A stretch of 64,000 bases of DNA, taken from Parcubacteria group bacterium LiPW_15. Lineage in GTDB: Bacteria; Patescibacteriota; Minisyncoccia; UBA6257; 2-01-FULL-56-20. A model generated the notes under the pieces. The model was not told where the DNA came from and made no database searches. It saw only the letters and a program-made list of their open reading frames with translations. The stretch is taken from contig VMER01000001.1 of the NCBI GenBank assembly GCA_007375645.1, forward strand, positions 337,576 through 401,575. The letters run 5' to 3'. The position numbers and the translations under genes were made by a program. Below, piece after piece: positions 1 through 64,000 of the stretch; the stretch's first letter is position 1, and each line of letters begins with the position of its first letter.

Positions 1-247
1 GACCATTAAAGCGACTAGGATATGTTAAGCGATAAGGCTCGGCTTGTCAACTGGTTCCGCTTTCCCGTTTTTGAGGAACGGCGTTCGCTCTCTCCGGCGG
101 ATAGCGCCGCCTGAATCTCACGATAATTTCTCCGCAATAGCGGAGACCCGAGCAAATTATCGCTCCGATGCCTCCTCGTCAAACGGGAAAGCTCCACGGG
201 AGCAGAGAAAAACGCGCGGTACATGGGAATCCGAAGGCCCGAGCAAA

Positions 248-271
248 GAAAAAACCGCCCGGGAGGGCGGC
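248..271 (-). terminator. intrinsic terminator after CDS 278..655
   Basis: hairpin ccgccc-ggga-gggcgg followed by a T-run on the minus strand. Confidence 0.6.
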
Positions 272-277
272 GACCGT

Positions 278-655
278 TCATTTCATGGGAAAGCGAACGT
301 GCAACCTGGTGAACTTTTCTGCCGGAACCTCATCGCACTGCTTTGAGGTATATTCCTCTGTTCTGGTCTTGAATCCCCGCTTGTCCAACAAATCCTTCAC
401 AGAGTAAAGTGCCCGAATGCCTGGGCCGTAATCGTTGCGGCACACGGTGCTGGCCGCAACCCCACCTCTCGCTGCCGCAGCCTCCAGCCGCCATTTAATG
501 TCCTTCAAGAAACCCTCTCTGCAACTGCGAAATTGCTCCACTTCGATTCTTGTATTGCGCTTTCTGTGCGGAACCTTCGCGGTTTTGCGACGCTTACGCT
601 CCTCTCTTACCAATTTTGCCATGGCGCGAAGCGAAGCAATGTCGATTTTGGTCAT
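278..655 (-). CDS. hypothetical K/R-rich small protein
   Basis: 125 aa ORF with RBS AAGGGGGA upstream of ATG and a terminator downstream. Confidence 0.5.
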   Translation of the reverse strand: MTKIDIASLRAMAKLVREERKRRKTAKVPHRKRNTRIEVEQFRSCREGFLKDIKWRLEAAAARGGVAASTVCRNDYGPGIRALYSVKDLLDKRGFKTRTEEYTSKQCDEVPAEKFTRLHVRFPMK

Positions 656-789
656 ACGACTTCCCCCTTCTGTGAATATTCTAAGGAGACTCTATCTCCC
701 GCAATATTCAATGTCAATCCGTTTTTTTATTTTAACCCAAACAAAAACATCCCTCCGCCAGCTGGCGGATCGGAGTGCTTTTTATTCGC

Positions 790-1779
790 TTACGGCAAAC
801 ACTGTTGGTGGATTGCGACAATCGCACCCTCTTCAATATCAAAGTAAGCAATATGGGAATTAGAACCACTATTGAGATCGGAGATCATTGTTGCGGCAGA
901 AATCGGAACGATTGCCATACCACTGGCACTACTACAAACAAATGCAAATGCCTTGGTAGAGCTATTAACCGACACATCTCGCAACTTTGGATTGTCGTTC
1001 AGAAAAAATGGACCTCCCAAATCACTTCCCGGCACCCACCTTGGATTCCTGGCCAGAAAATCCAAGGTTACGGTTTTGCCGTCGGCGGAAACCGCAACCA
1101 CGGCAGCCGGTTGATCCTTATATGTTTCGCCTGGCACAGGGAACTTAAACGTGGAAAGGATCTGGTCGAGAATAACTTTTGATTCCTCGTATGATATCAC
1201 TCCCGGAACAGCGAGAACCCTTGCCCTAACTTCCGGGGTCACATTGTTGGATAAAATTTGTACTTCACTTTTAGTGACAACCAGCGTTTTGCCCCCGGGA
1301 AACGGGAAATAATACGATGTCTGTCCGCAACCCTCAGCCCCCATATAAGACCACACTCCGTTCAGCGCGCCCGAGGAATAATTACCATCCGCCCTATACG
1401 GCGGATTAACCGCGCCGGGGACAACGCTCATGGATACGTTAAAATCGTTCAGTGTTTTCGACAACGCCGAGTCCCCTCTCATATCACAACCGCCGTCGCG
1501 ATTTTCAAATGGAATAGTGTGTGAAAGAATTACCGCTCCGCCCGATACAGACAAAGCCAGTTTTTCCGGATACTCGAAAGAAAAGCCATAAGTGTCATCA
1601 ACGTAAATTTTCCAGCCGGCAATCGGTGTGGATGTCGGAGTCACTGAAAGCCCGTCGAGATTCGGGGCAATCGGCGCCTGACCAGATTGTTTCCCTATAT
1701 AATACGCGCCACCGGCTACCGCCAAAACTCCGATGATTATTAATATGGCTATCGGTGCAAATCCTCCGTTGTTTTTCAT
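790..1779 (-). CDS. hypothetical secreted/membrane-anchored protein (N-terminal TM helix)
   Basis: 329 aa ORF; hydrophobic N-terminus IAILIIIGVLAVAGGAYY. Confidence 0.6.
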   Translation of the reverse strand: MKNNGGFAPIAILIIIGVLAVAGGAYYIGKQSGQAPIAPNLDGLSVTPTSTPIAGWKIYVDDTYGFSFEYPEKLALSVSGGAVILSHTIPFENRDGGCDMRGDSALSKTLNDFNVSMSVVPGAVNPPYRADGNYSSGALNGVWSYMGAEGCGQTSYYFPFPGGKTLVVTKSEVQILSNNVTPEVRARVLAVPGVISYEESKVILDQILSTFKFPVPGETYKDQPAAVVAVSADGKTVTLDFLARNPRWVPGSDLGGPFFLNDNPKLRDVSVNSSTKAFAFVCSSASGMAIVPISAATMISDLNSGSNSHIAYFDIEEGAIVAIHQQCLP

Positions 1780-1807
1780 ATGTTTATTTTAGCGCGTTAG
1801 CCCGAAC

Positions 1808-1837
1808 AAAAACACCCCGATTTCTCGGAGTGTTTTT
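1808..1837 (-). terminator. bidirectional intrinsic terminator downstream of rpsJ
   Basis: caccccga-tttc-tcggagtg hairpin flanked by A-run and T-run. Confidence 0.6.
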
Positions 1838-1850
1838 GTAGGTCGTATTC

Positions 1851-2180
1851 CTAGATTAGCTTGATGTCGACATCCACGCCTGCGGGAAGATTAAGATTCG
1901 AAAGTGATTCTATTATCTTCGCGCTGGGATTCAAGATATCGATAAGACGCTTGTGGACCCGGAGCTCGAACTGCTCTCTGGAGTCCTTATGGACAAAAGT
2001 AGAGCGGTTCACCGTATACTTCTTCATTTCAGTCGGAAGCGGTATCGGCCCGACTATTTGCGCATCGTTCTTCTCGGCAGTCTCAATGATCTGCCGGGTA
2101 GAGTTGTCGATGAGCTTGTGGTCGTAAGCGCGGATGCGCAAGCGAAGCTTCTGGGAAAATTCTTCTTTCTTTTTTGCCAT
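1851..2180 (-). CDS. rpsJ: 30S ribosomal protein S10
   Basis: 109 aa; clear similarity to S10 (RIRxxAxDHxLID...HKRLIDI). Confidence 0.95.
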   Translation of the reverse strand: MAKKKEEFSQKLRLRIRAYDHKLIDNSTRQIIETAEKNDAQIVGPIPLPTEMKKYTVNRSTFVHKDSREQFELRVHKRLIDILNPSAKIIESLSNLNLPAGVDVDIKLI

Positions 2181-2264
2181 TAATTAGGCTGTAATTAACT
2201 ATCGATTTAAGAGCTGCTTGCCCCGTGACCGCCCATCGGGCGGTTTTACGGGGCTTCATTCTTA

Positions 2265-3464
<1,200 letters not shown>

Positions 3465-3516
3465 TCGTTTTTATTAATTTTTTAAACGGGGTGACCTAAA
3501 CCCCGCAGTGTTTCTC

Positions 3517-3544
3517 ATTGTAGCGAAAAGACAACGTATGTCAA
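3517..3544 (-). promoter_or_regulatory. sigma70-like promoter for tuf (-35 TTGACA, 16-17 nt spacer, -10 TACAAT)
   Basis: minus-strand read cccTTGACAtacgttgtcttttcgcTACAATgag about 55 nt upstream of the tuf ATG. Confidence 0.6.
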
Positions 3545-3589
3545 GGGTTTTGCTGGTAAAACCTGCCTTTCGACCCTAAGCTCTACAAA

Positions 3590-5023
3590 TCAAACCCTTA
3601 GGGCCTCGCGGAAATCCTTTACCGCTTGCAAAGGATTATCGAAATACCTGTCTATAAGTCTGGCGGCTAACTCCGGCGTGGTCTTCAATTTCTCGGTTAG
3701 CGCATAAACCGCCGGAAATAATCTCGTGTTTAAAACATTGTCCAAAATCCGCTTCCTAAGCCCCCGCTCCAACTCCTCGCCGATCATCTCTACAGTCGTC
3801 GCCCCAGGCATGGCCAAGTGTGCCAAATTTTCCATAAGCGCATTCATGCGGGCAAAAAGGACCAGCTGATACGGAAGCGGCATCTTGTGCTTTATGAATA
3901 TTTTTATAAACCCGACGAACCAGAAACCAAGACCGGCAAATTCTGTTTGCTCCAGATAATCTTCAACATCTTTCCGGATAAGACCCTTAAAACGCGCGTC
4001 TGCCCGACACATGCGAACTGCCACCTTGATAGATTCTTCCACATTTCCGGCATACACCGCCAAGATAAAATCTTTTGTCTCTTCACAATCCCTGCCTTCA
4101 AAATGCCCCAAAAGACCGTAGTCCAAAAGCGCCAAGCGCCCGTTCGGCAACAAAAGCACATTCGCCGGATGCGGATCACCATGGAAGTAAAAATCCGATT
4201 CGTGCATCCAATCGTAAAGGACCGCATTCATAAATCGTTTCATAGAAGAAACTGCGTCGTACTCCGGATTGTTCTTAATAAGTTCCAGCTTGTTCATCGG
4301 CACGCCATCTATAAAGTCCATAGTGATGACATTATCCGACAAAAATTCCTCATGAATATCCGGAATTACGATCGCGTGGGTATAAGGATTTTTCCCATTT
4401 TGCATCCGCCGCACATATTTTTTCACCGTTCTTAGATTTTCCGCCTCTCTTCTAAAATCGGTCTCCTGGAACATCCAATCCTCTATCTGAGAAACAACTA
4501 CATCCATTCGAATCTGTCGAAGACTGCGAGAAAATATTTTTGTGAGCCTAAGAAGCGATTTGATTATTGCGAGATCCGATTTTATGGTCCGTTGAATATT
4601 GGGCCGGCGGATCTTCACTGCCACATCCTCGCCCGTCGTGAGCTTCGCCCTATAAACCTGAGCGATAGAAGCCGAGGCGATGGGTTGGGTATCAAACTCT
4701 TTAAACAACTCCTCGGGATATTTTTTAAAATCAGCTAAAAATATCGCCCGCACAGTTTCTTCGGAGATGGGCGGAACCTTGTCTAGAAGGCCGGCCAACT
4801 CCGCAGAATCTTCTTTGGAAATTAACTCGTAGCGGGTACTGAGCAATTGTCCGAACTTTATAAACACCGGCCCCAATTCCTCGCAGGCCAGGCGGATGCG
4901 CCTCCCTAAAATAGCTTTGCGGTTGCCGGTGAATTTGTACCAAACAAAATATTTGCCGCAAACCAAAAGCACCCTTGGAATGCGCAAAGTTGTTCCTTGT
5001 TCTCTAGCGACGCGGTTTGTCAT
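3590..5023 (-). CDS. ABC1/UbiB-family (ADCK-like) atypical protein kinase
   Basis: 477 aa; FIKFGQLLSTR, ASIAQVYRA, FHGDPHPANVLL motifs typical of the ABC1 kinase family. Confidence 0.85.
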   Translation of the reverse strand: MTNRVAREQGTTLRIPRVLLVCGKYFVWYKFTGNRKAILGRRIRLACEELGPVFIKFGQLLSTRYELISKEDSAELAGLLDKVPPISEETVRAIFLADFKKYPEELFKEFDTQPIASASIAQVYRAKLTTGEDVAVKIRRPNIQRTIKSDLAIIKSLLRLTKIFSRSLRQIRMDVVVSQIEDWMFQETDFRREAENLRTVKKYVRRMQNGKNPYTHAIVIPDIHEEFLSDNVITMDFIDGVPMNKLELIKNNPEYDAVSSMKRFMNAVLYDWMHESDFYFHGDPHPANVLLLPNGRLALLDYGLLGHFEGRDCEETKDFILAVYAGNVEESIKVAVRMCRADARFKGLIRKDVEDYLEQTEFAGLGFWFVGFIKIFIKHKMPLPYQLVLFARMNALMENLAHLAMPGATTVEMIGEELERGLRKRILDNVLNTRLFPAVYALTEKLKTTPELAARLIDRYFDNPLQAVKDFREALRV

Positions 5024-5038
5024 ATCTCGACTGTTTTG

Positions 5039-5377
5039 TTATTTACAGTCTGCGCAAAAATAATATTTTTTACCAGCCTTGTTCTCGCCGACCACCCCAA
5101 CCGTGCCCTTGGAAATTGTTTTCCCGCAAGAAGCGCATTCCATATCCTGAGCGAACTGGGCCCGGTGGAAACTCACAATATCTTCGAATTTATTTTTTTT
5201 ATCCCCCGCGCCGAATATCTCCCGCGAAAGATCATGGATTATCTCCACGCTGTCCTCTATCGCCTTGCGAGCCAAATTGGAAACGCTCTCTCGGTTCTCC
5301 TTGGCTTTCTGCTTCATCTTTTCGTAGGTTTTCCGGGAAACCCGAAAATTAATGATGTAGTCCTTGTTTTCGTCCAT
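5039..5377 (-). CDS. small ribbon-helix-helix (CopG-like) protein with C-terminal CxxC...CxxC zinc ribbon
   Basis: 112 aa; N-terminus INFRVSRKTYEKMKQKAKE..SVSNLARKAIED (RHH-like); C-terminus CASCGK...FCADCK. Confidence 0.6.
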   Translation of the reverse strand: MDENKDYIINFRVSRKTYEKMKQKAKENRESVSNLARKAIEDSVEIIHDLSREIFGAGDKKNKFEDIVSFHRAQFAQDMECASCGKTISKGTVGVVGENKAGKKYYFCADCK

Positions 5378-5506
5378 CGCTTTTAAAATGGTTTATATTA
5401 ACCGACACTTACATTGTATTACAACGTATATCCCGGTCAAGCCGCTGCGGAACTCCTCCCCTAAAAGAAAATAAACTGTGCTTTAAAAACCAAGTTCGGA
5501 AATAAA

Positions 5507-6279
5507 TTACACTCTTACAATCTTACAGTTATTGAAGGCGTGTAAAATGTCGTTTTTTATAAGTTCGAATGTTTCTGCCCCCACCCCATCGCTTGCAGTA
5601 ACGCCATTTCCATACAACACCACTTTCACATTTTTACCTACATCGAAGATCGCGATGTATCCCCTTAATCTCAAAGTCTCATAAGACTTCCCCTTATTTT
5701 GAGGCCTTAGCATCTTACCGAATAAATTTAGGGATGGATTATAAGCGTTGAATACATAAGACATGACAACCGCCGAAAGTTTCAGCCAGATGCGACTGAA
5801 GCCATCTCCGACATCGCTATGAGTCAGGCATCCTCCTTTGTAGAGGGTTCCGGAATATTGGCCAAGTTTGATAGAGCCTATTTTTTGGAACCTTGTTCGG
5901 TCATCTCGCAAAAAGAATGCGGATCGCCGTATCGCCTCAACCAACCTTCCTGATCCGCAACCGCAAGATTAAAATGATCATGTAAATTCCACGCTTGTCC
6001 CTCCTCCAATTTGACCGTATATCCGCCAAGCCAAGATTGGTACTGTGGCTTTTCGGAAACAAACCGGGAAGAGACACCGTTTTCAACCCTCCCAACCGTA
6101 AAATAATTTGCTCCTTTGGAAATTTTAAGTCCGAATTTCTGCCAGGTTCGTGTCATCTCGCACCCCATAATTCCATCGATCCAAAGGTCGGGAATTTCCG
6201 TAAAAACAAGCTTGTAGCCGATCTCGCTTTCGGCTTGTTTTAATTTATTCAGAATTATTAGGTCAGAAATGAATTTCAC
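5507..6279 (-). pseudogene. hypothetical protein gene split into two ORFs (5878..6279 and 5507..5944) by a frameshift at an A6 run (plus-strand T6 at 5881..5886)
   Basis: the two overlapping ORF frames join exactly at CCAAAAAATAGG; A7 instead of A6 gives one continuous protein of about 257 aa. Confidence 0.5.
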
Positions 6280-7010
6280 GTTTTTGCCAGCAAAACCTGG
6301 GTGGCTTCCATGGGTTGCAATTTCTCCGGCTTGCCAACCATAAATTCGTCAAAAGCTTTCCAAACGCCTTCGCATTGCCCGTAATCATGGGAAAGAATTC
6401 TGCCGCCGGGCAGCATCCTCGGATAGAAAAATTCCAGGGCTTTTTTTGTAACGCTATAAAGATCCACGTCCAAATGGACAAAAGAAAATTTCAGATCTTT
6501 AACAGCCTCCCCTGTTTCAGGGAACAATCCCGGATATATTTGAATAGCCGGATACCTAGAAAGCCTGGCTCTAACTTCTTTTTCGCCAGCGAGAAACATT
6601 CCTTTCTTGAATCTTCCGTCCCGCCCACTAACCTCATCCGGCAACCCTTCGAAAGTGTCAAAAAGATGGAGCGGGGTTTTATTTTTCACCTCGCAAATCA
6701 CTTTTGCAGAGGCCCCGCGGAATACACCGACTTCGGCAAATGCGCCGCCGTGATCGGCCATAATGCGAGCCTGCTCCCAAATGTTAAGAAGTTCGCCCGG
6801 GCTGAACAACACCGGCTTTCTGCCGGTGAAAAAACTGCCGATCATTGACCCCTCTTCCTCGCGATAAATTTCGGATACAAGATCAAACGCCTTCTTTTCA
6901 AGCGGATTGCGTTTGTAATATTTTAGTTTACCAAGCTCAACGCGCGACATGATGCGCTTTAAAAACATTCCCCAGCGAGTATTTGAAATTTGATTATCGA
7001 TTCCCGGCAT
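6276..7010 (-). CDS. class I SAM-dependent O-methyltransferase, TylF/MycF-like family
   Basis: 244 aa; GAFAEVGVFRGASAKVI, LHLFDTFEGLP, FVHLDVDLY...LPGGRILSHDY; 4-nt ATGA overlap with the downstream ORF. Confidence 0.8.
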   Translation of the reverse strand: MPGIDNQISNTRWGMFLKRIMSRVELGKLKYYKRNPLEKKAFDLVSEIYREEEGSMIGSFFTGRKPVLFSPGELLNIWEQARIMADHGGAFAEVGVFRGASAKVICEVKNKTPLHLFDTFEGLPDEVSGRDGRFKKGMFLAGEKEVRARLSRYPAIQIYPGLFPETGEAVKDLKFSFVHLDVDLYSVTKKALEFFYPRMLPGGRILSHDYGQCEGVWKAFDEFMVGKPEKLQPMEATQVLLAKT

Positions 7011-7017
7011 TATTGTT

Positions 7018-7052
7018 ATTTATAAGCAAAGAACACTGTAGCGACCGCAAAA
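7018..7052 (-). promoter_or_regulatory. putative promoter with extended -10 (TGcTTATAAAT) ending about 7 nt before the methyltransferase ATG (leaderless transcript suspected)
   Basis: minus-strand read TTTTGC-17nt-TGCTTATAAAT-aacaata-ATG. Confidence 0.35.
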
Positions 7053-7138
7053 ATCAGAGCAACAGAGAAATTTCATATCTTCGTCTAAAAATTATCTACT
7101 ATCCGTTGGCAGACGTAAAGATAAAAAATGGCCCGCCG

Positions 7139-7170
7139 CCTACATGGCATTGGGCCCGAACGAAAGAACG
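7139..7170 (-). terminator. intrinsic terminator after small CDS 7179..7475
   Basis: GGCCC...GGGCC hairpin followed by ATTTTTTAT on the minus strand. Confidence 0.45.
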
Positions 7171-7178
7171 TGCTACCG

Positions 7179-7475
7179 CTACCGCTTTTGCTTGTCCGAG
7201 ACCGGCGCCGGCTGAGAAACGCCAGTGGGATCCAGCCTCCTCAGAAGCTCAGCCTCCAGAATGCCCCTTAGCACCCCCTGCGGGGCATGCTGACACGCCG
7301 AAGCGAAATCAGCTACCAACTCCCGACCGGACATAGTTTCCGGAACTGCAAAATCACGACCCATATACCCTCCAATCTTTTCACATCCGTCCTTTGGATG
7401 TGACCGAAATATAACAACCTCGGAAATGTCCGTCAAACAAAAATCCCGCCTATCCATAGATGGGCGGGATTCCAT
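7179..7475 (-). CDS. hypothetical small protein (GC-rich 3' half)
   Basis: 98 aa ORF; RBS AAGGGG 8 nt upstream; own terminator. Confidence 0.35.
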   Translation of the reverse strand: MESRPSMDRRDFCLTDISEVVIFRSHPKDGCEKIGGYMGRDFAVPETMSGRELVADFASACQHAPQGVLRGILEAELLRRLDPTGVSQPAPVSDKQKR

Positions 7476-7500
7476 TGTTTATCCCCTTGATCGCTACTTT

Positions 7501-9606
7501 TTACTTTCTCTTTCCGGAAACTATCTCAGCCTCAATATTTTTCGGAACGGGCTCGAAATGGTCGAATTCCATCGTGAACGAACCTCTCCCCTGAGACATG
7601 GAACGGATCTCCGTCGCGTAACCGAACATTTCGGAAAGCGGGATCTTCGCGTCCACGATCTTGATGGTTCCCCTGTCGCTAAGTTGTTCGATCTTTCCGC
7701 GCTTCGCGTTTACGTTGCCGGTCACTTCTCCCATGAAATCCATCGGCACAAGAATCTGTACTTTCATGATCGGTTCCAAGATAACGGCCTTCGCGCGCTT
7801 AGTAGCTTCCTGGAGCGCCATGGAAGCGGCCATTTTGAAAGCGGCTTCGGAAGAGTCCACTTCGTGGTAAGAACCGTCGAAGAGGGTGACTTCCACGTCT
7901 ATCATCGGATAGTGAGCGACAACTCCGCGGTCCAATGCTTCTTTAACTCCTTTTTCGATAGGCGAAATAAATTCCTGAGGAATAACGCCTCCTTTGATGG
8001 CGTTGATAAATTCAAAACCTTTGCCGCGCTCAAGCGGTTTGACCGAAAGCCAACAGTGTCCGTACTGACCGCGTCCGCCGGACTGGCGGATATATTTTCC
8101 TTCCGCCTCCGCTTCTCCCAAAATTGTTTCCTTGTAGGCAACCTGCGGACGGCCGACATTCGCATCCACGCCGAATTCACGCTTCATGCGGTCCACGATA
8201 ATTTCCAAGTGTAATTCACCCATACCGGAGATGATGGTCTCTCCCGTGTCGGGATCTCCATGAACTTTAAAGGTCGGATCCTCTTCGGCCAAGCGGCGCA
8301 AAGCATTACCCATTTTTTCCTGGTCAACTTTGGTCTTCGGCTCAATTCTGATTCCGATGACCGGTTCCGGAAAGCTGATGGATTCCAAAACTACCTGATT
8401 CTCGGGATCAGTGATGGTGTCCCCGGTCGTGGTGTCTTTAAGGCCGACGATAGCAGCGATTTCTCCGGCATAAACTTCGTCCACTTCTTCGCGGTCATTG
8501 GCGTGCATACGAACAATACGTCCGACACGTTCCTGAACGCCCTTGGTGGTGTTCATAATATAAGAACCTTTTTTCAAAACTCCGGCATAAACCCTGAAAT
8601 ACGCGAGAGAACCGATGTAAGGATCGGCGGCAATCTTGAAAGCCAAACCGGTAAACGGTTCAGCGTCGGATGCCGCTCTAAATATTTCTTCCCCAGTCGA
8701 AACGTTATGCCCCTTAGTCGGCGGAATATCCAGCGGAGACGGGAGGTAATCCACAACCGCGTCCAACATAAACTGAACGCCTTTATTTTTTAAAGCTGTT
8801 CCGCAAAGAACCGGAACAATTTTGTTCTCAATCGTGGCCTTCCTCAACGCGTGCTTCAGCTCAGCCAAGGTGACTTCTTTGCCTTCCAAATATTTAGCCA
8901 TCAAGGCATCTTCCGTATCTACAATTTTCTCAACGGCATCGTGGCGATATTTTTCTACCTCGGACTTCATATTTTCCGGAATCGGAATCTCGATAACTTT
9001 CTCGCCGCGTTCACCCTGGAACTCGTAAGCTTTGTTAGCCAAGAGATCCACAAGACCGCTCACATCGGACTCGGAACCTATCGGAAGCTGTATGGGAACA
9101 GCCGTCTTAGTCAGGCGTTCGTGTATGGAAGCGAGGCTCTTCAAAAAACTCGCGCCCATTCTGTCGAGCTTGTTGATAAAGCAAACGCGCGGAACTTTAT
9201 AGTCGTCGGCGTAATGCCAGTTGGTTTCGGATTGCGGTTCCACGCCGGAAACTCCGTCGAAGACCACAACCGCGCCGTCCAAAACGCGCAAAGACCGCTT
9301 TACCTCAACGGTAAAGTCGATGTGGCCGGGAGTGTCGATAAGGTTGATGCGATGTTCAAAATTTTTGTCTCCTTTCGCGTAGGTCGGGGTCCAGAAAGCG
9401 GTCGTCGCAGCGGAAGTAATAGTGATGCCGCGCTCTCTCTCCTGTTCCATCCAGTCCATAACCGTGGTTCCCTCGTGCACTTCTCCGATCTTGTGGGAAA
9501 CGCCGGTATAAAAAAGCACGCGCTCGGAAACGGTCGTCTTTCCGGCATCAATATGCGCGATAATCCCAATATTCCTGACTTTTTCGATAGGATATTGTCG
9601 GGGCAT
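7501..9606 (-). CDS. fusA: elongation factor G
   Basis: 701 aa; [17 protein letters not shown] and EF-G domain IV/V signatures. Confidence 0.97.
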
Positions 9607-9611
9607 GGCAG

Positions 9612-10079
9612 TTAGCGAGCAAAGTGGGCGAAAGCGCGGTTCGCTTCGGCCATCCTGTGGGTGTCTTGTTTCTTCTTGATAGCGGTGCCTTCGTTTTTGG
9701 AGGCGGCGATTATTTCGTTCGCGAGCTTCTCGGCTATCGGCTTACCCTTTCCGGAACGGGCGGCATCAACCATCCAACGCAAAGCCAAAATGAATTTACG
9801 GGAAGGAGTAACTTCGCGAGGAACCTGGTAGTTCGCGCCACCAACGCGGCGGGAGGCGACTTCTAATATAGGAGAGGCGTTCTCCACGGCTCTTTCAAAA
9901 ACAACTATCGGCTCTTCCTTGGTTATTTCTTTGATTATCGCGAAAGCGTCATAAACATCGCGCTCGGCAACGGATTTCTTTCCGTCACGCATTATATAGT
10001 TAATAAGCCGGCTCACGTCTATGCGGCCATGAACTGTGTCTCCTTTATAGTGCTTCTTGTAAACTCTCTTTTTGCGCAT
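9612..10079 (-). CDS. rpsG: 30S ribosomal protein S7
   Basis: 155 aa; S7 family similarity ([23 protein letters not shown]-like). Confidence 0.95.
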
Positions 10080-10109
10080 TTAATTAAAAATTAGTTATTG
10101 GAAGTTATT

Positions 10110-10535
10110 CTACTTCTTCGCTCCTCCCTTGGCTCTTTTAGCTCCGTACTTGGAGCGCTGTTGCTTTCTTCCTTCCACGCCGGAAGTATCCAAGACTCCG
10201 CGCACAACATGGTAGCGGACACCCGGAAGATCTTTTACGCGGCCTCCGCGAATAACAACGATGGAGTGCTCCTGGAGGTTGTGGCCCTCTCCTCCGATGT
10301 AGGCAGTAGTTTCCATGCCGTTAGTCAAACGAACGCGGCAAACTTTACGCAAAGCGGAGTTCGGTTTCTTCGGAGTGGTGGTGAAAACTTTAAGACATAC
10401 TCCCCTCTTAAATGGAGACGGGGAATTCACGGGCTTATTTTTGAGGTGGTTAAAATAATACGAAAAAGCCGGAGACTTGGTCTTCGTCTTTAGAACTTTC
10501 CTTCCGCGTTTTACGAGCTGATGGATTGTAGGCAT
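10110..10535 (-). CDS. rpsL: 30S ribosomal protein S12
   Basis: 141 aa; [12 protein letters not shown]...[11 protein letters not shown] signature. Confidence 0.95.
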
Positions 10536-10582
10536 GAAAATATCTCTCTAAGGCAAGAGTACTTAGAATAATATCTTGAACG

Positions 10583-10611
10583 ATTTTAAGCAATAGCAGG
10601 CTCAAAGTCAA
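10583..10611 (-). promoter_or_regulatory. putative str-operon promoter (-35 TTGACT, 17 nt spacer, -10 TAAAAT)
   Basis: minus-strand read tccTTGACTttgagcctgctattgctTAAAATcg, about 50 nt upstream of rpsL. Confidence 0.5.
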
Positions 10612-10618
10612 GGATTAC

Positions 10619-10755
10619 GCTCTCTCGTTTTCGGGGACCGGCGTTCAATTTGCTCCTGCGGCAAATTGCCGCCTGTATCTCGGCATTTTGACCCCACCTA
10701 AGACGGGGTTCCTAGCTCAAAATGCCTCCGATAACTCCCCGCGAAACGAGAGAGC
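10619..10755. ncRNA. unassigned structured element (about 137 nt multi-stem fold closed by an 18 bp stem)
   Basis: stem P1 gctctctcgttttcgggg/ccccgcgaaacgagagagc; internal hairpins gcggc-aaatt-gccgc and ggcattttg[acccc..ggggt]caaaatgcc. Confidence 0.35.
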
Positions 10756-10879
10756 TCCATTCGGGTGAAGGGGAAAAAGCACGAAATAGCCTCCTTGGTG
10801 GACGAACATGCCCGAGCTAATCAGGTCGCTACATTTGGGAAGAAAGGGAGATGGCGAGGAATAGCCTCCATTAATTTAG

Positions 10880-10935
10880 AAAAAAAGCCCCCGCTGCCTC
10901 GTCTCGCTAAAGTTCTGCGAAGCGGGTCGGCGGGG
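10880..10935 (-). terminator. intrinsic terminator (long imperfect GC hairpin plus T-run) after CDS 10943..11542
   Basis: ccccgccgacccgc...gcagcggggg followed by cttttttt on the minus strand. Confidence 0.5.
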
Positions 10936-10942
10936 TACAAGA

Positions 10943-11542
10943 TCACTTCTTGGCCGGAATATCTATGACCGTCTCGAAGATGAGCGTGCTGAAAGCACCC
11001 GGCCAGATGCGTTCGGTTGCCACCGGAATTCCCTTTTGGCCAAAGTATTCGAGAGAGATGAAGGGTTCGAATTTTCCGCCTCTTAGCTCCTGCCGAAATA
11101 GCCAGATATCGAAACCGATCCTGCGAAACGGTTCCAGGTCCTGCCCATCCTCGGTCAGCACCGTTAACGAGTACCGCGAGGTTCTTCCCCTCACGAGACG
11201 CCTTGATCGGCCTAAGGCATCGCCTTTTCCTGATTCGCTAAAGGCCAACAAAGCACTAACGCCGGGGCGGACGTAGTACCGTGAACATGTATTCGCGGTG
11301 ATCCATCTGTCGAAGACATGAAAGACGCCGTAGCCAGCTCCGCGAGGATCGTCCATCATACCGAAGCCGCCGATTCCCCGAAGACCGAATATCTCCACTC
11401 CTCTCGGATTGAAGATCGAAAGGTCGTGGAAATACTTTTGCTGATGAACCGCTTCCGCGGCGCTCTCGGGCGCCTCTATCGAAGCACACGACCGGATAAG
11501 GTTCAGGTACGGGATTTCCTTCCCTTTTGTTTTAACCCACAT
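10943..11542 (-). CDS. hypothetical protein on a GC-rich islet
   Basis: 199 aa from the ATG preceded by a GGAAGGAGAG RBS; high GC3. Confidence 0.55.
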   Translation of the reverse strand: MWVKTKGKEIPYLNLIRSCASIEAPESAAEAVHQQKYFHDLSIFNPRGVEIFGLRGIGGFGMMDDPRGAGYGVFHVFDRWITANTCSRYYVRPGVSALLAFSESGKGDALGRSRRLVRGRTSRYSLTVLTEDGQDLEPFRRIGFDIWLFRQELRGGKFEPFISLEYFGQKGIPVATERIWPGAFSTLIFETVIDIPAKK

Positions 11543-11616
11543 CGCACACTCTCCTTCCAAACGACTACCTGAATTAAACTCATTTGAAGTCTTTTTGTAA
11601 ATAATGAAAACTTTGA

Positions 11617-11651
11617 GAAAAAATAAATGGCCCGCGCGTGATGCGCGGGCC
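11617..11651 (-). terminator. intrinsic terminator after CDS 11661..12161
   Basis: ggcccgcgcg-tgat-gcgcgggcc perfect hairpin followed by a T-rich run on the minus strand. Confidence 0.7.
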
Positions 11652-11660
11652 GTCGCTGGT

Positions 11661-12161
11661 CTACTTCTCGATCGGCGGACGGAACATGATTCCCGGAAGG
11701 AGTTGATAGGCGTAGTTGCCCCTCTTCCCGATCCGTTCGACATAACCGGATCGATGCCAGTATGTGAGGACGCTGTACACCGGCGACTTCATGCTCAGAC
11801 CGCTCCGTTCGCCCGCCAAGGTTTCGACCTCGGCAAGTACTTCCGGACCGCGCATGAAACGATGTCTATTGGCGTGAAACACCGTCCAGCACTTGTCGGC
11901 GATGAAAGACAAGGGGCGATGCTTCTCAAGCCTCATCCCCTCGACGATGCGATAGCGGCCAAATCCTACGCGGGCGAAGCAACCTTCCCTGGTCTTGATA
12001 CTCAAGACCTCGGCGATCTTTCGCCTCTTGAGAGAGGTACGCCTCCAAATGTCCTCGACGGAAACCTCGGACTTTCCCTCTCCGGAAAAAAGGTCGATGA
12101 CCCCTTGAACGGTCTGAGTCACGGCCGAAAATGGAATGGCCACGCCTTTTGGTGCCCCCAT
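11661..12161 (-). CDS. hypothetical protein with C-terminal winged-helix-like segment, on a GC-rich islet
   Basis: 166 aa; high GC3; SMKSPVYSVLTYWHRSGYVERIGKRGNYAYQL resembles a wHTH. Confidence 0.55.
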   Translation of the reverse strand: MGAPKGVAIPFSAVTQTVQGVIDLFSGEGKSEVSVEDIWRRTSLKRRKIAEVLSIKTREGCFARVGFGRYRIVEGMRLEKHRPLSFIADKCWTVFHANRHRFMRGPEVLAEVETLAGERSGLSMKSPVYSVLTYWHRSGYVERIGKRGNYAYQLLPGIMFRPPIEK

Positions 12162-12239
12162 CAGCGTTCTCCTTCTTTCGAAAATTTCAAAACCTCCAAG
12201 ACCTGGCTATCTTATACAATAGGCGGCCACAACGGTCAA

Positions 12240-12869
12240 CTATAAACTAAGCCCGGTAAATAAAGTGAATAGAGCGCCGATGATCGGCCGCAATATCGAA
12301 AATCCGAAAAAGATAAAAAGGAAGATCAAAATCATTCCATTCCGTTCCAAGGCCGTCAGAAATTTAAAGGTCCTCTCCCCTTGCGGAAGTATCGCCATCA
12401 AAACCTTCGAGCCATCAAGCGGCGGAATCGGCACCAGGTTAAAAACTCCGAGCGAAACATTCGCAAAAGCTATGCCCGCGAAAAGCGCCGGCAATATATC
12501 GTTCGGCGTCATCCCATAAAGATAACTAAATCTGACCGCGAGCCCAAAGATAAACGCCAAAAGAAAATTACTTAATGGTCCGGCCGCCGCGATCTTTGCC
12601 GCACCCGTGCGCGGATTTTTTAAATTCATCGGGTTATACGGCACGGGCTTCGCCCAACCGAAAAGCACCGGCGAATTTGTAAACACCAAAATGAGCGGCA
12701 AGAGAACCGAACCGAAGATATCAATGTGACTTAGCGGATTCATAGTGAGCCGTCCGGCGTTCCGCGCCGTCGGGTCGCCCAATTTTTCCGCTACAAACCC
12801 GTGCGATACTTCGTGTATCATCACGGAAAATACGAGAACCACCAATCCGAAAAGATGAACCAGATCCAT
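12240..12869 (-). CDS. site-2 protease family (M50) zinc metallopeptidase
   Basis: 209 aa polytopic membrane protein with HEVSHG (HExxH) and NLVPIPPLDG motifs. Confidence 0.85.
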   Translation of the reverse strand: MDLVHLFGLVVLVFSVMIHEVSHGFVAEKLGDPTARNAGRLTMNPLSHIDIFGSVLLPLILVFTNSPVLFGWAKPVPYNPMNLKNPRTGAAKIAAAGPLSNFLLAFIFGLAVRFSYLYGMTPNDILPALFAGIAFANVSLGVFNLVPIPPLDGSKVLMAILPQGERTFKFLTALERNGMILIFLFIFFGFSILRPIIGALFTLFTGLSL

Positions 12870-13020
12870 TTGATATATTGTATCTCAATAATCTTCCGGT
12901 ACCAATTGGCCAAAATGAAAAATCGTTGTATATTCAATAAAACGCGCTTCCCGATAGGATAGTAAGCTATCCAACGGGACAGGCTCCGCTCAAACAATTT
13001 GGCTTTTTATCCCGTCAATT

Positions 13021-13092
13021 GCCCCCGTGGTGAAATGGATATCATAACTGGCTTCGAACCAGTAGGTGGGAGTTCGATCCTCTCCGGGGGCA
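13021..13092 (+). tRNA. tRNA-Arg (anticodon TCG)
   Basis: hand-folded cloverleaf; anticodon loop CTTCGAA; T-loop TTCGATC; no encoded CCA. Confidence 0.8.
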
Positions 13093-13119
13093 CATGAATA
13101 GTTGAGCAATCTACGGGAC

Positions 13120-13162
13120 GAACCAAGGGGTTGCAGGTTCGAGTCCTGCCGAGCGCACACCA
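13120..13162 (+). other. tRNA 3'-half-like fragment (T-arm GCAGG-TTCGAGT-CCTGC plus acceptor-like strand plus CCA) with no matching 5' half
   Basis: ...GGTTCGAGTCCTGCCGAGCGCACACCA lies immediately after tRNA-Arg; no complementary acceptor 5' strand found. Confidence 0.4.
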
Positions 13163-13227
13163 AACAAGAAATGCCCACAAGGGAGAGTTTTGTTTTATGT
13201 GCACAAAGCGTGCCGCTCAAGGGGATC

Positions 13228-13812
13228 TCACGCGCCCGCTTCGCCGCTCTCCGCGGGCAGGATCATTTTAATTTCTTCGAATTTGACGCCGCTCGGAAAA
13301 GTTAGCTGCGAAGGAATGCTCCCCGCCTCCACGAATCCCAAACTCTTATAAAAATCTATCGCTTTTTTATTCGCGGCTTGCACGGTTAAAAATATATCTT
13401 TCCCCGTTCCAAAATATTCGGAAATCTTGCCCCACATCTTCCGGGCCAACCCTAGGCCTTGATATGTCGGTAAGACATAGATCGCTCCGAGTTCATTACT
13501 TTCCGAATGTTTGACGCACCAGGCATAACCCACAACGGCATCGCCGTCTTTTATGACTAGCGCTTTTTCGTTCTCCGGCATGGCGCGCAATTCTTCGGCA
13601 GTTCCGACTATAGCCCTATCCGAAAACGACTTTTTAAAATCATTAAAATACCACTGAATGTCTTCGCGAGTTATGCCAGTTCCTTTGTCTGCATAGGTAT
13701 CCAGCCAGGTTTCGTATTCTACGCTTCTTAATCCCGCAGCGTCTTTGGGTAAAGCATCAGAGATACTAATCTTTTCTCCTTCAAACTTTTCGCCGTTTTC
13801 CATTTTAGGCAC
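13228..13812 (-). CDS. GNAT family N-acetyltransferase
   Basis: 194 aa; YVLPTYQGLGLARKMW...KAIDFYKSLGFVE acetyl-CoA-binding motifs. Confidence 0.8.
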   Translation of the reverse strand: MPKMENGEKFEGEKISISDALPKDAAGLRSVEYETWLDTYADKGTGITREDIQWYFNDFKKSFSDRAIVGTAEELRAMPENEKALVIKDGDAVVGYAWCVKHSESNELGAIYVLPTYQGLGLARKMWGKISEYFGTGKDIFLTVQAANKKAIDFYKSLGFVEAGSIPSQLTFPSGVKFEEIKMILPAESGEAGA

Positions 13813-13814
13813 TT

Positions 13815-13890
13815 TGGTGCACCCACAAGGGATCGAACCTTGGACCGTCTCCTTAAGAGGGAGCTGCTCTACCAGCTGAGCTATGGGTGC
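13815..13890 (-). tRNA. tRNA-Lys (anticodon CTT), CCA encoded
   Basis: reverse complement folds as GCACCCA-TA-GCTC..; anticodon loop CTCTTAA; T-loop TTCGATC. Confidence 0.85.
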
Positions 13891-13907
13891 GATAGTTTAG
13901 CTTTTAC

Positions 13908-13936
13908 ATTCTACATTCTAGATTCTAGATTCTCAA
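13908..13936 (-). promoter_or_regulatory. putative tRNA-Lys promoter (-35 TTGAGA, 17 nt spacer, -10 TAGAAT) built from heptamer direct repeats (TACATTC)2(TAGATTC)2
   Basis: plus-strand tacattctacattctagattctagattctcaag at 13903..13935; the -10 element lies about 22 nt upstream of the tRNA 5' end. Confidence 0.45.
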
Positions 13937-13940
13937 GCCT

Positions 13941-14255
13941 TTACGCGACTTTTCCGGGCTCTTCCGGAGGGCACTCCATTCCCAGGGCGGCAAAAACCAA
14001 ATTCGCGGCTTCTTCGTACTTCCCGGCGCGGGCAAGCGCGCGGATATTTTCATGCTCCGGAGAATCAATTTCGTCGCTTATCTTTTTGCTGATTTTCGTC
14101 GACAACTCAAGTATCGCGTCCCTGTCTCCGCCGGACATATCTTCTTTATGAATCCTTATAAACTCCTGCAAGACTATCCTCTGCAGAGGATTCCTGTGTT
14201 CAATCTCCAACCTATATCTATATTTGTCTACCTCGGAATTTGCGACTTCACCCAT
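13941..14255 (-). CDS. hypothetical small protein
   Basis: 104 aa ORF. Confidence 0.4.
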   Translation of the reverse strand: MGEVANSEVDKYRYRLEIEHRNPLQRIVLQEFIRIHKEDMSGGDRDAILELSTKISKKISDEIDSPEHENIRALARAGKYEEAANLVFAALGMECPPEEPGKVA

Positions 14256-14277
14256 GCTTTTATTCTAACAGAATACC

Positions 14278-14286
14278 TGTTATAAT
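14278..14286 (+). promoter_or_regulatory. extended -10 element (TGtTATAAT) 6 nt upstream of the recG GTG start (leaderless or near-leaderless transcript suspected)
   Basis: cctgTTATAATccccgcGTG. Confidence 0.4.
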
Positions 14287-14292
14287 CCCCGC

Positions 14293-16440
14293 GTGTTAAC
14301 ACTCGCCACTCCCCTGGCTCAGATCAGAGGTATCGGACCGAGCGTTCTCTCCAAGCTAAAAAATTTGGAGATATTTACGGTTGGCGATTTGCTTTGGCAT
14401 TTCCCCTTCCGCTACGAAGATTTTTCTAAAGTTTATAACATTGCCGAACTGGAGCCCGGCCAGCAAGCCACGATCAAAGGCATCGTAGAAAATGTTTCCG
14501 TACGCCGCGCCTGGCAGCGAAAAATGTATGTAACCGAAGCGATAATTTCCGATGACACGGGTTCTATTCGCGCAGTCTGGTTCAATCAGCCGTATTTAAA
14601 AAATATTCTGGTGACCGGACGCCACGCCAATTTCGCCGGCAAAGTTTCCTTTTCCGATGACCAGGAAATATATTTGAGCCATCCGACTTTCGAGATGATC
14701 CAAAACGAAGAAGAAGGCACCCGCCACACCGGCCGCCTAGTCCCTATTTACCCGGAAACCCGCGGCGTGACCTCCAAAATGCTCCGCACCTATATTCAGC
14801 AGATTCTCTTGGGACTCAAACGTCCCGCAGAATGGATCCCGGAGGACATTTTGGAAACCTTATCGCTTCCGGAAATAAAATCGGCTCTCCAAGGCGCGCA
14901 TTTCCCGGAGCATATCGATGACGCATATCTTGCCAAACGCCGCTTCGCCTTTGAAGACTTATTTTTGTTACAGATCTGGAATCTCAGTCAAAAACTGAAA
15001 CTCGCCGAACAAAAAGCACCTGCGCTCGCCACGGATATCGAATGGCTAAAATCAAATCTCACCGAACTTCCCTTTGAGCTCACTCAAACCCAGAAAAGAT
15101 CTCTTTGGGAGATAGTCAAAGACATCGGCGAAGAACGCCCGATGAATCGTCTGCTCCAAGGAGACGTGGGTTCGGGTAAAACAGTTATCGCGGCCTTGTC
15201 TGCTCTCATCGCTCACAAGAACGGCTATGTGACGGCTTTTATGGCTCCGACCGAAGTTCTCGCCAAACAACATTTTGAAACTCTCAAAAAGCTTTTTAAA
15301 AACGTGGACCATGCCGACCAGCCGGCAGTAGCTCTTTTGACCGGCTCCGAAGCGAAGATATTTTATGAAAACGACTTGGAATCCGACACGACCAAATCCG
15401 CTCTCACCCAAAAGATAAAAAAAGGCGAAGTTGGAATCGTAATCGGCACGCACGCCCTCATATCCGAAAAAACTTCCGCCTCTTTCGGCGGTAAGGGCCT
15501 GGGACTCGTGATAATCGACGAACAGCACCGCTTCGGCGTTAAGCAAAGAGCGAAGCTCGCCGATCCGAAAAGAGGATTTATCCCCCACTTCCTTTCCATG
15601 TCCGCAACCCCGATCCCTCGAACTGTGATGCTCACCATTTTCGGCGACTTGGATGTTTCCGTGATCTCCGAACTTCCGGCTGGACGTAAAAAAATAATCA
15701 CCGAGATCGTTCCGCCCGAAAAACGCCCCTCGACCTATAAACTTATCCGCGAAAAGATAAAAGAAGGCCGACAGGCATTCGTAGTCTGTCCGCGCATCGA
15801 CCCCTCTGAAGAAGAACCCGCCGCGGCACGCGAAAAAACCCGAAAAAAAATCGAGTTGAAATCCGTTAAGGAGGAATACGAAAAACTTTCTAAAACAATT
15901 TTTCCGGATCTAAAGGTGGCCATGCTCCACGGCCAGATGAAACCGAAGGAAAAAGAACAGATCATGAAGGACTTTCATTCCGGCAAAACCCAAATTTTGG
16001 TTTCAACTTCGGTCATCGAAGTCGGCGTGGATGTTCCAAATGCCGCCATTATGATGATTGAAGGTTCCGACCGATTCGGCTTGGCTCAGCTCTATCAGCT
16101 CCGGGGCCGTATCGGCCGCGGCGAACACGAATCTTTTTGCTTACTTTTGACCGACTCCGAAAACGAGGAAACTCACGCGCGCCTCAAAGCCATCACCGAA
16201 GCCCAAAACGGATTTGAACTCGCGGAGCGCGACCTGCAGCTCAGAGGCCCCGGACAATTCATGGGTGAGGAGCAAACTGGTTTTCCGGACATCGCTATGC
16301 AGTCTTTGCAAAACGTGGAACTCGTAAAATCTTCGCGCGAAGCGGCGGCAAAAGTATTGACTGCCGACAGAAGCCTAGCCACTCATCCTTTGCTCGCGGA
16401 AAAGCTGGACGAATTCATAAAGAAAATCCACGCGGAATAA
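14293..16440 (+). CDS. recG: ATP-dependent DNA helicase RecG (GTG start)
   Basis: 715 aa; wedge domain and helicase motifs (GDVGSGKT, DEQHRFG, QLRGRIGRG). Confidence 0.95.
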   Translation: MLTLATPLAQIRGIGPSVLSKLKNLEIFTVGDLLWHFPFRYEDFSKVYNIAELEPGQQATIKGIVENVSVRRAWQRKMYVTEAIISDDTGSIRAVWFNQPYLKNILVTGRHANFAGKVSFSDDQEIYLSHPTFEMIQNEEEGTRHTGRLVPIYPETRGVTSKMLRTYIQQILLGLKRPAEWIPEDILETLSLPEIKSALQGAHFPEHIDDAYLAKRRFAFEDLFLLQIWNLSQKLKLAEQKAPALATDIEWLKSNLTELPFELTQTQKRSLWEIVKDIGEERPMNRLLQGDVGSGKTVIAALSALIAHKNGYVTAFMAPTEVLAKQHFETLKKLFKNVDHADQPAVALLTGSEAKIFYENDLESDTTKSALTQKIKKGEVGIVIGTHALISEKTSASFGGKGLGLVIIDEQHRFGVKQRAKLADPKRGFIPHFLSMSATPIPRTVMLTIFGDLDVSVISELPAGRKKIITEIVPPEKRPSTYKLIREKIKEGRQAFVVCPRIDPSEEEPAAAREKTRKKIELKSVKEEYEKLSKTIFPDLKVAMLHGQMKPKEKEQIMKDFHSGKTQILVSTSVIEVGVDVPNAAIMMIEGSDRFGLAQLYQLRGRIGRGEHESFCLLLTDSENEETHARLKAITEAQNGFELAERDLQLRGPGQFMGEEQTGFPDIAMQSLQNVELVKSSREAAAKVLTADRSLATHPLLAEKLDEFIKKIHAE

Positions 16441-16467
16441 AAAAGACCCGGTTCGTGGCCGGGCCCG
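16436..16467 (-). terminator. intrinsic terminator after CDS 16479..16793 (also lies 3' of recG)
   Basis: gacccgg-ttcgtgg-ccgggc hairpin followed by tttttt on the minus strand. Confidence 0.6.
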
Positions 16468-16478
16468 GACATCCCTTC

Positions 16479-16793
16479 TTAGGAAACCAGGTAGTGGAAG
16501 TACTGGAGCCTCTCGATCGTGCTGACCAGTCGGATTCGACACACCCCGCAATCCTTAAAGTGTTGCGTGATTGTCGCGGAAGACATGTCCTCGGCCGAAA
16601 CCCCGTTCAGGTTTAGACAGGTTACATTTTCCAGAAGCAAAGAAATGATGTGGGGCGGGATTTCGCCCTGCCATGGCGCAGTTTCCTTCCCTATCCCGGG
16701 ACCATCGTTCCTCAGCCACCAGGGCCAAGTTCTTATCTCTTCGCTCACCGAACGAAGAGATTTACCGAGAAATCCTTTTGAATTTTCGCTCAT
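16479..16793 (-). CDS. hypothetical small protein
   Basis: 104 aa; strong RBS AGGAGGT 5 nt upstream of ATG; terminator downstream. Confidence 0.5.
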   Translation of the reverse strand: MSENSKGFLGKSLRSVSEEIRTWPWWLRNDGPGIGKETAPWQGEIPPHIISLLLENVTCLNLNGVSAEDMSSATITQHFKDCGVCRIRLVSTIERLQYFHYLVS

Positions 16794-16849
16794 CTGACAC
16801 CTCCTGGGGGTCGCTTATTTCAGTTTATCCCCAAAATAGTAGCGGTCAA

Positions 16850-17896
16850 CTAGCCCCGGGTTAAGAAAAAAATGACAAGTCCCAAGGCGCTTGCAATCGC
16901 GGAAATTATCCAAAAACGCATGGTGATCCTGGATTCGTGCCAGCCGATGGCTTCAAAGTGATGGTGTATGGGCGAGGACAAAAATATTTTTTTACCGTTT
17001 CGTAATTTTTTACTTATGAGCTGGGTTATCACCGAGAGCGATTCTACAACGAGGATCAACCCGAAAAGCGGCAAAAGCAAAGTGGTGTTGGTAAGCATCG
17101 CGATTATGCCCATGGTGATGCCAAGCGCCATGGAACCGGTATCACCCATGAAAAATCTAGCCGGATAAATATTGAACCAGAGAAAGGCCAAGAGACTCCC
17201 CACAAGCACGGCCGCGAAGGCGGCCAGATCATAACGGCCGAGCACAAAGGCCACCGCTGCAAAAGAAATAAATGCGAAAAGAGACACCCCGCCCAGAAGC
17301 CCGTCTAAGCCGTCGGTTTCGTTCGCGGAAAAAGCCGTGGCGATAATAACAAACATAAAGAGCGGTATGTACCACGGACCGATCGATATCGCACCCAAAA
17401 ACGGAACATTTAAAGTATTGAACTCCAGTTTAAAATAGAACCACCATGCCCCGACAAGGGAGATAAGAAAATAGAGAAAAAGCTTGTGACGAACCTTGAG
17501 TCCTCCGCCTTTGCCGCCACCGATACGCCTCGCGCCCATCCAATCGTCTAAAAGTCCGATAATTCCGGCAATTATAAGCGCGGCCAAGGGCAGATAGGTT
17601 TCCGCTCTATTTATAAAATTAAAATCTTTCCAAAATCCGTCGAAAAAATAATGTAGGATGAAAAAGAGAATCGCAAGAAAGACCACGGTGCCCCAGATGA
17701 TGACTCCGCCGCCGTTCGGCGTTCCCTCTTTCTTGCTGTGCAGGGCAGAGTAAACCGGAGCTTCTTCGGAAGTTCTGATCTGTTTTCCAAAACCAATTTT
17801 TCCCAAAAACTTAAGCCAGATCGGCGTAAAAATGAGGGCCACTACGAACCCCGCCGTGGCAAGCAGGATTATCCTAATTGCTTGTTCTAAAATCAT
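16850..17896 (-). CDS. mraY: phospho-N-acetylmuramoyl-pentapeptide transferase
   Basis: polytopic membrane protein with MraY family motifs (NETDGLDGL, GDTGS); start taken at the internal Met MILEQ.. Confidence 0.85.
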   Translation of the reverse strand: MILEQAIRIILLATAGFVVALIFTPIWLKFLGKIGFGKQIRTSEEAPVYSALHSKKEGTPNGGGVIIWGTVVFLAILFFILHYFFDGFWKDFNFINRAETYLPLAALIIAGIIGLLDDWMGARRIGGGKGGGLKVRHKLFLYFLISLVGAWWFYFKLEFNTLNVPFLGAISIGPWYIPLFMFVIIATAFSANETDGLDGLLGGVSLFAFISFAAVAFVLGRYDLAAFAAVLVGSLLAFLWFNIYPARFFMGDTGSMALGITMGIIAMLTNTTLLLPLFGLILVVESLSVITQLISKKLRNGKKIFLSSPIHHHFEAIGWHESRITMRFWIISAIASALGLVIFFLTRG

Positions 17897-18860
17897 TTGT
17901 AAACCAGGTAAAAAGTTTCTCGGTATCGCCAAACCTGTCAGCGCTGCCAAGTACAATAATACCTATTGTTCGCTTTCCATACAAGAAAACGGAAATAAGA
18001 TTGCCATTCGCTTCCAAGGTGTAACCGGTCTTTCCGCCGTAAAAATCCCGACGGCTGACAAATTGATTGGTACTCGTAAAATTCCTGACCTTTCCGGTCT
18101 CGGCATCCTTTATGGAAACTTTCGCGTTTTCCGTGGTCTTCCATATTTCCGGACGTTCCGAAGTGACGCCCCGAACCAATTTTAAAAGATCATCAGCGGA
18201 AGACTGGTTGGAAACGGAAAGTCCGGAAGGGTCGTCAAAATTCGTGTTATCCATCCCCCAGCCCTTGGCTTTATCGTTCATTTCTCTCAGGAAAGTTTCA
18301 TAGCCATAGCTCCGAGCCAAGGCATTCGCCGCAGTGTTCCTCGAAGCCACAAGCATCACTTTCAACAGATCTCGTGTTTTATAAGTTTCACCCGCCGTAA
18401 AAATCGGATTGTCGCCATCCGCGAAATCTTCCTTAGCCAAAACAATTTTGGAATCCAGATCCAACCGCTCATAGACCACAACCGCGGTCATAAGCTTGCT
18501 TAAAGACGCGATGGGCCATCGTTTCGCCGAAGCGATATCCAGATACTTCTCGCCGGACTGAACATCAAAAATTATTGCGGATTCCGAACCTATTTCCGGC
18601 AACGGATCGTTCGTCACCCGGTAAAACGGCGGTTTCGGTGAAAGTTGGGCGGTTTCTCCAAGCATTGCACTCGCCGTAGAAACCGAATTGTCCGCCGGCG
18701 GAACCGGCGCGCCGGATTCCTCTGCCCTCAATATTCCCGTCGCCTCTCCGATATTGGCAACCGAAACAACATCGATCTTTTCCGCAAAACCGCGGCTGCC
18801 CAAAAGAACCACTATAACTACCGCGAAAAAAGTAACGATTTGAAGGCGATATTTCATCAT
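17874..18860 (-). CDS. D-alanyl-D-alanine carboxypeptidase (S11 family PBP)
   Basis: 328 aa; signal/TM then SxxK (ASLSKLMTA), SRN and KTG motifs. Confidence 0.85.
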   Translation of the reverse strand: MMKYRLQIVTFFAVVIVVLLGSRGFAEKIDVVSVANIGEATGILRAEESGAPVPPADNSVSTASAMLGETAQLSPKPPFYRVTNDPLPEIGSESAIIFDVQSGEKYLDIASAKRWPIASLSKLMTAVVVYERLDLDSKIVLAKEDFADGDNPIFTAGETYKTRDLLKVMLVASRNTAANALARSYGYETFLREMNDKAKGWGMDNTNFDDPSGLSVSNQSSADDLLKLVRGVTSERPEIWKTTENAKVSIKDAETGKVRNFTSTNQFVSRRDFYGGKTGYTLEANGNLISVFLYGKRTIGIIVLGSADRFGDTEKLFTWFTNDFRTSN

Positions 18861-19435
18861 TGCGGATTTTCGCTTGGCATTTCTTCCGTTACCGCCGCCT
18901 CAGCCACCGGCGTGAGAAGCGAGCGGAACTTTTCATAATCCGGCAGATCCTTGACCGACTTTATTCCCAAATGTTCCAAAAGAGCGAAAGTCGGCTGATA
19001 AAGATAAGCCAAAGAATGTTCCGATCCGATGGAGCGTTCCACTAGCCCGCGGATCAAAAGACTTCTTAAAATAAAACTGGAGTTCACTCCGCGAATATAT
19101 TCGAGCTTGCTTCGCGATATCGGCCCAAGATAGGAAACTAAGGAAAGAACCTCAAGGCTTGCCGGAGTCAGCTCCTCGGAAAGCTCCGCCTTCACGAAAT
19201 CCTCAAGCGCCGAGTTCAATTCCGGCTTGGTTGTCAACTGAACTCTATCGCCCAAAGTCACAAGCGAAAGTCCGCGGCTCTCTTCAAGAAGTCTTTTCTC
19301 GAATTCAGCGGCCAACATCTCGGCCTCTTCATCCTTCAATTTTAAAACTTCCGCGATTTTTTTGACGGACATCGGCTCTCCATGAACGAAAAGGAGCGCT
19401 TCAAGCGCGGCCAGATTTTTTTCCGGATTTTCCAT
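18857..19435 (-). CDS. scpB: segregation and condensation protein B
   Basis: 192 aa; ScpB tandem winged-helix similarity. Confidence 0.9.
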   Translation of the reverse strand: MENPEKNLAALEALLFVHGEPMSVKKIAEVLKLKDEEAEMLAAEFEKRLLEESRGLSLVTLGDRVQLTTKPELNSALEDFVKAELSEELTPASLEVLSLVSYLGPISRSKLEYIRGVNSSFILRSLLIRGLVERSIGSEHSLAYLYQPTFALLEHLGIKSVKDLPDYEKFRSLLTPVAEAAVTEEMPSENPQ

Positions 19436-19472
19436 ATTTTAAGGAGTTCCGGCAGAAGCCGGAGATTCAGAA

Positions 19473-19637
19473 GAGTTCATCCCCGAAATAGGCAGTTTGC
19501 CAATTTTGAAAGAGATTTGAGCGAAAAGCGTTTAGCCCGACGAAGAAATAATAGTGTAAACGTTATTACTAGGAGGGATAAGCGCTTTGGAGCCGAATCT
19601 GGTCAAAAGTGGTAATTGGTTATTTCGGGGATGAACT
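19473..19637. repeat. 19 bp perfect inverted repeat (agagttcatccccgaaata / tatttcggggatgaactct) enclosing 127 bp in the scpA-scpB spacer
   Basis: the two IR arms were read directly; the 3' arm overlaps the last codons of scpA. Confidence 0.7.
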
Positions 19638-20333
19638 CTGTATCATTATATCAGAAAAATTGTCCCCTTGCTCCAAACGCACAAGCTGTTCACGGGCAAG
19701 ATGCAGTATGGCCAAAAAGATGACGATAATCTCCGATTTTGTTTTGGCTTCGGAGAGCTTTCCAAGGCTTGTCTCCCCCACCTCCTTCACCCGCGCCACA
19801 ACTTCTCTTATTTTTTCCTCGAGAGATATTATCTTTTCGCGGATAGTCTTGGTTTCTTCCGAAAGCTTCCGGACCGCGTCGGATATGCGCGACAAAGCTC
19901 CGACCAAAGAATCGTTTGTTACCTTTCCCCCGGGATAGAAAACTTTGACCATCTCCAAACTCCCAAGATATTGGCGCGGATGGGAAATGTTTTTGGAAAG
20001 CCAAAGCGTTTCAAAATTCTTTTTGGCCGTTTTAAATTCCTGATAAAGCGCCAGCCTGCGCTCCAAATCTTTTATATCCGCCTCTTCCTCTTCGTTAAGC
20101 GTTAGGTCGGGCAAAAGAGATTTGGATTTTATTAAGATCAGCTTGCTCGCGACGGAAATGAAATCCGCGAGCATCGTAAAATCTATTTTTTCCGCCTGTT
20201 CCAAATATTTCAAAAAATCGTCGGTTACTTCCGCCAAACTTATCTCCGAAACGGGGAGCTTCTTCTCCTCAATAAGCTCCAAAAGCTTTTCTAGGGGTCC
20301 TTGGAACTTCTCGGTTTTGTACTCGTAAGACAT
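19620..20333 (-). CDS. scpA: segregation and condensation protein A
   Basis: 237 aa; ScpA family similarity. Confidence 0.9.
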   Translation of the reverse strand: MSYEYKTEKFQGPLEKLLELIEEKKLPVSEISLAEVTDDFLKYLEQAEKIDFTMLADFISVASKLILIKSKSLLPDLTLNEEEEADIKDLERRLALYQEFKTAKKNFETLWLSKNISHPRQYLGSLEMVKVFYPGGKVTNDSLVGALSRISDAVRKLSEETKTIREKIISLEEKIREVVARVKEVGETSLGKLSEAKTKSEIIVIFLAILHLAREQLVRLEQGDNFSDIMIQSSSPK

Positions 20334-20363
20334 TAATTAGAATGATAACCCCGTAATCGGAGT

Positions 20364-20399
20364 AAAAAAAGAGGCCCGGGCGCTTACGCGCACGGGCCA
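20364..20399 (-). terminator. intrinsic terminator after GC-rich CDS 20407..20718
   Basis: ggcccgggcgc-ttac-gcgcacgggcc hairpin followed by a T-run on the minus strand. Confidence 0.65.
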
Positions 20400-20406
20400 C
20401 AGGACT

Positions 20407-20718
20407 TTAGGAGCAGACCAGGAGGCCGTCCGTGACGACCATCCCTGGCCCGCACAGCCTGAACCGGTGGTAACCGGTCGAGGAGCAGTGAGCGGCGCGG
20501 ATGTGCCGCTTCGCCTTCGAGGGACTGTCAGCGAGGCCTTCCATAACCTCCTCGCGGGCGGGCGCGAGCTCGCGCCGAAGCGCGACCCGCGAAGCGATGC
20601 GCTCCGCTCGTCTCTCGGCCTTCGCCTCCGCCCCGAAGGGCGAGCTGCGATACCCCGCGCGACCCTTGTCGCGCAGGATCTTCATCCAGGTCTTGCCGAT
20701 CGGGCGGGTCTTGGCCAT
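20407..20718 (-). CDS. hypothetical protein on a GC-rich islet, downstream gene of a two-gene cassette (Cys-containing C-terminus)
   Basis: 104 aa from the internal ATG MAKTRPIGKTW; very high GC3; 15 nt after the upstream gene. Confidence 0.55.
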   Translation of the reverse strand: MAKTRPIGKTWMKILRDKGRAGYRSSPFGAEAKAERRAERIASRVALRRELAPAREEVMEGLADSPSKAKRHIRAAHCSSTGYHRFRLCGPGMVVTDGLLVCS

Positions 20719-20732
20719 GTTCGCGGCTCCTT

Positions 20733-20987
20733 TCAGATCATGTCGTCGAGGTGAAGGTCGTCGATGAGGCTGCTGCCACCGAAGCTTCGAACGAGCTCGC
20801 GAAGTGACTTGCGACTGACGGCGACGTGAAAACGATGCCACGGCATCGTCCCCAGGAAACTCGTGTTCGGAACGTGCTCCAAAAGAGCTTCGGCGATCTC
20901 CGCCTTCGCGATCTTCTCGTTCAGGCTGGCTCGAACGTCCATCCGTTTCACGGGCTTCTTCCTTCTGCCATCGAAAAACTTGGGCAT
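20733..20987 (-). CDS. hypothetical small protein on a GC-rich islet, upstream gene (possible RHH-like N-terminus)
   Basis: 84 aa; high GC3; KRMDVRASLNEKIAKAEIAEALL resembles a ribbon-helix-helix. Confidence 0.5.
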   Translation of the reverse strand: MPKFFDGRRKKPVKRMDVRASLNEKIAKAEIAEALLEHVPNTSFLGTMPWHRFHVAVSRKSLRELVRSFGGSSLIDDLHLDDMI

Positions 20988-21085
20988 CTAGGTCTCCTCT
21001 CAGCGGGCTTTTGAAGAGCTGATTTCGAGCTTGCATTATAGCAAATCAGCAGAATTTGTCAACCAAGTAGTGAAGCTTTATCCCT

Positions 21086-22375
21086 TTATTTCGGCGCCAA
21101 GGCGCCGTCAGTATATATATTTTTCGGGTCCCAGATCATCCATCCCGCGTAAGCGGCAGAAGAGGTTCCGTTCTCTAAGGAGTCATAAACCGCCTGAAAT
21201 TCCTTTTTGACCATCGCCGCATCGTAAGTCGCGCCCATATTGAAGTCTTGTATCCAAGGTCGAAGTTTCCCAAGTTTCTCGGGCGCGATAGCCGGCGTAG
21301 AAGTGGTTTTTGGGGTTGTAAGTGCGAGCCATTTTTCTAAAGCCTTATCCAGCGAATATTTCATCACTTCGTAAGGGTGAGCCCCGGGATTTTGAATGCC
21401 GATGAATCCGGGCGCGTAGTGGGACGGGTAGACCATCGGCGCCACATAATCAAAATATTTATACGCATCCTCAATGACCTGCCCGATGCCAAGGTCATCC
21501 CTGTTTACCGTGGCAAGTCCAAAAAGGTCCGCAGAAATTTTTATAGAACCCATCTTCTCCCTTAAATATGAATAAAAAATGGCAATAACTTTGTGCCGAG
21601 GAGTTTTCATGTCCCAATACGGATAGCTGATGTTCCCGATACTGCCGTCGGAGGCGAAGCGGATATAGTCGAAATTTATTTCGTCAAAACCCCGGCCGAT
21701 CGCCTCCTTGGCGATGGAGATAACATAATCCCAAGTTCCTTGCCCCGCCGGATCCATCCAGGCAAGCTTTTTATTGTCCAGCCAAAGTCCGCCCGCAGTT
21801 TTATTATGAAGCGCCCATTCCGGTTTTAACTTCGCGAGCATCGGGTCCTGAAAAACCGTAACCCTGCCGATAACGTAGATGCCCGCGTCATGAAACTTTT
21901 TAATAACCAGATTCGGGGACGCCATCCGCAAGTCCCTCATCGCCCCGCTCTCTTTAACGAGCGGAATGTCCATCGCGTAGGAAACATAGCCGGAATAATC
22001 TTTAATATCTATAACTACGGCATTCAGTTCCGTGCGTTTTATAAGCGAGATGATCCTGTCTACGGTTTTCGTACTGCCGGCTGACCACCCAGTTAAATAG
22101 ACCGCTTTGACCACGGTCGGCGGATTCGGGAGCTGTGGCTGCGGCGGCAGATCGGTCGAACCCTTGGGTACAAAATAAGCGTCGGTGGAAGTCGGCGTGC
22201 TCGTAGCTTCGGTCTGTCCGTCTAAAATTCCCACTCCGTTTTCTCCGGAAATAACTTCCGAAACCTGAGCGCCCAAACCGCCCTTGGCCTCAGGTTTGAT
22301 AACAATCCCTCGAGGTATCAAAAAGACACTGGAACCCAAACCCAAAATTAATATTGCGAAAATCGCCCTCCTCAT
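21086..22375 (-). CDS. putative secreted glycoside hydrolase-like protein (GHL10/DUF4015-like)
   Basis: about 430 aa from the internal Met MRRAIF; N-terminal TM/signal; family call is from memory only. Confidence 0.5.
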   Translation of the reverse strand: MRRAIFAILILGLGSSVFLIPRGIVIKPEAKGGLGAQVSEVISGENGVGILDGQTEATSTPTSTDAYFVPKGSTDLPPQPQLPNPPTVVKAVYLTGWSAGSTKTVDRIISLIKRTELNAVVIDIKDYSGYVSYAMDIPLVKESGAMRDLRMASPNLVIKKFHDAGIYVIGRVTVFQDPMLAKLKPEWALHNKTAGGLWLDNKKLAWMDPAGQGTWDYVISIAKEAIGRGFDEINFDYIRFASDGSIGNISYPYWDMKTPRHKVIAIFYSYLREKMGSIKISADLFGLATVNRDDLGIGQVIEDAYKYFDYVAPMVYPSHYAPGFIGIQNPGAHPYEVMKYSLDKALEKWLALTTPKTTSTPAIAPEKLGKLRPWIQDFNMGATYDAAMVKKEFQAVYDSLENGTSSAAYAGWMIWDPKNIYTDGALAPK

Positions 22376-22411
22376 ATGTATTAAACATTCTAACCGAGAA
22401 ATTGGGATTAA

Positions 22412-22438
22412 CAAAAAAAGGGAGAGCTTTCGCCCTCC
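22412..22438 (-). terminator. intrinsic terminator after CDS 22460..22699
   Basis: gggagggcgaaagctctccc hairpin followed by ttttttt on the minus strand. Confidence 0.6.
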
Positions 22439-22459
22439 CTCGGTGGCCCGCGCGGACCA

Positions 22460-22699
22460 CTATGTCGCCACGATACCCCACTCCCTGTTGCCCTTGGCGA
22501 ACACCGAAATGATGTTCAGCCCTTTTTCGTTGGAAACATAGTCGATGGCCTCCTCCAGGGCGCGCGCCCAACCATCTCCATTGGCAGTCTTGGCCTTGGG
22601 AACAAAACACTCCGCCTCGTCGTGAAGAAGAACGAAACTGCCGGTCTGAGAAATGTGCAAAAGAACGAAAACGTCGTGGATCCGCACGGGACGAGTCAT
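22460..22699 (-). CDS. hypothetical small protein (possible HicB/UPF0150-like fold), GC-rich
   Basis: 79 aa from the ATG preceded by a GAGGAGG RBS; HDEAECFVPKAKTANGDGWARALEEAI; weak resemblance only. Confidence 0.45.
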   Translation of the reverse strand: MTRPVRIHDVFVLLHISQTGSFVLLHDEAECFVPKAKTANGDGWARALEEAIDYVSNEKGLNIISVFAKGNREWGIVAT

Positions 22700-22794
22700 G
22701 GAAAACCTCCTCAATTATTCCTCGCTCTTTGTATACCAAATCCAACCCTATGGCAAATTTTGCTTATATTCAAAATACATTATACTTTCCATAA

Positions 22795-23898
22795 ATGGCA
22801 CTGGCTTTATATCGCAAGTATCGCCCCAAAGATCTCGCCTCCTTGGTGGGCCACGAAACCAATGTAGAGGTTTTAAGGAACGCCGCGCGCTTGGGTCGGC
22901 TCGGCCAAAGCTACCTTTTTTACGGGCCCCGGGGAACCGGCAAAACTACGACCGCAAGACTTCTCGCAAAACTTTTAAATTGCGAAAAGCGGGCCAAGGA
23001 CCCGGAATTTAGAAAACTCGGCGAACCCTGCAACGAATGCGATGCCTGCAGAGATATTGATTCTGGCAGCGCCCTGGATGTGATAGAGATCGACGCGGCC
23101 TCCAACCGCGGAATAGACGAAATAAGAAATCTTAAAGAAAATGTCCGCCAAGCCCCAGTTCGCCACGCCAATAAAGTTTATATAATAGACGAGGCACACA
23201 TGTTGACCGGTCCGGCTTTCAATGCGCTCCTCAAAACCCTCGAAGAACCTCCGGCGCATGCCGTCTTTGTTTTGGCCACCACGGAATTCGAAAAGCTTCC
23301 GCCGACCATAACTTCCCGCACCCAACGCTTCCTTTTCAAAAAACTGCCAAAAACCGCGATACTCGAAAAGCTTGAGCGCATAACTAAAGCCGAAAAAATG
23401 GATGTCTCCCCCGACGCCCTGGAACTCATCGCCTCCGCGAGCGAAGGGAGTTTGCGCGACGCCGAATCGCTTTTGGACCAGATCGCCGGCATGGCCAAAA
23501 AAATAGACCTCGACATGGCTGAGCGGGTTATCGGACGGGCGTCTTTAAGCCGGGTGGAAAAAATGTCTTCCCTCGCGCTCTCCGGCGCGTCCAAAGAAGC
23601 GGTAGCTTATATCGCGGAACTAAAAAATGAAGGTTTAAATCTCGTGCAATTCACCCGCGACCTTATCCACTATATAGAAAAAGCTTTGACTCTTTCCCTA
23701 AATCCGGATCTCGAAAAAAATCTTTCCGAAGAGTTTACCGTGGAAGAACTTGGGCGCATGAAAAAGACCGCGAAATTAGCCTCTCCGGCCGCGACTGTAC
23801 CGCTTTTACGATCTCTCATCCGCGCCTACGGCGAAATGCGCTATAGCCCGTTCGCCTCGATTCCCCTGGAACTCGCGCTCTTGGAACCGAAACCGTAG
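22795..23898 (+). CDS. dnaX: DNA polymerase III subunit gamma/tau, short form (domains I-III only)
   Basis: 367 aa; GPRGTGKTT, zinc module CNECDAC, DEAHML. Confidence 0.9.
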   Translation: MALALYRKYRPKDLASLVGHETNVEVLRNAARLGRLGQSYLFYGPRGTGKTTTARLLAKLLNCEKRAKDPEFRKLGEPCNECDACRDIDSGSALDVIEIDAASNRGIDEIRNLKENVRQAPVRHANKVYIIDEAHMLTGPAFNALLKTLEEPPAHAVFVLATTEFEKLPPTITSRTQRFLFKKLPKTAILEKLERITKAEKMDVSPDALELIASASEGSLRDAESLLDQIAGMAKKIDLDMAERVIGRASLSRVEKMSSLALSGASKEAVAYIAELKNEGLNLVQFTRDLIHYIEKALTLSLNPDLEKNLSEEFTVEELGRMKKTAKLASPAATVPLLRSLIRAYGEMRYSPFASIPLELALLEPKP

Positions 23899-23902
23899 CG
23901 AA

Positions 23903-24631
23903 TCAAACCCGGCCGTTTAAATACGCTTTCCTCCTTGCCTCCGGAAATCTTTCTATGGCATAGCGAAGCATCGTGCGCGGCATTTTTTTGTAGCGCTTTT
24001 TCAAAAAGTCTTCTTCCGCCTTCTGCGACACTCTCTTCCCCACCTCCCGAAGCATCCAACCGACGGCTTTATGTATCAAGTCATGCTCATCGCGCAAAAG
24101 TATTTCCGCGATGCGGAAGGTATCTTTATATTCTCCCCGAACAATGAATCCGAGGGTGGACAGTATAGATATCCTCCGCTCCCAAAGGTCTTTAGACCCG
24201 GCAAATTTATATAACGGTTGGCGCGAGCGATTCAAAAAATACGAACCCAGGATCCTCGGCGCGGAGAGATCCACAAGGTCCCAATTATTTATATATTTCG
24301 CGTTTTTTAAATAGATTCCGGCAATTTTTTCTTTATCTCCGCCAGATTCATATTTGGAAACCAAGAGCAAAACTGCCGCCAATCTTTCTTCGTGGATCCT
24401 GGAACGCAAAAGTTTCAGCGCTTCCGGAAGTTTTACGTCTTTATATTTTTTGACTACACCCCTGGTCGCGGGAACCATCACGCCTATGAATTTATCCCCC
24501 TCTCCGTATTCCCCCTTCCCCGTCTTAAAAAATCCGGCCAACAATTTGGCTTTTTTTGGATCGGCGTGCGCGCGCAAATCCCTCCGAATATCTTCGGCAA
24601 AAATTTTCCGGCTTTGCGAACGCACGAGCAT
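23903..24631 (-). CDS. DNA alkylation repair protein (AlkD/AlkC-like HEAT-repeat glycosylase family)
   Basis: 242 aa; family similarity including the DLWERRISIL segment. Confidence 0.75.
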   Translation of the reverse strand: MLVRSQSRKIFAEDIRRDLRAHADPKKAKLLAGFFKTGKGEYGEGDKFIGVMVPATRGVVKKYKDVKLPEALKLLRSRIHEERLAAVLLLVSKYESGGDKEKIAGIYLKNAKYINNWDLVDLSAPRILGSYFLNRSRQPLYKFAGSKDLWERRISILSTLGFIVRGEYKDTFRIAEILLRDEHDLIHKAVGWMLREVGKRVSQKAEEDFLKKRYKKMPRTMLRYAIERFPEARRKAYLNGRV

Positions 24632-25177
24632 TTAAAGCTTTGTAAAAGAATCGAGAACGCTAAACGTCGAAGAATTGTCAGGGCCGGTTATGCCTAAAAG
24701 CACATCTTTAGTTATCGGTACATACATTACCGCCGCCCCATTAAGTTTTCCGTAAACAAGCGCGTCAAAGTTTTGAGTGTGTTTCACAAACGATTCCGCC
24801 GGAGTTCCTATCCTTTTGTCTACTGCCGCCTTAAGCGCATAAATATCCTTATAGGAATTCTTCTGAAGATAAACTTTCACCGCGCCTTGGCCGTTCGCCG
24901 GTCCGAAAGAAGCCAGGGTATACTGATCCGACGATTCGGACGATATCCAGGCGGAAGGATATTCCAAAGAGAAACCAACGTCTTTGTTCGTGTAGGTCTT
25001 GTACGTCTCAGTGGCCGACCTGGGCATATAAATATTTACCTGCGCAGGAGTGGACCCCAGGAAAAAACCCAGCCGCACCCCGATATAAAATGTAACCAGA
25101 GGCAAAAGCACAAAAACCGACCCGGCAAGTATTTTTGAATACCAGGTTACGCTGTTCCACTCTATTTTCTTTTTCAT
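24632..25177 (-). CDS. hypothetical membrane-anchored protein
   Basis: N-terminal TM helix; start taken at MKKKIEW. Confidence 0.5.
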   Translation of the reverse strand: MKKKIEWNSVTWYSKILAGSVFVLLPLVTFYIGVRLGFFLGSTPAQVNIYMPRSATETYKTYTNKDVGFSLEYPSAWISSESSDQYTLASFGPANGQGAVKVYLQKNSYKDIYALKAAVDKRIGTPAESFVKHTQNFDALVYGKLNGAAVMYVPITKDVLLGITGPDNSSTFSVLDSFTKL

Positions 25178-25237
25178 TCTTAAATTATAACAGAAATGGA
25201 AATTTGGGTTTGCCAAACAGCATTTTAAAACCTATCT

Positions 25238-26299
25238 TTGGAAGTAATGATTCAAGGTTTTTGGAAAAAATTGAAACGGCCTGTTTTCGCATTGGCCCCG
25301 ATGGCGGATGTGACCGATGAGGCCTTTCGCCGGATAGTCGCCAAATATGGGAAGCCGGATGTCACTTGGACGGAGTTTGTGTCCGCCGACGGCTTGTGCT
25401 CCAGGGGTATTGATAAGCTTTTGCCGGATTTGTGGTTTAGCGAATCCGAACGGCCGATAGTCGCCCAGCTTTTTACTTCCCAGCCGGAACATATAAAAAA
25501 AGCCGCGGCCTTGGTTCAAAAACTAGGTTTTGACGGCATCGATATAAATCTAGGCTGCCCGGATAAGTCAGTCGAAAAACAAGGCGCCGGGGCAGCACTC
25601 ATAAAAGATCCGAAGCTCGCCCAAAAAATAATTTTGGCGGCAATGAAGGGCGCGCCAAAGATACCTGTATCCGTTAAAACCCGCGTCGGCTATAACACGG
25701 AGATATTGGATGAATGGCTCCCCCATCTTTTAAAGACCAAACCGGCGGCTTTGACCGTCCACTTTCGCACCCGAAAAGAAATGTCCAAAGTCCCCGCTCG
25801 CTGGGAACTCGCCGAAAAAGTTTTGAAATTGCGCGATAAATATTCTCCCCAGACCCTCGTCCTCGGAAACGGAGACGTGAAAGATATGGAAGACGCAAAA
25901 GAAAAAGTAAAAAAATATAAAGTAGACGGGATCATGTTCGGCCGGGCGATATTCGGCACGCCGTGGCTAATGGCCAAGCGTTCCGTAAAAATTACCGAGG
26001 AAAAAAGATTGAAAATACTTTTAGAACACACCAAGCTTTTTGAGAAACTGTTCGGAGGAATAAACCCCCACACCTATCCAAATGGTAAACCAAAAAATAC
26101 CGAATTCGTAGGCAAGAGAAACAACAACGCAATAGGTGTGGGGGTGAAAAGATTTGAGGTTATGAAAAAGCATTTCAAGGCTTATGTTTCCGGTTTTGAT
26201 GGGGCTAAAGAACTGAGGATGGAACTTATGGGAACAAAAAACGCAAAAGAGGTTGAGATAATAATTAAAAAACACCTATCGTTGACTTCGGACGCTTAA
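25238..26299 (+). CDS. dus: tRNA-dihydrouridine synthase
   Basis: 353 aa; Dus family TIM-barrel motifs (LAPMADVTD, catalytic Cys region). Confidence 0.9.
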   Translation: MEVMIQGFWKKLKRPVFALAPMADVTDEAFRRIVAKYGKPDVTWTEFVSADGLCSRGIDKLLPDLWFSESERPIVAQLFTSQPEHIKKAAALVQKLGFDGIDINLGCPDKSVEKQGAGAALIKDPKLAQKIILAAMKGAPKIPVSVKTRVGYNTEILDEWLPHLLKTKPAALTVHFRTRKEMSKVPARWELAEKVLKLRDKYSPQTLVLGNGDVKDMEDAKEKVKKYKVDGIMFGRAIFGTPWLMAKRSVKITEEKRLKILLEHTKLFEKLFGGINPHTYPNGKPKNTEFVGKRNNNAIGVGVKRFEVMKKHFKAYVSGFDGAKELRMELMGTKNAKEVEIIIKKHLSLTSDA

Positions 26300-26349
26300 G
26301 GCTCTAGCATACCGGCAGGACTTCGAATAAAAAGGAAGGAGGGCGCCGC

Positions 26350-26973
26350 TTGAATACGCAAGGAGTCTTCGTGCTCCTCTCCTCGCTCGTCTCAATTCCC
26401 ATGTCGGCCTGGTACGCGCGCCTTGCCTGGGTCGGTAAGAGTGCGCCGCCCCTTTCCACTTGGACCATCTTTACCATAACGGTAACTCTGAGTCTCCCGA
26501 GCTATCTGTCTTCCGGGAACCGTGACGCGCTAGGCGCCATCTCGAACATCACCGACCTATTCGCCGTCTGGTCGGCGCTTATCGCGATACTGTTCGGGCA
26601 AAAGCGCCAAGCGCTGAAACTCACCAAAGCGGATATCTTCTGCCTCCTTGCCATCGTTAAGGTCTGTGTCGCCTGGGCATTCGTGTGGTACTTCTGGAGC
26701 AAGGAAACCGCCGGCCTTACCGCCTTCTGGTATATCCAGGGAATCATGGTCATCGCCTACTGGCCAACGATCACGAGGCTCTGGAAATCCAAAGAGCTGA
26801 CCGAACCTTTCGGCCCATGGCTTGGCGTCATACTCTCCATGAGTCTTGGACTGGGCGCCGCCCTAACCGGCAACGATCGCTTCCCCGCCGCCATTTATCC
26901 CCTGCGCGCCGTGGTGATGGTCTCCATCGTAATCGCCATCATCGTCTACAAACGACGCAAGCTCTCCCGTTAG
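26350..26973 (+). CDS. hypothetical polytopic membrane protein (TTG start)
   Basis: 207 aa; multiple hydrophobic helices; RBS AAGGAGGG upstream. Confidence 0.55.
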   Translation: MNTQGVFVLLSSLVSIPMSAWYARLAWVGKSAPPLSTWTIFTITVTLSLPSYLSSGNRDALGAISNITDLFAVWSALIAILFGQKRQALKLTKADIFCLLAIVKVCVAWAFVWYFWSKETAGLTAFWYIQGIMVIAYWPTITRLWKSKELTEPFGPWLGVILSMSLGLGAALTGNDRFPAAIYPLRAVVMVSIVIAIIVYKRRKLSR

Positions 26974-27049
26974 CCCGCCCCGACCCACCCGGTCGGGGCA
27001 ATTTTTATGCCGCTTGACCAATCTTCGCTCATCGATTATATTTAGATAT

Positions 27050-27340
27050 ATGTCTAAATACAAGACCAAAAGGTCGCCGTTCTCGGAAATGCTTTCTGCC
27101 CTCTCCGACCCGAGCCGTCAGAAGATAATCGATATCTTAAAGGACGGGGAAATGGCCGCCGGAGACATCGCCAAGAACTTTGAGTTCACAGCGCCGACCC
27201 TCTCTCATCACTTGGACACTCTGCGCAAATCCGGGCTTATAAGCTCCAGACGCGACGGCCAAAGGATCCTCTACTCCGCCAATATGTCCGTTCTTGAAGA
27301 AACTGCCGAAAAAATTATTAAACTACTAAGAAAAAAATAA
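27050..27340 (+). CDS. ArsR/SmtB-family (SdpR-like) transcriptional regulator
   Basis: HTH region LSDPSRQKIIDIL..AGDIA..F..TAPTLSHHL..L..SGLI. Confidence 0.75.
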   Translation: MSKYKTKRSPFSEMLSALSDPSRQKIIDILKDGEMAAGDIAKNFEFTAPTLSHHLDTLRKSGLISSRRDGQRILYSANMSVLEETAEKIIKLLRKK

Positions 27341-27341
27341 A

Positions 27342-28022
27342 ATGAACCCGATAAAATTCGAATTCAAAAAAGAAATACTGCCTCTCGCGATACTTGCTCT
27401 TTCGCTTGTAGCGAGCTTTTACTTCTACGCTCACTTTCCCGCCGAAGTTGTCGGCCACTGGAATTTTGAAGGTGTCCCGGACGGAATGACTAGCCGCGGC
27501 TTTGCTTCCTTCGGCATTTTCGGAATACTCGCGGGTATATATCTGTTATTTCTCTTTCTCCCCATGCTCGATCCAAAGCGGGAAAGATACGCGGAGTTCG
27601 CCGGCATTTACTCGAAGTTCAGGACGGCGATACTCTTAATACTCTTTATAGTCCACCTGGCCTCCGGACTCTATAACTTGGGATACCCAATAAAGATCGG
27701 CTTGGTTGTGCCGATATCTATCGGAGGGCTCTTTGTTTTCCTTGGTAATTACATGGGAAAACTAAAGCAGAATTGGTTTGTGGGCATCAAAACCCCGTGG
27801 ACGATATCTTCGGAAAATGTCTGGAACAAAACCCACCGCTTCGGCGGCCGCGCCTTCGTCATTTTCGGAGTGATCATGATAATCACTCCGTTCCTTCCGA
27901 AAGCCGCCGCTCTTCCCTTGTTTGCCGCCGGTATCGCCCTCCTGGTCTTCGGAACTTTTATTTACTCCTACATCATCTTTAAGAAAGAGCAGAAAAAGAA
28001 ACTTGCCGAGCCGATAGTGTAA
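27342..28022 (+). CDS. SdpI/YhfL-family membrane protein
   Basis: 226 aa; KTPWTISSENVWNKTHRFGG motif; immediately follows the ArsR-like gene. Confidence 0.7.
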   Translation: MNPIKFEFKKEILPLAILALSLVASFYFYAHFPAEVVGHWNFEGVPDGMTSRGFASFGIFGILAGIYLLFLFLPMLDPKRERYAEFAGIYSKFRTAILLILFIVHLASGLYNLGYPIKIGLVVPISIGGLFVFLGNYMGKLKQNWFVGIKTPWTISSENVWNKTHRFGGRAFVIFGVIMIITPFLPKAAALPLFAAGIALLVFGTFIYSYIIFKKEQKKKLAEPIV

Positions 28023-28031
28023 TAAAAATCC

Positions 28032-29879
28032 CTAGACAGAGATCCCCATTTCCGCGGATAGCTTTTCCGCCTCCGCGATCAACGCGCCCAAGCTCGTCTG
28101 GATTCCATCTGCCCAAAATTTTTCATCCGCCGGATTCAAGCCGAACGGCTCCAAAAGCTCCGTAACAGTTTTGGTCGAACCGGACCTCAGAAGCTCCAGG
28201 TATAGCGGCTCAAAACGTTCACCCAACTCCTTCCGTTTGGCATACAAACTCTGCGTCAAAAGCTCGCCGAAAGCATAGCCATAGACATAGAAAGGGCGAT
28301 GAAAATGGCTGATGTACGCCCACAGATGTTCGGTGTTTGCATAGGTAAAGATCTCTCCGTCTTCGCCGTAAAGCGATTTTATGGTCTCCATCCAAATGCC
28401 ACTCACCTCCTCAACCGAAAGTTTCCCGGGCTCCTTCCACTCTTTGAGATCCTTGTCCATCCCGTGGAGTCTGCGCTCAAAATTAGAAAACCCTATCTGC
28501 CGGACTATCGTATTCAATATTCCTTCGATCTTTTCCATAAGCAGCGCGAGTTGGGACTTTTTATCTCCCTGCGCCGCAAGGCGTTCTTTTAAAAAATTGA
28601 ATGTGGTCATTTCTCCGAAGACGGAGGCGGTCTCGCAATATGCAATGGGCGGATGCGCCATCAGCGCCCCTTGCGCGGCACCGGCCAAAATACCGTGCAC
28701 TCCGTGGCCGAGTTCGTGAGCCAAAGTAGTCACGTCCCGGTTGGAGCCGAGATAATTCAAGAAAGTTAAGGAGGCGGGTTCATTGCCGGGCAAAACTAGA
28801 GAAGAATTATAAGCTCCGCCGCGCTTGCCTTTAACCGCTGGAGCGTCAATTCTCTTTTTGGAAATAAAATCCTTGACCAGTCCGGCAAGAGTCGGGCTAA
28901 AACTCTCGTAAGCCGCGAGTACGGTCGCGATGGCTTCTTCAAATGGGACTATCGAGGTATCGGCAAAAGGCAAAGGCGCGTTCCTGTCGCTCCATTTTAA
29001 TTTATCGAGCCCCAAATGAGCCGCTTTTAAGCGATAAAATCTTTTATTGAGCGGACCGGCAACATCTTCCACGGCTTTGTGCAGGGCATCAACCGTTTCA
29101 TCCGCCACGCGATTCAACTTATTGCGGGCCTCCATCGAATGCTTGTATTTTCTCTCCATCCTCTCTACCGCGGCGGAACCAATTACCATATATAAGGTTT
29201 GTGCCGAATATTTCGCGAAAGGCCCGATCAAGCCCTCATCTATGACCTTGAGCGCTCCCTCCCTTTCCGCTGCGTCTTTTGACGCCGAAAGCAGGTTGAG
29301 CATCTCTGTCAGCGTTTTTTTCTCGCCGTTAAAAGCGAATTCCAAGTCCGCTTCCAGTTCATCAAAAAATTCACTCCAAGCTTCCTCTCCGAACGGCGCT
29401 CGCTTCGTAAGCGCGGACTCCACCGGCTCGCTTAAAAGATGTGGTTTAAAAATGCGCTGATAATCTATCCAGGGGCGATGCTTGGCCGCAAAAGGATCGG
29501 TGACATAAAATTTCTCCAAAGTCGAGTCGCTAAGCGCCACCAATTCAATATCGAAAAATGCCAGATATTCCCCGCTGGCTTGGCTAATAAGCCTGTTTAC
29601 CTCGGCCGCCTTGGCCTTAATGGCCGGACTCCCAGTATCCCGGCTTTGCTCCAAAAAAAGATAGGTCTGGATCTTATCGGAAAGCATTTTTATCTCCGTA
29701 TAATCCGCGATAGCCTTCCCCAATTTTTCCGCAAGCTTGCCTTTATACTCCGCGTTAAAATCTTTGATCTTTTGGATCAACAAAGCGTCGTCCTCGCCGA
29801 GTTTGGGATCATCCACTCCGCTATATAAAAACTTTAAGTCCCAGCGCACATCTTCCGCTCCTGATTTAATTTCGGCCAT
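28032..29879 (-). CDS. pepF: M3-family oligoendopeptidase F
   Basis: 615 aa; HELGHGVH zinc motif and M3B similarity. Confidence 0.9.
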   Translation of the reverse strand: MAEIKSGAEDVRWDLKFLYSGVDDPKLGEDDALLIQKIKDFNAEYKGKLAEKLGKAIADYTEIKMLSDKIQTYLFLEQSRDTGSPAIKAKAAEVNRLISQASGEYLAFFDIELVALSDSTLEKFYVTDPFAAKHRPWIDYQRIFKPHLLSEPVESALTKRAPFGEEAWSEFFDELEADLEFAFNGEKKTLTEMLNLLSASKDAAEREGALKVIDEGLIGPFAKYSAQTLYMVIGSAAVERMERKYKHSMEARNKLNRVADETVDALHKAVEDVAGPLNKRFYRLKAAHLGLDKLKWSDRNAPLPFADTSIVPFEEAIATVLAAYESFSPTLAGLVKDFISKKRIDAPAVKGKRGGAYNSSLVLPGNEPASLTFLNYLGSNRDVTTLAHELGHGVHGILAGAAQGALMAHPPIAYCETASVFGEMTTFNFLKERLAAQGDKKSQLALLMEKIEGILNTIVRQIGFSNFERRLHGMDKDLKEWKEPGKLSVEEVSGIWMETIKSLYGEDGEIFTYANTEHLWAYISHFHRPFYVYGYAFGELLTQSLYAKRKELGERFEPLYLELLRSGSTKTVTELLEPFGLNPADEKFWADGIQTSLGALIAEAEKLSAEMGISV

Positions 29880-29917
29880 ATATTTATTTGTACTTCAAGA
29901 ATATGATGGCCAACGGC

Positions 29918-30934
29918 TTAAAGCAAATTCGGCTTGTCGAAATAATAACGTTCCGCCTGGCGGGTGACCCGGACGAGCGTTTGAAGCGCTTGGACGGGAT
30001 ATTTTCCCGAGGCAGTCTCGTCGGAAAGCATCACCGCGTCGGTTCCGTCCAAGACCGCGTTAGCCACGTCCGATACTTCGGCGCGCGTGGGCCGGGGATT
30101 GTTTATCATCGAAAGCAGCATTTGGGTGGCCACGATCGAAGCCTTGCCGTGCCAATCCGCGTGGCGAATGAGATTCTTCTGGATAAACGGGAGTTTCTCC
30201 TCCGCGACTTCTATCCCCAGGTCCCCTCTCGCCACCATTATACCGTCGGACGCCTGGATTATCTCATCGATGTTTTTTAGGGCCAGCGCGGTTTCGATCT
30301 TCGCGATAATCTTCGCCCTACCCCTTACAAGTTTCTTGAGCTTTAAAACATCTCCGGCGGTTTGTACAAAAGAAATGGCGATATAGTCCGCACCTTCCCT
30401 AAGGCCGAATTTCACGTCTTTGATATCTTTTGAGGTCAGTCCGGAAGTAGTGAGTTTGGTGTGCGGAACATTCACGCCCTTCCTCGAATAAAGCGTTCCT
30501 CCCCTTTCTACCCGCGCGTAGATCTTGTCGCCCTGTATTTTTTGAACCATTAGCTTCATCTCTCCGTTCGCAAGATAGATAAGTTCTCCTTTTTTAATAT
30601 CCGCGTGCAGATAAGGCTCGTCCACAAAGATTATTTCCTTGTCGTTCTTTATTTTGGTGGAAAAGATAACTATATCTCCCTCTCTAAGTTCCCGGGATTC
30701 GCCGGGGAGTTCACCCACGCGAATGCGGGGACCTTGAAGATCCTGCAGTATCGCCACCTCGCGCCTTTCTTCCTTGGCGGCTTTTTTTAGCTTTGCGGCG
30801 CGCGATCTAAATTCCTCATAGGTGCAGTGCGAGAAATTGAACCTGGCAATATCCAAGCCCTCTTTCACGAGTTTTTTTATAATTTCGGGAGAATCCGAGG
30901 CCGGACCGATGGTAGCTATTATTTTTGTTCTCAT
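29918..30934 (-). CDS. pyk: pyruvate kinase (short form lacking C-terminal regulatory domain)
   Basis: 338 aa; IIATIGPAS, FSHC, MVARGDLGIE motifs. Confidence 0.9.
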   Translation of the reverse strand: MRTKIIATIGPASDSPEIIKKLVKEGLDIARFNFSHCTYEEFRSRAAKLKKAAKEERREVAILQDLQGPRIRVGELPGESRELREGDIVIFSTKIKNDKEIIFVDEPYLHADIKKGELIYLANGEMKLMVQKIQGDKIYARVERGGTLYSRKGVNVPHTKLTTSGLTSKDIKDVKFGLREGADYIAISFVQTAGDVLKLKKLVRGRAKIIAKIETALALKNIDEIIQASDGIMVARGDLGIEVAEEKLPFIQKNLIRHADWHGKASIVATQMLLSMINNPRPTRAEVSDVANAVLDGTDAVMLSDETASGKYPVQALQTLVRVTRQAERYYFDKPNLL

Positions 30935-30998
30935 ATTTTTAGAAATTAAAATCCGGTTGACCCGGTTTTTATTTACAAGACAATTCTAACAAAAAAGT

Positions 30999-31259
30999 TT
31001 ACGGATGAAAAGCGGGTTTGGATTTTATTAGATCCAGCTTTTTGCTTCTTTCCCAGCTTTTGATTTCCGCCTCCCGCTTCAGGGCGGAACTTCTGGTCGG
31101 GTGTTTTTCGGTATAAACGATTTTCTTGGCTCCGTGCGCCGAGGTATATCCCCCGCCCTTTCTGTCTTTATGCTCCACAAATCTCCGTTTTAAGTCGGTC
31201 GTAATTCCCGTATACAAACTGCCATCAGCGCATTTGAGAATGTAAACAAAATATAACAT
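30999..31259 (-). CDS. GIY-YIG nuclease superfamily protein (UPF0213-like)
   Basis: 86 aa; YFVYILKCADGSLYTGITTDLKRRFVEH. Confidence 0.85.
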   Translation of the reverse strand: MLYFVYILKCADGSLYTGITTDLKRRFVEHKDRKGGGYTSAHGAKKIVYTEKHPTRSSALKREAEIKSWERSKKLDLIKSKPAFHP

Positions 31260-31266
31260 CCGATTC

Positions 31267-32160
31267 CTATTCTTTTATCAGAATAATGCCCGCGATAAGA
31301 ACAAGAAATAAGAAAAGTTTTTTTATAACTTTTTTCCGATGAAGATCCTCTTTGAAAAACTGCGGGAAGAAGCCATGACCGATCCAAGCGTAGACCAGAA
31401 TAAAAAAGGGCGATGCCATTGTAATACCTTTTACTACGCTTATTGAAGTGAGTGAGATCGCGGAACTTTCCGTAAACTGCCCAAGAAAGGTGAAGAGTTC
31501 CTCAAGCAGGAAGAGGGGTGAAAGCTTTACGAAAAGAGGAAACATCGCGCCAATATTTTTCCTGGCTTTCCCCGAAATTAAAACAGAAACTCCAAGAACT
31601 AAGCCTATCATCGCCTCCCCGCCGATCGCCGTGCTTACGCTTACTCCGCTTTTAAACAAAAGTTTCAGAAAAATACCTTCAAATGCCAGAAGGAGCGCTG
31701 CCGCACCTATGTACCACATAGCCTTACTGAACTGAAAACGTTTATGCGCATGGTGCAAAGCGAGGGCAATGACGCTGACAACCACCAGCAGGATGCCCGC
31801 ATATTGGGTAAAATTCAAAACCTCACCCACGATAAGAAAAGCGAGAACTGGTATGAAAACCCTGCTAATAGCGAAGAACGAAACCACAACGGACGTATCA
31901 TCAACCTTGAGGCCGCGATAATATGGGTAAAGATAGCCGACTCCGACGAAACCAAGCAGAATGAAAATTGGGATCGTGTGGAGCGGAGGAAGCGCCGGCG
32001 GAGAGAACGCGAAAAGGATAGGCACGAAAACAAGGTTGAAAAGCGAAGTGTAAAAGATAAGCGTTAGGGGGTGCTTGAATTCCTTATTATCCAAGAACTC
32101 ATCAAAAATCTCCGCAACCGCATAGAAAGCCGGAGCCAGAAAGGCATACAAAAGCCACAT
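31267..32160 (-). CDS. DMT/EamA-like transporter
   Basis: about 298 aa; roughly 10 TM helices; start taken at the internal Met MWLLYAF. Confidence 0.65.
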   Translation of the reverse strand: MWLLYAFLAPAFYAVAEIFDEFLDNKEFKHPLTLIFYTSLFNLVFVPILFAFSPPALPPLHTIPIFILLGFVGVGYLYPYYRGLKVDDTSVVVSFFAISRVFIPVLAFLIVGEVLNFTQYAGILLVVVSVIALALHHAHKRFQFSKAMWYIGAAALLLAFEGIFLKLLFKSGVSVSTAIGGEAMIGLVLGVSVLISGKARKNIGAMFPLFVKLSPLFLLEELFTFLGQFTESSAISLTSISVVKGITMASPFFILVYAWIGHGFFPQFFKEDLHRKKVIKKLFLFLVLIAGIILIKE

Positions 32161-32302
32161 TGAGAAAATTATATCACTAAACGAATTATCCGCGCAGCAC
32201 ACCAAAAACACCTGCCGCGAAGAGCAAATGTTTTGGTGTTCTGCGATTGGAACCTTAATCTAGCATTCTTAGTCCCCCCTTTTTTTCTCCCGTGGCGGTT
32301 CG

Positions 32303-33490
32303 TTAATGCTGAATCCAATTCCCATCGTCATCGTAATTCTGTGATCCACTTATCCCGCAGGCATTCCACACTAGATCAAGTGCGGGTTTTAGAGTTGTGT
32401 GGACAGGTTCATCGTACGTCCCAAAAGTAACTTCGGGGCAATAAAGATTTTTCTCACGTATCGGATGAACATCAGATGTAGATTTAAAAGTGGTGCTAGA
32501 AAAAGACATCCCTTTCACGTCAGTTAGGGTAATAAACACGAATATCGGAGGATTGATCTCCAATGAATGTAGGGCATTGAGATAATTCTTGGTGTAGTTA
32601 ATGATTTGTTCCTCAATAACATAAATTGGAATTACGCTCTCTCTTTCCGTCTTGCTGCGCGCCAAGATAGATGTTTCGACTGCCTCGATCGCGCCGTTTC
32701 GAAATAATTGAACGTAAGATCGCGCAATTTCTTTTTGGCCCGCCCCGGTATGTGCAATTACTCCGGCTACATTGATTTGCGGACGGAACCAAGCATCTGT
32801 AAACATGGGCCGCAAATTATTTAAATCGCTGTAAAGTTGAAAAAGCTTTTCTGCGGGTATGTTGAGAGTTGTAGAGAATGATTCGAGGGGGACAAGGTGT
32901 AAAATAATCTTGCTTCCTCCTACAACAGTGATTGGCGCATTGTTGGCTTCTATTTCCATTGTCCGTTCCATCCGAAAATCTTTTATACGTCTTGAAACAG
33001 TTTCGGATAAGGTAAACTGTTCGCGCAATTCGGAAACATCGAGTGAATACTTACCAGCGGCTCCTCGAGCATAAAACTTGTCGTGACCTGCAAAAATAAC
33101 CCTATGAGGTTTAATCCAGCTTTGCTTTACGCGGACGATAACCAGATATTTGGAATTATCAATTGGGATTGATCTAATGGAGTACTGAATTCTTGGATCC
33201 AGACCATTCTGGATCATTCCATCCATTCGCCTTACTTCAGCGTCGACATCAGGAATTTCAACACCCAGTATTTCCACTGGCAATCCGGCATCTTCCTTGA
33301 TGCCATAAATTAAGTCTCCTCCGATGGTGTTCGAAAAGGATGACACATCAGCAAGAAACTCTTTTTTTGAGGCATCATTTCCTCCTGGCAATTCTTGTTT
33401 ATATTCAATTGACTTACCCTCGGCAACGGAGTTGGAGATTAGTGAGTTAATATCTGCTATCTCAATGTCCTCAAGTTTTTTAGCAATCAT
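32303..33490 (-). CDS. Schlafen/AlbA_2-like putative nucleic-acid-binding protein (divergent recG-C-terminal-like family)
   Basis: 395 aa; N-terminal EGKSIEYKQEL..ADVSSFSNTIGGDLIYGI matches the AlbA_2 signature; region is low GC (about 40%). Confidence 0.7.
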   Translation of the reverse strand: MIAKKLEDIEIADINSLISNSVAEGKSIEYKQELPGGNDASKKEFLADVSSFSNTIGGDLIYGIKEDAGLPVEILGVEIPDVDAEVRRMDGMIQNGLDPRIQYSIRSIPIDNSKYLVIVRVKQSWIKPHRVIFAGHDKFYARGAAGKYSLDVSELREQFTLSETVSRRIKDFRMERTMEIEANNAPITVVGGSKIILHLVPLESFSTTLNIPAEKLFQLYSDLNNLRPMFTDAWFRPQINVAGVIAHTGAGQKEIARSYVQLFRNGAIEAVETSILARSKTERESVIPIYVIEEQIINYTKNYLNALHSLEINPPIFVFITLTDVKGMSFSSTTFKSTSDVHPIREKNLYCPEVTFGTYDEPVHTTLKPALDLVWNACGISGSQNYDDDGNWIQH

Positions 33491-33613
33491 ATATAAATCT
33501 TATTCCGAATAGGACGGTTTTTAAATACTTCGCTCAGATACCTCACGCCTAAAACCACACTATGTCAACGCGTCTCGAGCACGTTCAACCTGGCGACAGA
33601 ACTGGGAACGTTT

Positions 33614-34232
33614 TCAATGTGAAATCAGTTTTTTAATCTCTTCAAAAAATTGTTCATTATTCTTGAAAATTAACGATTTCATACCAAGATTTTCTTGTTT
33701 GTCATCTATAAAAACGCTGTCTTCTGGTTTCACTTTGAGTTTTTCGAGAATTGACATAAAACACTTCTTATCTGGTTTTTTTAGTCCGTCGTCGCACGAT
33801 ATTTCCAGCGCATCAAAATCTCTATAATATTTCTTAGGTATAAGAACATTTTTGGATAAATGAAATTGGGTTGAAAGAACGCCCAATACATACCCTTTAA
33901 CCTTTAGATCTAAAATAAATTTATATAATATTTCGTTTTCAATTACATTCTTTGCATAAAGATTCTCGAATAGCTCCTCAACTTTTTTCCCCGGAACACT
34001 CAGCACTTGTGAGTAAAGCATTAACGTTTCCTCTTTCGATATTTCTCCGATAGAAGATTTTCGATATATATCAATAGTGTCTTTAAAAATCTCATCTGGG
34101 GATTTGTTAACGCCCTCTAATAAAAAACAAGCTTCTTTATATGAGGTGAGAAGGTTTTTTTTCTTCTCTTTTCTTTATATCTTTTGGAAATAAAAGAACG
34201 CCGCCAACATCAAATATCAAAGCTTTTATCAT
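33614..34232 (-). pseudogene. HAD-superfamily hydrolase disrupted by a frameshift in an A8 run (plus-strand T8 at 34155..34162)
   Basis: N-terminal 31 aa ORF MIKALIFDVGGVLL (motif I) ends in a stop; the C-terminal ORF carries motifs III/IV (K..DD); A7 would restore about 206 aa. Confidence 0.6.
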
Positions 34233-34343
34233 TGCTGGCCTCCTCGGTCGCGGATATTTGAAAATCCTTACCCCACAAGCGTCCCAGAGGATTCCCTAAG
34301 TTTATCAAAACGACGCTCCTCGGACGGGAAATCCTGCTAGGAA

Positions 34344-35192
34344 TTAAATCTTCTCAGCTACAAATGCTCCGTAGATGGCTATTTTCCTTTCGAATAAACT
34401 TTTCTGATAGAAAGAAGAAAGATCGCGAGGAAACCCGAACTTTGATTGGATATACTTTATGGGATAGGCGAATAGGCTCTGTCGATATATTTTCTCGCTG
34501 GATTTCTTTATCTTGTCATGCAGGTCGTGGAAAACTATTTTTTTAAATCCTGCCTGCGCCAAATCCTCTGAAAATCCTTCCTTCGTTGCGAAATCCGGCA
34601 CCGCCCAGCCTTCAACGCATTTGGCATAGATATTGCCCTCTTCCGCGCTTAAATTCTCTTTGGTTCGGAATGCGTCTATCACGCAGATTTTCCCGCCGGG
34701 TTTCGTAATGCGATAGGCCTCATTCAGAAAATCTATCTTCTTGTGAGCGTGGCAAATAGACTCGATGCCGAATACTTTTGAGAATGTTGCGTCTTTGAAA
34801 TTCGTGTGGATATAATCTTGCTGCGAGAAATTCAGGAGGCGCTCCACGGCTGATCGCGAAGCTCTCTCAGTGGCTATCTTCAACTGCACCCCTGAAAGAG
34901 TGATACCTTCAACTCTCGCGCCCGTTCGTTCTGCGATGTACATACTGGTGCCTCCGACACCGCAACCTGCGTCCAAGACGGTGTCGCTCGGATCTATGGC
35001 TAATTCATTTACGACGAATTTGTTCGTATTCGTGATAGCTTCAGGCAGGTTCTTGGTGTCCTCGTACCAAAGTCCATAATGCAGTGCTGTAGGCGACCAG
35101 AAGTGGGTGTACGTGAATTGGTGCGTGTCGTAGTATTTGATTATATCCTCGTTCGAAATAAGCATCTTACCCAAGTTTTGAATAGTAGGCAT
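34344..35192 (-). CDS. class I SAM-dependent methyltransferase
   Basis: 282 aa; motif I VLDAGCGVGG. Confidence 0.8.
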   Translation of the reverse strand: MPTIQNLGKMLISNEDIIKYYDTHQFTYTHFWSPTALHYGLWYEDTKNLPEAITNTNKFVVNELAIDPSDTVLDAGCGVGGTSMYIAERTGARVEGITLSGVQLKIATERASRSAVERLLNFSQQDYIHTNFKDATFSKVFGIESICHAHKKIDFLNEAYRITKPGGKICVIDAFRTKENLSAEEGNIYAKCVEGWAVPDFATKEGFSEDLAQAGFKKIVFHDLHDKIKKSSEKIYRQSLFAYPIKYIQSKFGFPRDLSSFYQKSLFERKIAIYGAFVAEKI

Positions 35193-35260
35193 AAAACTAT
35201 TCTACCAGAAACCCAAAGCTAGTTTTAACGCTCCTCGGACGCCTAGAGCTCTGCTCAAGG

Positions 35261-35335
35261 TGGCTGCGGGACCTGGATTCGAACCAAGATACTCGCCTTC
35301 AGAGGGCGATGTCCTACCATTAGACGATCCCGCAA
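35261..35335 (-). tRNA. tRNA-Gln (anticodon CTG), CCA encoded
   Basis: reverse complement folds as TGCGGGA..; anticodon loop CTCTGAA; T-loop TTCGAAT. Confidence 0.8.
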
Positions 35336-35361
35336 TTTGTTTGCGCAGCCTGCTACCATTA

Positions 35362-35381
35362 CCTGCCTGCCGGCAGGCAGG
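35362..35381. repeat. perfect 20 bp palindrome CCTGCCTGCCGGCAGGCAGG (copy 1 of 3)
   Basis: exact match to copies at 51029 and 58962. Confidence 0.9.
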
Positions 35382-35444
35382 GATGACCCGGCAATTGCGT
35401 ATTAACGCACATCAATATTACCCAAATAAGCGTTTTTTGGCAAC

Positions 35445-35472
35445 AAAAAAGGCCTCCGCTTTCGCAGAGGCC
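35445..35472 (-). terminator. intrinsic terminator after CDS 35480..35860
   Basis: ggcctc-cgctttcgc-agaggcc hairpin followed by ttttttgttg on the minus strand. Confidence 0.65.
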
Positions 35473-35479
35473 GTTCGCC

Positions 35480-35860
35480 CTAATAGCTACCGAAAAGGCT
35501 CGCTCGCCCCGCGACCTCGAGAGTCTTGGTGATCTCCTTTGCCGTCTTGGCATCCCGCTTCCGGACGACCTCGAACATCTTCTCGAGGACTTCCCGAGGA
35601 CCCAGAATGTGGATGTCTTTCCGCTCCACCGGATAGAAGGGCTGGGACTTGCCCGATGGCCAGTAGCCCTTCTCCGGCCAGACGAGATACAGCGCCTTGT
35701 CGGGCTCGTCGTATTCTTCGACGACACCGATGACATTCCATACGTCCACCCAGACGACGTCGCCGCCTTTGAGCTCGACCCATACGTCCGCCTGGACGAC
35801 TTCGCCGCCCCTGAGCTCGGCCTCCACGACTTCCTGTTTTTCTTTGATCTCTTCCACGAT
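35480..35860 (-). CDS. hypothetical GC-rich protein with an internal tandem repeat (..EVVQADVWVEL / KGGDVVWVDVW..), probable GTG start
   Basis: about 125 aa; GGAGG RBS; imperfect roughly 39 nt tandem DNA repeat. Confidence 0.45.
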   Translation of the reverse strand: MVEEIKEKQEVVEAELRGGEVVQADVWVELKGGDVVWVDVWNVIGVVEEYDEPDKALYLVWPEKGYWPSGKSQPFYPVERKDIHILGPREVLEKMFEVVRKRDAKTAKEITKTLEVAGRASLFGSY

Positions 35861-35922
35861 GCACCTCCTAGTTCTCGCCGGATTATAACAAAAAAACAAC
35901 CTCCGTCAAAGCTGTTTTTTTG

Positions 35923-36849
35923 TTACGACCTCAGATATTTCCTGACCGCGATGAAACTCGAAACCATTGCCACGCCCACGCCGAAAACCAGTTGATACAG
36001 GAAAAGTTTGAAGATGTTGGCGTAGATGTATCCGTTAAAACTGAAACCGGGCAGGGCCACCTCGGAGGAAGCGGATTGCGAGAATATCCAAGGCACCAAA
36101 CCCACAAGCACAAGCATGGCTACGGTACTGATAACCGCGGAAAAGAATCCGGCGATTAGTCCTTCTATAAGATATGGACCGCGCACGAAAACATTGGAAG
36201 CCCCCACGAGGCGCATAACGCCTATCTCGTCCCGGTTGGAATAAATTGCCAAACGAACGGTGTTATAAACCACCAGGCCGGCTATCAAGGTCAAAATTAT
36301 TGTGAGAAGCAATCCGGCGCGGTTTACCCCGCTTATGAGAGAAGAAAGTTTTTCGATAGCCGTTTGACTCTGCGCAAAATTAACTTTTTCAATGTATTGA
36401 ACAAGCGCGTCGGCCTTCAGATATTGGTCAATCTTCTCATATTGATCAGGGCTGTAGGCTTTAATGTTTAAGGAACCCTGAAACGGGTTCGCGCCCAGCT
36501 GGTCCAAGGATTGGATGATTGCCGGGTCATTCGCGTGTTCCGCTTTAAAAATTTCGAGCGCCTTATCGCTTGAAATATATTCGACGCTCTTTACCTCTGG
36601 AAGTCCCTCTAGGGCCGTCTGAATACTTAAAATATTGTCTTCCGGAGCCGTGTTTTTAAAATAAACGCTGATATCTATCTTGTCTTTCAAAAAAGAAACC
36701 GCTTTGTCGGTCGCCACGTTCGCCAAGATAAGCCCCGAAAACACCATGAGCGACAAAGTCATAATAGCGATCATCGCGGTGGACAAAAGACCGTTCCGCC
36801 AGAAATTCTTGAAACCGTAATGAATTATTCTCGAAAGTATTGTGAACAT
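35923..36849 (-). CDS. ftsX: cell division ABC transporter permease FtsX
   Basis: 308 aa; FtsX topology and family similarity. Confidence 0.9.
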   Translation of the reverse strand: MFTILSRIIHYGFKNFWRNGLLSTAMIAIMTLSLMVFSGLILANVATDKAVSFLKDKIDISVYFKNTAPEDNILSIQTALEGLPEVKSVEYISSDKALEIFKAEHANDPAIIQSLDQLGANPFQGSLNIKAYSPDQYEKIDQYLKADALVQYIEKVNFAQSQTAIEKLSSLISGVNRAGLLLTIILTLIAGLVVYNTVRLAIYSNRDEIGVMRLVGASNVFVRGPYLIEGLIAGFFSAVISTVAMLVLVGLVPWIFSQSASSEVALPGFSFNGYIYANIFKLFLYQLVFGVGVAMVSSFIAVRKYLRS

Positions 36850-36879
36850 AAAAGGTCAAGTTTATTTTAACACAAAGCC

Positions 36880-37563
36880 TTAAACCAAAATGTACTTCCC
36901 TCTCTCTTCGTCGCGGATAATGCGCCCGCGATCCAAGGTCACCACGCGACGGTCCAAATTATTCACGATCTCTTTATCGTGAGTCGCGAGTATCAAAGTC
37001 GTGCCCAGCTGATTTATTTTTTGGAGAAGGTTGATAATTTCCCAAGTGTTGAAAGGATCCAAGTTTCCTGTCGGCTCATCGGCGATTATAACTTCCGGCC
37101 TGTGCACCATCGCCCGAGCGATAGCCACTCTTTGTTTTTCACCGCCCGAAAGTTCATGCGGAAAATTGGCAAGCTTGTCGGAGAGACCCACCATATCCAA
37201 AACCTGAGGCACCAGCTCTTTTATCTCCTCCTGCGAACGGCCAGCGGCTTCAAGCGCAAAGGCAACGTTCTCGTAGGTGTTCTTCATGGGCAATAGTTTG
37301 AAATCCTGGAAGACAACGCCTACATGGCGCCTGAAAGGAGGCAATTCTTTGGAACCCAGTTTATTGACCTCGTACTGGCCGAAAAACACCCGCCCTTTGG
37401 AAGGTTTTTCCTCGCCGGTCAAAAGTTTGATTATCGTGGTTTTCCCGGAACCTGACTTCCCCACCAGACACACGAACTCTCCCGGATCCACCTTGAAGGT
37501 TATATCCTCCAGAGCCGGGGCGCTGCCGTTATAAAGCTTCGAAACGCTTTGAAAAACAATCAT
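36880..37563 (-). CDS. ftsE: cell division ABC transporter ATP-binding protein FtsE
   Basis: 227 aa; Walker [18 protein letters not shown], Walker [12 protein letters not shown]. Confidence 0.95.
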
Positions 37564-37653
37564 TGGACTGGTTTGTAATTGGTGGTGAGTAGTAAGTAAA
37601 TACCCAAATGAGCAAACAAATACAAGGTGAAACCTTGTCTATTGATAGTACCA

Positions 37654-38688
37654 CTAAGCAGGCAGTTTTTCAATTTCTGCTTCAATAAATTTATCCAAAT
37701 CTCCCGCAAGCACTTCGTCCACCCTTGCAGTTTCTTCCTCTGTTCTGTGGTCCTTCACCATTTGATAAGGATTTAAAACGTAAGAACGGAGTTGGTTTCC
37801 CCATTCCGGCTTAACATTTATCCTTAGCTCCTTTATCTCTTTCACTTTATTCGCCTCCATAAGCTGTAAAAGTTTGGCTTTTAAAAGATTCAGGGCCTTT
37901 TCCCGATTCTGCGCCTGGCTACGTTCCGCCCGGCTCGCAGCCACAATGCCCGTCGGAATATGCGCAACCCGGACGGCGGTCTCCACCTTATTCACATTCT
38001 GTCCCCCGGGGCCTCCGGCGCGTGAAAATTCAAATTTCAGATCAGCATCCGGGATCTCCAATTTCTGCGCGTCTACTTGCGGAAGATCTGGCAAGACTTC
38101 AACCAAAGCAAAGGAGGTGTGCCTAAGTTTCTTCGGAGAAAATGGAGAGATCCTCACAAGCCGATGCACACCGGATTCTCGACGCAGATAACCATAGGCG
38201 TTCGCTCCCGCAATTTCCAAAGTCGCGCTCCGGATATTATCGTCCAGAACCTTTGTCTTCCAGCCGCGGCGCTTGGCATAGCCCTCATACATTTTAAAAA
38301 GCATAGTGGCCCAATCTTCCGCATCTTCGCCGCCGGCTCCGGGGAAAATAGAAATTATCGCAGACTGTTTGTCGTGCGTACCCGTAAAAAGTTCCCGGAG
38401 CTCCAGACTCCTGAATATTCTTCGGGCTTCAAAAAAATCTCCTTCGCTTCCCGCTTCCGCTTTTTGCACGGCGGAAAGGACTTCCTCATAGCGAGCCATT
38501 ACGTCCTGCAGCTCGCCCATCTCTTTTATTTTTTGATCCGCCGCTTCGCGGTTGGACCAGAATCCGGGCTCGGACATCTCTGCTTCAAGTTCCGTGAGTT
38601 TCTGCCGTTTTTCGAAAACTCCAAGTTTTTCGCCCAAAGCGGCGACTTCATTTTTCAGATCCTCGATTGTTTCGAGCTCGTGAGTCAT
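37654..38688 (-). CDS. prfB: peptide chain release factor 2 (contiguous ORF, no programmed frameshift)
   Basis: 345 aa from MTHELE; SPF tripeptide motif; GGQ motif. Confidence 0.9.
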   Translation of the reverse strand: MTHELETIEDLKNEVAALGEKLGVFEKRQKLTELEAEMSEPGFWSNREAADQKIKEMGELQDVMARYEEVLSAVQKAEAGSEGDFFEARRIFRSLELRELFTGTHDKQSAIISIFPGAGGEDAEDWATMLFKMYEGYAKRRGWKTKVLDDNIRSATLEIAGANAYGYLRRESGVHRLVRISPFSPKKLRHTSFALVEVLPDLPQVDAQKLEIPDADLKFEFSRAGGPGGQNVNKVETAVRVAHIPTGIVAASRAERSQAQNREKALNLLKAKLLQLMEANKVKEIKELRINVKPEWGNQLRSYVLNPYQMVKDHRTEEETARVDEVLAGDLDKFIEAEIEKLPA

Positions 38689-38698
38689 TGATCTTTTC

Positions 38699-38772
38699 TG
38701 GAGCCGATGGAGGGAATCGAACCCACGTTTATGCTTTACGAAAGCACCGTTCTGCCATTGAACTACATCGGC
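38699..38772 (-). tRNA. tRNA-Thr (anticodon CGT), CCA encoded
   Basis: reverse complement folds as GCCGATG-TA-GTTC..; anticodon loop TTCGTAA; one U-U mismatch in the T-stem. Confidence 0.7.
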
Positions 38773-38869
38773 AATATTTACTTCCCTGAGTTTAGCCGAA
38801 ACCGATAAAAAACTCCAGATAATCAAAACCTCCGCGGAAGCGGAGGTTTTGATGCTGAAAAAATCATTC

Positions 38870-39346
38870 CTATCCCAGCTTACTCGCAACGTAATTGGTA
38901 AATTCCTGTTCGGTCGGCGGAATGCCACCACTGTCTCCCATGTATTTTTCGTATATACCCTCCAAGACTCCTTCCAGCTTGGCCCGAGCTTCGGCCTCAC
39001 GAGCCTGTTGCTCAACACCGACTGGCTTGTGAAAGCCCATACCTTGTTTCTGAAGATATTTTTCAACGAGAGCATCAATTATCTTCTCTTTTTTTGTCTT
39101 AGTCTCTGTCGGCAATTCTTCTTTCTGCCCATCCAATAAATTTGCGACATAACCAGTAAGCTCCTGTTCGGTCGGCGGAACACCGCCGCTCTCTGTCATA
39201 TATTTCACAAAAATGCCCTCGAGAATACTTTTAAGCTTTGCCCTATCACCAGCCTCACGGCTATATTGCATATCTATCGCGGCATCAGAAAGACCCGCCC
39301 CTGGGAGGCCCCTACCCTGCTCGTGAAGATATTTATCAACGAGCAC
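38870..39346 (-). CDS. hypothetical protein made of two (plus a partial third) roughly 70 aa tandem repeats
   Basis: 158 aa; repeats IDALVEKYLQKQG..GGIPPTEQEFTNYVASKL and LVDKYLHEQG..GGVPPTEQELTGYVANLL; GTG start. Confidence 0.55.
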   Translation of the reverse strand: MLVDKYLHEQGRGLPGAGLSDAAIDMQYSREAGDRAKLKSILEGIFVKYMTESGGVPPTEQELTGYVANLLDGQKEELPTETKTKKEKIIDALVEKYLQKQGMGFHKPVGVEQQAREAEARAKLEGVLEGIYEKYMGDSGGIPPTEQEFTNYVASKLG

Positions 39347-39487
39347 ATCGATTATCTCTTCTTTTTTTTCTTTCTACCGAAGATTTTTCCGTATTGTTCA
39401 TATTTTTATTATACATCCTCCAGTTCGGGAGGAAATGTTTATTGTTCTTAGATTATATCACTTCCTGGCGAAAAGTCAAGGTATCGC

Positions 39488-40324
39488 CTATCCCCCGAAA
39501 GACACGAGGGTTTCTCTTGAATCCTCATTTTCGGGGAGTCCGGACGGATTATCTTTTTTTAAGATCAGCTTTCCGGTGCCTGATTTCGGCGCATCCTTAA
39601 ATTCCAGGTTAGCGGAAAATCGCACATAATCCGTGGTCATCCAATTGCCTTGCGCCGTGGCTATTCCGGTCGCAACGGTTTTCCCATACGGGTCGACCAA
39701 AAGGATCGGAAAGCTCGCTTCAAAAAACCATGTGCCCTTGGCCACGCCCTCAACTTTTAAGGGCGATAGGACCACGCTCCCCCGGAACGGGGTTTCTACG
39801 AAAACCGGCGATTCCTCAAGCTTCCCCGATCTTATCTCAAGATATTTTGATTTGCCCATGGAAGGAGAAGTTGTCATCGGATCTCCTGCGCGTCTCTCGG
39901 CATAATTTGCGATTAAAATCCCGTTTCTTATTTCCATAGTCTGCGGCGCAATGCGGTCACCCAAAAATATCGCGTTAGTCCCCTCATAATTGTCGTCCTT
40001 TTTAAGCGCCGCAACCGCGTAATAAAAAGTTCCGCTGCCTCCCGTGGTTTGGGTGATAAAAAAGCCCACATCTTCCGCTCCATCGCCGTTCAAATCCCCC
40101 TTGGCTTCGTTTCCAAAATAATCAGTAACTATCTTCGCGGCTGAACCGGGAGCGGCTGCCACACCCATGCCGCCAAGCTTGGTTGTGATTCCGCCAACCT
40201 CATAAGAGATGTCTTGATAATTCTCACCGCCGGAAATTTTTGTTTCCATTTTTCTTCCGAACAAAACAAAAGCCGCAACTCCGACGATCAGAACGACAGC
40301 TAAAATTATTAATGTTTTTTTCAT
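39488..40324 (-). CDS. secreted/membrane-anchored protein with C-terminal Ig-like (Gmad2-like) domain
   Basis: 278 aa; N-terminal TM; C-terminal GTWFFEASFPILLVDPYGKTVATG segment. Confidence 0.5.
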   Translation of the reverse strand: MKKTLIILAVVLIVGVAAFVLFGRKMETKISGGENYQDISYEVGGITTKLGGMGVAAAPGSAAKIVTDYFGNEAKGDLNGDGAEDVGFFITQTTGGSGTFYYAVAALKKDDNYEGTNAIFLGDRIAPQTMEIRNGILIANYAERRAGDPMTTSPSMGKSKYLEIRSGKLEESPVFVETPFRGSVVLSPLKVEGVAKGTWFFEASFPILLVDPYGKTVATGIATAQGNWMTTDYVRFSANLEFKDAPKSGTGKLILKKDNPSGLPENEDSRETLVSFGG

Positions 40325-40505
40325 TCTATTTTTTTATTTTTCTTCTTCCTCCCCGAAACCCACGCACCGCCGACAACGCAGGCCAAGAGGGCGATAAAAA
40401 ATCCTATTTCTGCGTCGCTCATAATAAGTTAATTATAGACCCTTGCTTCTCCCGCGGAAAGCGCAGCTGGCGGGCGGCAAACCGACATTGCTGTTTCATA
40501 ATCGG

Positions 40506-41207
40506 TTAATCGGAGAATTTGTTTAGTTTTTTATCAAAAAAATACTTTTTAAAAACTAATATACCTACCCAGATCGCAAAAATAATGAAAACGTATTTAA
40601 TTCCGACAATTTTGAGAGCAGATTCGCCCAACGTGTAAACCAACGCCCCCCAAAACATGTTCCAAAAAATAATTCCGATCGCAGAATACAAAGAGAACTT
40701 ATCGAATGGAACCCTCAATATTCCTGCCGCCGTAGCGGTGAGGGAAGCCAAATTTGGCTCCCAATAACTTAAGAAAACAACGTTCAGTCCCTGTCTCATG
40801 AGTTTTTCCTTTGATTTTTCAATCGACTGAGAAAGGCCGAACCTAACGAGTAACTTATACCATCCGTATTTACCCACCCAATAGTTAAGCGTATAAGAAA
40901 TAAAAAAGGCTAAACAAACAATAAGTACAACTTCCGTTGCCCTTGGTATATCCTTGCCCGCCGAAATAACGCCGAGAAAAATTATAAAACCTCCGGGAAA
41001 ATACTGACCTAACAACAGAAAACCCTCAATAAGAGCTCCGACAAAAACAATCCACAAACCATACTTAGAAAACCACTCTTTGACTATCGCAAGCATTTGA
41101 TCGTCTGAGGGCAAATTAAAAGCCTTCCAGAGAATATACATTGATAGATATATACCCATCAGCACTAACGGTATTGATAAAAATTTTAAAATTTCTTTTA
41201 TTCGCAT
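40506..41207 (-). CDS. DedA/TVP38-family membrane protein
   Basis: 233 aa; DedA family similarity. Confidence 0.8.
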   Translation of the reverse strand: MRIKEILKFLSIPLVLMGIYLSMYILWKAFNLPSDDQMLAIVKEWFSKYGLWIVFVGALIEGFLLLGQYFPGGFIIFLGVISAGKDIPRATEVVLIVCLAFFISYTLNYWVGKYGWYKLLVRFGLSQSIEKSKEKLMRQGLNVVFLSYWEPNLASLTATAAGILRVPFDKFSLYSAIGIIFWNMFWGALVYTLGESALKIVGIKYVFIIFAIWVGILVFKKYFFDKKLNKFSD

Positions 41208-41360
41208 GTTTGTAAATGGTTTTAAATATCAATCTGGCGGGCAACTCGGGTTAAGTGCCCAAACGCTCCAAGCCCCACAAGAATTCTTTGGGGGTCAGAC
41301 AACCCACTTATTTTGAGGCATGTGGGTCGAGTCTTTATGCGAAGGAAGTGCTTACTTAGA

Positions 41361-41963
41361 TTATTCATCCAGGAGCTTATAACCATAACCGCTTTCACTA
41401 CCGGTTCTTACTATGCGATAAAAATTGTATTCCATTTCTCCGCCAGGGTGTCGCACGCCGATACCAAAAACATATGGTTCGGCAGAACTCAAAGTTCCTG
41501 ACTCATACGCTCGTATGACCGATAATAGATCTTCTTCGGATGGGTAGAGCGGCATGGCGCGCCCAGGGTGAGTGTGCACATCACCTAGAAATCCAAATTC
41601 CTTATGCTGGGGAGTGTCTCGCTGAATTTTCTCTACCTGTTTCTTAATAAGTGCTAAGCTGTAGGCAACATTATCAATCTCTTCTTCGTAGGTGCGATGT
41701 CCATCCTCGGCTGTTTCTTGATAAACACCTTTGATTTGAAGATGGACCGATCCATCTGGATTAACTTGTTTTGCTCCGAGTAGCACGCCGAATCGCTCTC
41801 TGCCACTCCTACCATCCCCTAAGGATATAGCGGGCAAGTATTCAACCGCTTCAGGAGCAATTTCAAAAGAAACTCGCAAATTTTCTTTGAGCAGGTCTAT
41901 TCTTGGTTCTTGTTCTTGCCGGAACTTCTCTGCCTGGTGCATGGGAACATTATGGCTTGCCAC
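41361..41963 (-). CDS. JAB/MPN-domain (JAMM-like) metalloprotease family protein
   Basis: 200 aa; HTHPGRAMPLYPSEED fits the H-x-H-x(n)-S-x-x-D JAMM motif. Confidence 0.65.
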   Translation of the reverse strand: MASHNVPMHQAEKFRQEQEPRIDLLKENLRVSFEIAPEAVEYLPAISLGDGRSGRERFGVLLGAKQVNPDGSVHLQIKGVYQETAEDGHRTYEEEIDNVAYSLALIKKQVEKIQRDTPQHKEFGFLGDVHTHPGRAMPLYPSEEDLLSVIRAYESGTLSSAEPYVFGIGVRHPGGEMEYNFYRIVRTGSESGYGYKLLDE

Positions 41964-42250
41964 GAGTCAAAATGGAAATAGGTCGCCCTGCAACCATAAG
42001 CACTCGGATCGGGTCCGATACTGAATACTTACGGCGGAGGCGGTAACCGAATATTTTATATTCTAGTTGCCACCTCTCGCCTCAGCTAAAACAAATTGCC
42101 TTCGACCACTTGTTTTACTCTTCGGCGGAGGGTGCAGGCCGCGGTTACTCGGCATTGCTGTTTTCTAAATTCGCGTTATTCATTAAGAAAACAGGGAAGA
42201 TTCTAATCACGAGGCTCTTTCTAACTCACCGCATTTCCCCAAGAACAAAG

Positions 42251-42336
42251 CGGTGGGGGTGAGATTCGAACTCACGATACCATTTCTGGTATAACGGTTT
42301 TCAAGACCGTCTCCTTCAACCACTCGGACACCCCAC
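42251..42336 (-). tRNA. tRNA-Ser (anticodon TGA), type II with long variable arm
   Basis: reverse complement folds as GGTGGGG-TG-TCC-GAGTGGTTGAA-GGA..; anticodon loop CTTGAAA. Confidence 0.75.
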
Positions 42337-42473
42337 CGCTCTGCACGGGATTGCAATAATCATAAGATGAAATCTCTTGCCCATAAAGACCGGCTTAAAC
42401 TTGTTCGCAAGCCTAGGTAGAGTCAATCGGAACCAACTCTTAAGAAGAGCTGGTTGCCATACTGGGGTTCGGA

Positions 42474-43085
42474 CTATTTTTTGTTTGGTTTCTGGAATAC
42501 CAAACGCAAAAGAATCCCCTCTTCCCAATGCTCATCACTTTCTTCTGTGTGAAGATTTGTTTCGGGTAAGGCTTGCTTCCACTTCTTCTCAAAATCTTTA
42601 GGGAGTCTTTCTGCAATAAAAGGACCGATACGAGCTATACCGCCAGGTTTTAACACTCTATAAATTTCTTGTAATATATGCTCAAATCCTGCGTCGACAT
42701 ACCAACTCACGGAATACAGCCCCAATACTTCATCAATGCTATTATCTTGAAACGAAAGCTCTTGGCCGATGGCAGCAACAGATTTTCTCTGCCACTCCGG
42801 ATTAGTAATTATTACTTTACGATACTTTTCATTTTTGTAATCTGGATTGACTGAAATCACGTTCGCATCAATACCAAGCTCCTTTAACTCTCGCGAAAGG
42901 CGTTCTGTCGGGCCAGAACCTAAATCCATAACGGTTTTGCCAGAAAGTTCTTCTCGCCGAAAACCAAGGGTTTTCTCATATTCGTCAAGACCCCTACCCT
43001 CTATAGGACGAGTTTCTTTGGTGGTATCCTCAAACCATTGAGATTTTTGTTGCTCCGGTTTTTCCATGGGCATATGTAAATGCAA
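42474..43085 (-). CDS. class I SAM-dependent methyltransferase
   Basis: 203 aa; motif I VMDLGSGPT; LKPGGIARIGP. Confidence 0.75.
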   Translation of the reverse strand: MHLHMPMEKPEQQKSQWFEDTTKETRPIEGRGLDEYEKTLGFRREELSGKTVMDLGSGPTERLSRELKELGIDANVISVNPDYKNEKYRKVIITNPEWQRKSVAAIGQELSFQDNSIDEVLGLYSVSWYVDAGFEHILQEIYRVLKPGGIARIGPFIAERLPKDFEKKWKQALPETNLHTEESDEHWEEGILLRLVFQKPNKK

Positions 43086-43101
43086 ATATTATAAACAAAT
43101 T

Positions 43102-43177
43102 TGGTGGACCGTACCGGATTCGAACCGGTTGCCTCCACATTGCAAATGTGGCGCTCTACCAATTGAGCTAACGGCCC
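43102..43177 (-). tRNA. tRNA-Ala (anticodon TGC), G3:U70, CCA encoded
   Basis: reverse complement folds as GGGCCGT-TA-GCTC..; anticodon loop TTTGCAA. Confidence 0.85.
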
Positions 43178-43228
43178 GCGAAAACTAGGCGCCGGACAGG
43201 CTTATTAAAACACCCGGGCGGCGTTATT

Positions 43229-43690
43229 TCAATCGATAAGTTTCGGGTGCCGATACACGGCGATCACCTTCCTCCCCGCCGCTGCCTCCCCTTCGAAATC
43301 AAGCTTATGCTTTACGGGTTCCCCGTTTTTCGAGTTGTTGCTTATTGCCATATCCCCTCCCCAAAAAAATCCCGCATGCCCGTGCCTTCCGTCGGCAGTC
43401 TGAATCTCCTCCCAAAACAAAACATCCCCTTGTGAGGGTTCCTCAACCTTCTCCCATCCGCTCGATTCCATATCCCTCAAAAGACCGCTAACAGTTGTGT
43501 GAATTTCTTTTATAAGCCCGGCCATTAAGAGAATCGAAGAAACATAAAAAGCACAGGAAAGATCTCCATTTTTTAAAATATCTTTTTCCTCTCCATCCAC
43601 CAGAGCGTAACAGTTCCTATAGGTATTGGCACCCAAGCTGTTTTCGATGGATTTTAAATATGTCTTTTTTTTGAGTAGTTTTATCATTTT
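43229..43690 (-). CDS. putative CHAP/NlpC-P60-like cysteine peptidase domain protein
   Basis: about 153 aa from MIKLLKKK; conserved Cys (SCAFYVSS) and His (GHAGFF) spacing; weak call. Confidence 0.4.
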   Translation of the reverse strand, partial: KMIKLLKKKTYLKSIENSLGANTYRNCYALVDGEEKDILKNGDLSCAFYVSSILLMAGLIKEIHTTVSGLLRDMESSGWEKVEEPSQGDVLFWEEIQTADGRHGHAGFFWGGDMAISNNSKNGEPVKHKLDFEGEAAAGRKVIAVYRHPKLID

Positions 43691-43708
43691 CTTTGCAGGG
43701 TGGACCCG

Positions 43709-43889
43709 GGGAGATATCTCACGCGCTCGTTCCACTCGCTTTTCAGAACCCACGGTTCTGAATAATCTCCTCCACGGGGAACCGAGCGCGGTTCCCCGAC
43801 CCCCTCCGCTGTTCGATTCTCCCTTAATCATAGAATTAAATCAACCGACCATAAAGGCCGATTTGATTTAATTTGTGGACCCGGGGAGA
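43709..43889 (+). mobile_element. miniature tRNA-3'-end-associated element, copy A
   Basis: 15 bp direct repeat gtggacccggggaga at 43709..43723 and 43875..43889 (the tRNA-Ala(CGC) 3' end); conserved core at 43768..43823; nested-palindrome hairpin. Confidence 0.55.
43768..43823 (+). repeat. conserved core of the miniature element: TCCTCCACGG-ggaaccgagcgcggttcc-CCGACCCCCTccgctGTTCGATTCTCCC
   Basis: shares CCACGG..G(N)TTCCCCGACCCC..GTyCGAkTC with copies B (57205..57259) and C (50750..50843, minus strand); the last 13 nt are an inverted copy of the tRNA-Ala(CGC) T-arm. Confidence 0.6.
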
Positions 43890-43946
43890 ATCGAACTCCC
43901 GCCTCAGCAATGCGAATGCCGCGTTATGCCACTTAACTACGGGCCC
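43876..43946 (-). tRNA. tRNA-Ala (anticodon CGC), G3:U70, no encoded CCA
   Basis: reverse complement folds as GGGCCCG-TA-GTTA..; anticodon loop TTCGCAT; T-arm GGGAG-TTCGATT-CTCCC. Confidence 0.8.
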
Positions 43947-43998
43947 AGAGAACGAAAACACTATATCAATTCCACATATTTTGGACAAGCCGACAGCC

Positions 43999-44817
43999 TT
44001 AGATCATCAATATCTCCACGATAAAAAGGGCTATCTCCACGACAATCAAAATTATCACCCAGATCTCCAGATAATTACTCTTCTGGGAGGAGAGATAGTT
44101 TAGAAGCGTGACGTTGTTTTCCGACAAAAAATCTATCTTTTCGTTCAAGACGTCGAATCTATCCCGGAGTTCATATTCTGTCCGCAATCGATTATAGAGC
44201 TGTTCTATTTCTTCTTTTTTCCAAGTCTCATCCGGCTTATCAAAAAGAGAGAGTCTCGAAACCGTGGTCTGTTTGACGGAAAGAACATTCCCGACCTGAC
44301 GCAAAACATCGCTTTGGTTAAAAGCCGCTTTCTTGCCGGACTTCATTCCGGCCACCACCTGCCCGAGTTCATGCAACCTCACATCTATCTCTTCCTCGTA
44401 TCTGTCGAGCGCCACAGATTGCGCCGAAACATAGGAGATTATCTTTATCTTTTCCACATCAAGGGTTTTAAGGAAGAGTTCTTCAAAAGTGGTTTTCTCT
44501 TCTTCGGCTCCGACGAATATTTCGAGTGAATCCGTGTGGCGATGGATTAGGGCTCCCTTCTCAATATACTGGTCGATTTCATTCAAGAATTCCCGAATAA
44601 GCGATTCGGTCGCATTCCAAAAACTTACGGCTCCGAAACGGGTCACGACCGCGTATTTATCTTCACCAAGCTCCGCAACAAGCGGATGATCGCGGTTCAA
44701 GAATTTATATTTTTTAACGTTCTCCAATATTCTCCTTACCTCAATCTTGTCTCCCACGTAGCGGGTTTCGAGTTTATATTCCCTTATCTTTGTCGGCTTC
44801 GCTTTGGCTCGAGGCAT
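43999..44817 (-). CDS. DUF155 (RMD1/YagE-like) family protein with C-terminal TM helix
   Basis: 272 aa; family call from memory only. Confidence 0.45.
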   Translation of the reverse strand: MPRAKAKPTKIREYKLETRYVGDKIEVRRILENVKKYKFLNRDHPLVAELGEDKYAVVTRFGAVSFWNATESLIREFLNEIDQYIEKGALIHRHTDSLEIFVGAEEEKTTFEELFLKTLDVEKIKIISYVSAQSVALDRYEEEIDVRLHELGQVVAGMKSGKKAAFNQSDVLRQVGNVLSVKQTTVSRLSLFDKPDETWKKEEIEQLYNRLRTEYELRDRFDVLNEKIDFLSENNVTLLNYLSSQKSNYLEIWVIILIVVEIALFIVEILMI

Positions 44818-44976
44818 GTTGTAACCATTATAACCAATCCTGATTTTTATCGGTAGACAACGGTCTAATTTTAGGCTTTAATGGAATGGTCGATTTTCGG
44901 GCTGTAAAACCTTTCGGTTTTTCATCCCGGGCATTCGCAGAAAATGATTATGTAAAAAATCATTATCTCCTCGTTA

Positions 44977-45047
44977 CGGGCTGTAGTATACCGGTAGTAC
45001 ATGCGCTTCGGGTGCGTAAAGACTGGGTTCGATTCCCAGCAGCCCGA
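44977..45047 (+). tRNA. tRNA-Pro (anticodon CGG), no encoded CCA
   Basis: folds as CGGGCTG-TA-GTAT..; anticodon loop TTCGGGT; T-arm CTGGG-TTCGATT-CCCAG. Confidence 0.75.
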
Positions 45048-45248
45048 CAACTACAATTTCATGTTTTGTCGAACCGGCGTCGCCCTTCCCCTGCGGAAGG
45101 GCGCGCCTGTATCTCGGATATAAAAATCCGCCACAACGGCGGAACCGGGCTTTTTATTCCTCCGATGACTTCGCCAAAACATGAAATTTCCGCGGAGACA
45201 AACACACGCGTTCTATGGCATATAAAAAGAATGGGAATCGAACAGCGG

Positions 45249-45647
45249 TTATTTCTTTTGATGTTTCCGCTTATGTAACGCCTTGGATTTTTGGGTCAGA
45301 GCAAAAACCGAAAGAACCATTATATACGCGGCAACGGCTTCCGAAGAAACCTCGTAGGCATCCCCCAGGATAAAAGTGAAGCCCATAAGTATAAGAATGA
45401 TGACGGTCCAGGCAGCCACGAAAAGTTCGCCGGGGTGGCGATCCTCGGCGTGCATATCATACCAACGATCGAATTCTTTTGTGCCCACATACAATCCCAA
45501 AATACCTATATAGATTATGCTCATCGGTCCGATCAAGCGCTCGAAGCGGTTATGCAGAAAAAAATTCGCACAAATGAACATGAGAAATACGTAAGTCCAA
45601 ATGTTCGTAAGAACCCGCCAAATCTTTTCGTCTTTAAATACGCTCAT
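45249..45647 (-). CDS. hypothetical membrane protein
   Basis: 132 aa; 3-4 predicted TM helices. Confidence 0.5.
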   Translation of the reverse strand: MSVFKDEKIWRVLTNIWTYVFLMFICANFFLHNRFERLIGPMSIIYIGILGLYVGTKEFDRWYDMHAEDRHPGELFVAAWTVIILILMGFTFILGDAYEVSSEAVAAYIMVLSVFALTQKSKALHKRKHQKK

Positions 45648-47101
45648 TTCACGTAATGTCTTTTCTTCATTTCTCCTTCGATCCCCGCTTCGAATTCCTC
45701 GGTTTTCTTTTTGGATTTTTCTTTGAGCTCCTCAAGTTGTTTTTCTGAGTAAAGTGCAAGCTCTTTCACCCGCTCTTCCAAATATTCTTTGTCATTCTTT
45801 TTTGGATCATCCAAAACTTCATCGAGAAGCGCCGCGAGTATCTGGCCAACTTTCGGAGAAGGAGCAAGCCCCGCAATGCGCATTACTTCCGATCCGTCTA
45901 CCTTAAGCATTTTGGCCGATACCGGATCGCGCCGCACTTTGTCTATCATGAACTGCAAATGCCTGAGTTTATAAGGCACAGCCTTGGGCACGCCCGACCC
46001 GATGCGATCCGCCTCGCGAACCTTTAAAAGATCGTCTATAGAATCCTCGCCGACACGGGCGATAAAGCGTCTTACCCCGGCTTCGCTTACTTCGCCGACG
46101 TTATAGTAGAACAAATGATAGCGCACCAAGTGCGCGACCTGTTCGGTCAGTTCTTTTGAAAATCGCAATTTATCCATTAGCCCCACGCACATCCTCGCGC
46201 CGATGGAATCATGATTATAAAAAGTGGAATGGAGTCCCTCCCCCTTTTTAGAGCGGGGTTTGCCGACGTCATGAAAGAGTGAGGCTAAGCGGACAGCGAG
46301 CGAATATCCCTGTTTCGCGGAGTAACCCAGAGCCCGCACATTGTGTTCAAAAACCGTATAGATGTGATGGAGGTTTTGGCCCACTCCAAGCCCTTCGCGC
46401 AACTCCGCGCAAACATAACGCAACATGTCCAGTTGTTCCAAAAGCACGATCCCGTCCGCAGCTCTATCGGCCATAATTATCTTCACAAATTCGTCGCGCA
46501 GCCGTTCTTCGGCAATCGCCTCCAAAAGACCTGCCTTCTCTTCTATCGCCCGCCGGGTCGCATAGTCTATTTGAAAATCCAATTCGGTCGCGAACCTGAC
46601 CGCCCTCATCATGCGCAACGCGTCTTCATCAAAGCGGGCCACCGGATTGCCGACGGTACGGATAACTTTTACGCGCAGATCCTCCTGTCCCCCGTAAGGG
46701 TCAATTATCTTTTTGCCTTCCGCGTCCATAGCCATCGCGTTTATCGTGAACGATCGGCGCGAAAGATCTTCCTCCACCGTTTTCGCAAAGCGAACTTCAT
46801 CCGGATGGCGCTTATCCGAATATTTGCCTTCTATTCTATAAGTCGTGACTTCCACTATCTTCAGACGAGGGTCTTCGGATTCGGTTTTTACACCGACCGT
46901 GCCGAATTTGTTTTCATAAACGCTGTCCGGAAAAAGAGCTTGGATCTCCTCCGGCGTGGCGTTCGTGGTTATATCCCAATCTTTCGGTTCTCGGCCGAGC
47001 AAAACATCGCGCACGCAACCGCCCACAAGATATGCCTCGAAACCAGCCTTCTCAAGCGTTATGGCAATGCCTTTTGCTATGTCCGGTACGACATATTTCA
47101 T
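45644..47101 (-). CDS. cca: CCA-adding tRNA nucleotidyltransferase with HD domain
   Basis: 485 aa; GGCVRD..D.D nucleotidyltransferase head and HD motif. Confidence 0.9.
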   Translation of the reverse strand: MKYVVPDIAKGIAITLEKAGFEAYLVGGCVRDVLLGREPKDWDITTNATPEEIQALFPDSVYENKFGTVGVKTESEDPRLKIVEVTTYRIEGKYSDKRHPDEVRFAKTVEEDLSRRSFTINAMAMDAEGKKIIDPYGGQEDLRVKVIRTVGNPVARFDEDALRMMRAVRFATELDFQIDYATRRAIEEKAGLLEAIAEERLRDEFVKIIMADRAADGIVLLEQLDMLRYVCAELREGLGVGQNLHHIYTVFEHNVRALGYSAKQGYSLAVRLASLFHDVGKPRSKKGEGLHSTFYNHDSIGARMCVGLMDKLRFSKELTEQVAHLVRYHLFYYNVGEVSEAGVRRFIARVGEDSIDDLLKVREADRIGSGVPKAVPYKLRHLQFMIDKVRRDPVSAKMLKVDGSEVMRIAGLAPSPKVGQILAALLDEVLDDPKKNDKEYLEERVKELALYSEKQLEELKEKSKKKTEEFEAGIEGEMKKRHYVK

Positions 47102-47105
47102 TAGC

Positions 47106-49067
47106 CTAGCGGACTTCGATTTGAAACTTTCTTTTTAGGTTGGAAATTATCTTTTCTACTTCCGCGTTCACCTCCTCATCGCCCAAAGTTTTTTCATCCG
47201 AACGGAAAACTATCCTAAAAGTCAGGCTTTGTTTCGGTCCGAATTTTTCATCCCAGTACTCATCCACCAGATCTACGTCATCAATAAGCTTCTCATTCAC
47301 GAGAGATATTTCTTCCACGATATCGCCGATACTGACCGCCCTGTCCGAAACCATAGAAATATCCCGGATAACTTCCGGATATTTCGGAAGCGGCTTGTAC
47401 TCATGTTCTTCGGAGATCATTTTAGAAAGAGAATCCGCGTCTACTTCGGCTGCCGCGGCAACCCACTGCTTAGCGCCGGGCACGGAAGAAAATTGGCGGA
47501 TAAAACCCATATCTCTTCCGTTCACGATTAACTTCAGCAGGTTTTTACCGGAAGGCTCAAAGAAGAAATCCGTGATGCCGAGAGAACGAAGAAGTTCGCT
47601 CAGAGAGCCTTTTATCTCCAATACCCCGCCTTTGTCCTTCTTGCCGGCGGCCAAAACCCCCAAAACGAGTTTTTCCGAAGTTTTTCCGCCGACTAGGGCG
47701 AAAGTTTTTCCGAGTTCAAAGATGCGGATCTTCTCAAAAAATCTGCTGTTCCATTCCGCGTTCTTTAAAAGCCACGCGGTTAAATTCTTGCGCAGATATT
47801 TTCGGTTCTCGGCTATCGGATTTTCGAGTTCCAGCGCGGACGCACTTGCGCCAAAAAAGGAATCTTTAAAGTCATTGTCTTCTTTTTCTCCGTAGAAAGA
47901 AGGATTGTAAACTTCATCCAAGCCCATTCGCGTCAGAAACTCTTTGACATTATTGCCGAACGAAAATTCCAGGTCGTCTGCGATCGGTTTTATAGCCACG
48001 CGCGGAGATTCGCTCTTTAAGCGTCCGTACCCCAAGAATCTTGTGAGCTCTTCGGCCAGATCCTCAAACTCCGAAACGTCCGTTCTCCAGGCCGGAACGC
48101 GAAACTTCTTGCCGGCCGGCTCGAATCCCAGCGCTTCAAAATATTTTTTCGCTTCTTTCAAGTCTGTCTTCTCTCCGGTTAGCTTTTCATAAGAAGCAAC
48201 GTCAAAGTTCACCAGCCTGTCGGAGACCTTCTTCGGATAAACATCCACGCTGTCTTTTAGCTTCGCGCCCAGGGCCGCGAGCATGATTGTCGCGAAATCC
48301 ATTCCAATTTCCGAGAGCGCCGGACTAAGATCGTGGGCGAAGCGCAGGCTCGCGTCAGTCTGTAGTTTTATCTCGCGCGAGGTCTTAAAAATATTGGTCG
48401 GATCGAAATTCGCGGATTCCACTATAATCTTTCTGGTTTTCGCGGTAACTCCGGCCTCCTTGCCCCCCTTAATGCCGGCGATCGCAAGCGGCTTCTTTTC
48501 ATCCGCGATCAAAAGCACTTGAGAGTTCAATTCGATATGCTTTCCGTCCAGGGTCGTGATCTTCTCTCCCTTCTTCGCCCGGCGAACGATTATTTTTCCT
48601 TTCACCTCGTCCGCATCAAAAGCATGCATCGGCTGTCCGGTTACGAGCATCGCATAATTCATCACGTCCACTACGGCGTTGATAGATTGGATGCCGCAGC
48701 TTTTCAAGATGCTTTTGAGCCAAGTTGGTGAGATTCCGATTTTTTTAAGTTCAAAATATCTTCCCGAGTATCTTCGGCAAAGGTCCTTCTCTTCCACCCG
48801 AACGCCGAAAAGCCCGCGATTCATCGGCGTGTTAACCAGTTTTTTGACCGGCACCTTAAACGCCAAGCCAAGGCTGGTTGAGAGCTCGCGTGCTATACCG
48901 ATGTGCGAAGACGCATCCGAATAGCGGTTAGCGGGCAGCTTAATATCTAAAGTATCGCCCTCGATGCTTTCAAGCTCAAAGGAATGCATATTTAAAGCCT
49001 CCGACACCTTTGTCTTAGCGGGCAGTTTCGGCAACAATTTTTTTAGAAGTGAATAAGAGAATTTCAT
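47106..49067 (-). CDS. pheT: phenylalanine--tRNA ligase beta subunit (short form)
   Basis: 653 aa; B3/B4, B5 and catalytic-like core similarity. Confidence 0.9.
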   Translation of the reverse strand: MKFSYSLLKKLLPKLPAKTKVSEALNMHSFELESIEGDTLDIKLPANRYSDASSHIGIARELSTSLGLAFKVPVKKLVNTPMNRGLFGVRVEEKDLCRRYSGRYFELKKIGISPTWLKSILKSCGIQSINAVVDVMNYAMLVTGQPMHAFDADEVKGKIIVRRAKKGEKITTLDGKHIELNSQVLLIADEKKPLAIAGIKGGKEAGVTAKTRKIIVESANFDPTNIFKTSREIKLQTDASLRFAHDLSPALSEIGMDFATIMLAALGAKLKDSVDVYPKKVSDRLVNFDVASYEKLTGEKTDLKEAKKYFEALGFEPAGKKFRVPAWRTDVSEFEDLAEELTRFLGYGRLKSESPRVAIKPIADDLEFSFGNNVKEFLTRMGLDEVYNPSFYGEKEDNDFKDSFFGASASALELENPIAENRKYLRKNLTAWLLKNAEWNSRFFEKIRIFELGKTFALVGGKTSEKLVLGVLAAGKKDKGGVLEIKGSLSELLRSLGITDFFFEPSGKNLLKLIVNGRDMGFIRQFSSVPGAKQWVAAAAEVDADSLSKMISEEHEYKPLPKYPEVIRDISMVSDRAVSIGDIVEEISLVNEKLIDDVDLVDEYWDEKFGPKQSLTFRIVFRSDEKTLGDEEVNAEVEKIISNLKRKFQIEVR

Positions 49068-49071
49068 TTTA

Positions 49072-49431
49072 TTATTGTCTTTCCTCTACTTTTCTCATTA
49101 AATCGGCATTTATAACCGCGTTGGCTTTGTTCCCGATAAACCGCACGAACGATCCGCGGGAAGTTTTTTCCGGATCGATCTCGGCCGCCATTCCTTCGGC
49201 AAAAACCGTGTCCTTGTATGCCTGAAAATCCTCAATGGTCACGCTTCCATCTTTTACCTTTGCCCAGATATCCATATCCGCCTCGGTGAGCTCTTCCGGA
49301 TTTAATTCGGCTTTTCCATGCGCGAAGAAATATCCCGTAGGAAGCTCCCCCGCCATTTCCTGGCGCTGCAATTCTTTTACCTCGTCAATGAAGCCCGCAA
49401 GTCCATTTTTTTTCTCAAAATTTTTTTCCAT
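49072..49431 (-). CDS. hypothetical protein between pheS and pheT
   Basis: 119 aa ORF tightly packed between pheS and pheT. Confidence 0.5.
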   Translation of the reverse strand: MEKNFEKKNGLAGFIDEVKELQRQEMAGELPTGYFFAHGKAELNPEELTEADMDIWAKVKDGSVTIEDFQAYKDTVFAEGMAAEIDPEKTSRGSFVRFIGNKANAVINADLMRKVEERQ

Positions 49432-49433
49432 TT

Positions 49434-50414
49434 TTAGAATTGTTTCAGGAATCTTAGATCGCCGGAATAAAAGAGACGGATATCCGGCACGCCGTATTTT
49501 ATCATCGCAAGCCTGTCTATACCCACGCCGAAGGCGAATCCCTGCCAGTCCTTGGGATTATAATGCGCGTATTCAAAAACCCTCGGATGCACCATGCCGG
49601 CGCCCATTATTTCGAGCCACTTCCCTTTAAGTTTTATATCCACCTCTACTCCCGGCTCTACGAACGGGAAATAACTGGGCCGGAATCTAAATTCGATCTT
49701 CTGCCCGACAAAGAATTTTTTGAGGAATTCTTCGATTATAAACTTAAAATTTCCAAGATTTACATCTTTACCGACCATTAGGCCCTCGAGCTGATAAAAA
49801 TTAACTTCGTGGCTCATGTCGGTCGCCTCATAACGAAAACACCTGCCCGGCACAACTATTTGGAAAGGAGGCGTGGATTTTTCCATAAACCGCATTTGCA
49901 TCGGCGAAGTGTGAGTTCTAAGAAGCATTTTTTGCTTATCGCCTTTTCCGCTCTTTAGCCAAAAAGTATCCCACATCTCCCGTGCGGGATGGTTCGCTGG
50001 AATATTTAAGGCATCAAAATTATAATATTCGGTTTCCGCTTCCGGCCCGGTCACTACGGAAAAATTCATACCTGCAAATATTTTTGAAGCATCCGCCATA
50101 ACCCGGCTCAGTGGATGCAGGTGCCCGCGGGAAACCTTTTTACCAGGTGCGGTAATATCCGCGACCATTTCCCCTGCTTCGCCAAAATTAGCGGTTTTAT
50201 CCGCGAGCATATTTTCAAGTTCCACCCGAAGCACATTGGCCTCCGAACCCAAAACTCTTCTCTCTTCAACGGGTAGTTCCTTAAGAGAACGCAAAATTTC
50301 AGTGAGCTCGCCCTTGCGGCCAAGATAATTAAGGCGTATCTGTTCAAGCGCTTCCCGGGTAGTAGCGGAGTTTATTGCTTCCCTTGCGGACGAGCCGATC
50401 TCTCCCAAATTCAT
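49434..50414 (-). CDS. pheS: phenylalanine--tRNA ligase alpha subunit
   Basis: 326 aa; class II aaRS motifs (FQIVVPGRCFRYE, GFAFGVGIDRLAM). Confidence 0.95.
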   Translation of the reverse strand: MNLGEIGSSAREAINSATTREALEQIRLNYLGRKGELTEILRSLKELPVEERRVLGSEANVLRVELENMLADKTANFGEAGEMVADITAPGKKVSRGHLHPLSRVMADASKIFAGMNFSVVTGPEAETEYYNFDALNIPANHPAREMWDTFWLKSGKGDKQKMLLRTHTSPMQMRFMEKSTPPFQIVVPGRCFRYEATDMSHEVNFYQLEGLMVGKDVNLGNFKFIIEEFLKKFFVGQKIEFRFRPSYFPFVEPGVEVDIKLKGKWLEIMGAGMVHPRVFEYAHYNPKDWQGFAFGVGIDRLAMIKYGVPDIRLFYSGDLRFLKQF

Positions 50415-50460
50415 GAGTTTATTTTAACAGAAGTTTAGGCTCTCTTAAAGACGGCGTCTG

Positions 50461-50532
50461 TGGCTGGGGTGAGAATCGGACTCACGACCCGACGCTTATG
50501 AAACGTCTGCTCTACCACTGAGCTACCCAGCC
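50461..50532 (-). tRNA. tRNA-Met/Ile2 (anticodon CAT), elongator type, no encoded CCA
   Basis: reverse complement folds as GGCTGGG-TA-GCTC-AGTGGTA-GAGC..; anticodon loop TTCATAA. Confidence 0.8.
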
Positions 50533-50621
50533 ATTTGAGTGAATCAAATACATTTTTAGCATCAAATCACGTTTTTGACAATCCGCACTTTAGATATATA
50601 ATAACGAAGCAATTAATTACC

Positions 50622-50694
50622 GCGGGAGGATTAGGGAATGGTTTCCCGGGGAGCCCCATAAGCTCTTGAAGCTGGTCCGATTCCAGCTCCCGCA
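50622..50694 (+). ncRNA. non-canonical tRNA-like gene (perfect 7 bp acceptor stem GCGGGAG/CTCCCGC, T-arm GCTGG-TCCGATT-CCAGC, irregular D/anticodon region)
   Basis: 73 nt; acceptor and T-arm fold by hand, but no canonical anticodon arm; its 3' end is the direct-repeat target of element C. Confidence 0.45.
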
Positions 50695-50964
50695 ACAAGA
50701 AACAAAAACACCCCGAGGGGTGTTTTTGTTTTGATGTTGGAATCGGACGTGAAGGGGGTCGGGGAAACGGCGGTTGCTCGCGCAAGTAAACAAACGTCTT
50801 TCCGCCGATAGGCGGGGCCGTGGCGGAAATACTGCAATTGGTAGCGAGGATAAAATGGCATTGAACATTTTAGCCGAGCGAACCAATTGATGGCTTGTCC
50901 TTCAAACCGCGGGGTGTTAGAAAATTCGCAAAGCGAATTTTGTCTGCTTCCAGCTCCCGCAACA
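50681..50964 (-). mobile_element. miniature tRNA-3'-end-associated element, copy C
   Basis: 17 bp direct repeat ttccagctcccgcaaca at 50681..50697 (the tRNA-like 3' end) and 50948..50964; conserved core at 50750..50843 on the minus strand, with a roughly 45 nt expansion of the hairpin; spacer homologous to copy B. Confidence 0.55.
50704..50731. terminator. bidirectional intrinsic terminator / centre of a 22 bp nested palindrome
   Basis: aaaaacaccccgaggggtgttttt. Confidence 0.65.
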
Positions 50965-51028
50965 GCTTCAGTTTTCAATTTCGCGAAGACAGCGTCAACC
51001 GCTTCCAGCGAGCGGTTGCGCCTGAATC

Positions 51029-51048
51029 CCTGCCTGCCGGCAGGCAGG
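51029..51048. repeat. perfect 20 bp palindrome CCTGCCTGCCGGCAGGCAGG (copy 2 of 3)
   Basis: exact match; lies in a roughly 900 bp ORF-poor region. Confidence 0.9.
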
Positions 51049-51201
51049 TCGTAGCAAAAATCTGCCATTCGGCAGAACCAATCTTTTTGCTCCTCCAATG
51101 TCCTCCGCAAAATCGAAAACTTCCGCCGTGGAAGTAAGAGAAAAAAATATACAAAAAAAGCCGGTGTCCGCCACATACGTGGTTTCGTGTCCGGCTGCGC
51201 T

Positions 51202-51447
51202 TCACTGGGAAGCAGAGGTGGAATTCGGATTAAGCTTCGCCCGCAGCTCCGCGAGGAGCTCGACCGGATTGACGCCCCTGGCGTCCTTCGGTAGCAGGGC
51301 GCAGGCAGCCTCAACCAGCTTCTCCTCGAATGGGGTTCTTGTGTGGTTGGGGCTGGACTCATGGATTTCCCGGAGCGTCTTCAGAACGACGGTCATGAGC
51401 TTATCGTTCCCGAGCGATCGCAGATCGATTTCGTCCTTTTTGGGCAT
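51202..51447 (-). CDS. hypothetical small GC-rich protein
   Basis: 81 aa from the ATG preceded by a GAGAGGAG RBS. Confidence 0.4.
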   Translation of the reverse strand: MPKKDEIDLRSLGNDKLMTVVLKTLREIHESSPNHTRTPFEEKLVEAACALLPKDARGVNPVELLAELRAKLNPNSTSASQ

Positions 51448-51576
51448 CGCTACCAATCTCCTCTCGTCCCAAATTAGAGAACTTCGCACATTGTACGCTT
51501 TTCCGTGAAACATCGCAATAGCAGGTTTGCATCCGCCCTCCCGCAGTGTTTTAATTTCAACAATATAGCTCGGAAA

Positions 51577-52866
51577 ATGATGCCTGACCGGAAAAAACAA
51601 ATAGCTATTTTGGGATTCGGGAATGAAGGACGCGCCGTCTTTAAGTTTTTGAAACGAGAGAAAGAGTTGGAAGATAAAAATGTCTGGATATTGGATAGAT
51701 CCGAAAAGGTAAAAATCCCCAAAGGCATTAAGTCCCAGTTAGGGAAGGATTATCTGAAAAACCTGGCGCGCTTTCTGACCATCTATCGCTCCCCCGGCGT
51801 GCCCTACATGGCCAAAGAGCTTGTTGTCGCGCGGAAGAAAGGGGTCCGTTTTTCTAGCGCCACCAAACTTTTTTTTGAAAAATCTCCCGCGCCGATAATC
51901 GGCGTAACCGGAACCAAGGGCAAAGGAACCACTTCCACGCTTCTTAAAAAAATACTTAAGGCGGCGCACAAAGACGTTTACCTCGCAGGAAATATCGGAC
52001 TCCCGGCGGTAGAGATCCTTCCAAAGCTCAAAAAAACATCTTGGGTTATTTTGGAGCTCTCAAGTTTTCAGCTACAAGATTTGGAGATATCGCCCACAGT
52101 ATCCGTAGTCCTTGAAGTGTTCCCCGATCATCAAGATTCGCATAAAAATTTGGCGGAATACTATTCCTCCAAGGCAAATGTCGCAAAGCATCAAAAACCG
52201 ACTGACGCCGTTTTCTTTTTTGGCGACAAGGAAAAAAGCCGTTGGGTAGCGTCTCACGGCAAGGGCGAGAAAATGCCGGTCTTGCCGGACGGCTCCCTGG
52301 AACTGGATGAAGAAGAGCTTAAAGTGAGAGGTCCGCATAATTTTAGAAACGCGGTCCTTGCTCTAGCGGTCGCCGAATATCTGGGCATTCCCAAAAAAAT
52401 AGCGGTCCGAATAATAAAGAGTTTCCGCGGGTTGGAACACCGCTTGGAGTTCGTGCGCGCTATCGGCAACGTTAAATTCTATAACGATTCTGCCTCCACC
52501 AACCCGCACACTTCCGCAGCAGCTCTTCGCTCCTTCGCGCCCCATGAGGCCGCAATCATCATGGGCGGCTATGATAAGGGTTTGAATTACTCCCCTGCCG
52601 CGAAAGCGATAAAAGAAGCCCGGCCGAAACTTGTTGTGCTCTTAGGAGCAAACTCCCAAAAAATATATAAGGCCATAAACAAAACCGGAGTAAAAATTAA
52701 ATTCGCAAAAAAATTAGACGCGGCGGTTCGTTCCGCTTACGCGGCAGTCAAAGAAAAAGATGTGCCGGGGGCGGTAGTATTTTCTCCGGGCGCCGCGAGC
52801 TTCGATATGTTCAAGAATTATGCGGATCGCGGGAAGCAATACAAGGTAGTAGTCGGCAGTTTGTAG
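51577..52866 (+). CDS. murD: UDP-N-acetylmuramoylalanine--D-glutamate ligase
   Basis: about 430 aa; Mur ligase motifs (GVTGTKGKGTT). Confidence 0.9.
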   Translation: MMPDRKKQIAILGFGNEGRAVFKFLKREKELEDKNVWILDRSEKVKIPKGIKSQLGKDYLKNLARFLTIYRSPGVPYMAKELVVARKKGVRFSSATKLFFEKSPAPIIGVTGTKGKGTTSTLLKKILKAAHKDVYLAGNIGLPAVEILPKLKKTSWVILELSSFQLQDLEISPTVSVVLEVFPDHQDSHKNLAEYYSSKANVAKHQKPTDAVFFFGDKEKSRWVASHGKGEKMPVLPDGSLELDEEELKVRGPHNFRNAVLALAVAEYLGIPKKIAVRIIKSFRGLEHRLEFVRAIGNVKFYNDSASTNPHTSAAALRSFAPHEAAIIMGGYDKGLNYSPAAKAIKEARPKLVVLLGANSQKIYKAINKTGVKIKFAKKLDAAVRSAYAAVKEKDVPGAVVFSPGAASFDMFKNYADRGKQYKVVVGSL

Positions 52867-52953
52867 AAATTAATAATGGCGCCGATCAATTGAAAAACAC
52901 CTACGGCTAAATTATTATAGATTCAGCCCCAAGCAGGGAGAAAGGAATCTGAG

Positions 52954-53142
52954 ATGTGCTCGAGAGATGACGACTATGAGTTCTGGAGAAGAGAGAACCT
53001 CTGCTCGATAGAGAGAGCAGCCGGGTTCGGAAACGAAAGCGCGCAACAGGTGCTCCGAGAATTGGAGCAGAGGCCACCCACACCCGTCATCGGCACCGCA
53101 GATCCCAGGACCCCCGATTCGCCCGAGGCCGAAAAAGGCTGA
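52954..53142 (+). CDS. hypothetical small GC-rich protein
   Basis: 62 aa; RBS AGGA upstream; GC-rich hairpin plus T-run downstream. Confidence 0.3.
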   Translation: MCSRDDDYEFWRRENLCSIERAAGFGNESAQQVLRELEQRPPTPVIGTADPRTPDSPEAEKG

Positions 53143-53242
53143 ACAGAGCGACTCGCTCGAATGGGCCGGCGTTACGCGCCGACCCATTTCTTTTACTTAT
53201 TCGCCCCTATAAATTGATCCCAAAACTTTATATACTATTCTC

Positions 53243-53539
53243 ATGCCCTCGCCCATAAATAAGAAGGTTTTGCAGTCCATTTCCGGGCTCGCCCGACTGG
53301 AACTGCAGGAAAAGGAGTCCGAAAAGATATTGGAAGATCTCCGAAATATTTTGGACCACTTTAATGAACTTCAGGAATTGGATACATCTTCGATAGTTTC
53401 GGAAGTTATTCCCGAACGGGACCGCAAGATATTCCGCGAAGACGACGAAAGGATTGGCACCAATCTGGGCGCCGGAAAAGAATTATTCCCCCGAACCGAG
53501 GACGGCTTTCTTGCCATCCCGCCTGTTTTTAAAGATTAA
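53243..53539 (+). CDS. gatC: aspartyl/glutamyl-tRNA amidotransferase subunit C
   Basis: 98 aa; GatC family similarity. Confidence 0.9.
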   Translation: MPSPINKKVLQSISGLARLELQEKESEKILEDLRNILDHFNELQELDTSSIVSEVIPERDRKIFREDDERIGTNLGAGKELFPRTEDGFLAIPPVFKD

Positions 53540-53540
53540 A

Positions 53541-54992
53541 ATGGAAGACCTTAAGGATCTTACAATCAAAAGTTTTGGCGAAGGTCTCCGAGAAAAGAAA
53601 TTCTCGGCCATGGAGGCAACGCTTGCCTACTTTGAAAATATCAAGAAAATGGACCCGTCGCTCGGCGCATATCTGCATTTGATGGAAGAATCCGCCGCAA
53701 CCCAAGCGGAAAAAATTGACCTCGCTCTTCAAAATGGCGAAGAGTTGGGCCCGCTTGCCGGAGTGCCAATGGCAATAAAGGACAACATCCTTATAAAGGG
53801 ACACCCGGCCACGGCCGCTTCCAAGATGCTAAAAGATTATGTCGCAAGCTACGATGCGAGCGTGATAAATAATTTAAAAAGATCCGGGGCGGTTTTTCTC
53901 GGAAAAACGAACATGGATGAATTCGCGATGGGATCTTCCACGGAAAATTCCGCTTTTCGATTGACCAGAAACCCTCGAGACATGGAGCGCGTTCCGGGAG
54001 GATCTTCCGGAGGTTCCGCGGCGGCCGTAGCCGGAGATCTGGCCTTGGCGGCGCTCGGAAGCGACACCGGCGGCTCGATCCGCCAACCCGCAGCGCTTTG
54101 CGGCGTTGTAGGCCTCAAATCGACCTATGGGACTGTTTCCCGCTCGGGACTCATCGCTATGGCCTCCTCCTTGGACCAGATCGGTCCCATAACTAAGACG
54201 GTCTCGGATGCGGCACAAGTTTTTATGGCCATTCAAGGGTCGGATCCGCTCGACAATACCAACGCAGGAATCGCGTATGATCCAAAGGAGATTCTTGAAC
54301 CCTCGCTCGAAAAAGTTAAAAAACTGCGGGTCGGGGTACCAAAGGAATTTATGGTGGACGGGTTGGAAGATAAGGTTCGTTCCGGGATAGAACAGGCTGT
54401 AGAAAAAATAAAGAGTCTCGGCGTGGAAGTAAAAACTATCTCTCTCCCGAACGCGAAATACGCCCTCTCTACCTACTACATAATCATGCCGGCCGAAGTC
54501 AGTTCCAACCTCGCGCGTTTCGACGGAATCCGCTATGGCGCGCGCGACGATGAGAACAAAAAACAAAGCCTTCTGGATATATATCTATCCGAACGCGGCC
54601 GAGGCTTCGGGGCGGAAACAAAACGCAGAATAATACTCGGAACTTTCGTTCTCTCCTCAGGTTACTACGACGCCTATTACGAAAAAGCGCAAAGAGTTCG
54701 CGCCTTGATGCGCAAAGATCTGGACGAAGCTTTTAAGGAAGTCGATGTGATAATCGGCCCGACAACCCCAACCACCGCATTCAAGATCGGCGAGAAGACC
54801 AGCGACCCCCTCTCTATGTATCTTTCCGATATTTTCACAATTCCCGCCAACATGGCGGAAATTCCGGCTATTTCTATCCCGGTAGAAAAATTCAAGGAGG
54901 GAGAACTTCCGGTGGGATTCCAGCTTATGGGGCGGCGTTTCCGAGAAGCGGACATCTTAAGTCTCGGACAATATTACGAAAAACTAAACTAG
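53541..54992 (+). CDS. gatA: aspartyl/glutamyl-tRNA amidotransferase subunit A
   Basis: 483 aa from MEDLKDL; amidase signature GGSSGGSAAAVA and Ser-cisSer-Lys triad region. Confidence 0.95.
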   Translation: MEDLKDLTIKSFGEGLREKKFSAMEATLAYFENIKKMDPSLGAYLHLMEESAATQAEKIDLALQNGEELGPLAGVPMAIKDNILIKGHPATAASKMLKDYVASYDASVINNLKRSGAVFLGKTNMDEFAMGSSTENSAFRLTRNPRDMERVPGGSSGGSAAAVAGDLALAALGSDTGGSIRQPAALCGVVGLKSTYGTVSRSGLIAMASSLDQIGPITKTVSDAAQVFMAIQGSDPLDNTNAGIAYDPKEILEPSLEKVKKLRVGVPKEFMVDGLEDKVRSGIEQAVEKIKSLGVEVKTISLPNAKYALSTYYIIMPAEVSSNLARFDGIRYGARDDENKKQSLLDIYLSERGRGFGAETKRRIILGTFVLSSGYYDAYYEKAQRVRALMRKDLDEAFKEVDVIIGPTTPTTAFKIGEKTSDPLSMYLSDIFTIPANMAEIPAISIPVEKFKEGELPVGFQLMGRRFREADILSLGQYYEKLN

Positions 54993-55033
54993 GCGCTAAT
55001 CAAAAATCCCCGGATATCCGGGGATTTTGTTAA

Positions 55034-55954
55034 TTACGGAGTAGCTGGCGTCGTCGTGGCAACTGGCGGAGTTGAAGTGGGCGCGGATTGCAACTCGGAG
55101 CCATTGACCATTTGAACTGTCACATCGTAGGCGCCGGGAATATGCGTCCCTGCTAGCTCCGCAGTCGCGCCGATAAGCGGCTTCAGGGTGAAATCAAGTT
55201 TCGCGTCCTTGGAATTTTTAACCGAGAGAACGACGCCGTTAACTGTTGTCAGGTTATAAACCCCCTTAGCCTGCCCGACCAATCCTCTGAGAGAAAAAGG
55301 TTTTGCCGCTAGAGTGCCGGTAGAGCTTTGCGGAATAACAAAAAGAGTAAGTTGATCGGTAAGATCTTTTATCGCCATCTTAGCGGCATCTAACTCTGTG
55401 GCACTGGTGGCGCCAGTACCCTGGAGTTCGGCAAGCTGAGCAGTAAGCGCGGCATTAGCCGCGATAAGCTGGTCTGATGTTCCCGACAACTTCCCGGCGT
55501 TACTCATAAAATAGACGATCGAACCTACGAGCGCCAAAACAGCCACTCCGGCAATTATCCAAGGCAAACGTCCACCGGAAGATCTTGGCGAACCGCTCCC
55601 CATTATGTCTTGGGCAACGGCAGATTTGCCGGCATCTTTAGCCGCAGAAGCGGCGGGCCCGGCGGTAGACATACCGGCGGGATTGCTCATAAAATCAAAA
55701 CTCATTGCTTCTTTTTTTGGTTCTGCTTTCACCTCTGTCTTCGCGAGCTCCGCGGGCTTAGCGGCCTGGCTCGTGAAGGAACCGAAGGCCGAGGTGGTCG
55801 TGGAAACGGGCGAGGCGGGCTTTGCGCCCTTAACGCCCTCTTCGATATCTGCATCCGGCCAGCCGGCATCTTTTAATATTTTTCTGATGTCGGATTCGGA
55901 AACTCCGGCCATCATCTGCCCTTTTACGTAATCAATGAGTTGTTGGTTTGCCAT
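55034..55954 (-). CDS. hypothetical membrane-anchored protein
   Basis: 306 aa; central TM helix; Ala/Thr-rich. Confidence 0.5.
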   Translation of the reverse strand: MANQQLIDYVKGQMMAGVSESDIRKILKDAGWPDADIEEGVKGAKPASPVSTTTSAFGSFTSQAAKPAELAKTEVKAEPKKEAMSFDFMSNPAGMSTAGPAASAAKDAGKSAVAQDIMGSGSPRSSGGRLPWIIAGVAVLALVGSIVYFMSNAGKLSGTSDQLIAANAALTAQLAELQGTGATSATELDAAKMAIKDLTDQLTLFVIPQSSTGTLAAKPFSLRGLVGQAKGVYNLTTVNGVVLSVKNSKDAKLDFTLKPLIGATAELAGTHIPGAYDVTVQMVNGSELQSAPTSTPPVATTTPATP

Positions 55955-56004
55955 ACACTCATTCTAAGGCTTGCCTAGGCGCTTACAAGCTGGTCTTATC
56001 CACA

Positions 56005-57027
56005 TCACAAAGGCAATTCAAAACCCCCTTCGTATGACGCAGGAACTATGCCGCTCCTTCTAATAAATCCCCCAAACCACTCCGCCTCGAACGCGGATTC
56101 AATATTGGCCGGCTGACTTTTCACGCTTACAATCGGCAAGAATTCGTAAACTATTTTAGTTTCGAATATTTTCATGGAGACCATAAGCCCCTCTTGCGTC
56201 TCTTCGGAAAAATACTGGTCAAAAATAAAATTGCCGAGCGAATAAAATATCGGTCTATTCTTGTATATCTCGAATTCCTGCACTACGTGAGGGTGAGAAC
56301 CGATAACAGCGGTTGCTCCGGCATCAACAAGCTCGCGCCCCAGTTGTTTTTGGAATGCATTGGATGAAGACGAATACTCCTCTCCCCAATGCATAAAAAT
56401 AAATATAAGTTCGTCGGAAGACGATATTCTTTCCGCGGCGACATCGGAAAGAGTCTGATCTTTCTTAAAACTCGGATAGGTCGCGTTATATCCAAAAAAT
56501 GCGAGATTCTTGCCGTTTTGTTCCAATCGCCTGACATAAAACGCGTCTCCGGAAATCGGATGACCGAAAGAATTTATCCCCTCCTCCGATAGACGGGCCA
56601 CGGTTTCCTCGTAACCCCTGGAACCGAAGTCAACGGTGTGATTGTTTGCCAAAGAAAGCAGGTTGAAGCCGGCCGCTTTCAACACTCCGGGCGAGCTTGT
56701 GGGAAATGCAAACTTAAAGGAGTAGGACATAGTTCTCGGCGCGCCGAGAACTATGGGCCCCTCCAGATTCCCAACGACGATATCATATTGCCCCAGGAGA
56801 TCCTTAACCTTCTCGAAAGGATAATCCTCCCCGTATCTTTCACCCAAAAGTTGCACATTCCGACCGAGCATTATGTCTCCGGCAAATATCAAAGAAAGCG
56901 GTTCCTCTTCTTTTGTCTCCATCACCCCTTCGTCCAATTGCGGCGATTCAATCTGAATTTCTACGGCCGGAATAAAAAATAGACCTGTCGCCAGAAGTAT
57001 CGCGCCAAAGAGATAGGCTGCCCTCAT
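56005..57027 (-). CDS. CapA/PgsA-family metallophosphoesterase (poly-gamma-glutamate capsule synthesis-like)
   Basis: 340 aa; NHTVDFG, GSHPHVVQ motifs. Confidence 0.8.
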   Translation of the reverse strand: MRAAYLFGAILLATGLFFIPAVEIQIESPQLDEGVMETKEEEPLSLIFAGDIMLGRNVQLLGERYGEDYPFEKVKDLLGQYDIVVGNLEGPIVLGAPRTMSYSFKFAFPTSSPGVLKAAGFNLLSLANNHTVDFGSRGYEETVARLSEEGINSFGHPISGDAFYVRRLEQNGKNLAFFGYNATYPSFKKDQTLSDVAAERISSSDELIFIFMHWGEEYSSSSNAFQKQLGRELVDAGATAVIGSHPHVVQEFEIYKNRPIFYSLGNFIFDQYFSEETQEGLMVSMKIFETKIVYEFLPIVSVKSQPANIESAFEAEWFGGFIRRSGIVPASYEGGFELPL

Positions 57028-57144
57028 CCCACAATCTTAAACCCAGGACCCGCGCATATCAAAACTCCCTTTCCCGTTCGAGCCGCTAGATTAAATGCTT
57101 ATTTCTAAATACCATGCCAGAGCCAACTTTAAATATCTTTCAAA

Positions 57145-57322
57145 GTCGGCCGGAATCAAACAAAATTTGCTTCTCAAATTTTCTAACACCTTGTGGTTTT
57201 AGTATTTCCACCACGGGGAAACTTCCGTTTCCCCGACCCCTTTCCCGTTCGAGTCCGGCTGGATACAGAGCAACCAAAAAATGCCCGATGGGCATATTTT
57301 GGTTGCTGCGCGGTCGGCCGGA
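57145..57322 (+). mobile_element. miniature tRNA-3'-end-associated element, copy B
   Basis: direct repeat gtcggccgga(N)tc at 57145..57157 and 57313..57325 (inside the tRNA-Asp 3' region); conserved core at 57205..57259; nested palindrome. Confidence 0.55.
57275..57300. terminator. bidirectional intrinsic terminator between element B and tRNA-Asp
   Basis: aaaaaatgcccgatgggcatatttt inside the outer stem gcaaccaaaa/ttttggttgc. Confidence 0.65.
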
Positions 57323-57383
57323 CTCGAACCGGTAACCCCCGCCGTGACAGGGCGGTGCTCTAACCAAATTGAGCTACGACCGC
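57309..57383 (-). tRNA. tRNA-Asp (anticodon GTC), no encoded CCA
   Basis: reverse complement folds as GCGGTCG-TA-GCTC..; anticodon loop CTGTCAC; T-arm CCGG-TTCGAGT-CCGG. Confidence 0.8.
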
Positions 57384-57429
57384 ATTAGAACCTAGATATA
57401 ATAGCTAAAAATACAGCCTTTAAGCAAGG

Positions 57430-59487
57430 CTATCCGATGAGCCTTAGGAATTCCTTTTCGCTTAGGATTTTGACCCCCAGCTCTTTAGCCTTCTTATACT
57501 TACTCCCCGGCTCGGCACCGGCCACGAGATAAGAGGTTTTGGAGCTAACCGATTCGGAAACGTCTCCCCCAAGTTCTCTTATCTTTTGTTTCGCAAGCTC
57601 GCGAGACATGGAATCCATGGAACCGGTGATGACAAAAGAAAGGTCTTTCAGTTTTTCGACTTTCACCGAAGGCGGCGCGAGAACAATCACTACCCCGGCG
57701 GCTTCAAGCTTTCCCAAAAGATGAGTATTCCTTTTTTCCTTGAACCATTCGTAAATGCTTTCGGCGACTTTCGGACCAATATCTTTTATCTCTTGTAATC
57801 GCTCCAGCGAAAGTCCGCCGTAAAAGTTCAAAAATTTGGAAATGCTCAAGCGCCCACTCTTCTTCTCCGGAAATATATTCGCAAGGGTTATCGCAGTTTC
57901 TTCGCCCACATGAATTATTCCTAAGGAGTAAATAAAGCGTGAAAGAGGGACTGATCTTTTCGCTTCGACTTCTTTTATAACATTTTCCGCCGACTTTTCA
58001 CCGAAACGAGGCAGGGCTTCCACATCTCCTTGTTTCAGGGTAAAAATGTCCGCCGCATCGACTATCAAGCCCTCGTCCAATAATCTATCTATTATTTTTG
58101 GACCCAAACCGTCCAAATTAAATCCTCCGCGGGATATAAAATGATAAAGCTGCTCCCTGTGTCGCGCGCCGCAATACTTGTTGGAACATTTATAAGCCAC
58201 CCCGTCACGAATGACCCCGGACCCGTCTACGGGACAGTTCTCCGGCATCTTGAACTTTTTTTCCTTGCCGGTCCGGAACTCCGGCAAAACCTTGGTTATT
58301 TGCGGGATAACGTCTCCGGCCCGGGAAACGATAACTGTGTCGCCAACCCTTACCCCAAGCCGTTCTATCTCATCCGCATTATGAAGGCTCGCGTGGGTTA
58401 TGGTCACGCCGCCCACGTTCACCGGACGCATCACCGCGACCGGCGTCAGCGCCCCAGTACGACCGACCTGAACCTCTATCGCCTCCACAATGGTCGTGGC
58501 TTCCCTCGGAGAAAACTTGTAGGCGATTCCCGCGCGCGGAGTTTTGCCGATTATCCCCGCTTCTTCGTATGTGGCGTTGTCGTTTATGGAAATAACTATG
58601 CCGTCTATTTCATAAGCAAGGCGCTCTCTCATTTTTAGAACGTCTTTATGAAATTCGAATATCTCTTCTATATTTCTCGCAACTATGCCGTGCGGATTGG
58701 TTTTGAGCCCGTATTTATTGAGTTCGGCGTATTCCTCGGATTTTGTTCTGTATCCGGGAGTAACAACATCGTAGGCGTAAAAATCCAATTTCCTTGAGGC
58801 GGTTATCTTCGGATCCAATTGCCGTATGGAACCGGCGGCGACATTGCGAGGATTCGCATAGGGTTTTTCTCCTTTTTTCTCCTGCTCGCGGTTCAGCCTC
58901 GCAAATTCTTTTTTGGTCAGGAAGGTTTCCCCGCGAACGATGAGGCGCTTGGGATATCCGCCCTGCCTGCCGGCAGGCAGGTCCCCTCTCTCGAGTCTTA
59001 AGGGTATCGCGTCAATAGTTTTCAAATTTTCCGTGACATCTTCGCCGATCATGCCGTCTCCGCGCGTGGACCCGGAAACAAAGAGGCCATCTTCGTAGAT
59101 AAGCTCCATCGCGAGACCGTCCATTTTTAGATCGCAATAAAATCCGTTTTTTGCGAAACTAGTTTTGGGTCCGAAATAATTTTTTAGACGCGTGAGCCAT
59201 TCCTGAATATCCTGCGGGGAAAATGCGTCGTTTAGGGAGATCATCCGCGTTCCGTGCCTGACTTTTTTAAAAGCGGAAAGCGGCTTTCCCCCAACCCGTT
59301 GAGTCGGTGAATCTTTGGCAATAAATTCCGGATAGCGCGATTCCAGATCAAAAAGCTCCTTCTTTAAAGAGTCCAGGGCCCCTTCGGAAATAAGAGATTT
59401 ATCCAAAACATGGTACGCGTAGCGGTACTTATTTATTTCCGTCTTTAGTTTTTCGATACGCTTCTTGGCCTCATCCTTAGCCGTCAT
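57430..59487 (-). CDS. ligA: NAD-dependent DNA ligase
   Basis: 685 aa; adenylation KxDG region, OB fold, Zn finger, HhH and BRCT; carries an in-frame 7 aa insertion LPAGRQG encoded by the 20 bp palindrome. Confidence 0.95.
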   Translation of the reverse strand: MTAKDEAKKRIEKLKTEINKYRYAYHVLDKSLISEGALDSLKKELFDLESRYPEFIAKDSPTQRVGGKPLSAFKKVRHGTRMISLNDAFSPQDIQEWLTRLKNYFGPKTSFAKNGFYCDLKMDGLAMELIYEDGLFVSGSTRGDGMIGEDVTENLKTIDAIPLRLERGDLPAGRQGGYPKRLIVRGETFLTKKEFARLNREQEKKGEKPYANPRNVAAGSIRQLDPKITASRKLDFYAYDVVTPGYRTKSEEYAELNKYGLKTNPHGIVARNIEEIFEFHKDVLKMRERLAYEIDGIVISINDNATYEEAGIIGKTPRAGIAYKFSPREATTIVEAIEVQVGRTGALTPVAVMRPVNVGGVTITHASLHNADEIERLGVRVGDTVIVSRAGDVIPQITKVLPEFRTGKEKKFKMPENCPVDGSGVIRDGVAYKCSNKYCGARHREQLYHFISRGGFNLDGLGPKIIDRLLDEGLIVDAADIFTLKQGDVEALPRFGEKSAENVIKEVEAKRSVPLSRFIYSLGIIHVGEETAITLANIFPEKKSGRLSISKFLNFYGGLSLERLQEIKDIGPKVAESIYEWFKEKRNTHLLGKLEAAGVVIVLAPPSVKVEKLKDLSFVITGSMDSMSRELAKQKIRELGGDVSESVSSKTSYLVAGAEPGSKYKKAKELGVKILSEKEFLRLIG
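58962..58981. repeat. perfect 20 bp palindrome CCTGCCTGCCGGCAGGCAGG (copy 3 of 3), inside the ligA coding sequence
   Basis: exact match; ligA remains a continuous ORF across it. Confidence 0.9.
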
Positions 59488-59527
59488 AGGCTTATTTTAA
59501 CTCAATCCGAGGCCGCTCGCGAGGCGA

Positions 59528-59983
59528 TTAGAAAGTCAGACCAAAAGCGCGGCTGGAGTTTCCGGAAGTGCCCAAGGATTTAAAGGTGGTGCTTGATGCG
59601 CTTTCCCCCGGAGTACAATTTGCCATTGGGGCGCCATTCATATCGAAACAATACTGAGTTGTTATCGCTTTTGCGTTGTTCCCGAGCGTCAGAGTTTTCC
59701 CGTTCCAGGTCATCTGATTCGGAGCCGGACAAGGAGTTTTTCCCGCATCGTTCGCGCAAAACCAGTTATAAAGCGTCCATTCAATACCCGCATCCGCTGC
59801 GTAAATTGCTTTGCCGGAGTTGGCAAGGTCGGTAGCCTGGCGTATTTGATAGAGCATTAAAAGCCCGGCAATAGTCGTCGCACCTAATATCGCGCCACCC
59901 AAAGCCATGACCGTTAAGATCATCACCTGCCCTGACCTGTGCTGAGTTTTATCGAAACAGCGAATTGAATCTCTCTTAGTCAC
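59528..59983 (-). CDS. hypothetical membrane-anchored protein (possible pilin/pseudopilin-like)
   Basis: 151 aa; N-terminal hydrophobic helix; two Cys pairs; no canonical prepilin G-F-x-x-x-E. Confidence 0.4.
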   Translation of the reverse strand: MTKRDSIRCFDKTQHRSGQVMILTVMALGGAILGATTIAGLLMLYQIRQATDLANSGKAIYAADAGIEWTLYNWFCANDAGKTPCPAPNQMTWNGKTLTLGNNAKAITTQYCFDMNGAPMANCTPGESASSTTFKSLGTSGNSSRAFGLTF

Positions 59984-60068
59984 AAGTTAATTATACCTCA
60001 TTGCCAGAGAACAGAAACAAAGACGGGCCTTCATGCCCGCCTTTGTTAAGATTCGCACTTGTTTTCCC

Positions 60069-63000
60069 CTACTGCTTACACGTCGGATCGATCGGATTAC
60101 ATTCGATTATAGAGGTTACGGTCACACCAATGTTCGCGATGGTCTTAACCCCGCCCCTCAGACACTCCAGGATATATTGTCCGGTCTTTGTGGGCGTTAC
60201 TTTCTGAATAGCGCCGCAAGAACTCGCAGCCGGACAAGAGGACGGAACCGAACCCAGGGAAACTTTGGTGCCGCTTGTTGTATCGTAAAGCACACATCCG
60301 GTTACGCCGGAATCGCAACTCCAGGTGAGAGTCGATGAGCTTCCCTTGGAAATGATCTTCGGATTGGCTGACATTGTGCAGGAAGTCGGAGCGGTACAGC
60401 CCTGACCGATAGTCGTGCATTGGTTCTCCCCGGGACCACCGACTATTAAACATGCATTGTTCTGACACTCCAAATGTATTACTCCAGCGCCGCCGCAACC
60501 TGGATCGCCCGTACAAAGATTGGTTCCCGCGCCGGCAACGTTAACGCAAGATTGTGTAGCCGGATCGCAAGCTGCATGGAATGGGTCGCCTCCTCCCACG
60601 CCTCCACAATCCGCGCTTGCACTGCATCTGTCCGGACCTCCACCGGTCACGTTTGCACAAGAATTATTTACGCATTCTTTATGCGTTCCCCCGCCCGGAG
60701 GAGTGGAGCAGCCACTACAATCGGTAACTCCGCAGCCGGGAATAGATGTACAAGCACCCGCGACACAGCCGTTATGAGGACTCGTCTGGCCCGCCGGACA
60801 AGAAGCCGGTACACAGGCGTTGCCGTTTTTAACATATCCGCTTCCGCATCTGGCTTCGCACTTCACCTGAGGGGTACAAGCGCTTACAAGCGTGGTCGGC
60901 GTATCGACAGTGAGTCCGCTTGTGTCTCCGGAACAATACAGGGAATTCGCGGGAAGGCTGCCGGTACAAACATATTCCGCCGATACGCACAATCCTCCTT
61001 CATTGACGCAACCATCTTCATTTGAGCCGCCTCCATCTACTAATACGCAAGAATTATTGGCGCAGGCAAGGTGGCTTCCTCCGCTACAGGATTCACCCAC
61101 GCTACCGCAACCGTCTTGATTCGCGCCACCGCCGTCCAGCATGGCACAGGAATTACCCACGCACCCAAGATGATATCCCCCGCTACAGGACTGATCTACG
61201 CCGGTGCAGCCGTTCTCATTTGCGCCACCACCCGGCAGCACGGCGCAGGAATTGCCGACACACGCAAGATGATTTCCTCCCCCGCCGCAAACCTGACCGG
61301 CGTTATTGCATCCATCCAAATTGCCCACGGCGCCGCGAACGCGCACGCAAGAACTGCCCAAACATTCCAAATGACTGCTCCCGCTCGAACAGGAAAGAAT
61401 AAAATCCGCGGTTCCGCCGGGACTAATCGTTTGCGAAGCGGGACCCGAAAGAACACATGGCTCATACCCGCTTATCGTATATTGGCCATCTGTCGCCTTG
61501 TAGCTTACAAAATAATCCGAGCCCGAACTTCCGCTTTGATTGTCTCCCGGCACAACGTTGTTAACGGTCAGAGCCGTGGCGTTATCCGCCGGAGTCGGAC
61601 CGCTCATTGTCCAATTCGCAGGATATCCGTTTTTGTATGTAACTCGAACCGAACCTCGACAGTCTTTAATAGCAACCAATGCGTTGGATTGACCCCAGCC
61701 GGAAAAACTCGCCCTGGTATCAACTTCCTGGCGATAACCCTTGACCGGAATACCGGATCCATCATCAGCGCAGGAATGCGGAGTTTGTCTCGAACCATTA
61801 CCGGCTGCATCGGTCCCCATCCACTCCGGGTTAAGATGGCTGAAAGAACGCGCAATAGTCGGATAAAGATCATATTCCTCGGCAATTCTGGAAAGCTCTG
61901 CCGTGCTGTTCGGCTTACCGCCGGTCACACTAGCCACCGCATTTTCGTCTTGCCAACCAAAAGCGTTGGGAACAATAGTAAGTTGCACGTTATGCGAGAC
62001 CGCAGAAACGGTAACTGGCGTGAATGCTACTAATCCTTGGAACCCTCCGCTAACCTGTGCAGTCCCGGGAGCAATGCCGGTTAAGGTGGCGCTATCATCG
62101 GTTTCTGAAGTCCTTTTGATAACACTAAAGTTGTTGGAATCGATGTTCGCCCCGGCACCCACCGGCATACTCACAGATCCGTTCGTATACCAGGCATGAT
62201 AAACCAAACTTCCACCGACTCCAACAGAGCTATTGGTCGGCGTAATCGTTAGACTCCCCGTTCCACAATTATGAGACGGCTCACAACTCGAAGGTTCGCT
62301 GCCGGGAACACTTATACAAGAAACTCCATCCAGAGAGCAGGCATAGTGCTGATCGCCCGGAGGAAGAGTGACTGTCACCACATCCTGCGCGGAACCGGCA
62401 AAATCTCCATACGGATCTCTGCAAGTTATCCCAAAGGTAGTGGTCCGATCGATCGCAGGATAGCTGGCGCTTCCGCTCGCACCGGCTCCCGAACCCGAAA
62501 GAGGCGCGGATTGGCCGGAATTCCAACCAGCGGTGGCCGGAGAAGAAAACTTTGTGCACTCGTAATCGGCCCCGTTCAATCTTGGATCGTTACTCGTAAC
62601 CCCATACGTAATATTTCCGGAAACTCCGGTTGTCCCCGCACCTGGCCTGGCCTCAACGCTTATCGTCGGAGCCATTCCCGCGACATCAACCACTGTCGAA
62701 CAAACTCCTGAGCCGGCCACATTCGAACAGGTCATGGTATAAGTCGTCGGAAGCTGGGTAGAAAAAGAAACACTCCCGCCGGAAGGAGGATTAACGGTGC
62801 CCGGAGAATTGCCGCAAACTCCACTTCCATAAGGTCCAGAGCAGGAAGCCGCGATCGAACAGCTCGTTGGATTGCCATTGCCAGTCCAAGATAGAGTTCC
62901 GGAAACAGAAGTGTTGCTCGGACTTAGCACTCCCGAACTCGGATTTGCGGAAATAGAACAGGAAGCGGTCGGGGGTTGGAGTACATTTACGGTTGCCCTA

Positions 63001-63455
63001 ACGGTCGGACTGTCGCCGTTTGCATTACTGCAGTACATATCCACCCAATGAGTGCCGGGAGAAGCCCAAGACCACGGCGAAGAACCAGGAGTACTCAGCG
63101 TATACGGGAAAGATCCGTCCGGAGTTCCGTGGCAAACCGTGGCTCCCCTCGATGCGCTCCAAGACACGAGCACGTTTTCACCGGCATTAACCGTCCCCGG
63201 ATCAATGGTCAGCGAGGTTACCGGCAAACAAGAAGGCGAGGCCGCGCAGCTTGCTTGATCGGCATAGAGGCCACTGGGCGTAGGCCAAGTATCCGAATAA
63301 GTACAGGCATAATCGTCGATCGCGGCACACTTCCAACCATCGTATGGGCCTTCCCCCGGTGCGACAGCCGCATTGGCGCTAGCCGCAAAAAAAAGTGTAA
63401 GTGCGGCAAAGGCGAAAAGGATAATATTTATTTTTTTCATTTTATTTTTGGGCAT
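60069..63455 (-). CDS. giant secreted Cys/Gly/Ser/Thr-rich surface protein with tandem roughly 30 aa Cys repeats
   Basis: 1128 aa; N-terminal signal peptide; repeats of C(V/A)GNSC(A/V)xLxGGGAN(E/Q)xGC..SCSGGxHL. Confidence 0.8.
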   Translation of the reverse strand: MPKNKMKKINIILFAFAALTLFFAASANAAVAPGEGPYDGWKCAAIDDYACTYSDTWPTPSGLYADQASCAASPSCLPVTSLTIDPGTVNAGENVLVSWSASRGATVCHGTPDGSFPYTLSTPGSSPWSWASPGTHWVDMYCSNANGDSPTVRATVNVLQPPTASCSISANPSSGVLSPSNTSVSGTLSWTGNGNPTSCSIAASCSGPYGSGVCGNSPGTVNPPSGGSVSFSTQLPTTYTMTCSNVAGSGVCSTVVDVAGMAPTISVEARPGAGTTGVSGNITYGVTSNDPRLNGADYECTKFSSPATAGWNSGQSAPLSGSGAGASGSASYPAIDRTTTFGITCRDPYGDFAGSAQDVVTVTLPPGDQHYACSLDGVSCISVPGSEPSSCEPSHNCGTGSLTITPTNSSVGVGGSLVYHAWYTNGSVSMPVGAGANIDSNNFSVIKRTSETDDSATLTGIAPGTAQVSGGFQGLVAFTPVTVSAVSHNVQLTIVPNAFGWQDENAVASVTGGKPNSTAELSRIAEEYDLYPTIARSFSHLNPEWMGTDAAGNGSRQTPHSCADDGSGIPVKGYRQEVDTRASFSGWGQSNALVAIKDCRGSVRVTYKNGYPANWTMSGPTPADNATALTVNNVVPGDNQSGSSGSDYFVSYKATDGQYTISGYEPCVLSGPASQTISPGGTADFILSCSSGSSHLECLGSSCVRVRGAVGNLDGCNNAGQVCGGGGNHLACVGNSCAVLPGGGANENGCTGVDQSCSGGYHLGCVGNSCAMLDGGGANQDGCGSVGESCSGGSHLACANNSCVLVDGGGSNEDGCVNEGGLCVSAEYVCTGSLPANSLYCSGDTSGLTVDTPTTLVSACTPQVKCEARCGSGYVKNGNACVPASCPAGQTSPHNGCVAGACTSIPGCGVTDCSGCSTPPGGGTHKECVNNSCANVTGGGPDRCSASADCGGVGGGDPFHAACDPATQSCVNVAGAGTNLCTGDPGCGGAGVIHLECQNNACLIVGGPGENQCTTIGQGCTAPTSCTMSANPKIISKGSSSTLTWSCDSGVTGCVLYDTTSGTKVSLGSVPSSCPAASSCGAIQKVTPTKTGQYILECLRGGVKTIANIGVTVTSIIECNPIDPTCKQ
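60960..61390 (-). repeat. tandem coding repeats (about 90 nt unit, 4 or more copies) inside the giant protein gene
   Basis: repeated GCG..GNSCA..GGGANxxGC protein motif; extent approximate. Confidence 0.5.
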
Positions 63456-63903
63456 AAGCGATTATGACCTTTGTCCCAAATCCGATATTTTCAAAAGTTA
63501 TGTTTAATTCCTGCGCGCCCTTGCTCGCATAGTAAAAAGTGTTCATGGCCAAGGGATCCGCCTCATGAGCCACCATCCACCCATTCTCTCTTAAGTATGC
63601 CCCGTAATCGGCGACCATCTGAATCAAAGGACGCCGGGAAGTAAACGTGGTTGCCGGCTGGTTAACCTTCTGGGCCCTGTAATCCAAGGCGTAGCTATCC
63701 AGGATCCTCGCCTGCGGATCCAAGATCAGAGCCCGATCAAAACCGGCGACAACCTCCCCCTCCGGCGAGGTTTTAATCGAATATGGCATGCGGGAAGAGT
63801 AGAGCAGATACCCGCCCACAATAGCGGCGACGGCGACCAACCCTATAATTATTTTGACGAGGGTCGACTTGCTTTTTTCTAAATGTTCTTTTTGCCCGAT
63901 CAT
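63442..63903 (-). CDS. hypothetical membrane-anchored protein
   Basis: 153 aa; N-terminal TM; overlaps the giant protein gene start by 14 nt. Confidence 0.5.
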   Translation of the reverse strand: MIGQKEHLEKSKSTLVKIIIGLVAVAAIVGGYLLYSSRMPYSIKTSPEGEVVAGFDRALILDPQARILDSYALDYRAQKVNQPATTFTSRRPLIQMVADYGAYLRENGWMVAHEADPLAMNTFYYASKGAQELNITFENIGFGTKVIIAYAQK

Positions 63904-64000
63904 ATTTTTATTTTATTTTTTGCTTATGACCTTATTTATTTTAAATCTACGCGAGAACCGGGACGCGACTCGTATCCATTAGACTTATTATAGCATTTTG

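What the first reader, a model, noticed from the sequence alone, without database searches (positions are those of the whole stretch)
58962..58981. Perfect 20 bp palindrome inserted in-frame within ligA (adds LPAGRQG to a surface loop)
CCTGCCTGCCGGCAGGCAGG occurs three times (35362, 51029, 58962) with different flanks. The copy at 58962 lies inside ligA and keeps the reading frame. Between the adenylation and OB domains ligA reads ERGD-LPAGRQG-GYPKRLIVRGETF. Canonical LigA, recalled from E. coli as IP[x]RLEVRGEVF (from memory, not checked), has about 7 fewer residues here. A REP/MITE-like palindromic element tolerated inside an essential gene is unusual. It implies a mobile or recombinogenic palindrome family in this genome.
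Basis: partly seen in the sequence, partly recalled or inferred. Interest (0 to 1): 0.7.

Follow-up and report, generated by a model that had tools for sequence, protein, structure and literature searches.

The report
Wandering 20-bp hairpin inside DNA ligase
The 20-base palindrome inside the DNA ligase gene is a real, exact insertion of a tiny hairpin element that occurs letter-for-letter in many bacterial phyla and in viral contigs, and whose usual position is just upstream of a small GIY-YIG nuclease gene parked at tRNA genes.

Summary
CCTGCCTGCCGGCAGGCAGG ("P1") occurs three times in the window (0 expected). The ligA copy is lineage-specific. Six close orthologs, including one at 92% nucleotide identity, have an empty site.

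At the DNA level the event is an exact 20-bp insertion with no target duplication. One extra base about 10 nt upstream restores the frame. The insert lies inside the adenylation domain, not between that domain and the OB domain.

P1 is not specific to this genome. The exact 20-mer hit the 120-locus limit of a scan of bacterial and archaeal species genomes; the record titles name about 10 bacterial phyla and seven cultured Bacteroidota. It also occurs in 35 viral stretches, always with unrelated flanks.

P1 has a protein partner. In 80 metagenome loci chosen only by protein similarity, 28 carry exact P1 13-51 nt upstream of a ~80-aa single-domain GIY-YIG gene. The usual layout is: tRNA 5' fragment split by P1, then the GIY-YIG gene, then an intact tRNA. 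Window copy 1 is such a scar at tRNA-Gln. A decayed GIY-YIG gene lies about 290 nt downstream of ligA's stop.

The closest known system is the Ssn nuclease / hairpin-repeat pair (2025). No RAYT or other transposase recurs near the copies. I rate it a new variant of a known kind.

The parts
58962..58981 (.). P1 copy 3: exact 20-bp palindrome inserted in ligA, translated as (D)LPAGRQ(G)
   Evidence: Empty sites in orthologs P0002, P0005, P0006, P0007 and P0124. Filled site with one substitution in sister lineage P0121.
58987..58992 (-). Stretch holding the one extra base that restores the ligA frame. Window reads CTC GAG AGA GGG GA; empty alleles read CTN GAR GAG GGG A.
   Evidence: With P1 removed, the window sequence aligns to the orthologs with a single 1-nt gap and no mismatch across GAGGGGAGCGG. 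The extra base is present in both filled lineages. It is absent from the five empty alleles that keep the EEGSG codons; P0003 has a shorter local sequence and is uninformative.
57430..59487 (-). ligA (NAD-dependent DNA ligase, 685 aa), host gene of copy 3
35362..35381 (.). P1 copy 1, splitting a degenerate 5' copy of tRNA-Gln after nucleotide 12
35382..35393 (-). Part A of the tRNA-Gln 5' pseudo-fragment (TGCCGGGTCATC, matching tRNA nt 1-12)
   Evidence: Alignment A5: 18 of the first 21 positions are identical to tRNA-Gln once P1 is removed.
35343..35361 (-). Part B of the pseudo-fragment (TAATGGTAGCAGGCTGCGC, matching tRNA nt 13-31), followed by an 8-nt spacer
35261..35334 (-). Intact tRNA-Gln(CTG) downstream of the scar
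51029..51048 (.). P1 copy 2
50708..51504 (.). About 0.8 kb stretch with no recognised gene that holds copy 2. It is absent from the syntenic relative and begins next to a tRNA(CAU). Parts of it resemble the segment beside tRNA-Asp.
   Evidence: relative L122 has about 80 nt here. (no Pfam match for its ORFs). (81-88% identity to 57149-57256).
57089..57144 (-). Decayed 3' end of a GIY-YIG gene, about 290 nt downstream of the ligA stop codon
   Evidence: The gene is intact (79 aa) in sister-strain contig L244 at 12441-12680 and is not called in L243 or L245. tblastn: 12 of 17 residues identical, E 4.9e-4. blastn: 81% over 59 nt, E 2.6e-7.
57308..57383 (-). tRNA-Asp between ligA and the GIY-YIG remnant

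Best explanation
P1 is the hairpin repeat that partners a clade of small (~80 aa) single-domain GIY-YIG nucleases. These resemble the recently described Ssn nucleases, which bind a specific hairpin in single-stranded DNA and cut a few nucleotides beside it.

The gene-plus-hairpin unit usually sits at tRNA genes in this order: a 5' piece of the tRNA split by P1 (usually between nucleotides 21 and 22, in the D loop), then the nuclease gene, then an intact copy of the tRNA. The nuclease gene is often lost later, leaving P1 scars.

P1 also appears alone at unrelated sites, as an exact 20-bp unit with no duplication or loss of target bases. I infer that the nuclease makes the breaks in transiently single-stranded DNA, and that the hairpin is then copied or ligated in.

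In ligA such a solo insertion landed inside a Ser codon, in a loop of the adenylation domain. Because 20 is not a multiple of 3, it survived only together with one extra base about 10 nt upstream. Three codons are therefore read in a shifted frame (E to R, S to D...G), and seven residues are added.

Shown: exact insertion, the compensating base, the spread across phyla, and the physical link to GIY-YIG genes and tRNA genes. Inferred: that the GIY-YIG protein recognises P1 and drives its spread, and the single-strand route.
For: Exact insertion plus compensation:
- Window: CTC GAG AGA GGG GA[P1]GC GGA TAT. Empty alleles: CTN GAR GAG GGG AGC GGN TAY, in P0002, P0005, P0006, P0007 and P0124 (the last at 92.2% nucleotide identity).
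- Sister lineage P0121 (91.6% identity, 11 contigs) is filled, carries the same extra base, and has one substitution in P1.

Link to the nuclease:
- A GIY-YIG ORF (PF01541) starts 19-40 nt after P1 in L037, L060, L106, L118 and L155.
- Independent test: of 80 metagenome loci picked by protein similarity alone, 28 have exact P1 upstream and 12-17 more have 1-3-nt variants, some of them compensatory. 49 of the 80 are followed by a tRNA gene.
- The proteins are only 43-63% identical to the query, while P1 is unchanged.

Precision of insertion:
- In 19 resolved cassettes P1 splits the tRNA copy with no gain or loss. In 16 of the 19 the part before P1 is 20-24 nt long, so P1 sits at or within two nucleotides of position 21|22.
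- Scars without the ORF: L001, L004, L030, L083 (which keeps the first 7 codons of the lost gene) and window copy 1.
- A GIY-YIG gene is polymorphic beside ligA in this lineage and decayed in the window.

Other support:
- Catalytic-type residues (Y, Y, R, H, E) are invariant in alignment A4.
- Published biochemistry for the related Ssn family: a single-domain GIY-YIG binds a hairpin repeat as ssDNA, by sequence as well as shape, and cuts just upstream; most family genes are flanked by such repeats (PMC11893778).
- P1 is also read in frame as LPAGRQ in FtsK, GatB, ScpB and a sugar dehydratase in other genomes.
Against: - No experiment or structure links this GIY-YIG clade to P1; the link is positional only.
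- About 40% of genes in the clade have no P1 or P1 variant upstream.
- The GIY-YIG gene next to ligA in the sister strain has no P1 upstream, and neither does the window's own intact GIY-YIG gene at 30999-31259.
- About 95% of the P1 copies found by the genome scan have no GIY-YIG gene within the locus held, and whole genomes could not be checked for a nuclease acting in trans.
- P1 does not fit the published search pattern for Ssn-related repeats and lacks their oriented 5' flank.
- A GIY-YIG hydrolase has no known way of rejoining DNA, so a ligation or copying step must be assumed.
- The intermediate in ligA (20 bp without the +1 base) should have been lethal unless both changes arose in one event.
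- Since the split from the sister lineage the ligA copy has changed at about the rate of ordinary coding DNA (1 change where about 1.7 are expected at 8.4% divergence; my estimate). At this site, therefore, nothing is keeping the palindrome perfect.
Confidence: 0.62

Rival explanations
1. Solo copies such as the one in ligA are footprints. On this view a whole P1 + GIY-YIG cassette once sat there and the gene was later deleted, leaving only P1.
For: Gene loss that leaves P1 behind is seen directly. L083 keeps the first 7 codons of the lost ORF. L001, L004, L030 and window copy 1 are ORF-less scars. A cassette can sit in frame inside a protein gene, as in HsdS in L060. A GIY-YIG gene is being lost right next to ligA.
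Against: Apart from P1 and one extra base, the ligA site is identical to the empty alleles across GAGGGGA|GCGG. No leftover ORF, spacer or duplicated target is present. A ~250-bp out-of-frame cassette inside a probably essential gene would have to be tolerated first. Most solo copies show no nearby duplication.
Confidence: 0.12
2. P1 is kept by the host for a function. It could be an RNA hairpin that stabilises or processes transcripts, such as the leader of the nuclease mRNA made from the tRNA promoter. Or it could be a tag for restriction of incoming single-stranded DNA, as proposed for the Neisseria NTS repeat. Mobility would then be secondary.
For: P1 lies in the presumed 5' leader of the GIY-YIG ORF. 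Variants mostly change the central loop or change both arms together. Four of the five single-arm variants in cassettes would keep a G-U pair in the sense RNA (a weak signal). Published work shows that the Ssn/NTS pair modulates transformation (PMC11893778). The neighbourhood carries type IV pilus genes, seen in the relatives' loci.
Against: A purely structural RNA role does not explain letter-for-letter identity across phyla. It also does not explain copies inside ligA, ftsK, gatB and scpB, or nested and tandem copies. P1 has no U tract, so it is not an intrinsic terminator. Published SsnA does not act on RNA. This reading does not explain how new copies arise, so it complements the main explanation rather than replacing it.
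Confidence: 0.15
3. P1 is a REP-type or IS200/IS605-type element moved by a tyrosine HUH transposase (RAYT/TnpA).
For: Like those elements, P1 is a short hairpin that inserts without a target duplication and is depleted in coding sequence: 23% of copies are in long open frames against 68% of random positions.
Against: P1 has no GTAG or CGTC tag. It is a perfect palindrome identical across phyla, whereas REPs are species-specific. Clustering of all ORFs in 155 P1 loci gave no recurrent transposase-like family. The only recurrent family that sits on or directly next to P1 is GIY-YIG. The independent protein-first test recovers P1 from GIY-YIG genes.
Confidence: 0.04
4. The palindrome is an artefact (adapter, chimera or assembler error) or a chance occurrence.
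For: Most carriers are metagenome-assembled genomes.
Against: There were 0 of 100 shuffles with any match. The ligA frame is restored by a second change. The filled allele recurs on 11 contigs from several samples and archives and has acquired a substitution. P1 is present in isolate genomes and in assemblies whose names suggest long-read data. In cassettes the flanks match the local tRNA.
Confidence: 0.01

Closest known systems
Ssn nucleases with their NTS/SRM hairpin repeats (Chenal et al., Nat Commun 2025, PMC11893778)
   Same: Both involve a single-domain GIY-YIG protein of about 80-95 aa. In both, the gene is flanked by a 20-50-nt hairpin-forming repeat that is also dispersed in many copies, and the pairs occur across phyla. 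The published enzyme binds the hairpin as single-stranded DNA, by sequence as well as shape, and cuts a few nucleotides upstream. The authors note that the layout looks like an insertion sequence.
   Different: P1 is a perfect, unoriented 20-bp palindrome. It lacks the conserved HGTCWY flank and fails the published SRM search pattern. It lies mainly on the 5' side of the gene, inside a duplicated tRNA 5' fragment. The paper's main text does not mention tRNA genes, Bacteroidota or Patescibacteria. P1 is identical across phyla, whereas NTS varies. NTS is rarely inside genes (2%), whereas several P1 copies are translated inside housekeeping genes. Whether the P1-linked proteins fall in the defining cd10448 clade could not be tested.
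Rickettsia palindromic elements (RPE; Ogata et al. 2000, from my own knowledge)
   Same: [quoted passage not shown] The Ssn paper lists Rickettsia among the genomes richest in Ssn-related repeats.
   Different: RPEs are 100-150 bp, their length is a multiple of 3, and they are confined to one genus. P1 is 20 bp, so it needs a second frame-restoring change, and it is found across phyla.
REP/BIME repeats with RAYT transposases, and IS200/IS605 single-strand 'peel and paste' elements
   Same: All are short hairpin repeats that insert without a target duplication and are linked to a small nuclease gene flanked by the repeat.
   Different: The enzyme class differs (GIY-YIG hydrolase against HUH tyrosine transposase). 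P1 has no GTAG/CGTC tag and is not species-specific. No covalent-intermediate chemistry is known for GIY-YIG enzymes.
Free-standing GIY-YIG homing endonuclease genes (for example T4 SegB in the tRNA gene cluster, PMC2330249) and I-TevI
   Same: A GIY-YIG gene is lodged among or in tRNA genes and is present or absent between close strains (L244 against L243/L245). P1 lies 8-35 nt upstream of the gene's insertion point. This recalls I-TevI, which cuts about 23-25 nt from its insertion site (from my own knowledge).
   Different: The P1-linked proteins have only the catalytic domain and no DNA-binding domain. The cassette regenerates an intact tRNA by duplicating its 5' part. A conserved hairpin accompanies the gene, which is not a feature of Seg or Tev elements.
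GC-rich palindromes of fungal mitochondria (Neurospora 'PstI palindromes' flanking tRNA genes; yeast GC clusters; from my own knowledge)
   Same: These are highly conserved short GC-rich palindromes that cluster at tRNA genes in AT-richer genomes. They occasionally lie in frame inside coding regions, and their means of spread is unknown.
   Different: They are organellar and have different sequences, and no partner nuclease has been established.

Membership tests
Ssn nuclease / SRM hairpin-repeat pair | Small single-domain GIY-YIG protein (~94 aa) with conserved catalytic Tyr, Tyr and Glu | tested here: met
   PF01541 covers essentially the whole 79-88-aa protein. Y18, R28, H32 and E64 are invariant in A4. 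Nearest solved structures are single-domain UPF0213 proteins.
Ssn nuclease / SRM hairpin-repeat pair | Protein falls in the cd10448 clade, or hits N. meningitidis SsnA (CAX49033.1) at E < 1e-10 | not testable with these tools
   No CDD library and no SsnA sequence were available. NCBIfam gave no match.
Ssn nuclease / SRM hairpin-repeat pair | Gene flanked by a hairpin-forming repeat that is also dispersed elsewhere | tested here: met
   28 of 80 loci have exact P1 and 12-17 more have variants within about 110 nt upstream. P1 lies on both sides of the gene or between tandem genes in L232 and L167. Solo copies are dispersed.
Ssn nuclease / SRM hairpin-repeat pair | Repeat fits the SRM pattern HGTCWY...RNCYNB with an oriented conserved 5' flank | tested here: not met
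   P1 does not match. There are 0 SRM matches in 166 kb of GIY-YIG loci, and 1 in the window against 0.5 in shuffles.
Ssn nuclease / SRM hairpin-repeat pair | Site-specific cleavage of single-stranded DNA next to the repeat | not testable with these tools
   This needs biochemistry.
REP / RAYT | Imperfect palindrome with a conserved GTAG or CGTC tetranucleotide at one end | tested here: not met
   P1 is a perfect palindrome starting with CCTG. The only flank preference is purine before and pyrimidine after, with A..T flanks in 40 of 167 copies.
REP / RAYT | Cognate tyrosine (HUH) transposase gene flanked by the repeat | tested here: inconclusive
   No recurrent transposase-like family appears among ORFs of 155 P1 loci. 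Complete genomes could not be examined.
MITE | Terminal inverted repeats around an internal body, with a target-site duplication of fixed length | tested here: not met
   There is no internal body (10 + 10 bp). 95 of 163 copies have no flanking repeat and 48 have 1 nt, which is the chance level. The 7-8-bp flanking repeats in 6 copies are seen, in the cases inspected, where the surrounding DNA is itself tandemly repeated. ligA and 19 tRNA cases show no duplication.
Free-standing GIY-YIG homing endonuclease | GIY-YIG catalytic domain joined to a DNA-binding domain; gene present or absent at a conserved target between relatives | tested here: inconclusive
   Presence/absence polymorphism is seen (L244 against L243/L245) and the target is conserved (tRNA). 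No DNA-binding domain is present.

The most novel reading that the evidence does not exclude
P1 may be a self-standing mobile element of only 20 bp, which would be the smallest known. On this reading a single-domain GIY-YIG nuclease cuts it out of, and into, transiently single-stranded DNA by a hydrolytic counterpart of 'peel and paste' transposition, and host ligase reseals the strand. This would be the first DNA transposition system driven by a GIY-YIG enzyme in bacteria. It would be active from Patescibacteria to Bacteroidota and in their phages, and able to write a fixed peptide (LPAGRQ) into essential proteins.
Probability: 0.3. Interest if true: 0.85.

Novelty: new variant of a known kind. 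Interest (0 to 1): 0.66.

Why it matters
- **A natural record of insertion events.** The biochemistry of Ssn-type nucleases was described only in 2025. How their hairpin repeats multiply, and what the pairs do outside Neisseria, is still open. P1 supplies dozens of filled and empty site pairs showing an exact 20-bp unit with no target duplication, a strong preference for tRNA position 21|22, and repeated loss of the nuclease gene.
- **Testable in culture.** Several cultured Bacteroidota carry P1, so the question can be taken to the bench.
- **Protein evolution.** A non-triplet selfish insertion became fixed in a core replication enzyme through a nearby compensating frameshift. The same six-residue peptide has been written into LigA, FtsK, GatB and ScpB in unrelated bacteria.
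- **Annotation.** tRNA 5' fragments split by P1, and LPAGRQ-containing 'hypothetical proteins', are likely sources of annotation errors in metagenome-assembled genomes.

Tried and rejected
- **Rfam.** Scans of the window and of the copy-2 and tRNA-Asp regions matched no family other than tRNA, so P1 is not part of a curated RNA family.
- **Literature.** Full-text searches for the 20-mer, its 14-mer core and the three encoded peptides found nothing. Searches combining GIY-YIG with tRNA, palindrome, Bacteroidetes or CPR found nothing specific. The Patescibacteria tRNA-intron paper does not describe this element.
- **Spliced mini-intron.** Rejected for ligA. Removing the 20 nt from the mRNA would put the conserved downstream sequence out of frame.
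- **Target duplication.** Flanking 5-14-bp repeats occur in only 8 of 163 copies. In the cases I inspected they arise where the surrounding DNA is itself tandemly repeated.
- **Preference for centres of existing inverted repeats.** Stems of 6 nt or more occur in 16 copies against about 5 in controls. This is real but concerns a minority of copies.
- **Shared neighbouring gene other than GIY-YIG.** None was found. The largest clusters are phage structural-type proteins shared among related viral contigs.
- **Co-variation of protein subclade with palindrome type.** P1, its variants and 'none' are interleaved within one broad clade, so no clean co-evolution signal emerged.
- **ORFs in the copy-2 insert.** They have no Pfam match.
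- **Not attempted.** Structure prediction of LigA or of the nuclease was judged unnecessary.
Full report
**1. The observation**

The sequence CCTGCCTGCCGGCAGGCAGG (called P1 here) is present at 35362, 51029 and 58962. There are no near-variants in the window at up to three mismatches, and no match in 100 dinucleotide-preserving shuffles. As single-stranded DNA it folds into an 8-bp stem with a CCGG loop.

The window comes from the Patescibacteria MAG 'Parcubacteria group bacterium LiPW_15'. Its LigA is identical to TSC60567.1, which lies on a 481,644-bp contig. ligA is 57430..59487 on the minus strand, and P1 is translated within it as ...LERGD-LPAGRQ-GGYPKRLIVRGETF.

**2. The ligA copy is an insertion, and what exactly was inserted**

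I aligned the window LigA with 21 relatives (65-91% identity; the ten nearest 72-91%). Only the window protein carries the seven extra residues. E. coli LigA (PDB 2owo) has an 8-residue gap at the same place. The site is residues 172-178. That is inside the adenylation domain (PF01653, residues 71-327). The loop varies in length among orthologs.

At the DNA level:
- P0002, P0005, P0006 and P0007 read CTN GAR GAG GGN AGC GGN TAY (L E E G S G Y).
- The window reads CTC GAG AGA GGG GA[P1]GC GGA TAT.
- With P1 removed, the window matches the orthologs with a single 1-nt gap and no mismatch across GAGGGGAGCGG.

So the event is an exact 20-bp insertion between the A and the GC of the Ser codon, with no target duplication. 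A separate extra base about 10 nt upstream restores the frame. The codons in between are read in a shifted frame (E to R; S becomes D at one end and G at the other). This also shows that the 20 nt are translated and not removed from the RNA.

The 90%-identity protein cluster gave two still closer alleles:
- P0124 (92.2% nucleotide identity over ligA) has the empty site CTT GAA GAG GGG AGC GGA TAT.
- P0121 (91.6% identity, found on 11 contigs from several samples) has the filled site with the same extra base, and one substitution in P1 (CCTGTCTGCC..., Pro to Ser).

The insertion and its compensation therefore predate the split of these two lineages. Since then the segment has evolved like ordinary coding DNA. 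This also rules out an assembly artefact. The 13-22 kb held around ligA in each of three relatives (L122, L239, L243) contains no exact P1.

**3. P1 is not a property of this genome**

An exact-match scan of one genome per bacterial and archaeal species stopped at its 120-locus limit. By my calculation about 0.5 matches are expected by chance in 596 Gb.

The record titles name:
- many Patescibacteria lineages
- Bacteroidota, including seven cultured isolates (Winogradskyella echinorum, Flagellimonas yonaguniensis, Longitalea luteola, Flavivirga sp., Aquiflexum lacus, Agriterribacter humi, Aestuariivivens sediminis)
- Omnitrophota, Planctomycetota, Verrucomicrobia/PVC, Elusimicrobia, Thermodesulfovibrionales, Thermodesulfobacteriota, Bdellovibrionales, 'Gammaproteobacteria' and Chloroflexi

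35 viral stretches also carry it, including one 29.5-kb contig with six copies. The flanks are unrelated.

Statistics on 163-167 non-redundant copies:
- There is no general target duplication.
- A purine is favoured just before P1 and a pyrimidine just after. A..T flanks occur in 40 of 167 copies, giving a 22-bp form.
- Copies at the centre of existing inverted repeats are modestly in excess.
- Some copies are nested inside another copy (L018, L042).
- 23% lie in long open frames, against 68% of random positions.

**4. The partner gene**

I clustered all ORFs from 155 P1 loci. One family sat directly on or next to P1: a small protein whose ORF begins 19-40 nt after P1 in L037, L060, L106, L118 and L155. 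It is a GIY-YIG catalytic domain and nothing else (PF01541). The nearest solved structures are the uncharacterised UPF0213 proteins 1ywl and 1zg2.

The layout is constant:
1. a 26-48-nt copy of the 5' part of a tRNA, split by P1
2. a few nucleotides of spacer
3. the ~80-aa ORF, whose stop codon lies at or inside the start of the tRNA
4. an intact copy of the same tRNA

As an independent test I collected 80 metagenome loci by protein similarity alone:
- 28 have exact P1 13-51 nt upstream of the protein match, and 12-17 more have variants of 1-3 nt.
- The variants change mostly the central loop, or both arms together.
- 49 of the 80 are followed by a tRNA gene (Asn, Lys, Arg, Leu, Phe, His, Gly and others).
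- The proteins are only 43-63% identical to the query, while P1 is unchanged.

In 19 resolved cassettes P1 splits the tRNA copy without gain or loss of a base. In 16 of the 19 the part before P1 is 20-24 nt long. That places P1 at or within two nucleotides of position 21|22 (...GGTA|GAGC..., the 3' edge of the D loop).

The ORF is often lost. L083 keeps only its first seven codons. L001, L004 and L030 are ORF-less scars. In L060 the layout is P1, then 24 nt of host sequence, then the ORF, all lying in frame inside a type I HsdS gene with no long duplication. P1 also occurs inside otherwise complete tRNAs (L148, L085).

**5. The three window copies in that light**

- **Copy 1.** This is an ORF-less scar. 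On the minus strand the order is TGCCGGGTCATC, then P1, then TAATGGTAGCAGGCTGCGC, then 8 nt, then intact tRNA-Gln. With P1 removed, 18 of the first 21 positions match the tRNA.
- **Copy 2.** It lies in a ~0.8-kb stretch that is absent from the syntenic relative L122. The stretch begins beside a tRNA(CAU) and shares segments with the DNA beside tRNA-Asp.
- **Copy 3 (ligA).** It is a solo copy. However, 380 nt downstream of ligA a sister-strain contig (L244) carries an intact 79-aa GIY-YIG gene next to tRNA-Asp. Two other contigs of the same lineage have no such gene called there. The window keeps only its decayed 3' end at 57089-57144. GIY-YIG cassettes are therefore coming and going in this very lineage. 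That particular gene, though, has no P1 upstream and scores lower against the P1-clade profile (74 bits, against 113-122 bits for the complete P1-linked genes).

**6. How it most likely works**

The closest described system is the Ssn family (Chenal et al. 2025, PMC11893778). Its members are single-domain GIY-YIG proteins of about 94 aa. They bind a hairpin repeat (NTS/SRM) only as single-stranded DNA, recognise both sequence and shape, and cut a few nucleotides upstream. 71% of family genes have such repeats nearby. The authors remark that the repeat-gene-repeat layout looks like an insertion sequence.

By analogy, I take P1 to be the cognate hairpin of the GIY-YIG clade found here. This would explain three things:
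- the letter-for-letter conservation, if a protein reads the sequence
- the compensatory variants, if the hairpin must form
- the position next to the gene

The step from recognition to spread is inference. My proposal is that cuts beside hairpins in transiently single-stranded DNA (replication, transcription of tRNA genes, incoming DNA) are followed by copying or ligation of the 20-nt hairpin. The exact 20-bp, duplication-free footprints fit a single-strand route better than a staggered double-strand cut.

For ligA, the out-of-frame intermediate should have been lethal. I therefore suspect that the extra base in the GAGGAG run arose in the same repair event. I cannot show this.

**7. What argues against, and the rivals**

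- About 40% of genes in the clade lack P1 or a variant upstream.
- Most solo copies have no nuclease gene within the locus held.
- P1 fails the published SRM pattern and has no oriented flank.
- Membership of the cd10448 clade could not be tested.

The footprint model (cassette inserted, then deleted) is supported for tRNA scars. It is unlikely for ligA, where nothing but P1 and one base differs from the empty alleles. A host-beneficial role is compatible with the data but does not explain how copies arise. Such a role could be an RNA leader hairpin, or a tag for restriction of incoming single strands as in Neisseria. REP/RAYT and MITE membership fail on their defining features. An artefact is excluded.

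**8. Generality of the 'palindrome in an essential gene' aspect**

P1 is read in frame, always as LPAGRQ, in FtsK (L013), GatB (L104), ScpB (L053), a dTDP-glucose-dehydratase-like enzyme (L021) and a secreted BNR/sortilin-type protein (L014). In L021 an extra partial arm makes the insert about 30 nt by my reading, which is another way of regaining the frame. Among the 39 copies in long open frames, LPAGRQ is used 21 times and the two Cys-containing frames 9 times each. The nearest analogue is the Rickettsia palindromic elements.

**9. Verdict**

It is best filed as a new variant of the recently described GIY-YIG nuclease / hairpin-repeat kind, not as a REP or MITE. The new features are:
- a perfect 20-bp palindrome identical across phyla and present in viral contigs
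- a tRNA-linked cassette that regenerates its target
- exact, duplication-free insertion
- fixation in a core replication gene through a compensating frameshift

Noticed in passing
window 755-768: A second GC-rich perfect palindrome, CCGCCAGCTGGCGG (often TCCGCCAGCTGGCGGA), sits in what looks like a terminator-type hairpin. The same 14-mer recurs with unrelated flanks in 8 of the P1 loci from other phyla. In L011 and L040 it is embedded in a GTCATTCCGG-type repeat resembling the published Ssn-related motifs. It may be another hairpin repeat found across many phyla.
   Followed up: partly
window 30999-31259 (minus strand): An intact 86-aa single-domain GIY-YIG gene (PF01541, 67 bits; C-terminus of the ...EIKSWERSKK... 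type). It has no P1 or other palindrome upstream and no adjacent tRNA. It belongs to a different subgroup from the P1-linked clade.
   Followed up: partly
window 50622-50693 (plus strand): A tRNA with a CAU anticodon that ARAGORN misses. It was found only as a weak Rfam tRNA-Sec hit (33.5 bits). It is conserved in relative L122, with a compensatory change in the T stem, so it is probably a real gene.
   Followed up: partly
L244 12105-12276; window 57149-57256, 50739-50951, 43736-43777: In the sister strain, tRNA-Asp carries a 112-nt insert in the T arm that matches no Rfam family. In the window the related segment lies just downstream of an intact tRNA-Asp. Similar pieces occur after tRNA(CAU) and near tRNA-Ala. 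This looks like a second kind of tRNA-linked element.
   Followed up: partly
window 57241-57335 and 43811-43896: Inverted partial copies of the 3' parts of tRNA-Asp and tRNA-Ala lie next to those genes. They are the longest inverted repeats in the window (46 and 34 nt arms).
   Followed up: no
L167 598-1449: A tandem array of three near-identical GIY-YIG genes, with P1 upstream of the second and third, ahead of tRNA-Arg. This suggests amplification of the cassette.
   Followed up: no
L157 3916-4142 (viral contig): A P1 variant (CATGCCTACCGGCAGGCAGG plus one C) is repeated head to tail at least 10 times with a 21-bp period, running to the end of the stretch held.
   Followed up: no
L093 about 4700-5100 (Saccharibacteria MAG): A GIY-YIG gene of the same superfamily lies inside an intervening sequence of the 23S rRNA gene, bounded by a stem formed from its two ends. 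No P1 is present.
   Followed up: no
L039 about 860-1100: The same cassette layout occurs at tRNA-Val (5' fragment, hairpin at position 21|22, a GIY-YIG-like ORF of which only a weak partial match was detected, intact tRNA). The hairpin is a different, composite GC-rich palindrome (CCCGCCCGTACCGAACGGGTACGTTCGGGCGGG). The hairpin position is therefore conserved while its sequence can differ.
   Followed up: partly
L049 around 940: Here P1 is inserted in the middle of a GTCATTGCGAGGAGCG...CGACGAAGCAATC repeat. That repeat has the GTCAT-type 5' tag of the published Ssn-related motifs. One hairpin repeat is thus nested in another.
   Followed up: no
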